Positions 1 to 64,000 of a stretch of 64,000 nt of DNA are shown one piece after another. Source of the stretch: Mustelus asterias (taxonomy: Eukaryota); assembly GCF_964213995.1 (NCBI RefSeq), contig NC_135821.1:73036001-73100000 (forward strand), written 5' to 3'. A model generated the notes under the pieces. It had not been told where the DNA came from and made no database searches. It saw only the letters and a list, made by a program, of their open reading frames with translations. The position numbers and the translations under genes were made by a program. Within the stretch, counting starts at the first letter, position 1, and the number at the start of each line of letters is the position of its first letter.

Positions 1-1507
1 ATGCCAAACCTTTTAACTCTGGCAGTGAATTTACAGAAATCCGCAGCAAGGTCTTGGCAGACTCATTATGCAGAGGCTGAGTCTGGTATGATGGCAAAAC
101 AATCGCAAAGAAGGGCAGAGCAAGTAAAAGCCCGTGTAGCGAGATAGAATAATCTACTCTAAGGGTACAATTGAATTATAAAGGCAGGTTCAGGACTCCT
201 TATCTGGCCCAATGGGTCAAGGCATTACTCAATATGGTTCGAAGTTATATAGACCAGAACATTGTCAATTTGATGCCCAGTTGAGCTCAATTAGTAGAGT
301 GTAATTAACAGGTAATGTTACTGGACTAGCAATCCAGAGGCTTAGACTAAACCTCTGGATACAAGAGTTCAAATCTCACCAGGGCAGCTGGGGGAATTTT
401 AATCCAATTAATAGATTGATTCATAATTGTCCTCTGAAATGTCTCAACAAGGTAGTCAGTTGCATCAAACTGTTGGAGAAAAGAACAACAGTGGGTGAAC
501 CTATACCACATGGACTGCAGTTCAAGATGGCGGCTCACCACCTTCTCAAGGGCGTTTTGGGATGGGCACGAGCTATGTTCATATTCCAAGAACTAATTAA
601 TAATAAAGCTGATCCAAGTTCAGGCAGCATTTGGGTAATTAGAAATAACTTTGAAAATACAGCCAGTGCTCCTGCTCACACTTGCTACCCACCATTTGGG
701 CAAGGGACTTCATAGATAATGTAGACATTATCATAGGAAACAGGTCCTTTAGCCCAAATTCATGTGGTGTATATCCTGCACACAAGCAATAGTCTTAATC
801 CAACTGTTCCTCCTCTACTTCTATAACCTTATCTCCCTCCCTTTCCATCAACCAACCCTCCCTATTTCTTAAAAACCCAGAAAATGCTGGAAAAGCTCAG
901 CAGGTCTGGCAGCATCTGTGGAGAGAAAAACAGAGTTAATGTTTCAAATCCAACATGACTATTCTTTCGAACTCACATTTCTCAAATGTTGACATGACCG
1001 CAGCCTTAGGAACTTGGAAGAGCAATCAACACCTGGATAAAATGAAAGTTCCTCTCCCCGCCCAAGCGGGGAGATTCTTCATATTCTTCATCTATCCAAG
1101 CTATTCTGTCCTTCTCAACCACTGCAAAAGGTTAGTTTCTATCTACTTCAAGAATTAAGCATCTTTTTGGAATTTTAAAAACATCTATTAAATCACCACA
1201 CAATTTCCTCTTTTCCAGTGTTGAAAACTGTCCTCCAGTCAAGCATAATCATTATGTTTTTTTTCAGGAAAATGTAGCTCAAATGCACTACCTCACTATG
1301 CTGGCATTGAATTCCATCTGCCACAGTTGTCAAGAACTTTGGAACTGTACTCCAGCAGAGTAGAAGTCATGCAAAACCGGGAATTGGACAGAAGACTGGG
1401 ACAGGGATGTGAAGCACTTCAGTTCAGACCAATCAAAAATGAATTGATGAGTGTGTTAATTCTCCAACCTAAACTCTCAGCGCTGCAGATGATGGAGATA
1501 AACTGAC

Positions 1508-1781
1508 CTGTTGTTGCGAGCTGTAGTCAAACAGGCTCACAGCAGCTGTTGCAGAATCCATTTGCACCTGACTGTTGGAGTAATCAAATTGTAGAGAGTC
1601 CAGACCGACAGGTTCCATAGAATCCAAGGGCACATTCTGCGACTCAACACTGTTGAAGTCTTCTGTAGGTTTTACATTGTTGCTGTTGGCCAGCTGACCG
1701 AGGCCATCGGAATTGTTCTGGTTGGGTCCAAGAAGATCCACTACTTCGTTTGGGGAGGTCTGGCAGCTCCCGGGTGTACGG
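1508..1781 (-). CDS. PUM1: PUM1 exon 7 (274 nt)
   Basis: Encodes [23 protein letters not shown]...LQFDYS...[11 protein letters not shown]. Acceptor tttgtgcag|, donor CAG|gtcagt, phase 2-0. Confidence 0.96.
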
Positions 1782-2439
1782 CTGCACAAAGAAACATTAC
1801 ACGTCATTCTGAAACACGTCTCGTCACCATAAGACACATACTTAACAGAATCATACAAATTTACATCTGTCACCGGAGAAAAGGAAAATGCAATACAAAT
1901 GTGCGCTATCTGGAGTTTACATTAAAGGTTTTAAAATCAAGATTTTGCAGAAATTGATTGCTTAGCTGTGTTAAAAAGTCTGATTGACAAGTCAACTTGA
2001 GATTTTTAAAGATGAATGCCTTCCCCATGAATCAATAATCGAGTTCACTGTTGGCAAAGTCTAAAATCCTAAAGATAAAACTTTGCTAAACGAACAAAAG
2101 ATACATGGTTTAAGGAGACAAAATGCACTCTTATATAGTCGCTGAGCTATTTAACACGAATCAAAAAAGTTTCACAGTAAGCCATGTGCTGCTGACAAAG
2201 GGAAAACAGACCACAGAATGTTCCTTAAATGCAACATTATGTAAAATGTTTTAAGGAGGATCACATGCTTGAAATTACATAAAAATGCAAGTGTTCCCTG
2301 GTTGGATGTGGAGTACGAAAGGAAAAATGGCCAATTTTCTGTTTCTATCAACAAAACTGGAATGTGGCCACTTATTCCTCGAGATTTAATGGGATATAAA
2401 ATTAAAGAAATACAAATATATTAATCACTCGAAGTCGCA

Positions 2440-3260
2440 ACATTGGTATGGCCTTAACAAACAAACCCGAGTACAAACAAAATACTTGAGGTTCATTTCT
2501 AGAGGAATAGAATAGAAAAGTAGGGACAAGTGGTGCACCACAGGGGCATCAACTTTTTACAATTCATATTAATGATTAGGATGGAGGGACTGAAGGTATG
2601 GTTGCTAAATTTACAGACGACACAAAGATAGGTAGGGAAGTAAATTGCGAAGTAGACGCAAGGAGGCTACAAAGGGACAAGAAAGGTTAAGTGAGTGGAC
2701 AAAGAATGGAGTATAATATAAACAAATGTGAAATTGTGAGAACCCCATGTATTTACCCTAGTTAGTCCCTTTGACACTAAGGGACAATTTAGCACGATCA
2801 ACTTAACTCGCACATCTTTGGAGAGTGGGAGGAAACCGGAGCATCCGGAGGAAACCCACAGACACGGGGAGAATGTGCAAACTCCACAAGACAGTGACCC
2901 GAGGCCGGAATTGAACCCAGGCCCCTGGCGCTGAAGCAGCAGTGCTAACCACTGTGTCACCATGATTGTATTGAATGGCAGAGCAGGCTCATGGAACGGA
3001 ATTGCCTACTCCTGCTCCTAGTTCTTAGGTTGAGAGTCTCTGGAACTCTCTTTCTCAGAAGTCAGTGGGAGCAGAATCTTTGAATATTTTTAAGGCAGAG
3101 TTCAACAGATTCTGAACAAAGGGGTGAAAGGTTATTGGGGTAGGTGGGAATATGGGGTTGAGGTTACAATCAGATCAGCCATGATCTCACTGAATGCTGG
3201 AGCAGCAGACTCCAGGGACCAAGTCGCTTACTTCTGCGCCCAATCCTTATGTTCATATGA
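2440..3260 (+). mobile_element. Degraded CR1 fragments with nested V-SINE
   Basis: Contains KF.DDTK-like coding remnants and two CR1 3' tails. Confidence 0.7.
2741..2964 (-). mobile_element. tRNA-derived V-SINE (HE1-like)
   Basis: Has the tRNA-like head (tggttagcactgctg...ggttcaattcc) and the V-core gggtttcctccggRtgctccggtttcctccca. Confidence 0.88.
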
Positions 3261-3344
3261 CAATATTAAATTTATTGTTAGGCTCTGAAAATTCTGTTTG
3301 CAATTCTAATTTCCAGAAGCTAGGAATTCTGTGACAAATGACCA

Positions 3345-3873
3345 GCTTTCTGACTCCCAAAGCCTGTCCACCATCTACAAGGCTCAAGTCAGGAGCATGA
3401 TGGAATACTCACCACTTGCCTGGATGAGTACATCCCCAACAATACTCAAGCAGCTCAACAACATCCAAGCCAATGCAGCCCGCTTGACTGGCTTCCAATC
3501 CACCACCAGTATTCATTCCCTCTACCATTGGGACACAGTAACAGCAGTGTGTACCACCTACAGGATACACTGCAGCAACTCGCCATGGTTACTCTGACAG
3601 CAGCTTCAAAACCCACAATCTCAGTCAGCAAGAGCAACGGACACATGGGAACAACACCACATGCACTTTCTCCTCCAAGTCACACAACAGCTCGACTTGG
3701 AACTATGCCATTGCTCCCTCACTGTCACTGCGTTAAAGTTCTGGAACTTCTGCTCTACCTAATGGTTGTGGGTATACCTACACATGGATGACAGTGGCTT
3801 AAGCAGGCAGCTCACCACCATTCTCCTGAAAGCAATTAGAGATGCTGGTGTCCACATCCCACGAATGAATAAA
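3345..3873 (+). mobile_element. LINE 3' end (CR1/L2 group, YKAQVRS..EYSPLAW type)
   Basis: ORF 3331-3597 carries LINE ORF2 C-terminal motifs. The 3'UTR (gcagctcaccacc...gcaatta) recurs at ~490-600, 8550-8690, 32440-32570 and 35420-35545. Confidence 0.75.
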
Positions 3874-6109
3874 GACCACAGAAACAGCAGAGTAAGCTAA
3901 ACAGCCTTTCAAGGCTGTTCTGTCATTCAACGAGAGCACGGCTGATTTCTAACCTAAACCCACCTCAGCTCCAAATCCCTTTATACCTGCGGTTAGCAAA
4001 ATTCTATCAGTCTGAGATTTAAAATTATGAAGTGCACCATCTGCTGCTTTTTATGAGAGAAAAGTTCCACATTTTTACTACCCTTTAAGCGAATAAATGT
4101 TTCCTGACTTCTCCTGAATGACCTGCAGAGAGAGTCACTTATGAGACTACTGCATACACAGCAGTAATTGCGCACTTAATACCATTGTTTTATTTCTCTA
4201 CCCCTTTCCAAGAAAGTATTGCAGTGTAGGTGTGCACGAGGGTTCAGAAGACCTTAACTACTTAGCAGATATTACACAGCTTGCATCTCTTTACCTCCCC
4301 CTAACTTGAAAGGCCAATAATTCAGGAGTGAAATAAATCTTCCACGCTGGCTGATTAATCGCAACACTGTGCTGAAGAAATACATACTTGGATAAAAGGT
4401 TTTGTTTCGCAAGTGAACAAATTAATGAATGGAAAACTACTGAATTCAGCAAGCATCAACACTTTATTCATTTATGACACATTCCAACTTCCTGTTACTC
4501 TTGTTAATAACTTAATGACTTGCACCAGTGAGGTTTTGGTCTCATACAGGGATATCCATCTGAATGGAGCTCAGAATAAAATCAAAATATTTAGCAGCTG
4601 TCAAGATGACTATATCTAGGATATCCAGATCTATATCTGGAAGATTAGGCGGCAAAGACATGGAAAGGCAATGACTTCTTTTCACTTCGAGCCGATATCA
4701 GAATTTTTCCCAAAACAAAATATTATAGATATCTATACTGTTTTCTGTTCAAAAGCTTGCTTCATGCTCTGGAGCTGTTACAATGGCACATTCTGAACAT
4801 GTATTCTTCCACATAGAAACATGGAGACAGGCAATTCAACCCAACCAGTCCACACTGATTTAGTCACCACCTGAGCAGTAGCCCTAATACGAGGTGCCTA
4901 ACCTTTCCCCACATCCATTCATTCTGGACACCGATCACTGGGGAAAAAGGTGTTTTTACCTGCTCTCTGTCACCCCTCAGAATTTAAAAAATGTGTGTTG
5001 AATCATCCCATAATCTCCTCTGTTCAAATGGAACCAGTCCCATTTTTCCCAGGTCTTTGGTCACAGTTATTACATTTCTTCCTATCAGGTGTTAGCATCT
5101 AAGAGCATTCTGTTAACAGATATTTAATACCCAATAGTTTAAAGTAATAAAGTGAACAGGTGTTGAGTGTTGATGATTTGTACTCAATGTGTATATAAAG
5201 AGACAGCCAGCACTGGGTATCTGCTGTTATACAGAGTGGAGAAGTAAGCGCTGTGGCATGTAATAAAAGTAATCCACCCAAGCATCCTTGTCTCAGTGTC
5301 TTCTTCACAACCAGGCTTGGGAATTCTACTGAAACTAGGCAGCACACTAGTGAATCTGCCTTGGACTCGCTTGATTGCTTTACCATCTTTCCTGAGGAGT
5401 GCAGCAAAAAACTGCACAAAGGGCTCAAACTGTGGTCTCGGTCAAGTTCATATTTTATCTATTTTGCACAAGTGAACTTGATGTAACTGACAGTGGTTGT
5501 ATTTTTTTTTTAATGGAAAAAAGTTGTCACGGTTCAACCAGGCAAACACTGGTGTTGCAAAGAAGATCAGTGCTCTTTTCAAACCCCTGACTCACAAAGG
5601 CACTGGTTCTGGTCTAGCTGTCATTGCACCTTATGTCTATAGGATAAACTGCACTTTTTTCCCCCCTGCTGCTTTAGTGTATTTAAATAGCATACAATAT
5701 TATGTGACTGCTATTACATGTAACCATGTGTTGGTTTTCTTTTCCTTGGTCACATCCTCTATGTTGATGAAATTGTCAGTAGCACTTTCAAAGTTATGTT
5801 TTTGATTTTTGAAGGACAATTTTTTTTTGTTTGAGAGGTGGGAGAGACAAGACCTGGCCCCATTAACATTTATAAACATGCCAAGAAATTTTACTTTTTG
5901 CCACAATGGTGATGAACTGTGCAATTCGCAAAGTATGGAAAATTATTCATGTTCAGAATGTGCCGTTGTAACAGCTCCAGAGCATGAAGCAAATTCTGAT
6001 ATCGGTGCAAGTGAAAAAAGAGGTCATATCTCAGTGGGGCAAATATTCCACTTTTTATTTTAAACAAAAATTATGTGAAACAAGGATACTGTAACTTCTC
6101 ACTGCATAC

Positions 6110-6276
6110 CTGAAGTCCTTAACATCAGAATCTATGCCGTTTTGTACCACCAGGCCGTTTGTTTTATCAATCCCATCATCCTCCACTTCTTTCAGGTCTC
6201 CCATCTTATCTCCATCGAACGAAGATTTTCCTTTCTTGTCTCCCTTTTCATTATGAGCCTCAGCGTCTCCCGAACC
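6110..6276 (-). CDS. PUM1: PUM1 exon 6 (167 nt)
   Basis: Encodes [55 protein letters not shown]. Acceptor tttag|, donor AG|gtatgc, phase 0-2. Confidence 0.95.
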
Positions 6277-6949
6277 CTAAATGATATGGGCAAAGAGGAG
6301 GGTGTGGGAAGAGACAGGGAAAGCACCTTTATTAAAAGGTGAAGTGCCATACTATAAGAGTCACAGGTTTAAACAATGTTATTCCCTTAGCTGAATACGT
6401 GCACAGGTCATAGTATCATTATCATTCCTCTGAATGACGAGCCCCATAACACAAAGTTAAACAATATATTTTTGAAGGTATTGTAATTAATATTGATGCT
6501 GTCAAGAGGCTAAAAGTACAACCAAGAAAGAGCACTGGTTAAAACAAAGCTAAAAGTATGCAGAATAAACAGGGTTAGTGAATTAAATGAGTGAAAGAAT
6601 ATTGGCATCTCAGTGACAGAGTGAAAAGGGCTACTCTTTGCACATTAATTAGGTTTTTATTAAATGGATGATATGTTGTAGAAATCATCGACTTGGACAA
6701 GTGCCCAAATAGTTCAGAGTTTCTCCATTCAGTTGTCAAGCCAGTCAGGCAAGGAAGGTTTAAGATTGTCTTAACTTGGGTGAAAGAGCCCCGAGTTGGA
6801 CCTTGAACCAGGGAATCATCTTGTGTTCCCATTCCTACCTGTTAATTGGCAACCTGCATTAGATATGTATGAATGCATGTGATGGACATCATGCAAGGGC
6901 AAAGCTACACATGGCTGCAATTCTCTCAGTGGTAAATATGTTCCCAATG

Positions 6950-7225
6950 GCGGGGGAGTCATGGTTTGAAGGTAAGAGGTAAGTCTTTTGTGACTGAGGT
7001 GATGCGTAAAGTCTTCGCCCAGAGAGCGGTGAATCTGCAGGATTCACTACCACAGAAAGTGGTTGAGGCCAAAACGTTGTGTGATTTCAAGAAGAAATTA
7101 GATGTAGCTCTAATCTGCTTTAATTGTAACATCCAATCAGGACACTGAATTTGATCAACCATGATAATCAAAATGAATGGGAGAGAATGCTCAAAGGGCC
7201 GAATGGCCTATTCCTCCTTCTGTTT
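6950..7225 (+). mobile_element. CR1 3' end fragment
   Basis: Encodes FAQRAVNLQDSLPQKVVEA, followed by a CR1 3'UTR. Confidence 0.75.
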
Positions 7226-7629
7226 CCAAAATAGCCTGACAACATTTGTTGTCAGTGTTCACATATGAACAATGGTCACTTGAGTGCCCATGAAAATATA
7301 ATTTAGCAGTCAGCCAAGATTTGCCAGGGGTGGGGCGCTGTACCTAGGATTATATGCAGAGTCTCAATTACATATACTTGAACTACAGGCATCACTTACA
7401 TTTTGCAGAATAGCATCACAGTCTGCCCTTTCAAACTTGGGTTGTACTTAGAGACCAATTTGAACTGTATAACACCAGGATGAAGTACTAATGATAGTGC
7501 TGGGATCAATTCGAGATAATGAAAAACCACATTGTACAACATTAAAGTTACTGGTTAAGTGTGTGGTTTTTCCTCCATCCATGGTTACAGTGTCGGTATT
7601 TTTGCAAAGCAAATGCTTCCAATACTTAC

Positions 7630-7817
7630 AAATGGTCCTTTCCTGAGGCAGGACTCCAGTTTTTCCCCAGGGGAAGAGCTCAGCACATACTCCACCATGC
7701 TGACACCCAGCCCTCCACTTTCAGACCGTGGAGAGAGGACAGAGTTGACCTCATTACTGCCATGAAAGCCTTGACCAGGACGTCTCTGCACCATGATTGG
7801 CTGCGACACAGAGTGAT
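7630..7817 (-). CDS. PUM1: PUM1 exon 5 (188 nt)
   Basis: Encodes [63 protein letters not shown], including the conserved Pumilio motif. Acceptor ctctctcag|, donor |gtaagt, phase 1-0. Confidence 0.97.
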
Positions 7818-10800
7818 CTGAGAGAGGGAGGGACAGCGAATTAAAGAGGCATTCGTTTCCTGTTACTAAAATAACACATCGCATACCAGATAAGCTGACA
7901 CGGAACTAAGGACATTTTGGAGCATCACACAGCCCAGTTACAATTTATTAAAAGACAGCTGCACAGATGGTAACATCTGCCCATGTGCATCAAAATGTAA
8001 CTAGTTTTCCTTAAATAGTAAATCACAATACTGGATGCCAGTTGTCCCAGACAACAACATTCCCTGGTACTGCACTTCTATTTAATATGGCACACTTTCT
8101 TCAAAACTAATTCCAAAATAGCATTTTCAAATCAATTCGTGTTTTATATTCAATCCTTTCCAAATCCCAGTATTGAGAGCTAACAGCAAATAGATTATAC
8201 GTATAGTTGGTTGCTTGCACACACACTAGGAGGTTTGCTTGTGCTATTTTGAGGCAGTCTCACATACTGAGACTCTCCTGAAAATAGCAATAGCACAGAT
8301 AGATAGAATACTCTAGATATGATAGGTCACCCTAAAGCAGAGTCTTTCTGTAAATGTATGCCACAAGATCAAGATCAGAGCAGTGCCTGGGGCCAACTTA
8401 AAAACTGATCTTCAACATTTAATGAAATTGGTAACACTAGTAAATTGCTTGGCTCTCTCCCATCCACAACATGTGCATAAAATATGCACTAGCGGTTTGA
8501 CACCGTATTCATTTCACTGAATTTATGAGGAAGAGATAAGGAATTCTCCTTTCCAAACAGCACCTGTGGGCGTACCTGCACCAGACAGATTGCAATATTT
8601 CAAATGGATGACACACCCCCACCTTCGAGGGCAATTGGAGGTGAGTAACCAATGCTGGCCTTGCCAGTGACGCTTACATCCCAGGAAAACAAAACGTTGG
8701 GTTCATTTACTTTGGAAAATAAGGCATTTGCAAAGTGAACATTGGAACAGGAGTAGGGTCATTTAGCCCTCAAACCTGTTCTACTATTTAATGAGATCAC
8801 GGCTGATGTGCAGCCTAACTCCACATGCACACCTCTGCTCCATTTCCCTTAACAGCTTTGGCTAACAAATTCACATTTAAAACTAACAATTCATTTGGCA
8901 TCAATTTGCAAAAAGAAAATTCAAAACTTCTACTCTCTGTAGAAGTGTTTCCCAATTTCATTCTGAAAAATCTGGCTCTAACTTTCGCATAATGCCCAGA
9001 GTTGCAGACTCCCCAACCAGCATAAATAGTTATCGACCCTATATGCGCCCCATAACATCTTATAAACTTTGATCAAACTGCCCTATAATGCCAGGAAAGA
9101 GATCGCTAGTTTGTTTAATCTCGCCTTGTTTATTATTTTATTTATTTGTGTCACAAGTAGGCTTACATGAACACTACAATGAAGTTACTGTGAATATAAT
9201 TTACCCTCGAAGTCCAGGTATCATTCTGGCGGACTCCCTCCCTCCAATATATTCTTCTCAAGCTGTGATGCTCAGGCCTCTGCACAGCACTTCAGGTGTG
9301 GTCTAACTAGCATTTTATGCAGTTGAAACATGACTTTGTATTTCAGAGAGAAAGGATTGTGTACCTAGGCCCACAAGTCTCTCTAGCTCTCCGCTGTTTC
9401 TAGTTTTTTTTAACATTTAGATAGATCCTTGTTTTATCCTTTTAGATTCAAATTTCAATGACTTTACATTTGCTACATTAAAATCGATGGACCACAGTTT
9501 GGCCCATTTACTTAGTCTATCACCATGTCTTTAACTGCATGCTCCCATTTACACTGCTTACCACTCTCGCTGTGTCATCAACAAATTTGCACATGTGGTT
9601 TTCTATACCATCATCAAGATCATTAATTAAAGGCCCCGACACAGGTCCTTGCGGAACACCTCGAATTACATGCGCAAATGGGCACGTTTCCATTATCCCT
9701 ACTCTATCTCTCTACTGATTGGTGGGCTAAAGCCAAGAGGAGGGGCCAGACAGCAGTTTCTCATCTGAGCAATAGACATATGCAGTAAGTGACTGTGAAA
9801 GCCACCAAAACATAAACAGGCTCAACAGACAATTACGAGCGGCAGTTTGTAATATCTAAACATTATCATAAAACATTTCACAGCCAATCAATTACTTCTG
9901 CAATAATACCAATGTTGCAATGTGGGCAAAGATGGCAGTTCTTCCTGGAATGAGTTATCTGATCCATGAATATATGTTTTGGTGGTGTTAGCTGAGATGG
10001 TTATGTTGGTTATGACATCAAGATCCTTGCCCTTCCCTTTTTCAAAGAGTACCATGGGGAGCTTAAACTTGACTTAAACAGGCATAGGGCACTTTGGCTT
10101 AACATACCTTCTTCATCAAACAGCACTTGCTCAGTACTGCACAAAAGGGTCAAAATTATACCATGCACTCAGATTCTGGACTGACTTGAACATACAAGCT
10201 TCTGACTCAGGCACCACTACTGAGCAAAACTGACATGAAGAACATGTTATGCTGAGGAGTTCTATTGGTCTTTTCCACATCCTAAAAATTCTTGGTCTAA
10301 ATTTTAAAAATACAGTTTCAAGTGCCTGAACTATAACGATCTGGTAACCCAGCATTACATTGGAGAAAAACGGCATTAAAACCAACACTATGCAAAGTCA
10401 CCCTCAAAAAAAGCAACAAAAAACAGCATTATCTTGTAAATTGATGCTTTCTCATTTATCCCGTATTATAAATCATCCAACTACATCATAAAACATTTCA
10501 ATTTTTAAGAGCTGTGGCTTAATCAAATTTTGCTTTTCAGATTCCATAAAATTCAAAGTTAAATCAAGGTGTTGAACCAGCCTGGAGGTCAGCAATCCTC
10601 AATCAGACCCAATCTAACTATCGTTTTCGCTTAAAATGCAGACAGTATTCTGCACCACAAGGTTCGCTAAATGATGAGCCACATTTTTTTTCCTATGCAC
10701 TCAGACGTGCATACATAGATAGTTATTCAAGCAATGATGGCGCAATTTTAAGAAGCATGGTAATCTGTGGACAGCAACATGAAGGAAGAGCATTCAACGT

Positions 10801-11125
10801 CAGCTCTTGGTAGAGTTCCCATTATATTTTCAGAAAAGCCAGCAGAAGATTATTAACTCAGAATCAGAGTACACCAGAACAAGCAGGGAATCATCACCGA
10901 GCAGCCAGTGGTTTAAATGAGTTTGTTCATCAAACACAACCTTTGCTGGAGGTGATCCAACATGCATTCTGCTAGACATACCATCTTGAAACTATAGCAT
11001 CATTTTCCAATAACTCTTAACAATCTTGGTAGATAAGGAAAGATTTGGGTCACTTAAGCATTCAGTCTACAGAGTGGGGGAAAGGTTGGGAGGGGGGACA
11101 GTAACTCATTAAGATGTACAAAGTA

Positions 11126-11422
11126 TTAAAGTTAAAGTTTATTTATTAGTCACAAGTAAGGCTTACATTAACACTGCAATGAAGTGACTGTGAAATTCTC
11201 CTAGTCGCCACAGTCCGGCGCCTGTTCGGCTCAACGCACCTAACCAGCATGTCTTTCAGAATGTGGGAGGAAGCCGGAGCATCAGGAGGAAACCCACGCA
11301 GACACGGGGAGAATGTGCAGATTCTGCACAGATTCTGCACAGACAGTGACCCGAGCCGGGAATTGAACCCGGGTCCCTGGCACTGTGAAGCAGCAGTGCT
11401 AACCACTGTGCTACCGTGCCGC
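11126..11422 (-). mobile_element. V-SINE, alternative-tail subfamily
   Basis: V-SINE head and core, with the tail ...ttacttgtgactaataaataaac. Confidence 0.88.
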
Positions 11423-11942
11423 TTAGTATATTGCTTCAGTTTCATTCAGGCTGCGAGGACAAGAGGCCTGAAATTGAGTGTGAAAAATAAATGTAAAACC
11501 GAACTTAAAATTTCCTCACACAGAAAGACAATGAATTATCGACCAAGAACTTTAAAGGAGTCTCAAGATGTTAGATGAGACATTTTGAACATTAGAGATA
11601 AGCATGATGGACTTTTCCGTTTGTATGAACAAGAATCTTGGGGGCAGAAAAGAGTCAAGTACAGCTTCATCTCTGATAAAAACTTGTCATTTTAAAGTGG
11701 TTCATTTAGTTCTCCCACATGTTGAATATATTTGTTAGAATTCGCAACATGATCCAACTGAATGGCATTTCAAGAGGACCTGTCAGTAAATCTACACACT
11801 GAGCACCAGGGTGCTTTAAAAAGCATCTGTATCCAGAAGCACACCAGAATGGATGGTTAATATTAATTCAATTTACTTTGATATTGATCCTTGACAATTA
11901 AAAAATATTAACCTAAGTTTGCTTTTCACTAAAACTCCTTAC

Positions 11943-12051
11943 CTGAAGCTCCCCAAGCACTGTCCCGCCACTGATCCCCAAGAAATATCCCTTTAGGTCC
12001 ATCCTTGTTCGTATCATCGGACTCCCAGAATTTCTTACCAGGCAGAAGCTG
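11943..12051 (-). CDS. PUM1: PUM1 exon 4 (109 nt)
   Basis: Encodes [36 protein letters not shown]. Acceptor cgcag|CAG, donor CAG|gtaagg, phase 0-1. Confidence 0.96.
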
Positions 12052-13244
12052 CTGCGTATAAAGAAGAAAGATTTTTTAGAAGAGAATAAAAACCAAAAGC
12101 ATATGACAAAATATAACTGAAAAGGAACTTATTTATGTTGCTACATAACACTGCATGACCCAATACCTGTTAACACACATCAACAACAGGACCATTGGAA
12201 AACAGCTTAAGATTGCAACAAAAACTATTACTCCATCTTTGTGAATAGACTGTGGGTTTATCTGGTACTTGCTCGTAGAATATTCTTCTGCTAAGTATCT
12301 CAAAATGTCCTAATCTCAATGCAGCTGCACTTTCCGCCACCTCCCTCATACTCCCATTGATCTCCAGCCCAGCGTGTATCAGACGCCCGAGCATCTCTTT
12401 GGCAGCAGGCACACGGTTCCTCACCGCAGCCAGGAGTCACGGATCTGGGACAACCAATGCAAGGTCAGGAATGCCCAATGCAACCCAAAGTAGAATCTGA
12501 TACCTGAATGAAACAACAATATTGACTTGGAACTGCAGCTGGAACAGGCAATGAGCCAACTTAATTTTACAAACTGGTATGTTTACGGACCTGCGATTTT
12601 AGAAAAAGCAGCCAGAATTTTCCACTGGCCCAGCTCATCAAAAATCTTAAAAGGAAAAACAAAGATGTCACAGACTAATTCCCAACTAATGAAAGACTAG
12701 CAATCAGTTCGTTGAAAAAAGCCACACAGATGAAAAGGTTCCAGGTTCAAATCGGAATTGGTGTTGGGTTGTCCATCTTCGATACCATTGGGGGAGGGGT
12801 GGTTACTGCAACAGTCATGGAGACAATTGTGATAAGAATACATACTTCACGTAGCCTTCCTCACTCAAAGAAAGGAATGGCTGCAAACAATGGGAAATTT
12901 CAAGACCGAGCAGCAGTATTACTCCAGTAATTTTAATAGTGCTACACCTTTCTTGGGTACATGGGCAACTGGTGCTGAGAAGATGGAGAGACAAGACATT
13001 TAAATATAGCACATGGACAGGCAGAAGGCAGATGAGGAGGAGTGGGAATCCCTAAGGTTTGTGTCAATCTTATGCCGTTCTCCATTAGACAAATACACAA
13101 GCACAGAAATGTCTTCGAGACCGTGACTCTAGGCAAACTCCTCCCCTCCTCCAAACTGACCCCCGAATAGCAATATGAATGTACCGACACCACGTGGATT
13201 GCTGTGCTTCAAGGCAGCAGCTCAAAACCACCTTTTCAAGAGCT

Positions 13245-13795
13245 ATATAAGACCCTCATCAGACCCCACTTGGGAGTACTGTGCTCAGTTCTGGTCACCT
13301 CACTATAGGAAGGATGTGGAAAAGATTGAAGGGGTGCAGAGGAGATTTACAAGGATGTTGCCTGGATTGAGTGGCATGCCTTATGAGGATAGGCTGAGGG
13401 AGCTCGGTCTTTTCTCCTTGGAGAGACGAAGGATGAGAGGAGGCCTAATAGAGGTGTATAAGATGTTGAGAGGCATAGATCGGGTGGACTCTCAGAGGCT
13501 TTTTCCCAGGGTGGAAATGTCTGCTACGAGAGGACACAGGTTTAAGGTGCTGGGGGGTAGGTACAGGGGAGATGTTAGGGGGAAGTTTTTCACGCAGAGG
13601 GTGGTGGACGAGTGGAATCGGCTGCTGTCAGTGGTGGTGGAGGCGAACTCAATAGGGTCTTTTAAGAGACTCCTGGATGAGTACATGGAGCTTAATAGGA
13701 TGGAGGGTTATAGGTAGGTCTAGAAGGTAGGGATGTGTTCGGCACAACTTGTGGGCCGAAGGGCCTGTTTGTGCTGTAGTTTTTCTATGTTCTAA
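13245..13795 (+). mobile_element. CR1 LINE 3' fragment
   Basis: Encodes EYCAQFWSPHYRKD...LERRRMRGGLIEVYK...WNRL and ends in a ttctatgttcta tail. Confidence 0.92.
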
Positions 13796-16700
13796 GTAGT
13801 TATGGGGAATAAATGCTGGCCTAGCCAGCAAAGCACCCCCCCCCACCCCATGAATGAATAAAGCTAAATTCTTGCTCATCTGTAGACATTAATCAGATAT
13901 GGAAGAGCACACAATTTATATAGCTTTGTCATTTCATACCGAAGCCTTTCCAAGACTCTGCTATAACCACACACTATTTCATTTGGCTCCTTAAGCAAAA
14001 GCTTTAAAGCACCTTCAGCAATACTTCACCCAATTGCTGATATTGAATAGAAACAAATGGTTCGCTTCACATTTAATCTTTAGTTTACCAAACACCACAT
14101 CTAAATACAAAGTAAAATTCAATGCTGCTGATCAAAGATTAACAATGCTTTGCCCAGGTGATTAAATAGAGACTGCAATCAGCTCAAAGTTCAAGGATAA
14201 CTTTTACAACTCCAACTGTACATATCAATGACCTAAATGCTTCATATTGTATGAGAGAGATCTGGAACCCAGAGTACATAGGAATTGCAGATTTGAGATA
14301 TTATCTTGTAGTGACATAGAATGACACTCTAACAAAAAACACTGCAAGGTTCTGACCCAAATGTGGAAATGCAATTTTAAGAAAAATCATATTTTCTAAT
14401 GCATAAGGCTATACATAGAGCAGGTAAAAAGTGTGAATTTAAACCTCTGCAAGATTTTCTGCACATTTTACACCTCAGGAACTTCCTTGGGACTGATTTA
14501 TGCACCATGTCAGTGAATATATCTCCCATGCATCTTACATTTCACTTCTTCCTGTATCATGCTTTACTTAAAAGTTCAAAAATTCCTGACTGAATGCTTA
14601 AAAATAAGACTGAATATTTGTACATCAACTGAACCGGTTACCACAAACAGTCACCCCGTCAGGGTTTAAAAGAAGAAATGTTGTCCCAAAAGGAGTCTGT
14701 GGCAATTTAACAAGTGTGTAAACTTTCCATTGTTTATCAACAAGGTCAGAACATTTAAGCTTGATTGTTAATTGTGGGTTTTTGAAGAGCTAACATTCTA
14801 CAAGATAATTCAATAATTTGTAATAGGTGATTGAAGAAAAAATACAAGGCATTTTGGTCAATGCTGCTCAGAATCCAAGGATTCCAAGATGGGTCTTCAA
14901 AATAAGTACACTGCTCAGAACAATCACTCATTTCATCCTCTCAATGGCATCTAAGCTCCCCCCCAGTGGCACTAGATATCTTGGTGAGTATACACTGCAG
15001 AATTGTAAAAGCATCCACACCACCATATCCATATTGCAGACAAATGCCATAACTGCCAGTCATACAAAGTCAGTTGTTTTAATTTGCGATGAAGAAAAGT
15101 GAAGTTCCTACAGATGAGCAACCAAAAAGGCATTAAGAAATTTAATTTGCCTAAACACTGAAGGAAGAATTGTCTCCCTCCAGGAGTAAAGGACATGCTG
15201 TCCTCTCCCACGGGCAAACTGCTCATATCAGTATGCAAACAGCACTGAGAAACCACTGCTTTTGATGTTGATAATGATGTCAATGGTCACCCCATTGGCT
15301 TCACAACTGCGGTAACTCAACTATGGAACACAAGAAAGATGTTTGATTTTTGCACACATTTTAAGTTCCTCACTAAAAAAAAATTAACCCCAAAAGGAAT
15401 ATAACACAAAGCCATCAGAAATATGCGCAGCTATCAACAATTTCTTGATGTCCGTTTTGAACATGTCTGTGGGAGGTGCTTTAACAGTGAAAAATCACTC
15501 CCCGACAGTATCACAAATCAAGACCTTTCCAAATATATTCTGCACCAGGCGTGAATAAAATTTCCCTTTGGGTTTGGGAAGTTTATCATGCCTCCTCTTC
15601 TGTAGGCGGTTGGTTTGCTTTGGTGCAGTCCCATGGGTAATGGAAGTAGTGGTACTCTTCTACCTCCCACTAATAACCATATTCCACATGAATAGCCAGC
15701 AAAAATAAACTACCAGACTGAGTTGTCTATTCATCCAGTAGGAATCATTACATACGGCTCAGAAATAATATTCCTTTCCATAGCCCAGGGTTGCCAAAGG
15801 AGGTCGTGAATCTTTGGAATTCTTTACCCTGAATGGCTGCAGATACTCAGTTGATAAGGATATTCAAAGATTGTGACCAATTGATTTTTGGACACGAAAG
15901 GAATCAAGGATTTCAGAAAAGGGCAGGATGGTGAAGCTGATCAGCCACAATCTACTGAATGACAAAGCAAGGGCCAGATGGTCAATTTCTTCTTTTAGGG
16001 TATAGGCACACCATAAAGACTGACTTCACTCCAGAACAATGTTATGGGATTCACTGTATCAGTGTGCAATTCTGCCCCAGTTTGGTAATGTGAGTTCACT
16101 GTGACGTCAAATCAGGTGTTAACTGGGACCTCCTATACTGATGTGGAACGAATTAATGTTAAAGAGAGCAGACCCAACCAGCTCCACCTTCCAAACAGTT
16201 GAAGCTATTTTATATTATTGTTTTTTTAGTACAAGACCTGGCATTTATTACACAGTACCTTTCATGTTCTTGGATATGATAAAGCACCTCATGATGATGA
16301 ACTTATTTGTGAAGTGCAGACACTGTTGTTAGGTAGGTCAATCACTACAGTATGGATGTGCAAGCAGCAATGGGTGGAGTGACCAGTCTATTTATTTTGG
16401 TGGTGTTGAGGCAGGATTGTTGGCCAGGACACTGCGTAACGCACTCCCACAGCTCCCCACCTGGTTTATTCACTTCTACCCGAATAGGATTTAAATGTTG
16501 CACTTGAAAGATGGCACTTCAAACAACGTACCATGCCCAGACTGAAATGTAGGCCTAGACTGCAACCTTAAATCTTGAAGTGGAAGCAGAATTCTCAACT
16601 TCCTGACTTGAAATGTTAAGAGTATTCATTACTGAAGTGCCCATGAATCAACTATTGAAAATTCCATTGTTAAATCAGTCTTGTGCTGGCAAGCGCATAA

Positions 16701-17899
16701 ACACAGGTAAAACTGGTTACACAGGTCTATTACCAGGTTGGAAAAAATAGATCTAACAGAAGGACAAACCACAGAATTGAAAGAAAGGTATGAAATCAGG
16801 CAGATGAAGCAGCTCAGGTCAGCTCATGCATTGTAAACACATGAATGTCTAAAAGAAACATATTCACAATTTGTATTTCAAGTGACACACAACTTTGAGA
16901 CTAGTGCCTGCTTCTGAATAATCCTTTCAAAACATATCCCAGACTCTTCCCCCTCAAATAATTGTCTGAATACTATTGAACAACTGCTTTGAAGCCTAAA
17001 TTATCAAGACAAGTTCGTTCCATTCTTTCAAGCAATTAAAACTTTTGAAGAATGATCCAACAGTGGAGTGGAAATTGGGCAACTGGTTGGAACCTATGAA
17101 CAATAAAAAAAGGAAGTTCAGGGTGGGAGCTGAATGAAAAGTCACGCAGCACTTGAGGATACTTTTATGAAAAGCAGACTAAGAAATTGGGTGGGCAGAA
17201 AACATGAGACTTGCCTCCCAGTCCCAAGGTTACTCTCATTATACTGGCATCCAAAACACCACACACAAACTGTTGCTCCCATTAAAAATTCAGGCCACCA
17301 CCACAATGGCAACAAATAAGACATGGATAACTATGTCGGCCTTGAAAACTACTACAACAACCCAGTCCTATTTTCTCAAACCACTTCTGCACACCAAAAT
17401 ATTTCCGGTCGCACGACAATTGACTTTTACAGTGCAATTGTATCACCCAAACATTTCAACTATTTGGCCTCAGTTCAAACACGACTTGCAATGTTGTAGA
17501 AAAATGCTTTGTGAAAGGGCAAAGTATTAATTTTATTCAAATGTTCCTTAAAAAAGTTAATGGAGTGATCCAACCTTGGAAATAAACTGATTCTGCATTA
17601 GGAATTAAACTAACTTTAAACCAGGATTGCATTAGGCTACAGGGATACATCAGTCCCAGTAAGCGCCAAACGACTGGACCAAATGTGCACCAAAATCAGA
17701 CCATGAAAGAAAATCTGTTTCCTCATTTGATTGGTTGCCCTGGTCTTTGCCAATCCTGTAACCAGCAGAAGAGCTCCCAAAATGTTAAAAACACTGGCCT
17801 TAACCGTCAGTCCAATTCTGACTGATCAGGAGAAAACAGGGCATAGAAATACAAAGCCATTAGTACACATACTACAATTCAAACTCCACAGCTATAATT

Positions 17900-18485
17900 T
17901 TTATTCATTTGTGGGACTTGGGCATCGCTGGCTGGCCAGCATTATTTGCCCATCCCTAGTTGCCCTTGTTCTGAGGGCAGTTGAAAGTCAACCACATTGC
18001 CGTCGCTCTGGAGTCACATGTAGCCATGATGTGGAGATGCCAGCGTTGGACTGGGGTAAGCACAGTAAGAAGTCTCACAACACCAGGTTAAAGTCCAACA
18101 GTTTTATTTGGTAGCACAAGCTTTCGGAGCGTAGCTCCTTCTTCAGGTGAGGAAGGAGACCCCGAGAAGAAGGAGCAACGCTCCAAAAGCTTGTGCTACC
18201 AAATAAACCTGTTGGACTTTAACCTGGTGTTGTGTCACATGTAGGCCAGACCAGGTAAGGACAGCAGACTTCCTTCCCTAAAGGACATTAGTGAACCAGA
18301 CGGGTTTTTCCAACAATCAACAATGATGTCAAGGTCATCAGTAAATTCTTAATTCCAGATATTTTTTATTGAATTCAAATTCCACCTTCTGCGGTGGTGG
18401 GATTTGAACCCGAGTCCCCAGAACATTAGCTGCGTTTCTGGATTAATAGTCTAGCGATAATACCACTGGGCCATCGCCTCCCCTA
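17900..18485 (-). mobile_element. Shark SINE with LINE-derived tail, host of the 18024-18233 insertion
   Basis: Homologous, in inverse orientation, to 50890-51165, 55525-55700 and ~310-420. Confidence 0.7.
18024..18233 (-). mobile_element. Palindromic Penelope-end insertion (family A)
   Basis: Two inverted copies of the same terminus as 31430-31569. TSD GTCACATGTAG at 18013-18023 and 18234-18244. Confidence 0.85.
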
Positions 18486-18874
18486 CAAAAGCTACAATCA
18501 ACTAAACTTTAAAATAAAATCCTGAAAAGGCTTAGTTGACCCTGGAAGGCCTGTCATGGTGCTGTAACATTCCACCATGCTGAGAATTTTCCACTGCACA
18601 GTGTAATTGTCAGATTCTCTTCCTCCACAGGGTTAGTGACTGCAGTATGTTACAATGGATCTAAAATTCCAAAATTAGGTACCTAATCTCTAAAGCAACC
18701 CTTTCTATATCGGTGCAGGAAATGAGTATTGTCCCCCAAAGCCTGCACACAACCACCTACATTTATGTAAGCACCTTCTGTAACAAAATAAAATATTCAA
18801 ATCGTCATTTGGTCGCATATTGTTGGAAAAGGGCATTTTGTTGAAGCTTTTTCATTTTACACTCATCAGGACAA

Positions 18875-20980
18875 TCAAAATAGTACCAATGTCAGGAGAA
18901 ACAAGAATTATTCCCAATGAATCCACCACGAACCAGCAACCACTGAAGATGCTGAATCCTTGAAAGTGCACCTAGCTGATTTAGCACACACACTGAGTGA
19001 TTCCGAATGACCTTGTGAATGATTTTTACATGCAACATAAATGTCTTACAGAGTTGCGGGACCTTAAGACCAACCCGAACATACACATTGGTAAACCTGA
19101 CAAAAGGGATGGGAATATTCATTTTAACGAGTGTAACTATATGAACAAAATGCAAGCCAAGACAGGCCCAAATTTGTATCCACTGGACCTACTGCTCAAC
19201 ATGCCTGGACAGCCCTGCTTGAAAGGAAGCTCAAAACAAATGCTGCTGGACTCATGCAAGATGGATCAGTTGCTGCGTGATATATATCACAGGGTTCATC
19301 CTCACAGCTCGCTGCATCCACATACGTATGGGCTGCCCAAGACATACAAAACTGATGTCTCTTTACGCCCTATCTTATGAAATAGAAATAGAAATAGAAA
19401 CCCTACAGTGCAGAAGGAGGCCATTCGGCCCATCGAGTCTGCACCGACCACAATCCCACCCAGGCCCTACCCCCACATATTTTACCCGCTAATCCCTCTA
19501 ACCTACACATCCCAGGACTCTAAGGGGCAATTTTTAAACCTGGCCAATCAACCTAACCCGCACATCTTTGGACTGTGGGAGGAAACCGGAGCACCCGGAG
19601 GAAACCCACGCAGACACGAGGAGAATGTGCAAACTCCACACAGACAGTGACCCGAGCCGGGAATCGAACCCAGGACCCTGGAGCTGTGAAGCAGCAGTGC
19701 TAACCACTGTGCTACCGTGCCGCCCTATGGCTATTATCTATGGCTAGTTCTGCACAGCATGAATTGGTCAAATGGTTCAGCGAATTGTTACAACCAGTTT
19801 TGAGAAAGTTTTCCAGATATACAATAAAGGATTCTTTCACATTTGCAAAGACCACACAGGACTTGCATGTGCTCAGTTGGTATTGCAAGTCTATTCACTA
19901 GTGTCCCACTTAAGGGAACCAGATATTTGCGCTGAGTGCTATATCATGGCAATCAAGACCCGCCACCACTGCGCAAATCACAACTCATTGAGCTTATGAA
20001 CTCAGCAACTCGTGCACTTGAGATCAGCTTTAATGACACCATGTATGCCCAAACAGATGGTGTTGCCATGGAAGTCCTTCTAGGCCGTGCAACATCTCGC
20101 AAACATCTTTGTTGGGTTCCATGAGAAATGTCCTTGATAGAATGACACCTAACTTCCTACATATTGCATATTTCCAAGATGTGGATGATACCTTTGCTAT
20201 ATTTAAATCGTAGCAGCATGTAATAATTTCCTTGCATATCTTAATGGGCTCCAGCCTGCCTTCAAATTCACCTTTAAAATGAAGCAGTCAAATGAAACTC
20301 CCCTTCCTTGATGTACTAGTTGAGAAAACTGCCAGGGGTTCTTTACCACAGTCTACTGCTAGCCTACCTTCACTTGTCAATATCCGTATTGGGATTCTTG
20401 CAGTTCTATGCACTGTAAGACTGGCCTCAGCAGCAACTACCAGCAAACTGGTAGTAAGTTGGAGAGTGGACAAAACATCACAGAGCTGCCCTATTTGATA
20501 GGGCCCTGGCCATTTGCTCACCATGCAAGTTTGATGCTGAAATAGGATGCATTGAAGACATCCAGCGGGATAATGGCTACCTTGATCATGTCATTTCATT
20601 AACTCATGTACAGGTCTAAGGCCATCACCTTTGGTCCTGAAAAGTGCCCAATCCACCTCAGATTACCATGGAAGGGCAAGGTCTCTCAAAAATGTGAGCA
20701 AAGGTGAAGCTATCTGTTTCACACTACTATGCAGTAGCAAAACAAGTGGTCTTCGCCAAACAGGATGCTGCCATCAAGCCAAAAAGGCATCCTGCCTACC
20801 ACACAAATGTGCTAGTGTGATGCTAGGTATGTAGGCCAAATGTCCCAAAGACTGGTGGATCGCATCAAACAGCCTCTCTTCCACTGTTTGCAACTGGCAA
20901 GGTACAGCTGTACCCAACCAGCCAGCACTAGCAAAACTCAAATTAGTGCCCAACATTAGATGTGATTCAGCGATTGTACT
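18875..20980 (+). mobile_element. Old, degraded Penelope-like RT element, interrupted by a SINE
   Basis: Fragments KPDK, YGLPKTYKTDVSLRPIL, FNDTMYAQTDGVAM and LPFLDVLVEK lie in different frames. Confidence 0.8.
19379..19725 (-). mobile_element. V-SINE (HE1-like), full length
   Basis: Complete head, core and CR1-like tail ending in (TTTCTA)n. Confidence 0.92.
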
Positions 20981-21059
20981 TTGACAAAATGTCTTTTTAC
21001 AGCAAAACTAAAGCAAAATAGCCCAAGGAATACCATCAACCAAACTTTTACATCTAGCT

Positions 21060-21625
21060 AGATGACCAACAGCTTGAGTGTCTTAAAGTGGAGAGTAGGA
21101 TGGACTGAGGGATTCAGGGAAGGAATTCCAAAGATGAGGGACAAAGAAGCAAAAGGCCCAAAGCTAAAGAAAGGCAAGGGCGCACAACAGGCCAGAATTG
21201 GAGGAGCTCATAGACCTTGGAAGTTTGTAGGAATTGAGGAAATTAGAGATAGGGATGGGTGAGGCCATGATGGGATGAATTTGAAAAGAAGGATAAGAAT
21301 TTTCAAATCAAGGGATTGCCAGGCCGGGAGCCAGACTAGGTCAGAGAACACAGTGGCAATGGTTGAATGCGACTTGGTGCAAGTTCGGATACAGGCAGCA
21401 CTGATTTGAATAAACTCAAGTCTATGAAGGGTGCCCGGTGATAAGCTTGGAGAGAATTGGGGCAATTGAATTGAAAAGTAGCAAGGCATGAAGGTTTCAG
21501 CAGTGGAAGAGAGAGACAGACAGTGTCATGACAGAGGTGGAAGTAGGTGGCCTTGGTGATGGAAAGGACATGGGGTTGGATCTCGGCTCACATTCAAATA
21601 GGGTGCCAGGGTTGTGAAGAGTTTG
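21060..21625 (-). mobile_element. L2-type LINE fragment
   Basis: Encodes RLEFIQISAA...LVWLP...KILILLFK, an L2 ORF2 C-terminus. A similar fragment lies at ~50420-50890. Confidence 0.7.
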
Positions 21626-22692
21626 AAATCAAAACAAAAAATGCTGGAAATACGAAGTCTGGTAGCTTCTGTAGAGAGAAAGAGTTGATGATCAATCTGA
21701 GATGCTAATTCTGCTTCTCTCTTCCAGATGCTGCTAATCTTACTGATATATTGCGCTTGGTTTACATTTCCAGTTTCGAGCATCTGCAGAATGTTGTTTT
21801 TGTGAACAGTATGTTGCAGCCACAGGCAGTGGCCAGGAGGAGTTGGTGGTTTCGGGAATGGAGTTCAGAGATGGGGGCAAAGACGGTCTTCCCAACATGT
21901 AACTGGAGGAAAAGCTTTACTCATCCAATACTGCATATCAGCAGAGCAGCCTGACAAATCAGAGTGTGGAGGGTTGAGAGGTCGTTTATACAGTAGAGCC
22001 AGTTTATTTAGCATACATGTGAAACCTGAAATTGTCTTTCTGGGTGTTGGTGCAGAGGAGGAGTGCGCAGTTGAGAATCAAGGTTTGTTAAATTTTCTAG
22101 TTGGGGGGGTGATGGTGGTCAAACAGCTCACACAAATAGGGCAGCTCTGTTGATGTTTTGTCCACTCTCCAGCTTACTACCAGTTTCTCTTCTACTACAA
22201 TTAACCAGCTCAGCACACGAGCACAGACCTCCCTTATCTGTCTGGTTCAGTGCCACACCTGGTGGCACTTGCACTAAATGAAACACTAAGTTCCAAAAAA
22301 CCAATTTTTTGAAATCACATATTTGAAAAATGAGTCACTGGCAGCAGGAGAGTTTTTTTAAGGTCCAACCACCATGTCAGAAGACAAAAAGCATGCCAAC
22401 TCTTTCAGATAACTGGAAAAAATAATTTTACGTGCACCGTGTAATTTGTGTGAAATGAATTTTACAGTAAAATAGCCAATACAGCAGCAGAAAAATCAAA
22501 GACTGTAATAAAGTCACAAAATACAAGTTGATCCAGCTTACTAACTTACTAAGATCAATAATAAAATTGCTGCTCATGGTCTTTCTGCGGGACAATATTT
22601 TGTCTGGACAGAGATTTAGCAGTAGCATCTATTGCAAAGCCCATACAGTATGCCATTGCTTCCAACCCTGCCCCCCCCACTCCCCATTTTCA

Positions 22693-22806
<114 letters not shown>

Positions 22807-23687
22807 TCAAGGCAAACACAGACTTTATACATGAGAAATTTTACAAAGGAAACTCCTCTTAAAAAAAAACATTGACTAGCAACATAATCTAAAAATACGG
22901 CGACTGGATTAATGGGACATTCAAAATGGGAATTCATAAAGTTGTAATTTCTACTGCATTTAAAAATAAAAATCACTAGGAAAAAGGCACTGCTCCACTG
23001 AAGACTAATTACTTGAGTATCCTGAGTCAGTCAGGGAGGCTTTCAGACAGCCCAAAGTCACAATGGACATTTTGGCAAACAAGCAGTTATAGAAATTTGC
23101 TCTCCGCAGCCATCTTGTTTGCCCTGCAGCTGGTGGGAGACAGCCAATCTATCGCCAGGCCTCTGCCACTCTGAGCTCATGAGTGCAGTCATGCCACAGC
23201 CTGTATTTCTGATTTGTTGCTCAATCCTGGAGAGCTATCTGGTCTCTGGTGACTCCACAAATCAATCCCCAAACCAGAAAGTTGGCACACAAAACAAGCA
23301 ACCAAAACCGAAAATGCTGGAAAATCTCAGCAGGTCTGAAGGCGCCTGTGGAGAGAGGACACAGCTAACGTTTCAAGTCTGGATGACTCTTCGTCATAGC
23401 TGGCACATCTGTTTCTTATTATGGAGTTGCTGGCGCAGATAGCATATAAAAACTGATCACTGCATTAAGGCAGAAATTTAATCTAAAATGGTTTGGTTGT
23501 GCAATTGTTATTTCAAATTTGTTTTCATCACAACTGTGCCACCTTGAGGTTACACCGCAAAGAGCTTACAATCAAAACAAAATTCAACTGGAGAATAACT
23601 ATTCATATTTCAGTTAGTTGATGAGTGTAAAACAGACAAGACTGATATTGATTACTAATTGTGTGCGTGTATTAAGCAAAAGGAACA

Positions 23688-24110
23688 ACTTGCATTTAGA
23701 AAACCCATTTCATGATTTCAGGACAATTGCAAATGCTTTACAGCCAATGAAATAGCTTTGGAGTGAAGTCATTTTCTAATGTGGGAAACATCACAGCCCA
23801 GTTGAACGCAGCAAGTTTCCACAAGTAGCAATGATCAACCGGATGCCTGAAATATTGCTCAGGACAGCAGCGGAAACCAATTGGCCTTCTTCAAACCAGT
23901 GCCATTGCATCTTGAGCACCTACTCGGGATGGCAGAACGGGCCTCATTTTAATAGTTTATCTGAGAGATGGCACCTTCGATACTGCAACAGTCTCTCAGT
24001 ACTTTAACAGAGTGTCAGCCTAAATCATGCTCACATCTCTGGAAGGGGACTTAATCGACAACATGGACTGAGTGAGCGACGAGCACGACCATCTGAGCCA
24101 AAGCTGACAT
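23688..24110 (-). mobile_element. Old Deu-SINE (SacSINE1-like)
   Basis: Motif cagccaatgaa...gcagcaag...cacaa..agcaatga...agatggcacct. Related copies at ~9845-10230, 16240-16640, 56740-57030 and 63225-63655. The family name is from memory. Confidence 0.6.
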
Positions 24111-24842
24111 GAAAGTATTGTGAGCGCCTCCACTCCCCATGGTCACAGGAATAGCTTACCCAATACTCTCCTCCAGCTAAGCTGAGGTAGTTTAGAATGA
24201 GGCTCCTGAGAAGCTTAGCGCATTTTATCTGGGATCAGGTTCTTGATAGAAACAAATTATATTTCTAATGTCTCGTCCAGAAATGAAACTGATCTGTACA
24301 TAGAAGTCTAGTTTCAAAAAGCCAAACGACATCTTCTCATCTCTGGCTATTCATATGTTCTTAAACTTTACGCCTCAGGTAAGTTAGTTGAGAAGAAAAG
24401 CATGAAATGAAAGGCCTGTGTAGGTGATAATAAAGAATACATGCATTAGCAGCAGCAGCAGGTGTGACATGCAATCAGAATACAGCCAAAAGGGCTATCT
24501 TTTTATACTGGTGCACAGCACTTGAATTCAACTATGGAAATAAATGCACCCACTTACAGGGCCAAACAATGCCTGCAAGTCTACGAAGGGCGCTCTAACA
24601 AACATCCATAACAAAGCATAAAGACAGATTTAAAAAAGCCAGGTGCTGTAACTGTGTCATAAAATTGGGCATGTTTGAGTTTCTTTTAATGCAAAAAAGA
24701 TTTCCCAACTGACAACATGTCTTTGATCTGGAAACTATTCTATTTTCTATTGCAGAAAAGGAATTTCATTAAAATTAAGATTTCATTCAGGGGAGGTGGA
24801 GAGTTGAAAATACATTGACTTGGATCTTTCTTTTAAATTTGT

Positions 24843-25440
24843 CCTGGTCCCCCATGCCAACACTATAGTTAAGAAAGCCCACCAACGCCTCTACTTTCTC
24901 AGAAGACTAAGGAAATTTGGCATGTCAGCTACGACTCTCACCAACTTTTACAGATGCTCCTTAGAAAGCATTCTTTCTGGTTGTATCACAGCTTGGTATG
25001 ACTCCTGCTCTGCCCAAGACCGCAAGGAACTACAAAAGGTTGTGAATGTAGCCCAATCCATCACGCAAACGAGCCTCCCATCCATTGGCTCTGTCTACAC
25101 TTCCCACTGCCTCGGCAAAGCAGCCAGCATAATTAAAGACCCCATGCACTCCGGACATTCTCTTTTCCACCTTCTTCCGTCGGGAAAAAGATACAAAAGT
25201 CTAAGGTCACGTATCAACTGACTCAAGAACAGCTTCTTCCCTGCTGCTGTCAGACATTTGACTGGACTTACCTTGCATCAAGTTGATCTTTCTCTATTCC
25301 CTAGTTATGACTGTAACACTACATTCTGCACTCTCTCATTTCCTTCTCTATGAACGGAATGCTTTGACTGTATAGCACGCAAGAAACAATACATTTCACT
25401 GTATGTTAATACATGTGACGATAATAAATTAAATCAAATA
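24843..25440 (+). mobile_element. Rex1/Babar-type LINE 3' fragment
   Basis: Encodes KKAHQRLYFLRRLRKFG...FYRCSLESILSGCITAWY...HSLFHLLPSGKRY, with an aataaa tail. Confidence 0.85.
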
Positions 25441-26559
25441 ATTTAACATAATCTCTTCCACTGTAGCTAACCACCACCTTTCTATTGGACTTTTACACTC
25501 TATAAAGCATTTTGGGACGTCTTGTACATTAAACAGTGTCACATAAATCGGGTTGCTTATTTCAATTCATCCATTAATCTCGCTGCTGTTTGTGGGACAA
25601 ATTACATGCTACGCTCGTCTATAATGCACCTTTGGTTATCCTGAGGTCAAAGGGGTTCTTGTATAAATGCAAGTTCGTTCGATACAAATGGAAATTGCTC
25701 TGTTGCATTGTGCACCATTAGTATCAAGTTTTATGGTTTTGTCTCCCTCAATTTTATCCAGGAAATACCTATTTTTCCCACTCTTCCTGACTGTTGTCGC
25801 ATCTTTCTATTTTCTACACATTTTCAATTTCATGGTGGTTGGCCCAGGCACAGGAATAATTGCTAGTCAATCAGAGACCCTCGGTGAATTTATGTGGTAA
25901 CTGAGTGGCACGAGCTGGAAGATTCCAGGTTTAATGCCCCAGTTTGTCCTGAGCCAATTAACCATAGCCATGTAATGGCATAACGCAAACAACTTAGTCT
26001 TGATAAACCTAATTAATCATGGCTACACACGCGAATGCCTGACTGAAGAATGATCAGTATGATGTTACCCCAATACTGAGCAGTCTGTCAACACACACTG
26101 ACTGGTGTGAAGGATAGATTCCTGCACAAGGCACTGGAGAGCAACTAGTACCAAAGACCTAGACTTCATTTTAAATCATTACTTTGGGAAAATGCAGATT
26201 CCAAATGACACCTTCTATTCCACTTCCCCTATTCCATCAGTAAAATGTAATCCAGTTAACATCTAAAAACCACACACTATAATCAACCACCATTGTAAAG
26301 GGCCAGTCCCGGAAATCGACTAGTAATACATGTTAATACAAATTAGTGTTTGAAGAGGCAGTTTCCTCAATTTCAGGGAGACCAAACACAGACTGGGTAA
26401 GTGCTTTCCTGATCACCTCCTTTCAGTCTGCAAGTGCAACCAGAGTTTCTACCTGCTCACTAATGAATTGTCCATCCCACTCTCAATCTAAGTCTCCTAC
26501 ATGGTTCCAATAATGCAAGCAACAGCAGCTCAACTTTCTTCAGGGTGCTTTACAACCTT

Positions 26560-27620
26560 AACATGAAGTATTAAGAGGACGTATCGGGAGTAATATATTG
26601 GCATGAACTAAGGATTGGTCAACAGACAGAAAACAGAGTAGGGACAAATGGTTCATTTTTGGGATGGCAGGGTGCAACCTGTAGATCAATATTTTGGCCT
26701 CAACTACTTACAATTGATATCAATGACACAGATTAGGGGACTGAATGTGTATGCTGATGATACCAAGTTAGGTACGAAAGTAAGCTGTGAGATTGCAAAG
26801 TACAGACCCATTGTTTGATTGGGGAACAAGATGGGAGATGGACAACAATCTGGGAGAAGTTTAAAGTCATCTACTTTGGCAGGAAGAAGGAAAAACCAGA
26901 ATAATTTGAGAAAGTGAACAGTGAATAAACATTAGCAATCAGAGGGATTTCGGGAATTCACACACACAAGTCAGAGCAAGTTAACATACAGGTACAACAA
27001 ACAATTAGGAAGACAAATGGTATGAGCTTTTATTACAAGGGGGCTGGAGTACAAGAGTGAGGGAGTCTTGCTTCAATTATGCAGGGCTTTGGCAAGAATA
27101 CTGCGCAGTTCTAATCCTCTTATCCAAGGGAGGATATGCTTACCTTAACAGGGTGTGCAAAAAAAGATTCACCAGATTAATTTCTGGAATGAATATACTT
27201 GCCCTATGAAAGATGAGTAGAATGGACAAATGTCCTCTGGAACTTAGAAGAATGAGAGGTGAACTCACTCAAACCAAAATTCTTCATTAGAGGACTTAGC
27301 AGGGTTGACAGAGAACTTGCATGTCTTGATAAGATAGTTTTAGGATAAAAGTTCAGACATTTAGGACTGAGACAAGGAGAAATTTCTTTGCTCAGAGGAT
27401 TGTAAACCATTGGAATTCTCTTTTCCAAAGTGCAGCAGAGGCTAATTCTACGAGTATGCTCAAGGTTGAGATCAAATAGATTTTTAAGCCGTCAGAGAAT
27501 CAAGAGTCAGGGGAAAGGGCAGGAAAATGGATTCAAGGTTGGAGGTCAGCCATGATCTGGCTGAATGGTTGAGATGGCTCAATGGGCTAAGTAGCCTACT
27601 TCCCCTCATATTTCTTGCAT
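26560..27620 (+). mobile_element. Degraded CR1 LINE
   Basis: Eroded nucleotide similarity to the other CR1 copies (tgctgatgataccaag, agaagaatgagaggtga, cagccatgatct, cctact tail). Confidence 0.75.
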
Positions 27621-28423
27621 TCTTAAAAACCATTTTATCTGGTGTCTGTGAGGAAAGCTGCACCAGTGACTCTGGAAGTGCAGGGGTTGTGGGCTGGTGT
27701 CTGGGGATATCCTATGGGATTGGTTTGGGGGTGTGTGACAGAGGTGTGATTTCTCTTACTTCGGAGGTCTACCTACCTTTCTTTGCCTCATTCCCAGGCA
27801 TCTTCCCTGTTCCCAGATTTTCCCAGCTTCTTTCCCTTTGCTGCTATTCTGCTGGAACCAACTACATTTCCTCTGTCCTCACCTTTTGTTTCTATATTTC
27901 TCTCAATATCACCTCTTTTTGTCCTTCACCATCATCACTTGTGTCACTCTGGACCTTCCACCTTATCATAAACTTCTCCCTTCTTGTTCATTTCCTCCCT
28001 TTCTCCCGTGGCTCTGTACTAGCTTTAGAGTTGTTCCCTCGCTAATGTTCTGAAAGAAGGTCATCAAGCTGAAACAAACTTTTTTTGCCACAAATGTTGC
28101 CTGACCTTTCCAGCATTTTCTGGTTTTATTTTTTAACATCAGGCTTGGATAAGCTGGGTCCCTCATGCAATTTTGACAAGAGGAACAATGTGACAAGATA
28201 TGCACGAAAACACCGATCAAGGCCAATGATTAACGGTGAAAAAAAAAATGTTTGTTAGACCACATTTTGGAAAGCAAATTCTACTTTCGACATTTTCATG
28301 AAAACCACACAATCCTCTTGTGAAACAAACGCACAAGTGCTATCAGAAAAGATAGAAACCCATTTGATTTAATCTACAATCTGCAGACAACAGAAATGAT
28401 ATGAACTGGGTGAAATACAAGTT

Positions 28424-28645
28424 CAGAAAATGCTGGAAAATCTCAGCAAATCTCACATCATCTGTGGTGAGAGAATACAGCCAATGTTGAGAGTCTGGAT
28501 GACCCTTCGTCAGAGTTGAAGGGTCATCTAGATTCGAAACGATGGCTCTATTCTCTCTCCACAGATGCTGTCAGACCTGCTGAGACTTTCCCAGCATTTT
28601 GTTTTTGTTTCTGATTCCAGCATCTGCAGTATTTTGCTTTTATAC
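28424..28645 (+). mobile_element. Palindromic Penelope-end-like insertion (family B)
   Basis: Inverted arms aaaatgctggaaaatctcagca.../...tgctgagactttcccagcatttt. TSD AAATACAAGTT at 28413-28423 and 28646-28656. Confidence 0.75.
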
Positions 28646-29356
28646 AAATACAAGTTATTCTATATTAATACAAGGAGATATCATTTAGAAAAAAATTGTA
28701 TCAACGGCCCTTTTAAATTTTAAACAGAATAAAAATTTTGAAATGTATTTTTTGTAAACTGAAGCTAAATATCGTTTGTAAAAGCTCGCTAGCTGTAAAA
28801 TTATTTTGTTGGGGTAGGTGGGCAGTTGACGAGTATATAGATGATTGAATATGACTAAGTTATGGGACAGCATGTTGTCCCTAAGAGGCGAGAGTGAACT
28901 AATCACCACAACCCAGGCTGCAAACCAGCACACTCAAACACAAGGCAATTTCTGATGTCTCAAAAGCAACCAAACTCTTCTCATCAGCCACTTTAAATTG
29001 CAGACTCTACTTTAAGCCACATTCAATGGTTCTGAATCTACAGTGCAGAAAAAAAAACAAGTCCCTACATGAATTAAAAAAGAAGAATTTTATGTTTGTG
29101 TACATGAGATATCCCTTTCCACTTTTTAAGCTGTTGTTGCTTCGCAGACAAGGGGACAATGGTAATTAGACTATACATGGAAAAACTGTTTCTGTATTAT
29201 TTTCATGTGGTCTACATGAACTAGAATATTTCGGGTTTGGGCATCTCCATGCACAAGTAACCTTCAGGTTCTAGCTGAAGAACGCAGGAGAACGCAATCA
29301 ACTTCCGCACTGTAGCCTTGGATGTTACTATAGTTTTTGGACCAAATATATCCATG

Positions 29357-29878
29357 AGATTGGATAAGACACTGGCTCAATGGAAGAAGCCAGAGAGTGG
29401 TTGTGGAGGATTGCTTCTCTGAGTGGAGGCCTGTGACTAGTGGTGTGCCGCAGGGATCGGTGTTGGGTCCGTTGTTGTTTGTCATCTATATCAATGATCT
29501 GGATGATAATGTGGTAAATTGGATCAGCAAGTTTGCTGATGATACAAAGATTGGAGGTGTAGTGGACAGTGAGGAAGGTTTTCAAAGCTTGCAGAGGGAT
29601 TTGGACCAACTAGAAAAATGGGCTGAAAAATGGAATTTAACGCAGACAAGTGTGAGATATTGCACTTTGGAAGGACAAACCAAAGAAGAACGTACAGGGT
29701 AAATGGTAGGACTCTGAAGAGTGCAGTTGAACAGAGGGATCTGGGAATACAGGTACAGAGTTCCCTAAAAGTGACGTCACAGGTGGATAGGGTCGTAAAG
29801 AGTGCCTTTGGTACATTGGCCTTTATAAATCGGGAGTATCGAGTATAAAAGTTGGAGTGTTATGGTAAGGTTATATAA
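29357..29878 (+). mobile_element. CR1 LINE RT fragment (5' part, interrupted by the Penelope element)
   Basis: Encodes [22 protein letters not shown]...KFADDTK. Confidence 0.93.
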
Positions 29879-31569
29879 TAAGAAGTTTAACAACACCAGG
29901 TTAAAGTCCAACAGGTTTATTTGGTAGCAAAAGCCACACAAGCTTTCGAGGCTCTGAGCCCCTTCTTCAGGTGAGTGGGAATTCTGTTCACAAACAGAAC
30001 TTATAAGACACAGACTCAATTTACATGAATAATGGTTGGAATGCGAATACTTACAACTAATCCAGTCTTTAAGAAACAAAACAATGGGAGTGGGGAGAGC
30101 ATCAAGACAGGCTAAAAAGATGTGTATTGTCTCCATCAACAAGTTCCATCCCACCATCAGGCTCACCATAGACTACTCTCCGGAATCGGTTGCATTCTTG
30201 GACACGCGCATCTCCATAAAGGACGGTCACCTCAGCACCTCACTGTACCGCAAGCCCACGGATAACCTCACGATGCTCCACTTCTCCAGCTTCCACCCTA
30301 AACACGTTAAAGAAGCCATCCCCTACGGACAAGCCCTCCGTATACACAGGATCTGCTCGGATGAGGAGGATCGCAACAGACACCTCCAGACGCTGAAAGA
30401 TGCCCTCATAAGAACAGGATATGGCGCTAGACTCATTGATCAACAGTTCCAACGCGCCACAGCGAAAAACCGCACCGACCTCCTCAGAAGACAAACACGG
30501 GACACAGTGGACAGAGTACCCTTCGTTGTCCAGTACTTCCCCGGAGCGGAGAAGCTACGGCATCTCCTCCGGAGCCTTCAACATGTCATTGATGAAGACG
30601 AACATCTCGCCAAGGCCATCCCCACACCCCCACTTCTTGCCTTCAAACAACCGCACAACCTCAAACAGACCATTGTCCGCAGCAAACTACCCAGCCTTCA
30701 GGAGAACAGTGACCAAGACACCACACAACCCTGCCACAGCAACCTCTGCAAGACGTGCCGGATCATCGACACAGATGCCATCATCTCACGTGAGAACACC
30801 ATCCACCAGGTACACGGTACATACTCTTGCAACTCGGCCAACGTTGTCTACCTGATACGCTGCAAGAAAGGATGTCCCGAGGCATGGTACATTGGGGAAA
30901 CTATGCAGACGCTGCGACAACGGATGAATGAACACCGCTCGACAATCACCAGGCAAGACTGTTCTCTTCCTGTTGGGGAGCACTTCAGCGGTCACGGGCA
31001 TTCGGCCTCTGATATTCGGGTAAGCGTTCTCCAAGGCGGCCTTCGCGACACACGACAGCGCAGAGTCGCGGAGCAGAAACTGATAGCCAGGTTCCGCACA
31101 CACAAGGACGGCCTCAACCGGGATATTGGGTTTATGTCACACTATTTCACATAAATATTTCTGCTTTTTTCCTCCTGAGTCTTTATCATGCGATCCTAGA
31201 ATCAGAATTTATGTCACACTATTTGTAACTCCCACAGTTGCGTGGACCTGCAGAGTTTCACTGGCTGTCTTGTCTGGAGACAATACACATCTTTTTAGCC
31301 TGTCTTGATGCTCTCCCCACTCCCATTGTTTTGTTTCTTAAAGACTGGATTAGTTGTAAGTATTCGCATTCCAACCATTATTCATGTAAATTGAGTCTGT
31401 GTCTTATAAGTTCTGTTTGTGAACAGAATTCCCACTCACCTGAAGAAGGGGCTCAGAGCCTCGAAAGCTTGTGTGGCTTTTGCTACCAAATAAACCTGTT
31501 GGACTTTAACCTGGTGTTGTTAAACTTCTTACTGTGTTTACCCCAGTCCAACGCCGGCATCTCCACATC
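29879..31569 (+). mobile_element. 5'-truncated Penelope-like retroelement (RT C-terminus + GIY-YIG endonuclease) with inverted terminal copy
   Basis: The ORF has FLDTRI...YRKPT (RT C-terminus), CxxxxCxxC, and NVVYLIRC...WYIGET...RMNEH (GIY-YIG). A 257-bp inverted repeat spans 29879-30135 and 31275-31531. TSD AAGGTTATATAA at 29867-29878 and 31570-31581. Confidence 0.93.
31432..31476 (+). ncRNA. Hammerhead-ribozyme-like motif in the Penelope terminal repeat (inverted copy at 29934-29978, minus)
   Basis: CCACTCAC-CTGAAGA-AGGGGCTcagAGCCTC-GAAA-GCTT-GTGTGG: CUGANGA and GAAA boxes flank a hairpin, with closing complementarity. Penelope-like elements (PLEs) are known to carry minimal hammerheads. 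Stem III is atypical. Confidence 0.6.
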
Positions 31570-32150
31570 AAGGTTATATAAGGCATTGGTGAGGCCGAAT
31601 TTGGAGTACTGTGTACAGTTTTGGTCACCTAGTTACAGGAAGGATGTAAATAAGATTGAAAGAGTGCAGAGAAGGTTCACAAGGATGTTGCCGGGACTTG
31701 AGAAGCTGAGTTACAGAGAGAGATTGAATAGGTTGGGACTTTATTCCCTTGAGCGTAGAAGATTGAGGGGAGATTTGATAGAGGTGTATAAGATTTTGAT
31801 GGGTATAGATAGAGTGAATGCAAGCAGGCTTTTTCCGCTGAGGCTAGGGGAGAAAAAAACCAGAGGGCATGGGTTAAGGGTGAAAGGAGAAAAGTTTAAA
31901 GGGAATATTAGGGGGGGCTTCTTCACGCAGAGAGTGGTGGGAGTGTGGAATGAGCTGCCGGATAAAGTGGTAAATGCGGGGTCACTTTTAACATTTAAGA
32001 AAAACTTGGGACGGGTTCATGGATGAGAGGGGTGTGGAGGGATATGGTCCAAGTGCAGGTCAGTGGGACTAGGCATAAAATGGTTCGGCACAGACAAGTA
32101 GGGCCAAAAGGCCTGTTTCTGAGCTGTAATTTTCTATGGTTTTTTCTATG
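31570..32150 (+). mobile_element. CR1 LINE 3' part (continuation of 29357-29878)
   Basis: Encodes LYKALVRPNLEYCVQFWSP...LERRRLRGDLIEVYKI...WNELP and ends in a tttctatg tail. Confidence 0.93.
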
Positions 32151-32963
32151 GAGATCTTATGCAACTGTCAGTTTACAATTTATCTGCAGTGTGCGCAGTG
32201 GGCCCTTGACACTTGGCCAACCAAGTGTAGGAAGGGCAAAATGACAAAGTTTCACTTCAGCCACATACCAGAAAAAGAAGCACTTCCCACTAAGAAAATA
32301 AAAGCAGAGCCACTCAGTACACATCGGCCGATAATGGCCACAATGCCTTTGAGCAAGTCAGAAATTACTCGGCACACAAGAAAATATACACTGAATGATG
32401 CTGGTGGCAGCATTTTTGGCACTAAGGATCCCAAAGACCGTGTATGACCATGGACTGCAACAGTCCAACAAGGTGGCTCAACACCACATTCTCAAAGGCA
32501 ATTAGGAATGGACAATAAAAATCCTGCCATAGCCAGTGATGCCCACATCCCATCAAAGAATAAAAAAATACATTCACTTGCAAAGCACTCAATCTGGGAA
32601 TACTGGAGGTTGATGCAGATACAACAGCCAAGGTTTTGAGTACCATTGTGAGAGGAATTGCTATATTAGGTTCTGGCTCTTGGAGGCCAATTATTATAGT
32701 CCCCAGTGTGTAACTGCTAGAGCTTCCCAGGTAAATTTCTTCATCCAAACCACTTTCAGCTGCTACATTGACGACCTGAAGTCACAAGGCCTGGAATGGG
32801 CTGTTCACTGATAGTTCCAGTATTCAGCTTTATTCACAACTCCTTTGATAATGAAGCAGCCAGTGCCAGTGTACAGTAGAACCTAGACAACATGTAGGAG
32901 GGGCTTACACGTGGGTAGGTAAAATCTGCACCAGCTAAGTGCTGGAGAAAGGAATAGAAGGAT

Positions 32964-33294
32964 GGGGGCAGCATGGTGGCACAGTGGTTAGAACTGCTGC
33001 CTCACAAAGTTAGGGACCTGGGCTAATTTCGACCTTGGATGAGTGTGTGCAGTTTGCATGTTCTCCCCATGCCTGCGTGGGTTTCCTCGGGTGCTCCGGT
33101 TTCCTCTTGCAGTCCAAAGATGCGCAGGTCAGGCTGATTGGCCATGCTAAATTATCCCTTAAGTGCAAAGACGTGTAGGTTAGGGGGATTGACAGCGATA
33201 CGATAGGGTGTGGTTAAGATGCTCTGTCAGATTCTGTGCACTCGATGGGCTGAATAGCCTGCTTCTGCATTGTAGGGATTCTATGGTTCTATGA
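32964..33294 (+). mobile_element. V-SINE (HE1-like)
   Basis: Same head, core and tail as 19379-19725, more diverged. Confidence 0.88.
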
Positions 33295-33705
33295 TATAAT
33301 GATAAAGATTAGATAGAGATTGCGAGGACAAGACTCGTTGATGCAATTTTGATGGCACCCTCCGCCCCACTGATTGCTTCTGCCAATAAGGACAAGATCA
33401 CCAATACCATGTGAAAGAAATAATTTCAAAGTTCCCCAAAGTCCAGCAGAATGCTGACTTGGGACAAAAATCTCTGTTCCTTAGTCAAAGCTGACTCAGT
33501 ATCCTGGGATTCTTCATCTATCAGAATTGTGGGAGTGCCATCAGCACAAAGACTATTGTGGTTCATGGAGAGGACACAAACATCGCCTGCCTAGGCAATA
33601 AATGCTGCCTTGCCAGTATTATCCACGTAGAGAATAAGAGAAATATACCATAAGATACAAATCAAGCTGGAATGGACAAAACATGTTCATTTAATCCAAT
33701 ACATC

Positions 33706-34105
33706 AACTACAAAGGATTGTGAACGTAGCCTAATCCATCATGCAAACCAGCCTCCCATCCATTGACTTCCTCCTGCCTCGGAAAAGCAGCCAGCATAAT
33801 CAAGGACCCCACGCACACAGGACATACTCTCTTCCACCATCTTCCGTCAGGGAAACGGTACAATAGTTTGAACACACGTACCAAGAACAGCTTCTTCCCT
33901 GCTGTCATCAGATTTTTGAATGGTCCTATCATACAGTAAGCTGATCTTTCTCTTCACCTTACCTGTAACTGCAGCACTATATTCTGCATGCTATCCTTTC
34001 CTTTCCCCCTATGTACTTTATGAATGGTATGTTTTGCCTGCATAGCATGCAAGAAACAATACTTTGCACTGTGTCCCATCACATGTGACAATAATAAATC
34101 AACTC
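33706..34105 (+). mobile_element. Rex1/Babar-type LINE 3' fragment
   Basis: Homologous to 25030-25440. Confidence 0.8.
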
Positions 34106-36627
34106 CATTAAAATCCAAACAGGAGTATTACTAGCTACACCCTCCATTAAGCCAGCAAGACAAAGTACAAAGACCAAGCACATAGAATGAGAGACACAAA
34201 CTGGGTATGAAGACTCGCGCTGGTGGGGTGCAAAGTAAGAAGTAAAATGATCACATCACAACTCTATCTCAAACCAGTGTGATTGGGAAGGACGTAACAT
34301 TCATCCTAAGGAAATGCAGAAAAAATAAAGTAGACACAGTCAGGTTCATGAACCAGTGTTCCAGCAATCAAGGCGCATTTCATCGCTCATGTGAACAGGT
34401 ACAAGACAAAAGACCTGAACCAGCAAGAATAGGGGAAAGGAAAACAATCCAATACACAAGAATGGTCCAACAATTCCGAGGTACCCGAATATAAGTTTTC
34501 CAAATATTCACAGTAAATTTAAGATATCCCACAAGAAGTTTAAACATTTAGACAGAAATACTGCGACTAGCTTTCACCTTCTGAAGTTGAGAAAGCAAAA
34601 GCTCAATGAGTTATAGCTTCCATCCCTCAATTCACTCAAGCCCCGATGTTAAACCAGACATTGAAACGGTTTCTCTCTAATTACAGCTCTAGATTAGTAG
34701 ATTCAAAGTAAAATGTATTTGATTTCACTGCAGATTACCAGTAAATAGTGTATGTTATTGGGTCAAAACCCAAACATGATCCTGCTTCAGCCAATACGCA
34801 TGCAGGTTCCTTTGCACTTCTGCTCAATATCTTCCTCTTAAAAACTTAAGCACAATAGCTGCTTTAAGCAGACACGAGTACATTAAACTCAGCAAAGAAA
34901 TAAACCATTACTTCAGGGCCAGTTACGTGGAAGCCATTCTTTCAGTTCTTGCATCACTGTCTTCATTATCTTCTCACTTAGATCATTGCGATCACACTTT
35001 GTGTGCCAACTGATTAACAGTAATTAGAGGGGTTTAAGGATTATGTACAAATAGCAACCAGTAAGCTAACATTGCTGTACAGCTCCATATTTGTTCAGGT
35101 AAGTTATCTCATCATCTGGTGAAGTAGTTCTGGTGAAGTAGTTCCTGTAACCACTGTCCTGAGACAAGAGTTATTTTACATTCAACTTAAACAATGTGAT
35201 TCTATAGCAAAATTTTGACTTGCAATAAGACACAAGACAACCATTGCTGTCTGTGTACACATTACATTGTTAATTTAACATAATCAACAGGAGTAGGAAT
35301 AAGGCACCTCCAGTCTGCTCCTCCATTCAGTAAGACCATGGCTGATGTAATCTCAGCCTCAACCCCATTCTCCTGCCTGTTCCCCATAAATTAAACAGGA
35401 TTCTTAATAGGAAAAGTGACACTGGACCACATGGGCTGTAGCAATTCAAGAAAGCAGCTCACCACCACTTTCTCAAGGGTAATTAGGGATGGGCAATGGA
35501 TGTTGACATAACCAGTGATGTGCACATCCCATGAAGTGAATTAAAAAGCTGTAAAAGTGGTCAGAACAGCTTCATGACACAATAGAGTAGCTTCAGGTGT
35601 CGATGTTATTCAAGATATTTTCATCTCTCGCACTTTCCCAAAGTCACCTCTTAACTGCTACATGCAGAGCCTCTCATGTTTCCTCCCAGGCTCCTAACTG
35701 GTCAATTGGCCATGTTACACAGTAACAGCCGCTCCACTCTCTAACTATAACCTTGCCACCTGGCTAAGTTCACTTGTTGCCACACCATGTACACCAAACC
35801 AAAGTTCTCCACAGAGGGCACATGTCCCACTTCGGATCTGTGAAAAACGTTCAAGAGATCCACCCAAAATAGCCAGAGAATGCGTAGAGAAAGGATAGTA
35901 GTGATTATAGACCAATCAGGATTGGGGTTGGAACAAGAGAGCGAGAGAGACAGAGAGGCCATGACATAAAGCCTTTTCTCATTTCCCAAGAGACACAATT
36001 GTGGAAGTCAAATAAGTTGACAAATTCCCCTGGCCATGTTATCTACCCCTCTTTCGTTCCACCCTGCTAATATGTGTTCACCTCCCCCATAGATACTCTT
36101 TGTTATCCTTCTAGAAATTAGAATTGGGCCTCATATCATATTTGTACAGTATACACATTTTTTAAAATGCAGTTTTTCAGTGGAGGTACAAAGAGCTTTC
36201 AAATTGGATGGGATGAAGAGAGAATTTCAATCCCAAAAGAGGAAAGACTGGAGTACACCACTCAAACTGAGCATTCAACGGGGGAAAAAATATTTAATTG
36301 TATAGCTATTTTTTCAGACAAAAAAAACTTATGCTGTCTTAGAGGTTTGTGGATTTTTTTATAGAATGGTGGGGTGGGGGGAGTTGGAGAGAGGGGTCAT
36401 CAGAAGCAAAAAGCGTGAAAACCCTTGCAAAAGACCACCAAAATTAATGTCTTAGTAGCACACTTTGGAGTATGCTGTTAAACCACAGCAGCTATTAATA
36501 AAGTTTAAATTCACGCTTCCATCAATTTTATGTCAAGTTATTGGTACCAACACAGAAGGTGTTCGGAGTTAGAATTAATGCGCAAATGAAACTATAGCAG
36601 AAAAACAATTCTCCAGATCCAGAAAAT

Positions 36628-36834
36628 GCACAGTAAGAAGTCTCACAACACTAGCTTCATGTCCAACAGGTTTATTTGGAATCACGAGCTTTCGGAGCGC
36701 TGCTCCCAAGTCAAATCATATGAAGGAGCAGCGCTCCAAAAGCTTGAGATTCCAGATAAACCTGTTGTACTTTAAACTGGTGTTTTGAGACTTCTTACTG
36801 TGCCCACTCCAGTCCAACGCTGGCATCTCCACAT
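36628..36834 (+). mobile_element. Palindromic Penelope-end insertion (family A)
   Basis: Inverted arms cacagtaagaagtctc.../...gagacttcttactgtg, plus the tail ccagtccaacgctggcatctccacatc. Possible short TSD CAGAAAA. Confidence 0.8.
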
Positions 36835-37664
36835 CAGAAAAAGTAGGAGACAAACAATCAAATAAGTTAATTGCAAACAGGATAAAATTTCCCGAGTTTT
36901 GCAGGCTGAACTTCCAGGACATGGAAGCAGTTTCATAACTGAAAAGTGAACATTGCTACAACACTATGTACATTATAAAGTATACAGATGTAACGCAGAT
37001 TGTGCTGCAACCAAATAAGCAATTATAATACCAAAATGTCACTGTCATCTATCAGTCTTGGTTGTTCGGAATGATGTATGGGTTCAATAATGTATTGTTA
37101 ATGAAGGTTACAGATATCAAAGGGCACAAGTTGAACATGGGAGAGTAATGGGGAAGTTGAGCAAAGTTATCCAGAAAAGCTAATGGAAGTAGTTGGATTC
37201 CAGAGAAAACTGGAGAAGGGATTGACAGATGCAGGCAGGCTGGGCTGATCTCTGCAAAAGGGACATGCTTGTCTGGTACACAGCTCTTTCCTGTTCCTAA
37301 AAATCCTTCATGAACTTAAAATAACAGCCATGTTGAAAGGTTTTTTCACTCCTTGCTTATACGGATGGAAATGAAAAACTGGTTTACCAAACACTAACAA
37401 TCGTGCAAATTTTTGATGAGAGTGTCATCATTTCCAAAGGGAGAGAAGATTCATTTTTAGTGTTTGAAGCTTCTTACTCCTCAAAACGCAGACAACTCAA
37501 CAGTTTCTACTTTCTTACCGAGTTCACTTTGAACTATGACGCTTGTGAATTCACTAGGAGCCAATATTATGCCATCTCCTGCAATGTGGCCAACTCAAAA
37601 CGAGTGCGTAAGTTACATGTATACTTACATGTATACAGGCATTCTGTTCAATTTACTCCCATCT

Positions 37665-38002
37665 GGGGCGGCACGGTAGCACAGTGGTTAGCACTGCTGC
37701 TTCACAGCTCCAGGGACCTGGGTTCAATTCCCGGCTTGGGTCACTGTCTGTGTGGAGTTTGCACATTCTCCTCGTGTCTGCGTGGGTTTCCTCCGGGTGC
37801 TCCGGTTTCCTCCCACAGTCCAAAGATGTGCGGGTTAGGTTGATTGGCCGTGCTAAAATTGCCCCTTATTGTCTTGAAATGGGTAGGTTAGAGGGATTAG
37901 TGGGTGGATATGGGGGTAGGGCCTGGGTGGGATTGGGGTCGGTGTAGACTCGATGGGCCAAATGGCCTCTTTCTACACTGTAGGGTTTCTATTCTATTCT
38001 AT
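37665..38002 (+). mobile_element. V-SINE (HE1-like)
   Basis: Close inverse match to 19379-19725. Confidence 0.92.
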
Positions 38003-39870
38003 CTTTCAGTTTTCAAGTGTGAATACGTAACTCAGACTTCCACATGGATTTCATAACTTACATAATTCTTATTCTGGAGTAAAAATGCTCAATTGATTAT
38101 GATATCACAGTATGCATTAAAGTGTCACAGTAACTTCCTCATATCATAAAGCACCTTAATTGTTTTCACAGCACCTTAAACCTTTCCTTGGGTTAATTGT
38201 TGATTATGAATTATGCCACTAAGAATCCGTAAATATAACCATAAAAATAACGGTCTCCATAATCTAGCGCACTGATGCTCCCGTGCTTTACAGCACATAC
38301 GTTGGCCAGGTTCTCTGCTCGTTCCATTCAATTTCTGAATGGAGAGCAAGCGAACTCTGTGACATCATGAATGGGGAGGGGGATGAGAGAGAGATCAGGT
38401 GCCCCTGCCCTGTTAATACCCCATACAAGAATACCCTAGTTCCTCTGCTTCAACAACTTACAGTGCAAATCATGGAGACTTGGAAGTTAACATCTTACCG
38501 TGGAACTCAGTGGTCCCATTGATCTGCATGCATCTCAAGTTTCCGATGCTATTGGTATTCTGATTTCACTTAGCCATTACAACACCAGTGTGAAGAAAAA
38601 AACCCATTTCTAAATCTGCAGGTTCATTAGACTGAACCAGGGAAAAGCAGCAATTAACAGAAGCACAAAGAATAACAAATTGCCTTGTCCTTGCGGGTTG
38701 ATTGCTAGGGCTCAGTTAGTCACACTTGGCTCGCAGGCTACATACAGACTGCTTACTCTTGTTCAAGCAGCTGGTCAAAACAGACAACCGAGGAAGTCCT
38801 TGAACGGGCCACCTGCCACTTAATAGCGGACTTGAGAACGCACCAAGCACTAAAGTGAACAAAAGGAATCTTCAGCACCACACAAACAGTACTACGCTAC
38901 TTCCCAAAATGCACTTCGCATGCGACGAGCAATAATGGAACACCGGCATCTCTGACTACCTATTTACTCAACACACAAAACCACTCCCTTAAATTATAAT
39001 GCGGCAGCCATTCTCCCACCAAGGTGTTTGGGATTGGACTTATTTTTTGTGGGTGGGTGTTTTCACCGAATTTGAACATTTCCTAATCTGTAATTCAGAG
39101 ATTAGCAGCAGGAAAACTCAGCTTCTAGTGGCTTACTACTGCTTTTTCCAGGCTAGTGGATTTTTTGAGCACCATCTGAGAAACCAGGGCTAAATGGAGT
39201 TAAAACAAACCATAACATGTGTTCACATGAATAGGTGGAGTTTATTGAAACCTGCTGGGCAACATGGTTACATACAACCAGCCTGGCCCATAAAACACTA
39301 CAGCACTATATTTGCAATCAGGTTTGATTAGACTGTGTGCAATGTACATATATGCATGAAGCCATCCAGAACAATACAAAAATAAAAATTACGATTAAAG
39401 ACTATTTTCTCATGGCATTAGAATTGAGCCATAATCACATTTTTTTTTGAGAGGCTTGCGCATATTTACATCAGCAGCCCTTTCAAATGTGCAATATTTT
39501 TACTGATGTCATTCAGCATCACCTCAGAAATACTGAGCACTGACACCATCTGGCATCACCCTGGGGCCAGAAGTATCACAAAATGGCATTTGAAGTAATG
39601 CAGGAGTTAATGGAGGCCTGCTGGGTGGAAGGAACTTGTAGTTTTACATCATTTTTGCAAGGTTTACAGTGTTGCGGGTAAATAAATGAAATCTGTTGCA
39701 TAAAGCATATTTCTGCTCGATTTAAAAAAATATATATATATCACAGGTTTGATTTGCAAATTAAGCTTTAAAACTTGCTTTAGTCCCCATTGGTGGATTC
39801 AAGTTAATGGAAAACAAAAAATATTTTAAGCCTAATTTCCAGCTTACTGACATCTTTTAATAAACTACCA

Positions 39871-40111
39871 AAAGTTTATTTATTAGTCACAAGTAAGGCT
39901 TACATTAACGCTGCAATGAAGTTACTGTCCGGCGCCTGTTTGGGTCAACGCACCCAACCAAAACGTCTTTCAGACCATGGGAGGAAACCGGAGCACCCGG
40001 AGGAAACCAATGCAGACATGGGGAGAACGTGCAAACTCCACACAGACAGTGACACAAGCCGGGTCCCTGGCACTGAGAGGCAGCAGTGCTAACCACTGTG
40101 CCACCGTGCCA
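39871..40111 (-). mobile_element. V-SINE, alternative-tail subfamily
   Basis: Same tail as 11126-11422. Confidence 0.85.
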
Positions 40112-43100
40112 TTTTTTTTAATCCTGAAGTTTGTCAGCTAAAGGTCAATTCCTCGTGACCAATGATTAATTTGAGGCTTGTCGTCAGATTATTACTTACA
40201 GTAAATATCTTCCCAATTAAGCCACTGAATTCAAGTCTCCATCTTCACGATGTTGATTTTTCCAAATCAAACCCCAACCGCTAAAACTTGTTTAAGATTT
40301 CTCAACCATAATTCCAAACTCTTTCACTCAGCAAGCAACAAAAAGCTCCTTTAGACAGTTCCTGAGAGAATTAATGGCATCACAGAAGCCACTTGAAAAG
40401 ATTGTTTCAACACATTCTGCTTTACAATAAAAATTGTTACAAACCCACAAAAGCTTGAGTGCCAACATTTCTGTGCCATTTTACTTTTGTTTGTACTGGC
40501 TATAATCTTGTTCCACTACACTCAGCAGTAAAGCGACTAGAATAAAGTTCAGAAGCTTTGAAATGAAAACCAGAGACTGGTGCAGGCTGATTAGCATCTT
40601 AGAAAGAGGAACATAAGTTTGTGATCCAGGTGTTACCTTGCCTGACGACAGGTAACACACAAATGTTAACCCACCTTTCTTTCTCCGTGATGCAAACTGA
40701 TCCGCTGTGTATGACTAACACGTTCTGTTTTTATATCAGATTTCTAGCCTTCGGAAGCTATGAAGCCCAATTGCTACAAGATTAATGCCGTGACCATGGC
40801 AATGCCATCACACACTAAACCCAGGCCAGACTGCATACCCCACACTCCTCCATCTGTCTGAGCCTGTTGCTATGTCTATTTTCACTCTATTGCGCCCCCA
40901 CCCGACCCCTTCCACTATCTTTGTCCTGTTCATTTTCCCTACTTACAAAAAGCAAAAATAACCAGCAAATGTCCTGCCACAAAGCAAGACTCTAGGGGTC
41001 AGCATTGTCAAGAGTAAGGTCAGTAATGATGCAGAACTGCATTAATTCCAACATACTATTCAGATTCACACAACTTCCCGCTGTATCTGGGGAGGAAAAA
41101 TTGAGTTGTATTAATTGATTTCAGGGAAGGTTATAAACCAGTGTCAAGAGCAGGATACAAAGCACATTAGTGCTCTAAACTCCAAGCGCTACCTGTCTAT
41201 GAAACGTACCCATTTAAGCTATGCACAATGCAAGGTCAGATTTACTAAGGGAATGTGAGAAGGAAAACAAGTGTGGCCGAGAGAGAAACTACCTTCTCAA
41301 AACAAGCCCTGGGTGCTCAGTTTGGGATATTGGCCTTCAACTGGGCTCCTCTGGACACCAGACTGGAAACTGGAAAAATGTTATTAATAAAAGACATTTT
41401 CAAAAATTACATAAGCTCAAGACATGAGAGATACATGCACAAGCGCACCAGTAACTGCAGTGAAAAAGATGCTTTCCAGCTCCATTTCACGATTCTGAGA
41501 CAGAGTCCAGAGGTAAGGTATTTTCAATTGGGGAGGGTGCTTAGAAAACAGCTAGATTCTGGCCAGAACTGCCAGATATATAATGCCCATTAAAAATAGT
41601 GGATTCTTCAGCAACCTCCAGTCAGAGCAGAAAGCAGAGAGGCAGACATGCATTTCCAGCAACCAAGTTCACTAGCCACTAGCACCCTGCTTGCCACGAG
41701 TTTCATATTTAGCATACATTGGCAAGAGGATTTTACTTTTATCTTGAATGTTTAGAATTCCAAATGATAGTTCCCTTTTATCACTATTTTCCTTCTGTCG
41801 GTATTCTTAAAAAAATCAACACCAATTATGCTCAAACACATTTTTCCTTACAACTGTAAAATGGTTAAACATCGAAACCTCTAGAGGCTTTTAAACCCCA
41901 AGCTTCAAGACACTTCATGGCTATTTTCTGATTTACTTTATTTCATCTTTTATTCCCCGCAATGGGAACTTTGGCCTGACACCACAGTTTGTCAATTTAA
42001 AACAGAAGTTGAGAACTGAAGTGCATCATGCAAAGCTGAACCTAAAAATTAACAGGCCAGTTATGCTGTTATGGTCATTTTTACTCCCTCCCACCGCTTC
42101 ATTCATAAGTCTCCAAAGTAGCTCCTGCAATTAGGTCACCAGCACAAAGTGTAGAATGTTCGGAAGGTTGAGATGCAGAGCTGAATCGATATTACAATTT
42201 ATAACAACTGAGAACTTAAATGTCCAGACTTCGCACAGACACAGTTAAGTCAAGATGCTTCTTGGTGAATCATTCTCAACACAGCCACTCAAATAGTCCA
42301 ACCATCACCTAACAAAACTGGAGATCTCCAGTAGTTATATCACCCAAGTTTTGGAGAACAAAAGTTACAATGGAGTTTTTCCCCCCCCCCAACAGATGTA
42401 GATACTAGGTTCTGTATCCCCACCCGTATCCTTGGATATCCTAGTAACAGCACTGGGTGCACAGAAAGTTTTCTCCCATCTACACACAAGATTGTGAACT
42501 CTCTATATGTAGAAAACTGCAGTGCAGTCTTTTGGACTTGCTGTCTTTTCTGATGTGTAGGCAGACAAAACTGAAGACACCCAACTGGATTTTGCTCCCA
42601 CCATTAATAAAACCTCGATAATTTATCTTATAAAGGAACTGCCTGTGTCACACAGATTGAAAAGGGGCCAGGTACAATTCCTGGCCTCATCTGATCTCAC
42701 TACAACTCCCGTCAGCAGCTGTGGACCAGAAACAGGAGCCAGAAGCAGATCCTGAATCCCAATCTTCTTTAATGCATACTGACCAGATTCAGCTGGGAAG
42801 AGTCAAACTGGAGTAGGGGCAAGTTTGGACCTGGTTGCGATGCCTCCAGTGACATACCCAATTTACACTTGCTAGCTAGCCTTGAAAAAGGTTATCACAG
42901 CTGGCTCTCATTGTCACCAAGCTGCATTACTTTATTCACCAAATTTTAACCCAGAACAGACTGGACATTCACATGTGGCATAAATGGTCCAAAATAGAAC
43001 GAGGACAATGAATTACTCTGAATATTCAGAATAAAATCCACCTCGCCAACCTCAACAGAGGGCCATCAAGTTAGTATAAACTTTAGTCCATGAAAATCTC

Positions 43101-44162
43101 TCGTCCTACTATTTTCTGACATTCTGATCCAAACTGAATGCAGTTTCTGCTAGTGTACCAAGTGCACTCAAGTTATTTTTGGCAAGGTATCCGTACCAAT
43201 GCCCTTATCTGATTCCACCGGTATCCTGCTCGACAGTCAATATCTCTCCAGAAGCATTAACAAAGAAACAGCAAATGATATGTAGATCTGATTTATGATC
43301 AGGAAAGCATTAGGATTTGTCAAGAGATTTTTTAAAAACATAATTCTGGAAAGAAATTATTTGATCCAAATAATAATCCAATTCCAAACAGCTTATAACC
43401 ACAACACTTCACAGTAAACAGTGATCTAAACAGGAATTGTCCGATTGGGGAATTAGCAAGAACATTTTACCTGCCAATTACCTTTAAAGGAGACAATTTC
43501 ATGACCTCTGAAGCAAAGGATAAACAGGGAGGGGGATTTGCACAAAATCTTGCCAGCAATAGGTCTAATGATTTTTTTTTTTAAATGAGTGAAGTTTAGT
43601 AGCAGTCACATACCACTCATTTTCAAGCAATGTCTCTCTCGTGCTTTACTGGTTTGACACCAGTACCTCCACAAGCAGCAGAGAGTGGGTAACAAGGGTC
43701 TAAGCAAAGTGGAGTCCTTTGCATGCAATCGCTTGCTCACTGGTGTTCCAATGTTTGCGATAGTTCGCCCTTTTCTGACAAGTTAATCCACACCCCCCCT
43801 CACTGAGTTAATACCTTTAGAGGGGGCAGTGTTATGGGAATCAAATTCCCTCTTCTACTCCACGTGCAAATTTATACTGTGTAGGCAGGCTATTTAATGA
43901 CAAGACATCACATGCCACAGCAAACTCAAGAACTAGATAGCATCCAGCATCTACACCAACGTGCACACACTTCCCACAGTGGTCACTGGACGGGGGCAGC
44001 AGCCACAGCAGGGCCTTGGCCAATTTCCCATTTTCTTCTTCCTACCTCAAGAGAGCAGAGGCGAATTGTGGTGACTCTACCACCAGACTTGGCCAACCCA
44101 GCACAGATCAGGGATTGAGTTTAGGATGCGGGTGTGCACTCAAGAGTTTTTCCAAATAGGAA

Positions 44163-44498
44163 AGCATGATAGCATAGTGGTTAGCACTGCTGCTTCACAG
44201 CTCCAGGGTCCCGGGTTCGATTCCCAGCTCGGGCCACTGTCTGTGTGGAGTTTGCACATTCTCCTCGTGTCTGCGTGGGTTTCCTCCGGGTGCTCCGGTT
44301 TCCTCCCACAGTCCAAAGATGTGCGGGTTAGGTTGATTGGCCAGGTTAAAAATTGCCCCTTAGAGTCCTGATGCGTAGGTTACAGGGACTAGCGGGTAAA
44401 TATGTGGGGGTAGGGCCTGGGTGGGATTGTGGTCGGTGCAGACTCGATGGGCCGAATGGCCTCCTTCTGCACTGTAGGGTTTCTATTCTATTCTATTT
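44163..44498 (+). mobile_element. V-SINE (HE1-like)
   Basis: Head, core and tail match the other copies. Confidence 0.92.
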
Positions 44499-45017
44499 CA
44501 TGATTGGTGACTTCCTCTCAGTAAACAGTAGGCTGCCCTCTCAACTTTTCATCAACCCTAGAAGATTGGGAATAAGTGAGTGCCGAGGAGCACATCAGTG
44601 AACAAAAGAGAGTTCTTTGCCCTGAAGTGTCAATGCATCCCAATACTGATTAAGTCGACCTGAAAAACGCACTCTGAGGGAATTGGCACCATTAGCAACA
44701 TTCTGACTGGAGTAAATAAGACTCAAAATGGTGGGCATTTTCATCATGTTCTTCAGTCACTGGCTCCTACAATTGACGGCCACAATGTAAGCTAAATTTC
44801 TCTTTGTATCAATGCATTGGTAACATGTTTAGCAAGAATTTCATAGTATAATCAATCCAGGACATCCAGCAGTTGTTTTCTTTGAAGACCAGTGCAAACA
44901 GAGAAAACGCATAGCTAGATAACTCAATCACAATGTACCATGTTTCTTTCATGAATTCTCAACTATCTGACCAGAAAAGAAGCCCAAGTTCCTAATCGGG
45001 CATTTAAGACGATTAGA

Positions 45018-45870
45018 CTTTAAGACATAGGAGCAGAATTAGGCCACTCAGCCCATCGAGTCTGCTCTGCCATTCATTCATGCCTGATTTTCTTCTCATC
45101 TCCATTCTCCTGCCTTTTCCCCATAACCCCTGATCCCCTTATTAAGCATGAATCTATCTATCTGTGTCTTAAAGACTTGGCCTCCACAGCCTTCTGTGGC
45201 AAAGAGTTCCACAGATTCACCACTCTCTGGCTGAAGAAATTCCTCCTCATCTCTGTTTTAAAGGATCGTCCTTTTAGTCTGAGGTTATGCCCTCTGGTTC
45301 TCGTTTTTCCCACTAGTGGAAACATCCACTCCACGTCCACTCTATCCAGGCCTCGTAGTATCCTGTAAGTTTCAATAAGGTCCCCCCTCATCTTCTGAAC
45401 TCCGACGAGTACAGACCCAGAGTCCTCAACCGTTCTTCATACAACAAGCTCTTCATTCCAGGGATCATTCTTGTGAACCTCCTCTGGACCCCCTCCAAGG
45501 CCAGCACATCCTTCCTTAGATATGGGTCCAAAACTGCTCACAATACTCCAAATGGGATCTGACCAGAACCTTATACAGCCTCATAAGTACACCCCTGCTC
45601 TTGTATTCTAGCCCTCTCGACACGAATGCTAATATTGCATTTGCCTTCCTAACTGCTGACTGAACCTGCACGTTAACCTTGAGAAGCTTGGACAATGACT
45701 CCCAAAGTCCCTTTGTGCTTTTGATTTCCTAAGCATTTTCCCATTTAAACAATAGTCTATGCCTCCATCCCTCCTTCCAAAGTGCATAACCTCACACTTT
45801 TCCACATTATATTCCATCTGCCACTTCTTTGCCCACTCTCCTAATCTGTCCAAGTCCTTCTGCAGCCCCC
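45018..45870 (-). mobile_element. CR1 LINE 3' fragment
   Basis: Encodes LQKDLDRLGEWAKKWQMEYNVEKCEVMHFG and MRGDLIETYRIL...WNSLP. Confidence 0.92.
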
Positions 45871-48145
45871 CCCCCCGCTTCCTCAATACTTCCTCAATAT
45901 TCCCCAATGATTAATGGGCCACTTGATTGAAAGAACGAGTTTGATCGGATTTACTTGCAAATGGAATTAAAGAAACAAATCCAACAGTTTACATGGTTAT
46001 TAACAAATGCTTGCATTCAATTTTCACCCACTGGAATCACCGATTTTACACCGACTCCAATCTATCGGTGCAAAAGCCAGATATAAAAGCGCTGTTGTTA
46101 ATATACAGGTGAAGAAATCACGATTTCCCTGATAGCTCAGTTGGCAAAGCCGGAGATAATACTACCAACTGGGCTCAGCAAACCTGGTTTGATTTCTGGG
46201 AGTGGGATAACAAGAGGTTTGTCAAACCTGTCAATAACAATCACTATCCATTCCCTACTCGAGCTTACTGACCGAGTACTTCAGGTGTGACTAGTATTAG
46301 ATTTGACTTAATTTCACTGCAAATCCCACCTCCACATTTCTAGAAACACCTAGAGACATTCACCATAAGGAACCACCCACACGGGGGGCCATTTGTGTGA
46401 GACACGGGCATGTACCTGACATACCACATCAAGCAGCAACATATCCAAATCCCCACAGGAGGATAAGCAAAAACTTGGCCGAAATAAAAATACATTTTCA
46501 AAGCGGTGCTAAATGCTGTCCAAACATAAATGAGTGGCTTCCTTCATTAACATTAGATCTGTTTTATCTGGCTCAGATCCTACTGTTGCTGCAACACCTC
46601 ACAGTACACAAGATATTATTATACTGAATTTGAAATACGCCTGCTTGGAATCACAAACAGCATCTTAAGTTCTCAAGATTCACAACTTCATTTCAATGAA
46701 AAGCAACTACTTGTATCATGAAATTAGACGCCATAATGTGGGGGGGGGGGAAAAACAGGACTTGACCATCGTTCATTCATCTATTCGGTTATCAAAGCAG
46801 TAGCATTTCAATCCCCAAAGCCAGTTACAGGCACAATCTACCTGCACTTGCAATTCAGTCAAAACTTGAGATTGCTGTCTCTTCAGCTATTCGCTGCAAC
46901 CAGCCCTCACTTGGCACACAACCAGTGGCAAGTTACAGCACAGGAGGCCGCCATTCGGCCTTTCTTGTCCATGCCAGCCCGAAAACGCACAGGCCCTTTC
47001 TAATCCCACCTTCCTGCACCCAGCCCATAGCCCTGTAGCTTGTAGCACTTAAGGTGCAGATGCAGGCACTTTATGAAAAGAGTTTAGGGTCTCTGCCTCC
47101 ACCATCAACTTGGGCAGCGAATTCCAGACACCCTTTGCGTAACCTGTCTGATAATCTAAAGAAAATGTCAGATCAGGCCAAAGTTCCTTGCTTTTCTCAA
47201 TGAGGTAGAAAACCATTAAGCAAACAAACTTGCCAGTATTTACACAAGTCCAACAAGTCTATCTAATTAAACGTTATATACATTGCATGCCTTACTGCAT
47301 GTATTAAATCCGCACCAGAAAAAAATAGTCAAGTTTTTCCCTTCATCTCAAATAAGCATCTTAAACATACTGATTTGCTCAAGCTTATTTCACAGGTCCC
47401 TCAGAAAAGGACCCACTTGAAAGACAGCAAGTTCAAATAACCACTGCATCTGATTTTTTTTATATATAAAAGTGCTCCTGCCTCTACAGCTCTGATCCAG
47501 CTGAATATACAGCTATATTAATGTTCACTCGATAAGCCATTATAATCCCTCTTTTAAAAAATTATAAAGTCACCAATATTTTTGGTGGCGAATGAAAAAG
47601 TATTAAATCTCTGTTCATAAATAACCTCCGCCAGAATGACAGAACAATATATCCAAATTGTTTATGGGGGAAACTTGCTTTCAACTAAGTTGGAATACCT
47701 TGATTGTCAATTGGACTTTTCCTACTCAGTATTTACACAAAATTAGTGTACCTATTTTATAAACCCAATTTCTTATGCCAAATCCCCTGAAGGTACTGAT
47801 TTCTGATGAGGCGCCACACTTGCTGGAGGGTATCCTCCAGCATCTCAGTTGAGTGGCCATTTTGGGTCAGTGTGGTCTGGCAATGAGTTTCATTTAACAA
47901 CTTCAAAGTGCAGTTCCCAACAGTGATCAGCAAATAACAAACCAAGTGCGGGAATTCCAGCTGATTTCTTCACCCTAACTTAGGGTAGCCAAGATCAATT
48001 ATCAATCAATTGGGCCTCAAGATTACATAACACAGCATGTCAAGAATGGAAATCGACACCTCTGACTTTATACTGGCTAACGGTAGTAAGCTGTCAAGAG
48101 AGTTAAATACACAATGTTATATATTCACGTACATCAGTAGTTTGA

Positions 48146-48565
48146 CAGGGAGACCCCCCCATGACAGAGGAAAACACTACATGAGGAAGAGAGGTTGTTT
48201 TGCCTTTCAACTAGTGTGTAAAAAACACAATTTTGTTTATTTCCACGCAGTCCAAGACCGCCATCCTTATTGAGACTATACATGATTAGCAGCAGTTAAT
48301 ATCACTGAATAGATCCCCAAGACCCGTCCAAAGAATAAATCCCCCAAAGAGTTGGCCTAGGCTTCATGATACAGACAAGTAGCAAACAAACGGGTGCATC
48401 CAGACACAATTGAGCAGTGTTCATCATATATGACTATTTCTGTAAAAAATGGCGGTCTTGGACTGAGTGGAAAAGAAACAAAATTATGTCTTTTACACAT
48501 TAGTTGAAAGGCAAACAACCTCTCTTCCTCATGTATTGTTTTCCTCTGTTATGGTGGTCTCCCTG
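48146..48565. mobile_element. Non-autonomous DNA transposon (MITE) with ~120-bp TIRs
   Basis: CAGGGAGACC...tccaagaccgccat (48146-48264) is mirrored by atggcggtcttgga...GGTCTCCCTG (48449-48565), followed by TA. Confidence 0.8.
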
Positions 48566-51500
48566 TAAGGGTTCCTAAAAACGTGGTCAAAGAAAGCAAG
48601 CTAGAGAGATTTAGAGGACGAATTCCTCTGTCAACCTAGGCAATGAGAGTCAGTGGCATATTAAGGCATCACAGGTGAGCCCAATCCTGTTTTCAACTGA
48701 GGTAAAGTACACACTTTCTGCACAAGTTATTCAATATCAATTAGTGGCAAGAATCCTGGCACTTTTCCCTGCCTTCACCTAGGGACACTCAAGTCAACTA
48801 AATTATTTAACCTCAGAATTTAAAAAAAAAGCCCAAGGCACAAACCAGATGAAGGAGCAATGGAGAAAATGTGGACGGGAATTCAGAAATGAAGACGCAT
48901 AAGGTTGAATAAGGAAGATTTGCTGCAGAGATAGGGAAGACATAACCAAGATTCCAGGGAAAAGATCAAAAGCAATGCATATACATCACTTGCGCTGAAA
49001 ATCTGTTAGTGTGGAACAACAGAGGAAACATAGGACCAGTAGACCATTTAGACCCCCGCTACCTCATGCAACAAAATTATGGCCAAATCGAGTCCTAACT
49101 CAGCATAACACACTTTTGAGAAACAAACAGACCACAATATACTACAAAATTCTGATCCAAAAGAACCCCGTTCCTAACAAAAGGAAACAGTACGTTAAAT
49201 GACTGTTTATTCATTTCATATCCAGCTGAAGAAAATAAGCCCAGACTTCACAGTCTGCAAGCTGCTCCAGTAATACTTGTTTCTCCAGCATCAACCCTCT
49301 GCAGAGTCTGGTGGATCAACTAATCATTCAGTTCTGTGAAATGACTCAGTTCAATCCACATTTTTCCCTGGGGTTACGGAGTTCTTGGCTACTTAGTCGA
49401 GTTTACTCCTTTGATATTCTGCTTGTAGAGCTCTCTGGAAAAAACACATGAAAATAGAATGCAAAAGTGCTGCTACAGTAAAGGAATTTTTTTTAAAGTC
49501 CTGTTTCTCTTTTAAAAAGTCGTCACTAATGATTATGAGTTTCTACTGAGACACATTTATTTACACAGAAGGCTGCTGAAGACGGAATATTTTGAAACAG
49601 GAAGTGGTTTCGGCAGAAGCCATTGCATCCTTTACAGGAAAAATAAATATTAGAAGCAGAGGAAAATAGAGAGCGAGACACTGCGATTAATTTTTGCATT
49701 GCTCTGGCGATACAGGCAAGAGGTCCAAGGGCCTCCTTCTGAACTGTTCTGGAATACACACGAGCCATGAAGAAAAAAGCTTTGGTGTCTCAATGGTTGG
49801 ACATGCTTATCCAGTGAGTAGCAGTTTAATTCTTAGAAATAATTTTTCCTTTTAGTTTTTTCAATGGTTTAGTTTTATTTTTATAGCCTTCTGAACAAAA
49901 ATGACCAATTTAGTATGATCTCTTGTCCTTAATTCTAGTCAAAGGATAAGGCTACAACATTTCCAACATTTGTGCCATGATTTTTTTACAAATCTGTTAC
50001 TACAAAATTGGCGACACTGCATTTGCCCATCCCTAGTCTTCCAGAGGTGGTGACAATGAGCGCTCCCAAACCACTGCAGTCCCAGTGGTGATGGTACTCC
50101 TCCCATAATGACGTTAGCTAGGGAATTCCAAGGCAGCAATTGCTTTTTAACCAAGTCACTTGCAAATACATTTCAGAAGGCATTAAAAGACAATGGGTAG
50201 ACCAGATTTCCTTTCCCACAGGACATCAGTGAACCAGTGGGATTTCTTACAACCCTGCTGCTTTCATGGTCTAGTCCAGTAACCAAGCTGGATTCGCAAT
50301 CTAATTGTAGACATTGGTCACAATTGCTTTCAGCATGGATATAATTTTAATTTCAATCTCAACACCTCAAAAATTAGTTCTCAAATTTGAATTTTACAGT
50401 ACGAAATATCTATAACTTGCACATTTAGAACACCTTTGACATAAGGAAATAAACAACCACATTTCTTATGACACAACATGACAAGAATGAGTACCAACCC
50501 AAAGGAGACCAAAGGCTGGTTAAAGAGGTGGGCTTTAAGAAGGGTCTTAAAGAGGGAGATGGAGGGCTCGAATGGTTTAGAAAGAGAAGCCCAAAGGTGG
50601 TGCAACAGCCAAGTTAAGTGATGGATGCAAAACAGGAGTTAAGGAAGGTCTGTCTATAAGGAGGGAGTTCTAACTAAGGCAGGAGGGCACTAGAGACAAG
50701 TGAGGAGCAGGGCCTGGAAGAGAACAAAGCACAGGGATGAGAATTTTATAATTCGAGACACTGGAGAAGCAAAGCTGATGGCCAGCAAGGACAGTCCGGA
50801 ACAATGTGCAGGGTATGATACAGCAAAGAGAGTTTCAAATGAACTGATGTTTTCAGGACTCTAGATGGGGGATATGGGAGGAGGCCAGTCAATAAAAAAT
50901 ATCTAGAGTTAAGAATCTACTGATGACCACGAAACCATTGTCGACAGCTGGGGAAAATCCATCTGGTTCACCAACGTCCTTGAGGAAAGGAAATCTGCCG
51001 TCCTTACCTGGTCTGGCCTACATGATTCCAGAGCCACAGCAATGTGGTTGACTCTCAACTGCCCTCTGAAATGGCCTAGCAAGCCACTCAGCTTCAAGGG
51101 CAACTAGGAGTGAGCAATAAACACTGGTCAGCCAGCGACGCCCATGTCACATGAATGAAAAAAAAAGGAAGCGATGGGATAGTGATGCCCGGAGGTGACA
51201 AAGATCACCCACTTAGTTCCATTCTCCTACCCTCTGTCTATGCTTTTTAGTTTTTTCTTTTCTCCCCAAACGTTTGAAATTTACTCTTCATTTTAATGTT
51301 TGTGAACAAAAAGTATTAATTTTAGGCACCAACTATGCTAATTTTAAATGGATAACAATATTGATGAATAGCTAGACCCGGGAAGCCCTAGGTTTGATCC
51401 CAAGTCCGGGATTTTGCCAGTCCCAGCACAGGGCACAAGTGGTTCAGTGTCAATGGATTGGGATGAGGAGGTGGGAATTGGCGGGATTCCTGCTCCAGTT

Positions 51501-51825
51501 CAGCAGCATGAAATGTACGGAAGAAATGCACATGCTTGAACGTCAAGTGAAAGCCAACTCAAACCCAAGCCCCAAAGATTGAATCGCATCCCAATTTTAT
51601 AGCCAAGGCCTTTCGGAAAGAATGGGAGCAGAAAGAAAACTGCTTAGAAAAACTAGAAGGAAAACAAACCTTTACCTTAAGGAATTCTCTACATACCTTG
51701 AAACTGAGATGACAGGCAATGTGCAACCAAAGTGTTTTTAGGTAAGTTGAGAAAAATAGATGAGTACAAGTCTCAAGTGAATTAAAACTGAAGTGACAGA
51801 TGACCAGTTTAAAATAAAACAAAAT

Positions 51826-52525
51826 GAGACGCAAAAGCCCAGTCTGCAGGTACAACAGGTGATCAAGAAGGCAAATGGGATGTTGGCCTATATTGCGAGG
51901 GGGATAGAATATAAAAGCAGGGATGTCTTGATGCACCTGTACAGGGCATTGGTGAGGCCGCAGCTGGAATACTGTGTGCAGTATTGGTCCCCTTATATGA
52001 GGAAGGATATATTGGCATTGGAGGGAGGGCAGAGAAGGTTCACCAGGTTGATACCGGAGATGAGGGGTTTGGATTATGAGGAGAGGCTGAGGAGATTGGG
52101 TTTGTACTCGTTGGAGTTTAGAAGGATGAGGGGGGATCTTATGGAGACTTATAAGATAATGCGGGGGCTGGATAGGGTGGAGGCAGAGAGATTCTTTCCA
52201 CTTAGTAAGGAAGTTAAAACTAGAGGACACAGCCTCAAAATAAAGGGGGGTCGGTTTAAGACAGAGTTGAGGAGGAACTTCTTCTCCCAGAGGGTGGTGA
52301 ATCTCTGGAATTCTCTGCCCACTGAGGTGGTGGAGGCTACCTCGCTGAATATGTTTAAAGCGCAGATGGATGGATTCCTGAGCGGTAAGGGAATTAAGGG
52401 TTATGGGGATCAGGCGGGTAAGTGGTACTGATCCACGTCAGATCAGCCATGATCTTATTGAATGGCGGGGCAGGCTCGAGGGGCTAGATGGCCTACTCCT
52501 GCTCCTATTTCTTATGTTCTTATGT
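51826..52525 (+). mobile_element. CR1 LINE 3' fragment (young, open frame)
   Basis: Encodes KKANGMLAYI...LYRALVRPQLEYCVQYWSP...WNSLP and ends in a ttcttatgttcttatg tail. Confidence 0.93.
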
Positions 52526-52804
52526 AAAATAACTTAGTACTTCAGTGTTTGAAGACACTCCATGCATATGTATTTTAATTCTCAGCTGCCTCCCACCTCC
52601 ATGTTACAGCATGAAAACACTAACACACTGAACCTTCGACAATGCTGATATAAACATATCTTCCAAAATATTCAGTGATATCCTTGCCATCTGGTGCTTT
52701 CCACAGATAAGTTTTTTTTAAAGTATAAAACATCAAAAATGCTCAGTTGAACTTCAGTGAGTGACTTGGAAATTAAAATGCCTCAACACTATTTAAACGA
52801 TACT

Positions 52805-53122
52805 GGGCGGCACTGTGGTTAGCACTGCTGCCTCACAGCGCCAGGGACCCGGGTTCAATTCCAGCCTCGGGTCACTGACCGTGCGGATTCTGCACGTCCT
52901 CCCCGTGTCTGTGTGGGTTTCCTCCGGGTGCTCCGGTTTCCTCCCACAGTCCAAAGATGTGCGGGTTAGGTCGATTGGCCATGCTAAATTGACCCGAGTG
53001 TCAGGGGGATTAGTAGGGTAAATGAGGGTAATAGGAATAGGGCCTGGGTGGGATTATGGTCGGTACAGACTCGATGGGTCGAATGGCCTCCTTCTGCACT
53101 GTAAGGGTTCTACGATTCTATG
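52805..53122 (+). mobile_element. V-SINE (HE1-like)
   Basis: Head, core and tail match the other copies. Confidence 0.92.
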
Positions 53123-53340
53123 AAAGCAGTGAAGTGCAAAAACTTGTACATTAGTTGCAACAATCCTGTAAATTACTTTACTTTCCCACTAAAATGGGAC
53201 GAATTACATTTGAAATTTTCTTACCAAAATTCTAGGGGTCTCAGAATGTGAAATGTCAATCACCAACTTCCATTTTTTTTGTTTGGAATTCTCTGTCACT
53301 TCCTCCTCTGGAGGCAGCAGCTACTTGGTCCCAGCAGAGC

Positions 53341-53390
53341 CAACAACTTTATTGTCCAATGGGCCTCAACAACTTTATTGTCCAATGGGC
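53341..53390. repeat. Short tandem duplication (26-bp period)
   Basis: caacaactttattgtccaatgggc occurs twice. Confidence 0.9.
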
Positions 53391-53671
53391 ATGTGTAAAT
53401 TTAGGACAGCAGACACTGCAGCTCTGTCTCATGGAATCCTGAATGAGCTGCCTCCTTCCCTTCCCCCAATGCTGGGCTTCCCCCCTCCAGGTCAGAAACC
53501 AAACAAGGTATATGCCAGGTCTTTACTGAGCCAAGACAAAGTCCAACTGTAGACATTGCACTCAGGGTTTTCCACTTCTGTGTTCCCCAGGATCAAATTT
53601 TAAGCTGGCGGATACAGAAGTGAAAAGTTATTTTGTTTTCTAAAAGCCTCCTCCAAAAACTAGTTTGTAGA

Positions 53672-53890
53672 AACAGAAAATGCTGGAAAACCTCAGCAGG
53701 CCTGGCAACATGCGTGTGAAGAGAGACAGAGTTAACGTTTGGAATCCGTATGACTTCTTCACGGACTCAAAACGTTTACCCTGATTCTCTCTCCACAGAT
53801 GTTGCCAGACCGGCTGGGTTTTTCCAGCATTTCCTGCTTTTATTTCAGATTTCCAGCATCCACAGTATTTTGCTTTTAATTGCTTTTAAT
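53672..53890 (+). mobile_element. Palindromic Penelope-end-like insertion (family B)
   Basis: Same arms as 28424-28645. TSD TAGTTTGTAGA at 53661-53671 and 53891-53901. Partial copies at ~876-970, 21628-21800, 23300-23400, 28050-28130 and 40560-40750. Confidence 0.75.
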
Positions 53891-54126
53891 TAGTTTGTAG
53901 AGATAGACGGGAAGAGTGGGAGAGGTGTTCAGAATTATGAGGGACCTGGATAATGGGGAAAAAACCATTCCCATTGGTGGAAGGATTGAGAACAGAGAGC
54001 GCACAGCTTTAAGGTAATTGTCAAAAGAAGCAATAGAGATAAGAGGAGTGAGTTTTTCACGCAGCCAGTGGTTCAGATCTGGACTGCACTGCCAATATCG
54101 GTGTGGTGGAAGCCGGTTGAATTGAT

Positions 54127-54377
54127 AGCACGGTGGCACAGTGGTTAGCACTGCTGCCTCACAGCGACAGGGACCCGGGTTCGATTCCCGGCTTGTCTGC
54201 GTGGGTTTCCTCCGATGTGTGGGTTAGGTGGCTTGGCCTTGCTAAATTGTTTCCCTTAGTTTCAGGAGGATTAGCTAGGGTAAATTGCATGGGGTTATGG
54301 GGATAGGGCCTGGGTGGGATTGTGGTCGGTGCAGACTCAATGGGCTGAATGGCCTCCTGCACTGAAGAGATTCTATG
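54127..54377 (+). mobile_element. Internally deleted V-SINE inserted in an old CR1 3' end (~53900-54545)
   Basis: Head and tail are present but core blocks are missing. The CR1-like sequence resumes after it. Confidence 0.8.
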
Positions 54378-54638
54378 AAAATTAAGCTATTCCAGAGGGA
54401 ATTCGATTATCTGAAAAGGAAGAATATGAACAGTTATGGGGAGAAGGCATGGAAATAGCACTAGGTGCATTGCTCATTTGAAGAGCCAGTGCAGGCACAA
54501 TGGGCTGAATGGCCCCCGCCTGTGCTGTAACAATTGTGATTCCGCAAAGACAGCCCCCTACATACTACCTCGTAACACGGGTAAATGCCTGTGTTTAGAT
54601 CACAGCTGAGTACTACAATTGACCGCAGAAAAGTTATC

Positions 54639-54983
54639 TTAGAAATCTTAGAAACCCTACAGCACAGAAAGAGGCCATTCGGCCCATCGAGTCTGCACCG
54701 ACCACAATCCCACCCAGGCCCTACCCCCATATCCCAACATATTTACCCACTAATCCCTCTAACCTACGTATCTCAGGACACTAAGGGTAATTTTAGCATG
54801 ACCAATCAACCTAACCCGCATATCTTTGGACTGTGGGAGGAAACCGGAGCACCCGGAGGAAACCCACGCAGACACGAGGAGAATGTGCAAACTCCACACA
54901 GACAGTGACCCAAGCCGGGAATCGAACCCAGGTCCCTGAAGCTGTGAAGCAGCAGTGCTAACCACTGTGCTACCGTGCCGCCC
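54639..54983 (-). mobile_element. V-SINE (HE1-like), full length
   Basis: Head, core and tail match the other copies. Confidence 0.92.
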
Positions 54984-57784
54984 TTATGATCCTTACATTT
55001 AACCATACCAAATGAGCAATACTGAAAACAGCATACCCTGCAGCTGTCGGGTGTGAATGTAATGCCCTCTACTGTCCCAACTGACCATCAATAGTCACTA
55101 GTTAAGGCTCAAGCCTGAAGTACAGCCACTTGAATAAAGATCTTATGGGTTACGGGACACATGCACAAAACCTAAAGTGCAAGACAGGAGAGAAACTCAT
55201 TATTGAAACAAACTAGTAAATTATGAACTCAATGTTGACTTGGCACTTTGCTAATTCATGCTACAAATAATGGCTTGACTATTGTTCAATGATATTGCTC
55301 ATTATATTTTAACAATGCTGACGAACAAATGGAGCAAACTTTAGGACAAATACAGAATTGTCTCCCAATATCCCTCCAGGAGTGAACTGAAGATGAGGAA
55401 CGTGTCACATGAAAAACTGAGTGCATTCTATTACCTGCAAAGGTTGTAAACCAATGCAGCATGCAACAGAATGCTTCCAGCCACAGGTATTTGAAATAAA
55501 ACAAACTGAGGTTTGTGTCCTTTACAGAAGGAAATCTTTCATCCTTACCTGGTCTGGCCTACAAATGACTCCAGATCCACAAGCAATGTGGTTGACTCTT
55601 AACGATACTGTGAAATGGTCCTGCAAGTCACCCAGTTCAAGGGCAATTGAGGGAGAGGCAAGAATTGTTAGCCTTGCCAGCGATGTCCATATCCCATGAG
55701 AGTAATTGTATTAGCAGAACATCAGAATTATTTCTTTCTTTCTCTGCGTGAAATCAGTTAACATGCACTGTCACAATCGTCGTCAAGTTTGATTCTCTCT
55801 CAATCTACGCTGCCAGCAATGGTTATGTTCAGAGTTTAAATTATTTTTGCGCTTTTCACAAGAGGAGCAATGTGAACGCATGCAGCAACGAGGCTGCAGG
55901 ATTTGTTTCCCAGTTATGAAAAAGATTGCAAGTGAATATTTCTTTGCACAAATGTAAGCAATTCCACAGTAGACACAACTAAAAAAGCTTTTTCCCTCAT
56001 GCTACCTATCAGACAGATGCGCATGTTGAGTGGTCCGCTTTCTACTCAATACTTCTGGCCACTGAACCTGTCATTAACCAAAACTCATGTAGCAAAGACA
56101 TACAGAGGAAAACAGTACACTGCACATTTTTTTCAATATGGCAAATATTCTTTTACGTGTTACTAAAGGTAAAGTTTGCAGCACCAGCAGCCACTCTCCC
56201 AACTAAAAGGTAATTTTTGCGCACACATTTATTTATCAAGCAAAGAAAAATTAAGTTTGTGTTCAAAAGAAATGTCCTCTATAAATGGTTGAGCTAGTGC
56301 TAACCAAGTCAAAACGTCACTAATTCTAATCAATTTGCTAATCTCAACCCGGGTGGCTTTGATTAGGCAACTCAATTGGCCGCAGCTTCCATGTGTGTTT
56401 ATTTTTAAGTTTGTTCTCGGCATGTGGGTACTGCCAAGCGTTTATTACCAATCCCTAATTGCTGAGAAGGTGTGGTCAGCCTTCTCTCTGGCGAGTAGTC
56501 TTTGTGTTAGCGTACTGACATTTCAGGATTCTGACCAGGTGACAATGGGCAGATTTTTTAAAAAGCAAGAATTTTTCACTCCTGATCTCCACCTAGTGAA
56601 TTCTGCCACAAAGTGCGCTTGTTGGGTGAAGACAAGACAAACGTGGACTGCAACTTCCCTCTGTCAATCATCACTGTTGCACATTAAGAACGGTTGCTTT
56701 GACAAAGTACTAGATTGGTGCCTATGACACCATTTCCTGAGCATGATTCAAGATTCAGTGCCTTCGGGAATGCTTTGTGTCCAATGAATTACTTCTGAAT
56801 GTCAGCACGTTAAGTGGACAAATGCAACAGCCAACTTGTACACTGCAGCGTCTCACTGAAAAAGCAATAAAATCTCAGATATACTGCTTTTGATTAAAGA
56901 GTGCATGTTGGCCCGGATACCAGAACTCCCCTGCTCTTCATTAAACAGTACTACAAGGTATTTTATGCCCACCTGAACAGGCTAGGCCTCATTTTAACAT
57001 CTCATTCAAAACATGCCACGTGGAAAATAAATGCAAGCTGTTGCTGAAGTGGTGGCCATGGCTCTGGACTCAATGACTCCAGGTATGGTCAACCTTGCTT
57101 AAGACCATTTTTGGTTCACAGTTCTGGACCCCATATTATAAAAAGCTCAGCGGGACACCAGGGGAGGCGTACAGTAAATTGACACAGCTAATTCCAGGCT
57201 GAGACAGTCTATTTATCAGAAAAGGCAAAACAGATTAGGGTTCTGACTCGAGGAAAGAAAGGCTGAAAGATGACCTGTTAGAGGTTTGTCAAAATAGACA
57301 GGGAGAAGCGATTTTCATTTGTGGGACAAATAAAAACTAGGGACCATCAAATAAGATAGCCACCCAATAAGTTGTGTGTGTGGAATCCATAAAGCTGCCA
57401 GAATGTGAAACCACCAATACTGAATAGTTGAGGTAAATAACATATACATTTCAGAGGAAGCTGGATAAATGCATGGAGGGAGAAAGCAGTCATGTTCAGA
57501 GGAGGGATTGGAGGAGGCTTGCGTGTAGCATAAACACAGGCATGGGCCAAATGGTCTGTTGACTTGACATATCTCTACTAGTCCTACAGCGAGGCTCCAA
57601 TTCCTGAACTTCTGACTCAAGAGATTACATAAGAAATATTTGTAATATTTATACAAGGATTGTTGTAACAGTGAAATGCAAGTTGAGATGTTTGTTGGCT
57701 GCAATGTGTTTTTGGCTGTATGTAATTAAGGGTGAGCGATTAGGAAATGTCTGAGTGTTTCATACAATAAGGAAAGCCACTGAC

Positions 57785-58240
57785 CTGGTGATGTTCAACA
57801 TGGATGCTGTCTCCTGTAGGCCAGCGGTGCTTCCCATTGTAACCGCTGCCTCCACCACCTCCTCCGCCACCTCCACTACCACCACCCCCAGCTACTCCAC
57901 TGCCACCGCCTCCCCCCAGATGCTCCCCGGGCTGCCGCTGGAAGAAATAATCCACCATGGCATCGTCCTGCGAGCGGCCCGCGGCTAGCGCAAGCGCCGG
58001 CACAACTACTGGCACGGGCGGCCCCATCGAGCCGGGGCCTTGCGTGGAAACCGAGGCGGCGGCCAGCGCCTGGGAGGCGGCGTGCTGTTGCTGCTGTTGC
58101 TGGGGGCCGGCAGCGGAGGGTCCTGTTAACACCACGGGCATGTTGTGAGCGACGCTGTTACCAAAACTGTCCTGAGGCGGCGGCTGCTGCTGCTGATACG
58201 GCTGCTGGGGGAGGGAGTCCTGCCAGAGCACTTCATTCAT
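57785..58240 (-). CDS. PUM1: Pumilio homolog 1, coding part of exon 2 (exon probably begins at 58277)
   Basis: Encodes VLWQDS...NMPVVLT...[17 protein letters not shown]...[16 protein letters not shown], the PUM1-specific N-terminal extension. Acceptor tttgcag| precedes 58277 and the donor is CAG|gtcagt, phase 0. Confidence 0.93.
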
Positions 58241-60599
58241 ACCTTAAAAACACAGGGAACAACCATTCCACCTACACCTGCAAACCAAAACACAAACAAT
58301 AAAGCAGTTTTAGATATTTTTGCAAACATTAAAAGTGTATACTTTAAAAGTAGAATTTTGTTTTTATTTTTTAGTAAGTATTTAAAAATATGCTTCCCCC
58401 CCCCCCCCAAGAACCATATAAAATGACAGAATTAGTTTGAAACATTTCCTTACTGAAAGAGGGCTTTGATAGTACTTCAACATGCAAACCCTGCCCCAAG
58501 TTCCCCACGTGTTGGAATATGCTGTTAATTTTAAAATGATCACGTGCAAATGTGAATAGAGGGAGCTTCCCCCGCCTCCTTTAAAAATAAGATTTCAGAA
58601 ATAAGGACGTGAACATCTCAAAATATTTCAGGAAATAAATCCACATATACATTTAACAAACAGAAAACAAAATTGAACAGGACGGGGATTCATTAAAATG
58701 GTTTTGAACAGCCCGTGAATCTCTCAATACATCCCATGTGTTGCAACATACTTTACAACATAAAGTAAAAATCAAATCATAAAATTCAGGGGCACATGCC
58801 AGGAAGACTTTTTTTAATATTAATTACTTCTTTGAATAGCACATGACCATGTAATCCCCTGCCTCTTATTTTCCATGTGCTTAAATGCAAGTTTACAAAT
58901 TAACACGGAAATTCAAAATATAGCAATGATATTTGACGAGCACTGAACAAGCAACAACCCCCTCACCCCTCCCCCAACCACGCATGTGTCTTGGCACTGC
59001 AGAATATAGAGATTCAAAGACAAACAGAAACCAAAATACACATTGTGCAGAAATACTAGAAGTGCTGGGCAGGGGATATTCCACACACACATTGCAAATT
59101 TTCACGGTCTCCTGATTCTTTGGTACCAAATGGAAATTATATTATTTCAATTAGGTTTTTGAATAGTGGACGAGCCTGCCATCTCATCGCTACATCTGTG
59201 TGTCTGAACATGTATTTATTAAAAATATACAAAGTCTGAACAGACGTGACCGGAAGGCGTTAAATTGCAGCTCGATTAGAAACAAGCTTTCCTCTTAATT
59301 CTGTGTAATTCACACCCCGAGTCAACCATGCTTTTTATACACGCAGCCCCATTAAAAAGGGAACATGAAGCCCAGCACACACACATCTAAAGAAAAATGG
59401 AAAACAGGGGTGAGGGGAATTTTATCAGTCAACTAAGCAAGCCCATGCATTTCACATACCTTTCAACAAAACATTGTGCTGGTTAAAATACACTTTGCAC
59501 AATTACACTGAAGATAAATTAAACAAAAAAAAAATGCCAAGTGAATTGAGTAATCAAAATGTGTGTGTGTGTGTGTACAACTATTACCCTCAGCTGAAAT
59601 CACGAAAAAAAAAGCGAAGAACTCCAAAAGAAAAATTCCTTCCCCAGTTAATGTAAAATGTGCATCATCCAAAAGCACACGAGGCAGAAAATTAACAGCA
59701 AAAAAAATCCTCATTTTAAACTCAAAATGTACGCTTCAGGAACAGCCACAGTTGGGACATATGCAGAAACCATACAACTTTCCTAATTACAGGCCTGGCA
59801 TGGGCTGCACCAACACCTACAAGAGAGAAGAATTAACACCCTAACATCTGAATTTTAGACAATACCAGCTCTCAACGCAAACTGATCCTGCACACAAACT
59901 AGCTCTCACAAATTTCACTATTCGCCCCATCAGCGTTTAAAAATATGGGAATTATAACTTACTGAAGAGTGTTTATTCTCTCCCCCCCCCCTCCCCCCCC
60001 TTTCCCTGAGGCAACCTTGTTTTTTGTTGTACCTTACCGAGGAGCAAAATAACCCATTCCCACCCAGAGGAGGGGAAAAAATCATTTCTTTTGCAAGTGT
60101 ACTTAAGTGCCCACATATTATTTCACAGCAAAGCAGACCCCCTTTTTTTTGCAAAACAAAATCTTAGTTTCACCCAAGTGCAATGTCCTCCACACACCAC
60201 CACCACCCCCCCCCCCCCCCCCATTTCACAATCCTTTTGATCCAGGCGTAGATTTCGAGCTTATTTCAGAGCCAGTAAACAAATATTTCAATTGATGTTG
60301 CAATGGTGAAAATAGCCCCAGTTGTCTCATGCACTGAAACTAGCCTCCCTTCCCCATTGTAAAAAAAAAGCCTCGGTTTCCTGAAATAATTGAAAGCAGC
60401 ACATTTTCCTTGGCCCTCCCCGCAAACTTTAAGCATCTGGCTTTGTGCAGAAGTGGGTCAGCCTTTAAATGGACCCCCTTTCCCCCTCTTAAAGTGCCCC
60501 CCATTAGTGACAATGCTGCCTGTGCCTCCCCTCCCCCACACACACACACATACACACACATTACAACAATGGCCCCCGAGCTCAAAACACTGGGCAGAA

Positions 60600-60900
60600 A
60601 GGGGCGCGGGAGGAAAAGTAATCGCACCGTTTCTCCCCCTCCGGCGCCCCGCCGCCCCTCAATATCGGGCCCGCCGGCTCGCCGGGCGTCTCGGGTGTCG
60701 ACTGGCGGGGTCGGGCGGCGGTACTCACGGGCAGAGAGGGCGGATTGCAGCGGATTGCGGCCCCCCTTTCTCCGAGGCTTCTCTGTCTACAACATGGCGC
60801 TACGCTGGGACACTCAGGCGCAAGGCATGCTGGGCGAGGGCAGCCTCCCCTCCCCCACCCACTTCCCTCTCTGCCTTTGTCTCCCTCACAGCATCTTGCA
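60600..60900. promoter_or_regulatory. CpG-island promoter of PUM1 with YY1-type motif (AACATGGCG, 60791-60799)
   Basis: Dense CpG and GC boxes in an otherwise CpG-poor window, surrounding exon 1. Confidence 0.75.
60729..60805 (-). other. PUM1: PUM1 non-coding exon 1 (5' end approximate)
   Basis: The minus strand reads gcgccATGTTGTAG...ggggggccgcaatcc...ctctgccc|gtgagta, with a strong donor after 60729, inside a CpG island. It resembles my recollection of the human PUM1 5'UTR (GCCGCCATGTTG...CCGCCC|GTGTTGGTGGAATG). Confidence 0.75.
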
Positions 60901-61050
60901 AACAGGTGCCAGCTTCACCTCCCCCCCTTCATACCCCCTTCAAAACCCACCCTCACCATCATCTAACCCTTCCATTTATTAATATCCTTCATTCCCACAA
61001 CTTAAAACTCAATTCAGGAGTGCAAAGAAAAGGGGGAGAAAGACACCAGA

Positions 61051-61666
61051 CCTTTATTTCAAAACACTGACAATGCAATTAATTGCAAATCACAAAATGT
61101 GGCCTAATTTCTCTTATTGTATATTTACATTAAGATCCACACATTTCTCCCCCCCCCCCCAATGAAGTTATTTAGCCCTCCTTCAATTAAAAATAAACTT
61201 TATTGCAAAGCACACTGACAATGCAATTGCAAACCACAAAATGCGGCCTAATTTCTCTTATTGTAATATTTACATTATGGTCCACATATTCTCCTCCCCC
61301 CCACTTTAAGTTATTTAGACCTCGTTAAATTATAAAGAAAGCAGGAAACTTTCTTTCAAAGCACTAACAGTGCAATTGTAAACCATGAAATGTGGCTTAA
61401 TTTCTCTTATTGTATATTTACATTATGGTGAACACATTTCCCAAACCCAACCCCACCATCAAATTATTTAGCCCTCCTTATATTCAAAAGGAAAAAAAAT
61501 CCTTTCAAAACACTGACAATGCAGTTGCATACCACAAAATGTGGCCTCATTTCTCTTATTGTATATTTACATTATGGTCCATACATTTCTCTTCCCCTCC
61601 CCCCCCCTCCCGCCCCCCCAAAAAAGTTATTTTGCCCTCGTTAAATTAAAAAGCAAGCAGGAAAAT
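61051..61666. repeat. Tandem array of 4 diverged ~150-bp units upstream of PUM1 exon 1
   Basis: Units start at about 61051, 61198, 61349 and 61500. They share cactgacaatgca...aaatgtggcctaatttctcttattgtatatttacatta, then a C-rich run, then agttatttagccctc. Confidence 0.95.
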
Positions 61667-62735
61667 AAATTAAGGGCAATGTCGCATGCCCTGGACAGAC
61701 TCTCGTCAGCTGGAAGCTGCAAAAAACAAAGTGCTGCTTGGTTTTTATTTTGGCATGGTGAATTTGTACATGCAAGTTTGTGCAACCGGCAGCTGAAGGC
61801 GGATTTTCGTCGCAGGCCGATGACGGTGTTGCGTTCACACTCCTCGAGAGCAAATCGTACGAGGGGCACAGGAGTCGAGTACAGAAAGCAGCGCAGTGTG
61901 ATATTTTTTGCAGTGGGCAGCACTTAGATGCGAATTGGACATTAACCAGGACAGCTAACGTGTCCAAAAGAGCAGTGGACAGGAACGGGGACGGGGGGAG
62001 GGAGGGGAGAAATGTAAGGGAAAATGTAAGGCACGATTCTAGAATTTGGAACAGCAACAGCAATATAAGGGAATGAAGACTTGTGGAAAGGAGAGAGTGG
62101 CAGGAAGAGGGCACACATCAGTGTCCTGGATAGTATTTATCCCTCAAATGGACATCATAAAAACATGAGTGTGGCTGGAAAAAAAAGACATTTATTGTTG
62201 AAGTTTTTCATCTTGGACTCATCAGGACATTCGCAAGAGTACAATATCAGAGGAAATCAACAAAATTATTGTATATCAGAAGAGAGTGCTGATTGATTAG
62301 CAGGTGGATTCTGATTGATAATGGTGTTGCCATGGCAAATGCACCAGTTGATGGTGACCGACAATTAAAAGATATTAGTTGGCACACTGACGTTAGTGCT
62401 GTGCACTAATTAGCTGCCTGGAACAGTGATTAAACTGCAAAAGTACTTTATTGGTTGTAAAGCACTTTGGGACGTCCTTTGGTTGCGAAGGGTGTTAGTT
62501 AAATGCAAATTTATTTTCCTTCTCATTTGCCCCAACTGTTGCACCTTGACGATCTTAGCCAGGTGGGAGTTCCAAAAATGTACGTTTATGCAAACAATAT
62601 ACCATTTATACAGTGCCTTTAACATAAGGAAATGTCCAAAGGGTAGGTGACCATACCCAAGGAGAGGGCACCATTTGCAATATTAGGGCCCGGGAAGAAA
62701 ATTTCGGTCAGCTGTTTATGGGAGACTGGGTCAAA

Positions 62736-63051
62736 ATCATAGGATCTCTACAGTGCAGAAGGTGGCCATTCAGCTCACCGACTCTCCAACAGCATCGCAT
62801 CAAGATCCTATCCACGTGAACCTATGTATTTACCCTGCTAATCCACCTAACCTGCATATCTTTGTACACATAAGGGGCAATTTAGCCAATCCACCTAACC
62901 TGCACATCTTTGGATCGTGGGAGGAAACCGAAGCACCCGGTGGAAACCCACGCAGACATGGGGAGGAGGTACAAACGCCAAACAGTCACCCAAGGCCAGA
63001 ATTGAACCCGGGTCCCTGGCGCTGTGAGGCAACAGTGCTAACCACTGCGCC
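62736..63051 (-). mobile_element. V-SINE with internal duplication
   Basis: Has the V core, and aatccacctaacctgca occurs twice. Confidence 0.85.
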
Positions 63052-64000
63052 ACTGGAGATGGGTCTTATGGACATTGAAAGGGATTGAGGGGAGACAGGG
63101 AAAAAAAAACTCAAGAAAGTGAATTCAGAGTTAGGGCATACTTAGTCTTTTACTTTCCAATCTTTTGATACGTTGGACACAGGAGACCAAACTTACCGTT
63201 CACTTGTTAGTAAAAAGATAGAAAGAACTTAGTTATTTAACACCTTTCATAACCTCAGGATGTTCCAAGGTGCCTTACTACCAATTATGAACTTTTGAGA
63301 GTTGTTTGTATTGTAATAGAGGGAATTGCAGGAGCCAATTTGTGAACAAGTAGGTCCCACAAACAGGAATGAAATAAATGACTCGATCAATTTTTAAGTG
63401 GTATGAACACAGGTCAGAACACCAGGAAGACTGTTCTGCTCTTCGAAGAACAGTACCACGGGCTCTTCTGTTCCAACTGCGAGAGCGAACAAGACCTCGT
63501 TTAAACACCTCATGCAAAAGCCAACACTTAGAACAGTGCAGAATTTCCTCAGTGCTACCCAGAAAGTGTCCGTCCACATTACGTGCTTCACGTACCTGAT
63601 GTTGGGCATGAATCCACAAGCCTCTGACTCAGAGGCATGAGTTCTGCCACTGACAACATGTCGGATAAAAACCCTTGCTCAAACTACGCCCAAGTACTTT
63701 TCCAACCGAACTGGACGCTTGACTGATTTTACACTCAGGAGGGAGCCAGTCAGCTCCTCAAGCCTATTTTGCCAGTCAGTGTAGATCACGGTAAATCTGG
63801 AACTTGCAATGTCAAGCACCAGTGGTGCGTTATTGTACCTGAAGGAATCTCAGACCATTGCATTCTATTGGTCACAATGGGGACCGACTCTATGGTTACA
63901 TCATCAACATTCCAACAGTGATGGCAGCAAGATCAAAACTGTACAACTTCACCCGAAGCCATTCAAATGTTGAAGATATTGCTGGCAATCTTGAAATCAC

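Follow-up and report, generated by a model that had tools for sequence, protein, structure and literature searches.

A tandem repeat with Pumilio-type octamers upstream of PUM1 in Mustelus asterias, a possible copy-variable promoter module

The DNA analysed here, called the window below, is a stretch of 64,000 nucleotides from Mustelus asterias. The host gene belongs to the Pumilio family and is read from the minus strand; its PUF repeats are at C21:72.998-73.016 Mb. A paralog was located on C5, and we take the two genes to be PUM1 (C21) and PUM2 (C5), names presumed from the human gene order. Upstream of the first coding exon of PUM1, a likely non-coding exon 1 with its core promoter was recognized (Table 1). 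It ends in a GT donor at 60728, and the CpG observed/expected ratio is 0.97 over 60560-60830. A CGCCATGTT motif, which we take to be YY1-like, occupies 60791-60799, and a GCATGC motif stands further upstream. The pair GCATGC ... CGCCATGTTG (about 60791-60825) recurs at PUM2, some 2 kb before exon 2 of that gene, and is likely to be a core promoter common to the two genes. The tandem array that is the subject of this study begins, by this likely start, about 250 bp upstream of PUM1. Distal to it comes a single-copy patch whose CpG count was reached by 30 of 908 tiles, so that the array sits between two CpG-rich patches. The distal patch, which was also found in organisms B, C and E (see below), is a candidate second promoter or enhancer.

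Table 1. Coordinates, in the window, of the array and of the PUM1 features around it
Feature	Positions	Strand	Remarks
PUM1 exon 2	57785-58277	minus	first coding exon
Likely PUM1 non-coding exon 1 and core promoter	60729-60830	minus	inferred from sequence
Tandem array	61052-61664	.	four units of ~149 bp, single locus
Unit 1	61050-61195		approximate bounds
Unit 2	61196-61346		approximate bounds
Unit 3	61347-61495		approximate bounds
Unit 4	61496-61664		approximate bounds
Block, unit 1	61107-61132	.	26 nt without substitutions; TGTAAATA at 61122-61129, minus
Block, unit 2	61251-61277	.	a one-base insertion adjoins the octamer; TGTAAATA at 61267-61274, minus
Block, unit 3	61400-61425	.	TGTAAATA at 61415-61422, minus
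Block, unit 4	61549-61574	.	TGTAAATA at 61564-61571, minus
G-tract, unit 1	61149-61160	minus	one per unit, length variable
G-tract, unit 2	61296-61302	minus	
G-tract, unit 3	61440-61454	minus	
G-tract, unit 4	61594-61619	minus	
AATAAA, unit 1	61053-61058	minus	units 1 and 2 only
AATAAA, unit 2	61199-61204	minus	
CpG-rich patch	61670-61960	.	single copy, distal to the array; 16 CpG, o/e 0.91

Several observations concern the genes themselves. The first two ATGs of PUM1 exon 2, at 58266 and 58240, are in different frames. The earlier one opens an upstream frame of 9 codons (58266-58237, minus strand), and the stop codon of this frame overlaps the start of the main one; the corresponding pair of ATGs in this genome's PUM2 shares one frame. 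The short frame is either a real uORF that could lower PUM1 translation or an assembly error close to a run of T. Four more minus-strand matches to TGTANATA fall within 2.3 kb of a PUM1 intron (47237-49565), outside repeats. Human PUM1 introns hold snoRNAs; an Rfam search of the PUM1 introns over window positions 1-64000 returned no family at gathering score. Further upstream on the same strand, NKAIN exons are spread 190-410 kb from PUM1. An intronless RhoB-like gene is located 97 kb upstream of PUM1 (C21, about 73193647-73194228, plus strand), and a RhoB-like gene 75.6% identical to it is located 70 kb upstream of PUM2 (C5, about 94476917-94477504). Judged by this gene content, the two neighbourhoods are paralogous PUM-Rho blocks; no such gene is known beside human PUM1.

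The array itself was reported by Tandem Repeats Finder with a period of 149, 3.7 copies and 78% matches over 61052-61597, the final unit extending to about 61664. Its unit cores share 85-92% pairwise identity, its G+C content is 36%, and its presence is far beyond chance. This agrees with a preliminary sequence-only reading, which had described four diverged units of about 150 bp starting some 250 bp upstream of PUM1, the start site being in both cases inferred from sequence. That reading had also noticed an octamer, TGTAAATA on the PUM1 strand, kept in every unit, and a G-rich tract per unit on the same strand; the four octamer positions proved exact, and the tracts were found at four places between 61149 and 61619, each about 20 nt upstream of an octamer site. 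The four array octamers are part of 17 matches to TGTANATA in the window, where 7.7 are expected. A looser Pumilio response element (PRE)-like site, TGTATATT, is present on the plus strand in three of the four units and derives from a TGTA-N4-TACA dyad. The G-tracts are likely points of slippage or unequal exchange. At the boundary of units 1 and 2, about 400 bp from the likely PUM1 start, AATAAA motifs stand back-to-back on both strands (61192-61204) and could end divergent transcripts. A plus-strand branch point with pyrimidine tract was considered and dropped, because no AG follows downstream.

The sequence-only reading would have lost its ground had the unit been a dispersed satellite or transposon. 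A genome search with the whole array gave one match from one candidate, and a four-unit profile run over 264 kb around PUM1 retrieved these four units only. All three genome matches of an 18-mer from the conserved block fell inside the array. A 15-mer had 19 genome matches (30 for the control), three of them inside the array, and in the 10 outside loci that were examined, none extended into a unit. The unit is therefore locus-specific and a dispersed element was discarded, although these were loose first-look searches which very old copies could escape. A search for the source of the unit in the PUM1 3' UTR or neighbourhood revealed no similarity beyond C-tracts in 264 kb. At PUM2, nothing below E 1.2 was detected in 200 kb, but this is a weak test for a homologue, because the region is filled by a 36-bp minisatellite that adjoins an assembly gap. 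This 5.7-kb minisatellite (C5:94406637-94412344) also contains the likely PUM2 core-promoter motif (C5:94407776); either tandem repeats flank this PUM promoter as well, or the region is misassembled. The possibility that the array marks the 3' end of an upstream gene was also rejected: none of 16 open frames tested matched Pfam, and the closest NKAIN exon on that strand lies about 190 kb off.

Inspection of the aligned units revealed 26 consecutive substitution-free columns among 86, of which 20 are variable, the sole break being the insertion beside the octamer of unit 2. A run of this length has a p value of 0.004 in a base-stratified permutation, and of 0.025 with a looser statistic. The octamer lies inside this block in every unit, as the sequence-only reading had it when it placed the motif in the best-conserved part. 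However, 71% of the core columns are invariant, so that eight given columns would all be invariant with a probability of 0.064. Invariant eight-column windows number 12 in the 86 columns, and the octamer belongs to the invariant stretches along with 18 adjacent columns. The block is thus three times the length of the octamer, with 18 of its 26 bases outside it. The question, raised by the earlier reading, of whether the octamer decays at the rate of the rest of the unit had a mixed answer: it is slower than the unit as a whole, but no better kept than its 18 neighbours in the block. Pumilio binding alone would for this reason be insufficient to account for the constraint, and the alignment offers modest evidence that a block as long as three PREs is under constraint.

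What the block could bind as DNA was considered by comparison with consensus motifs. All four units fit forkhead (RYAAAYA, and the longer TRTTTACWYW), POU (ATGYAAAT) and SOX-like (ACAAT) motifs. That the octamer doubles as a forkhead site was already a caveat of the sequence-only reading. The forkhead core RYAAAYA is found in 385 of 1765 tiles and its match in the units is not significant; it is so common that the factor names given here are guesses.

To these data were added contigs of four other organisms, B, C, D and E, aligned to 60550-62050; they represent 4 of the 20 records, among 21 listed, that contain part of the stretch, and organisms F, G and H, with their small shares, as well as unlabelled samples were left out. 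None of the records listed was of RNA, which speaks neither for nor against expression. The array was present next to exon 1 in all four, and in each a single contig spans exon 1 into unit 1. Relative to the window, these promoter-spanning pieces show 6 differences in 569 bases, 20 in 641, 21 in 690 and 22 in 583 (1-4%), and the distal flank is 5.5-6.6% different in B, C and E. Array pieces differ by about 2.5-16%, which is more than the promoter-spanning pieces and about equal to, or more than, the distal flank. Copy number is variable between organisms, as extra units occur within single contigs of C and E. In organism E, one contig of 1,506 bases contains five placed unit positions and probably a sixth, and further contigs of equal depth bring the estimated total to about 7-10 units; organism C has one extra distal unit, and organism B about 4-6 units. 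Across organisms, unit number thus runs from about 4 to 10, these figures being estimates taken from 32 of 269 pieces, in which contigs may be alleles. Several of the cross-species joints are located at C-tracts, which would fit unequal exchange there. The unit-1 AATAAA was changed in three of the four organisms (C, D and E). None of 27 cross-species array differences fell inside the block among those listed; this is a weak and non-independent test, since 128 of 168 rows are outside that list and some units were placed on non-orthologous units. An organism E piece with no difference over 106 bases was discounted as a sign of strong constraint, as it overlaps pieces of the same record where differences appear; the zero is probably a counting artefact.

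The reading that we favour, and to which we give an even chance of being right, is that the array is a lineage-specific, copy-variable promoter repeat of PUM1, likely multiplying a candidate block of transcription-factor sites. A piece of PUM1 upstream DNA of about 149 bp would have been duplicated in tandem at this one locus, and units would then have been gained and lost at the C/G tracts, where unequal exchange or slippage would occur, while selection maintained the 26-nt block. The block would act as DNA, with a forkhead- or POU-like site and, next to it, a SOX-like one being bound by factors, and unit number would tune PUM1 transcription. On this account the match to the Pumilio element would be an ancestral octamer, also a forkhead-type site, that was passively carried along by duplication, and its adjacency to a PUM gene would be a coincidence. 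Just four related copies stand behind the block, and gene conversion could equally keep them uniform; the divergence of the array, above that of the promoter-spanning pieces and about equal to, or more than, that of the distal flank, also speaks against the DNA module.

This leads to the main competitor, which we consider rather unlikely yet a serious contender: a long-period duplication arose by chance near the promoter, its copy number drifts, and the block owes its uniformity to slow evolution, to the small number of copies and to gene conversion. Unit number varies among organisms and units seem reshuffled, as expected of a neutral minisatellite, and the array evolves no more slowly than its distal flank. 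Unit cores differ by 8-15%, about twice the flank divergence between organisms; as this is only 8-15%, the duplications need not much predate the split of the organisms. No homologue of the unit was detected in 200 kb around PUM2, and minisatellites with PREs are common in this genome, where 23,669 overlapping matches to regularly spaced PRE triplets were counted against 2,032 for a control, at no fewer than 12 separate places among 100 matches listed. Set against neutrality are the invariant run of 26 columns, with the p values given above, and the retention of the array in all four other organisms, no more than 250 bp from the promoter of a gene that is sensitive to dosage. Moreover, organism E has one unit in which the bases flanking the octamer are changed and the alignment runs on through the octamer itself, a single data point.

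Among the PRE- or forkhead-rich minisatellites of the genome, of which there are many, a long 27-bp satellite at C1:1.80-1.84 Mb has numerous units with TGTAAATA or TGTAAACA.

Both of the preceding accounts treat the Pumilio match as incidental, and this match has to be weighed in its own right. Any 149-bp unit would contain the octamer on one chosen strand with a chance of about 1-2% (14 of 1765 tiles; 1.8% in Markov shuffles). Duplication then multiplied this single ancestral occurrence. The 464 kb of sequence analysed include 16 long-period tandem rows, among which the PUM1 array alone bears PREs, and it does so beside a PUM gene and on the right strand, which counts against the DNA module. 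It is a real coincidence, yet one event from a very large scan, and it keeps alive the idea of an RNA role.

In that RNA role, which widens the proposal of the sequence-only reading, a putative transcript would cross the array and be bound by PUM, with feedback or a small decoy as the outcome: the RNA would be bound and degraded, or would sequester PUM. We regard this as improbable. Two routes can be imagined, one from the distal CpG patch along the PUM1 strand, where the product would be a long leader or an upstream RNA, and one as a divergent transcript of the PUM1 promoter on the opposite strand. In line with the first, the PUM1 strand has four perfect UGUAAAUA sites next to a PUM gene, with the odds per unit just given, and the distal patch might start such a minus-strand RNA. 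The looser plus-strand site in three of the four units means that a divergent transcript could bind PUM too. There are precedents in NORAD, which grew by tandem duplication, in the self-repression of a fungal Pum1 through its 5' UTR, and in divergent lncRNAs, described as frequent at the promoters of regulators (PMC3882496).

Several observations are difficult to reconcile with an RNA role. The array precedes the likely start motif that PUM1 has in common with PUM2, a placement that suits the DNA module instead. A leader starting at 61670 would contain 21 ATGs, and the array has no GTRAG donor. A shared fold was absent, with 0 of 17 and 0 of 16 pairs compensated on the two strands, and z scores of -0.73 to +1.10 on the PRE strand. 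AATAAA is present in two of the four units, and its unit-1 copy is lost in three of the four other organisms. Most conserved bases, as seen above, are beyond the octamer. Finally, an ordinary feedback route exists, for the PUM1 3' UTR has 2 canonical and 5 looser PREs in the first 1.9 kb past the stop codon; PUM2 likewise has PREs after its stop codon. In the published account, PREs flanked by A/U are strongly repressed, whereas the G/C-flanked sites of NORAD bind with limited repression (PMC11602169). Since the sites of the array are A/U-flanked, albeit with a G-tract about 20 nt before each, an array RNA would be more a target than a decoy.

A comparison with NORAD, the eutherian lncRNA that serves as a decoy for PUM1/2, sharpens this point. 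As described, NORAD units arose by tandem duplication and have the PRE in their most conserved part (PMC4947167); the array likewise consists of tandem-duplicated units with the PRE in the most conserved part, a canonical one in all four. NORAD is reported as a 5.3-kb capped, polyadenylated and abundant cytoplasmic RNA of 12 units of about 300 nt, with 17-20 PREs and conserved hairpins (PMC4947167, PMC7617650), and as offering about 20 sites in hundreds to thousands of copies per cell (PMC7617650). In contrast, the array is a 0.6-kb stretch of DNA with 4 sites and no conserved hairpin, attached to the PUM1 promoter. Because it falls short in valency and in conserved hairpins, it was not classed as NORAD-like, and the indirect evidence leans against a NORAD-like decoy. 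The larger proposal, that one lineage of non-mammalian vertebrates independently built at the PUM1 promoter a NORAD-like module of 4 to about 10 sites, setting PUM dosage via unit number, is doubtful to the same degree as the RNA role.

Other Pumilio genes have elements of their own. In Cryptococcus neoformans, Pum1 is described as repressing itself via a 5' UTR element which an alternative start site excludes (PMC4806291). The resemblance lies in a Pumilio element that precedes the PUM coding sequence and would be included or not according to start-site choice; the fungal gene, however, has a single element, demonstrably bound, in a 5' UTR that has been mapped, whereas the array has four, is ATG-rich and lies upstream of the likely start. 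Auto- and cross-regulation of vertebrate PUM1 and PUM2 through 3' UTR PREs is also on record (10.1101/751909, PMC7798263). These are the same type of element at PUM genes, but they belong to the 3' UTR of the mRNA, whereas the array falls outside the likely PUM1 mRNA.

Two lesser hypotheses concern the motifs that accompany the octamer. The order UGUA, AAUAAA, then U- and G-rich sequence is the layout of a poly(A) site, and units with this order could form a tandem termination or insulator cassette that stops transcripts into or out of the promoter. On the minus strand of units 1 and 2, TGTA does precede AATAAA by about 65 nt and U-rich and G-rich tracts follow, and the overlapping AATAAA of both strands at 61192-61204 would fit as well. 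Nevertheless, a terminator is very unlikely: the motif is absent from units 3 and 4 and, in organisms C, D and E, altered in unit 1, and no upstream gene ends nearby, by the Pfam and NKAIN results given above. A period of about 150 nt with an invariant core of about 26 nt also resembles miRNA clusters, and the array might be a cluster of small structured RNAs, precursors of miRNAs or H/ACA snoRNAs. The plus strand of unit 1 folds better than shuffles (z -3.08), but the remaining 7 of the 8 unit-strand folds have z scores of -1.5 or above, neither strand's fold shows covariation, and Rfam gave no match at gathering score in the window, the best over the array having an E value of 3.6. Of all the readings, this one has the slimmest prospect.

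The favoured copy-variable promoter module finds its closest relatives in a described class, promoter-proximal VNTRs or minisatellites with transcription-factor sites (e.g. PMC3762855). Like these, the array is a single locus of head-to-tail units whose copy number varies between genomes, it lies next to a promoter with a likely start site, and it repeats a factor-like motif. It differs from them by its long period of 149 bp, by units that are 8-15% diverged, and by a variation known between organisms. A description of the array, or of a non-mammalian analogue of NORAD, was not found in those titles and abstract openings of the open-licence literature that the searches brought up.

As a DNA module, the array would be a modest new example of a promoter repeat. 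Were the RNA role true, it would represent a Pumilio decoy or feedback element that is linked in cis and evolved by convergence. Human PUM1 is sensitive to dosage, a 25% loss leading to ataxia (PMC10233381), and no NORAD homologue is reported in more basal vertebrates or outside eutherians (PMC4947167). For these two reasons, a conserved, copy-variable module at the PUM1 promoter is a natural candidate for setting the level of PUM in another lineage of vertebrates.
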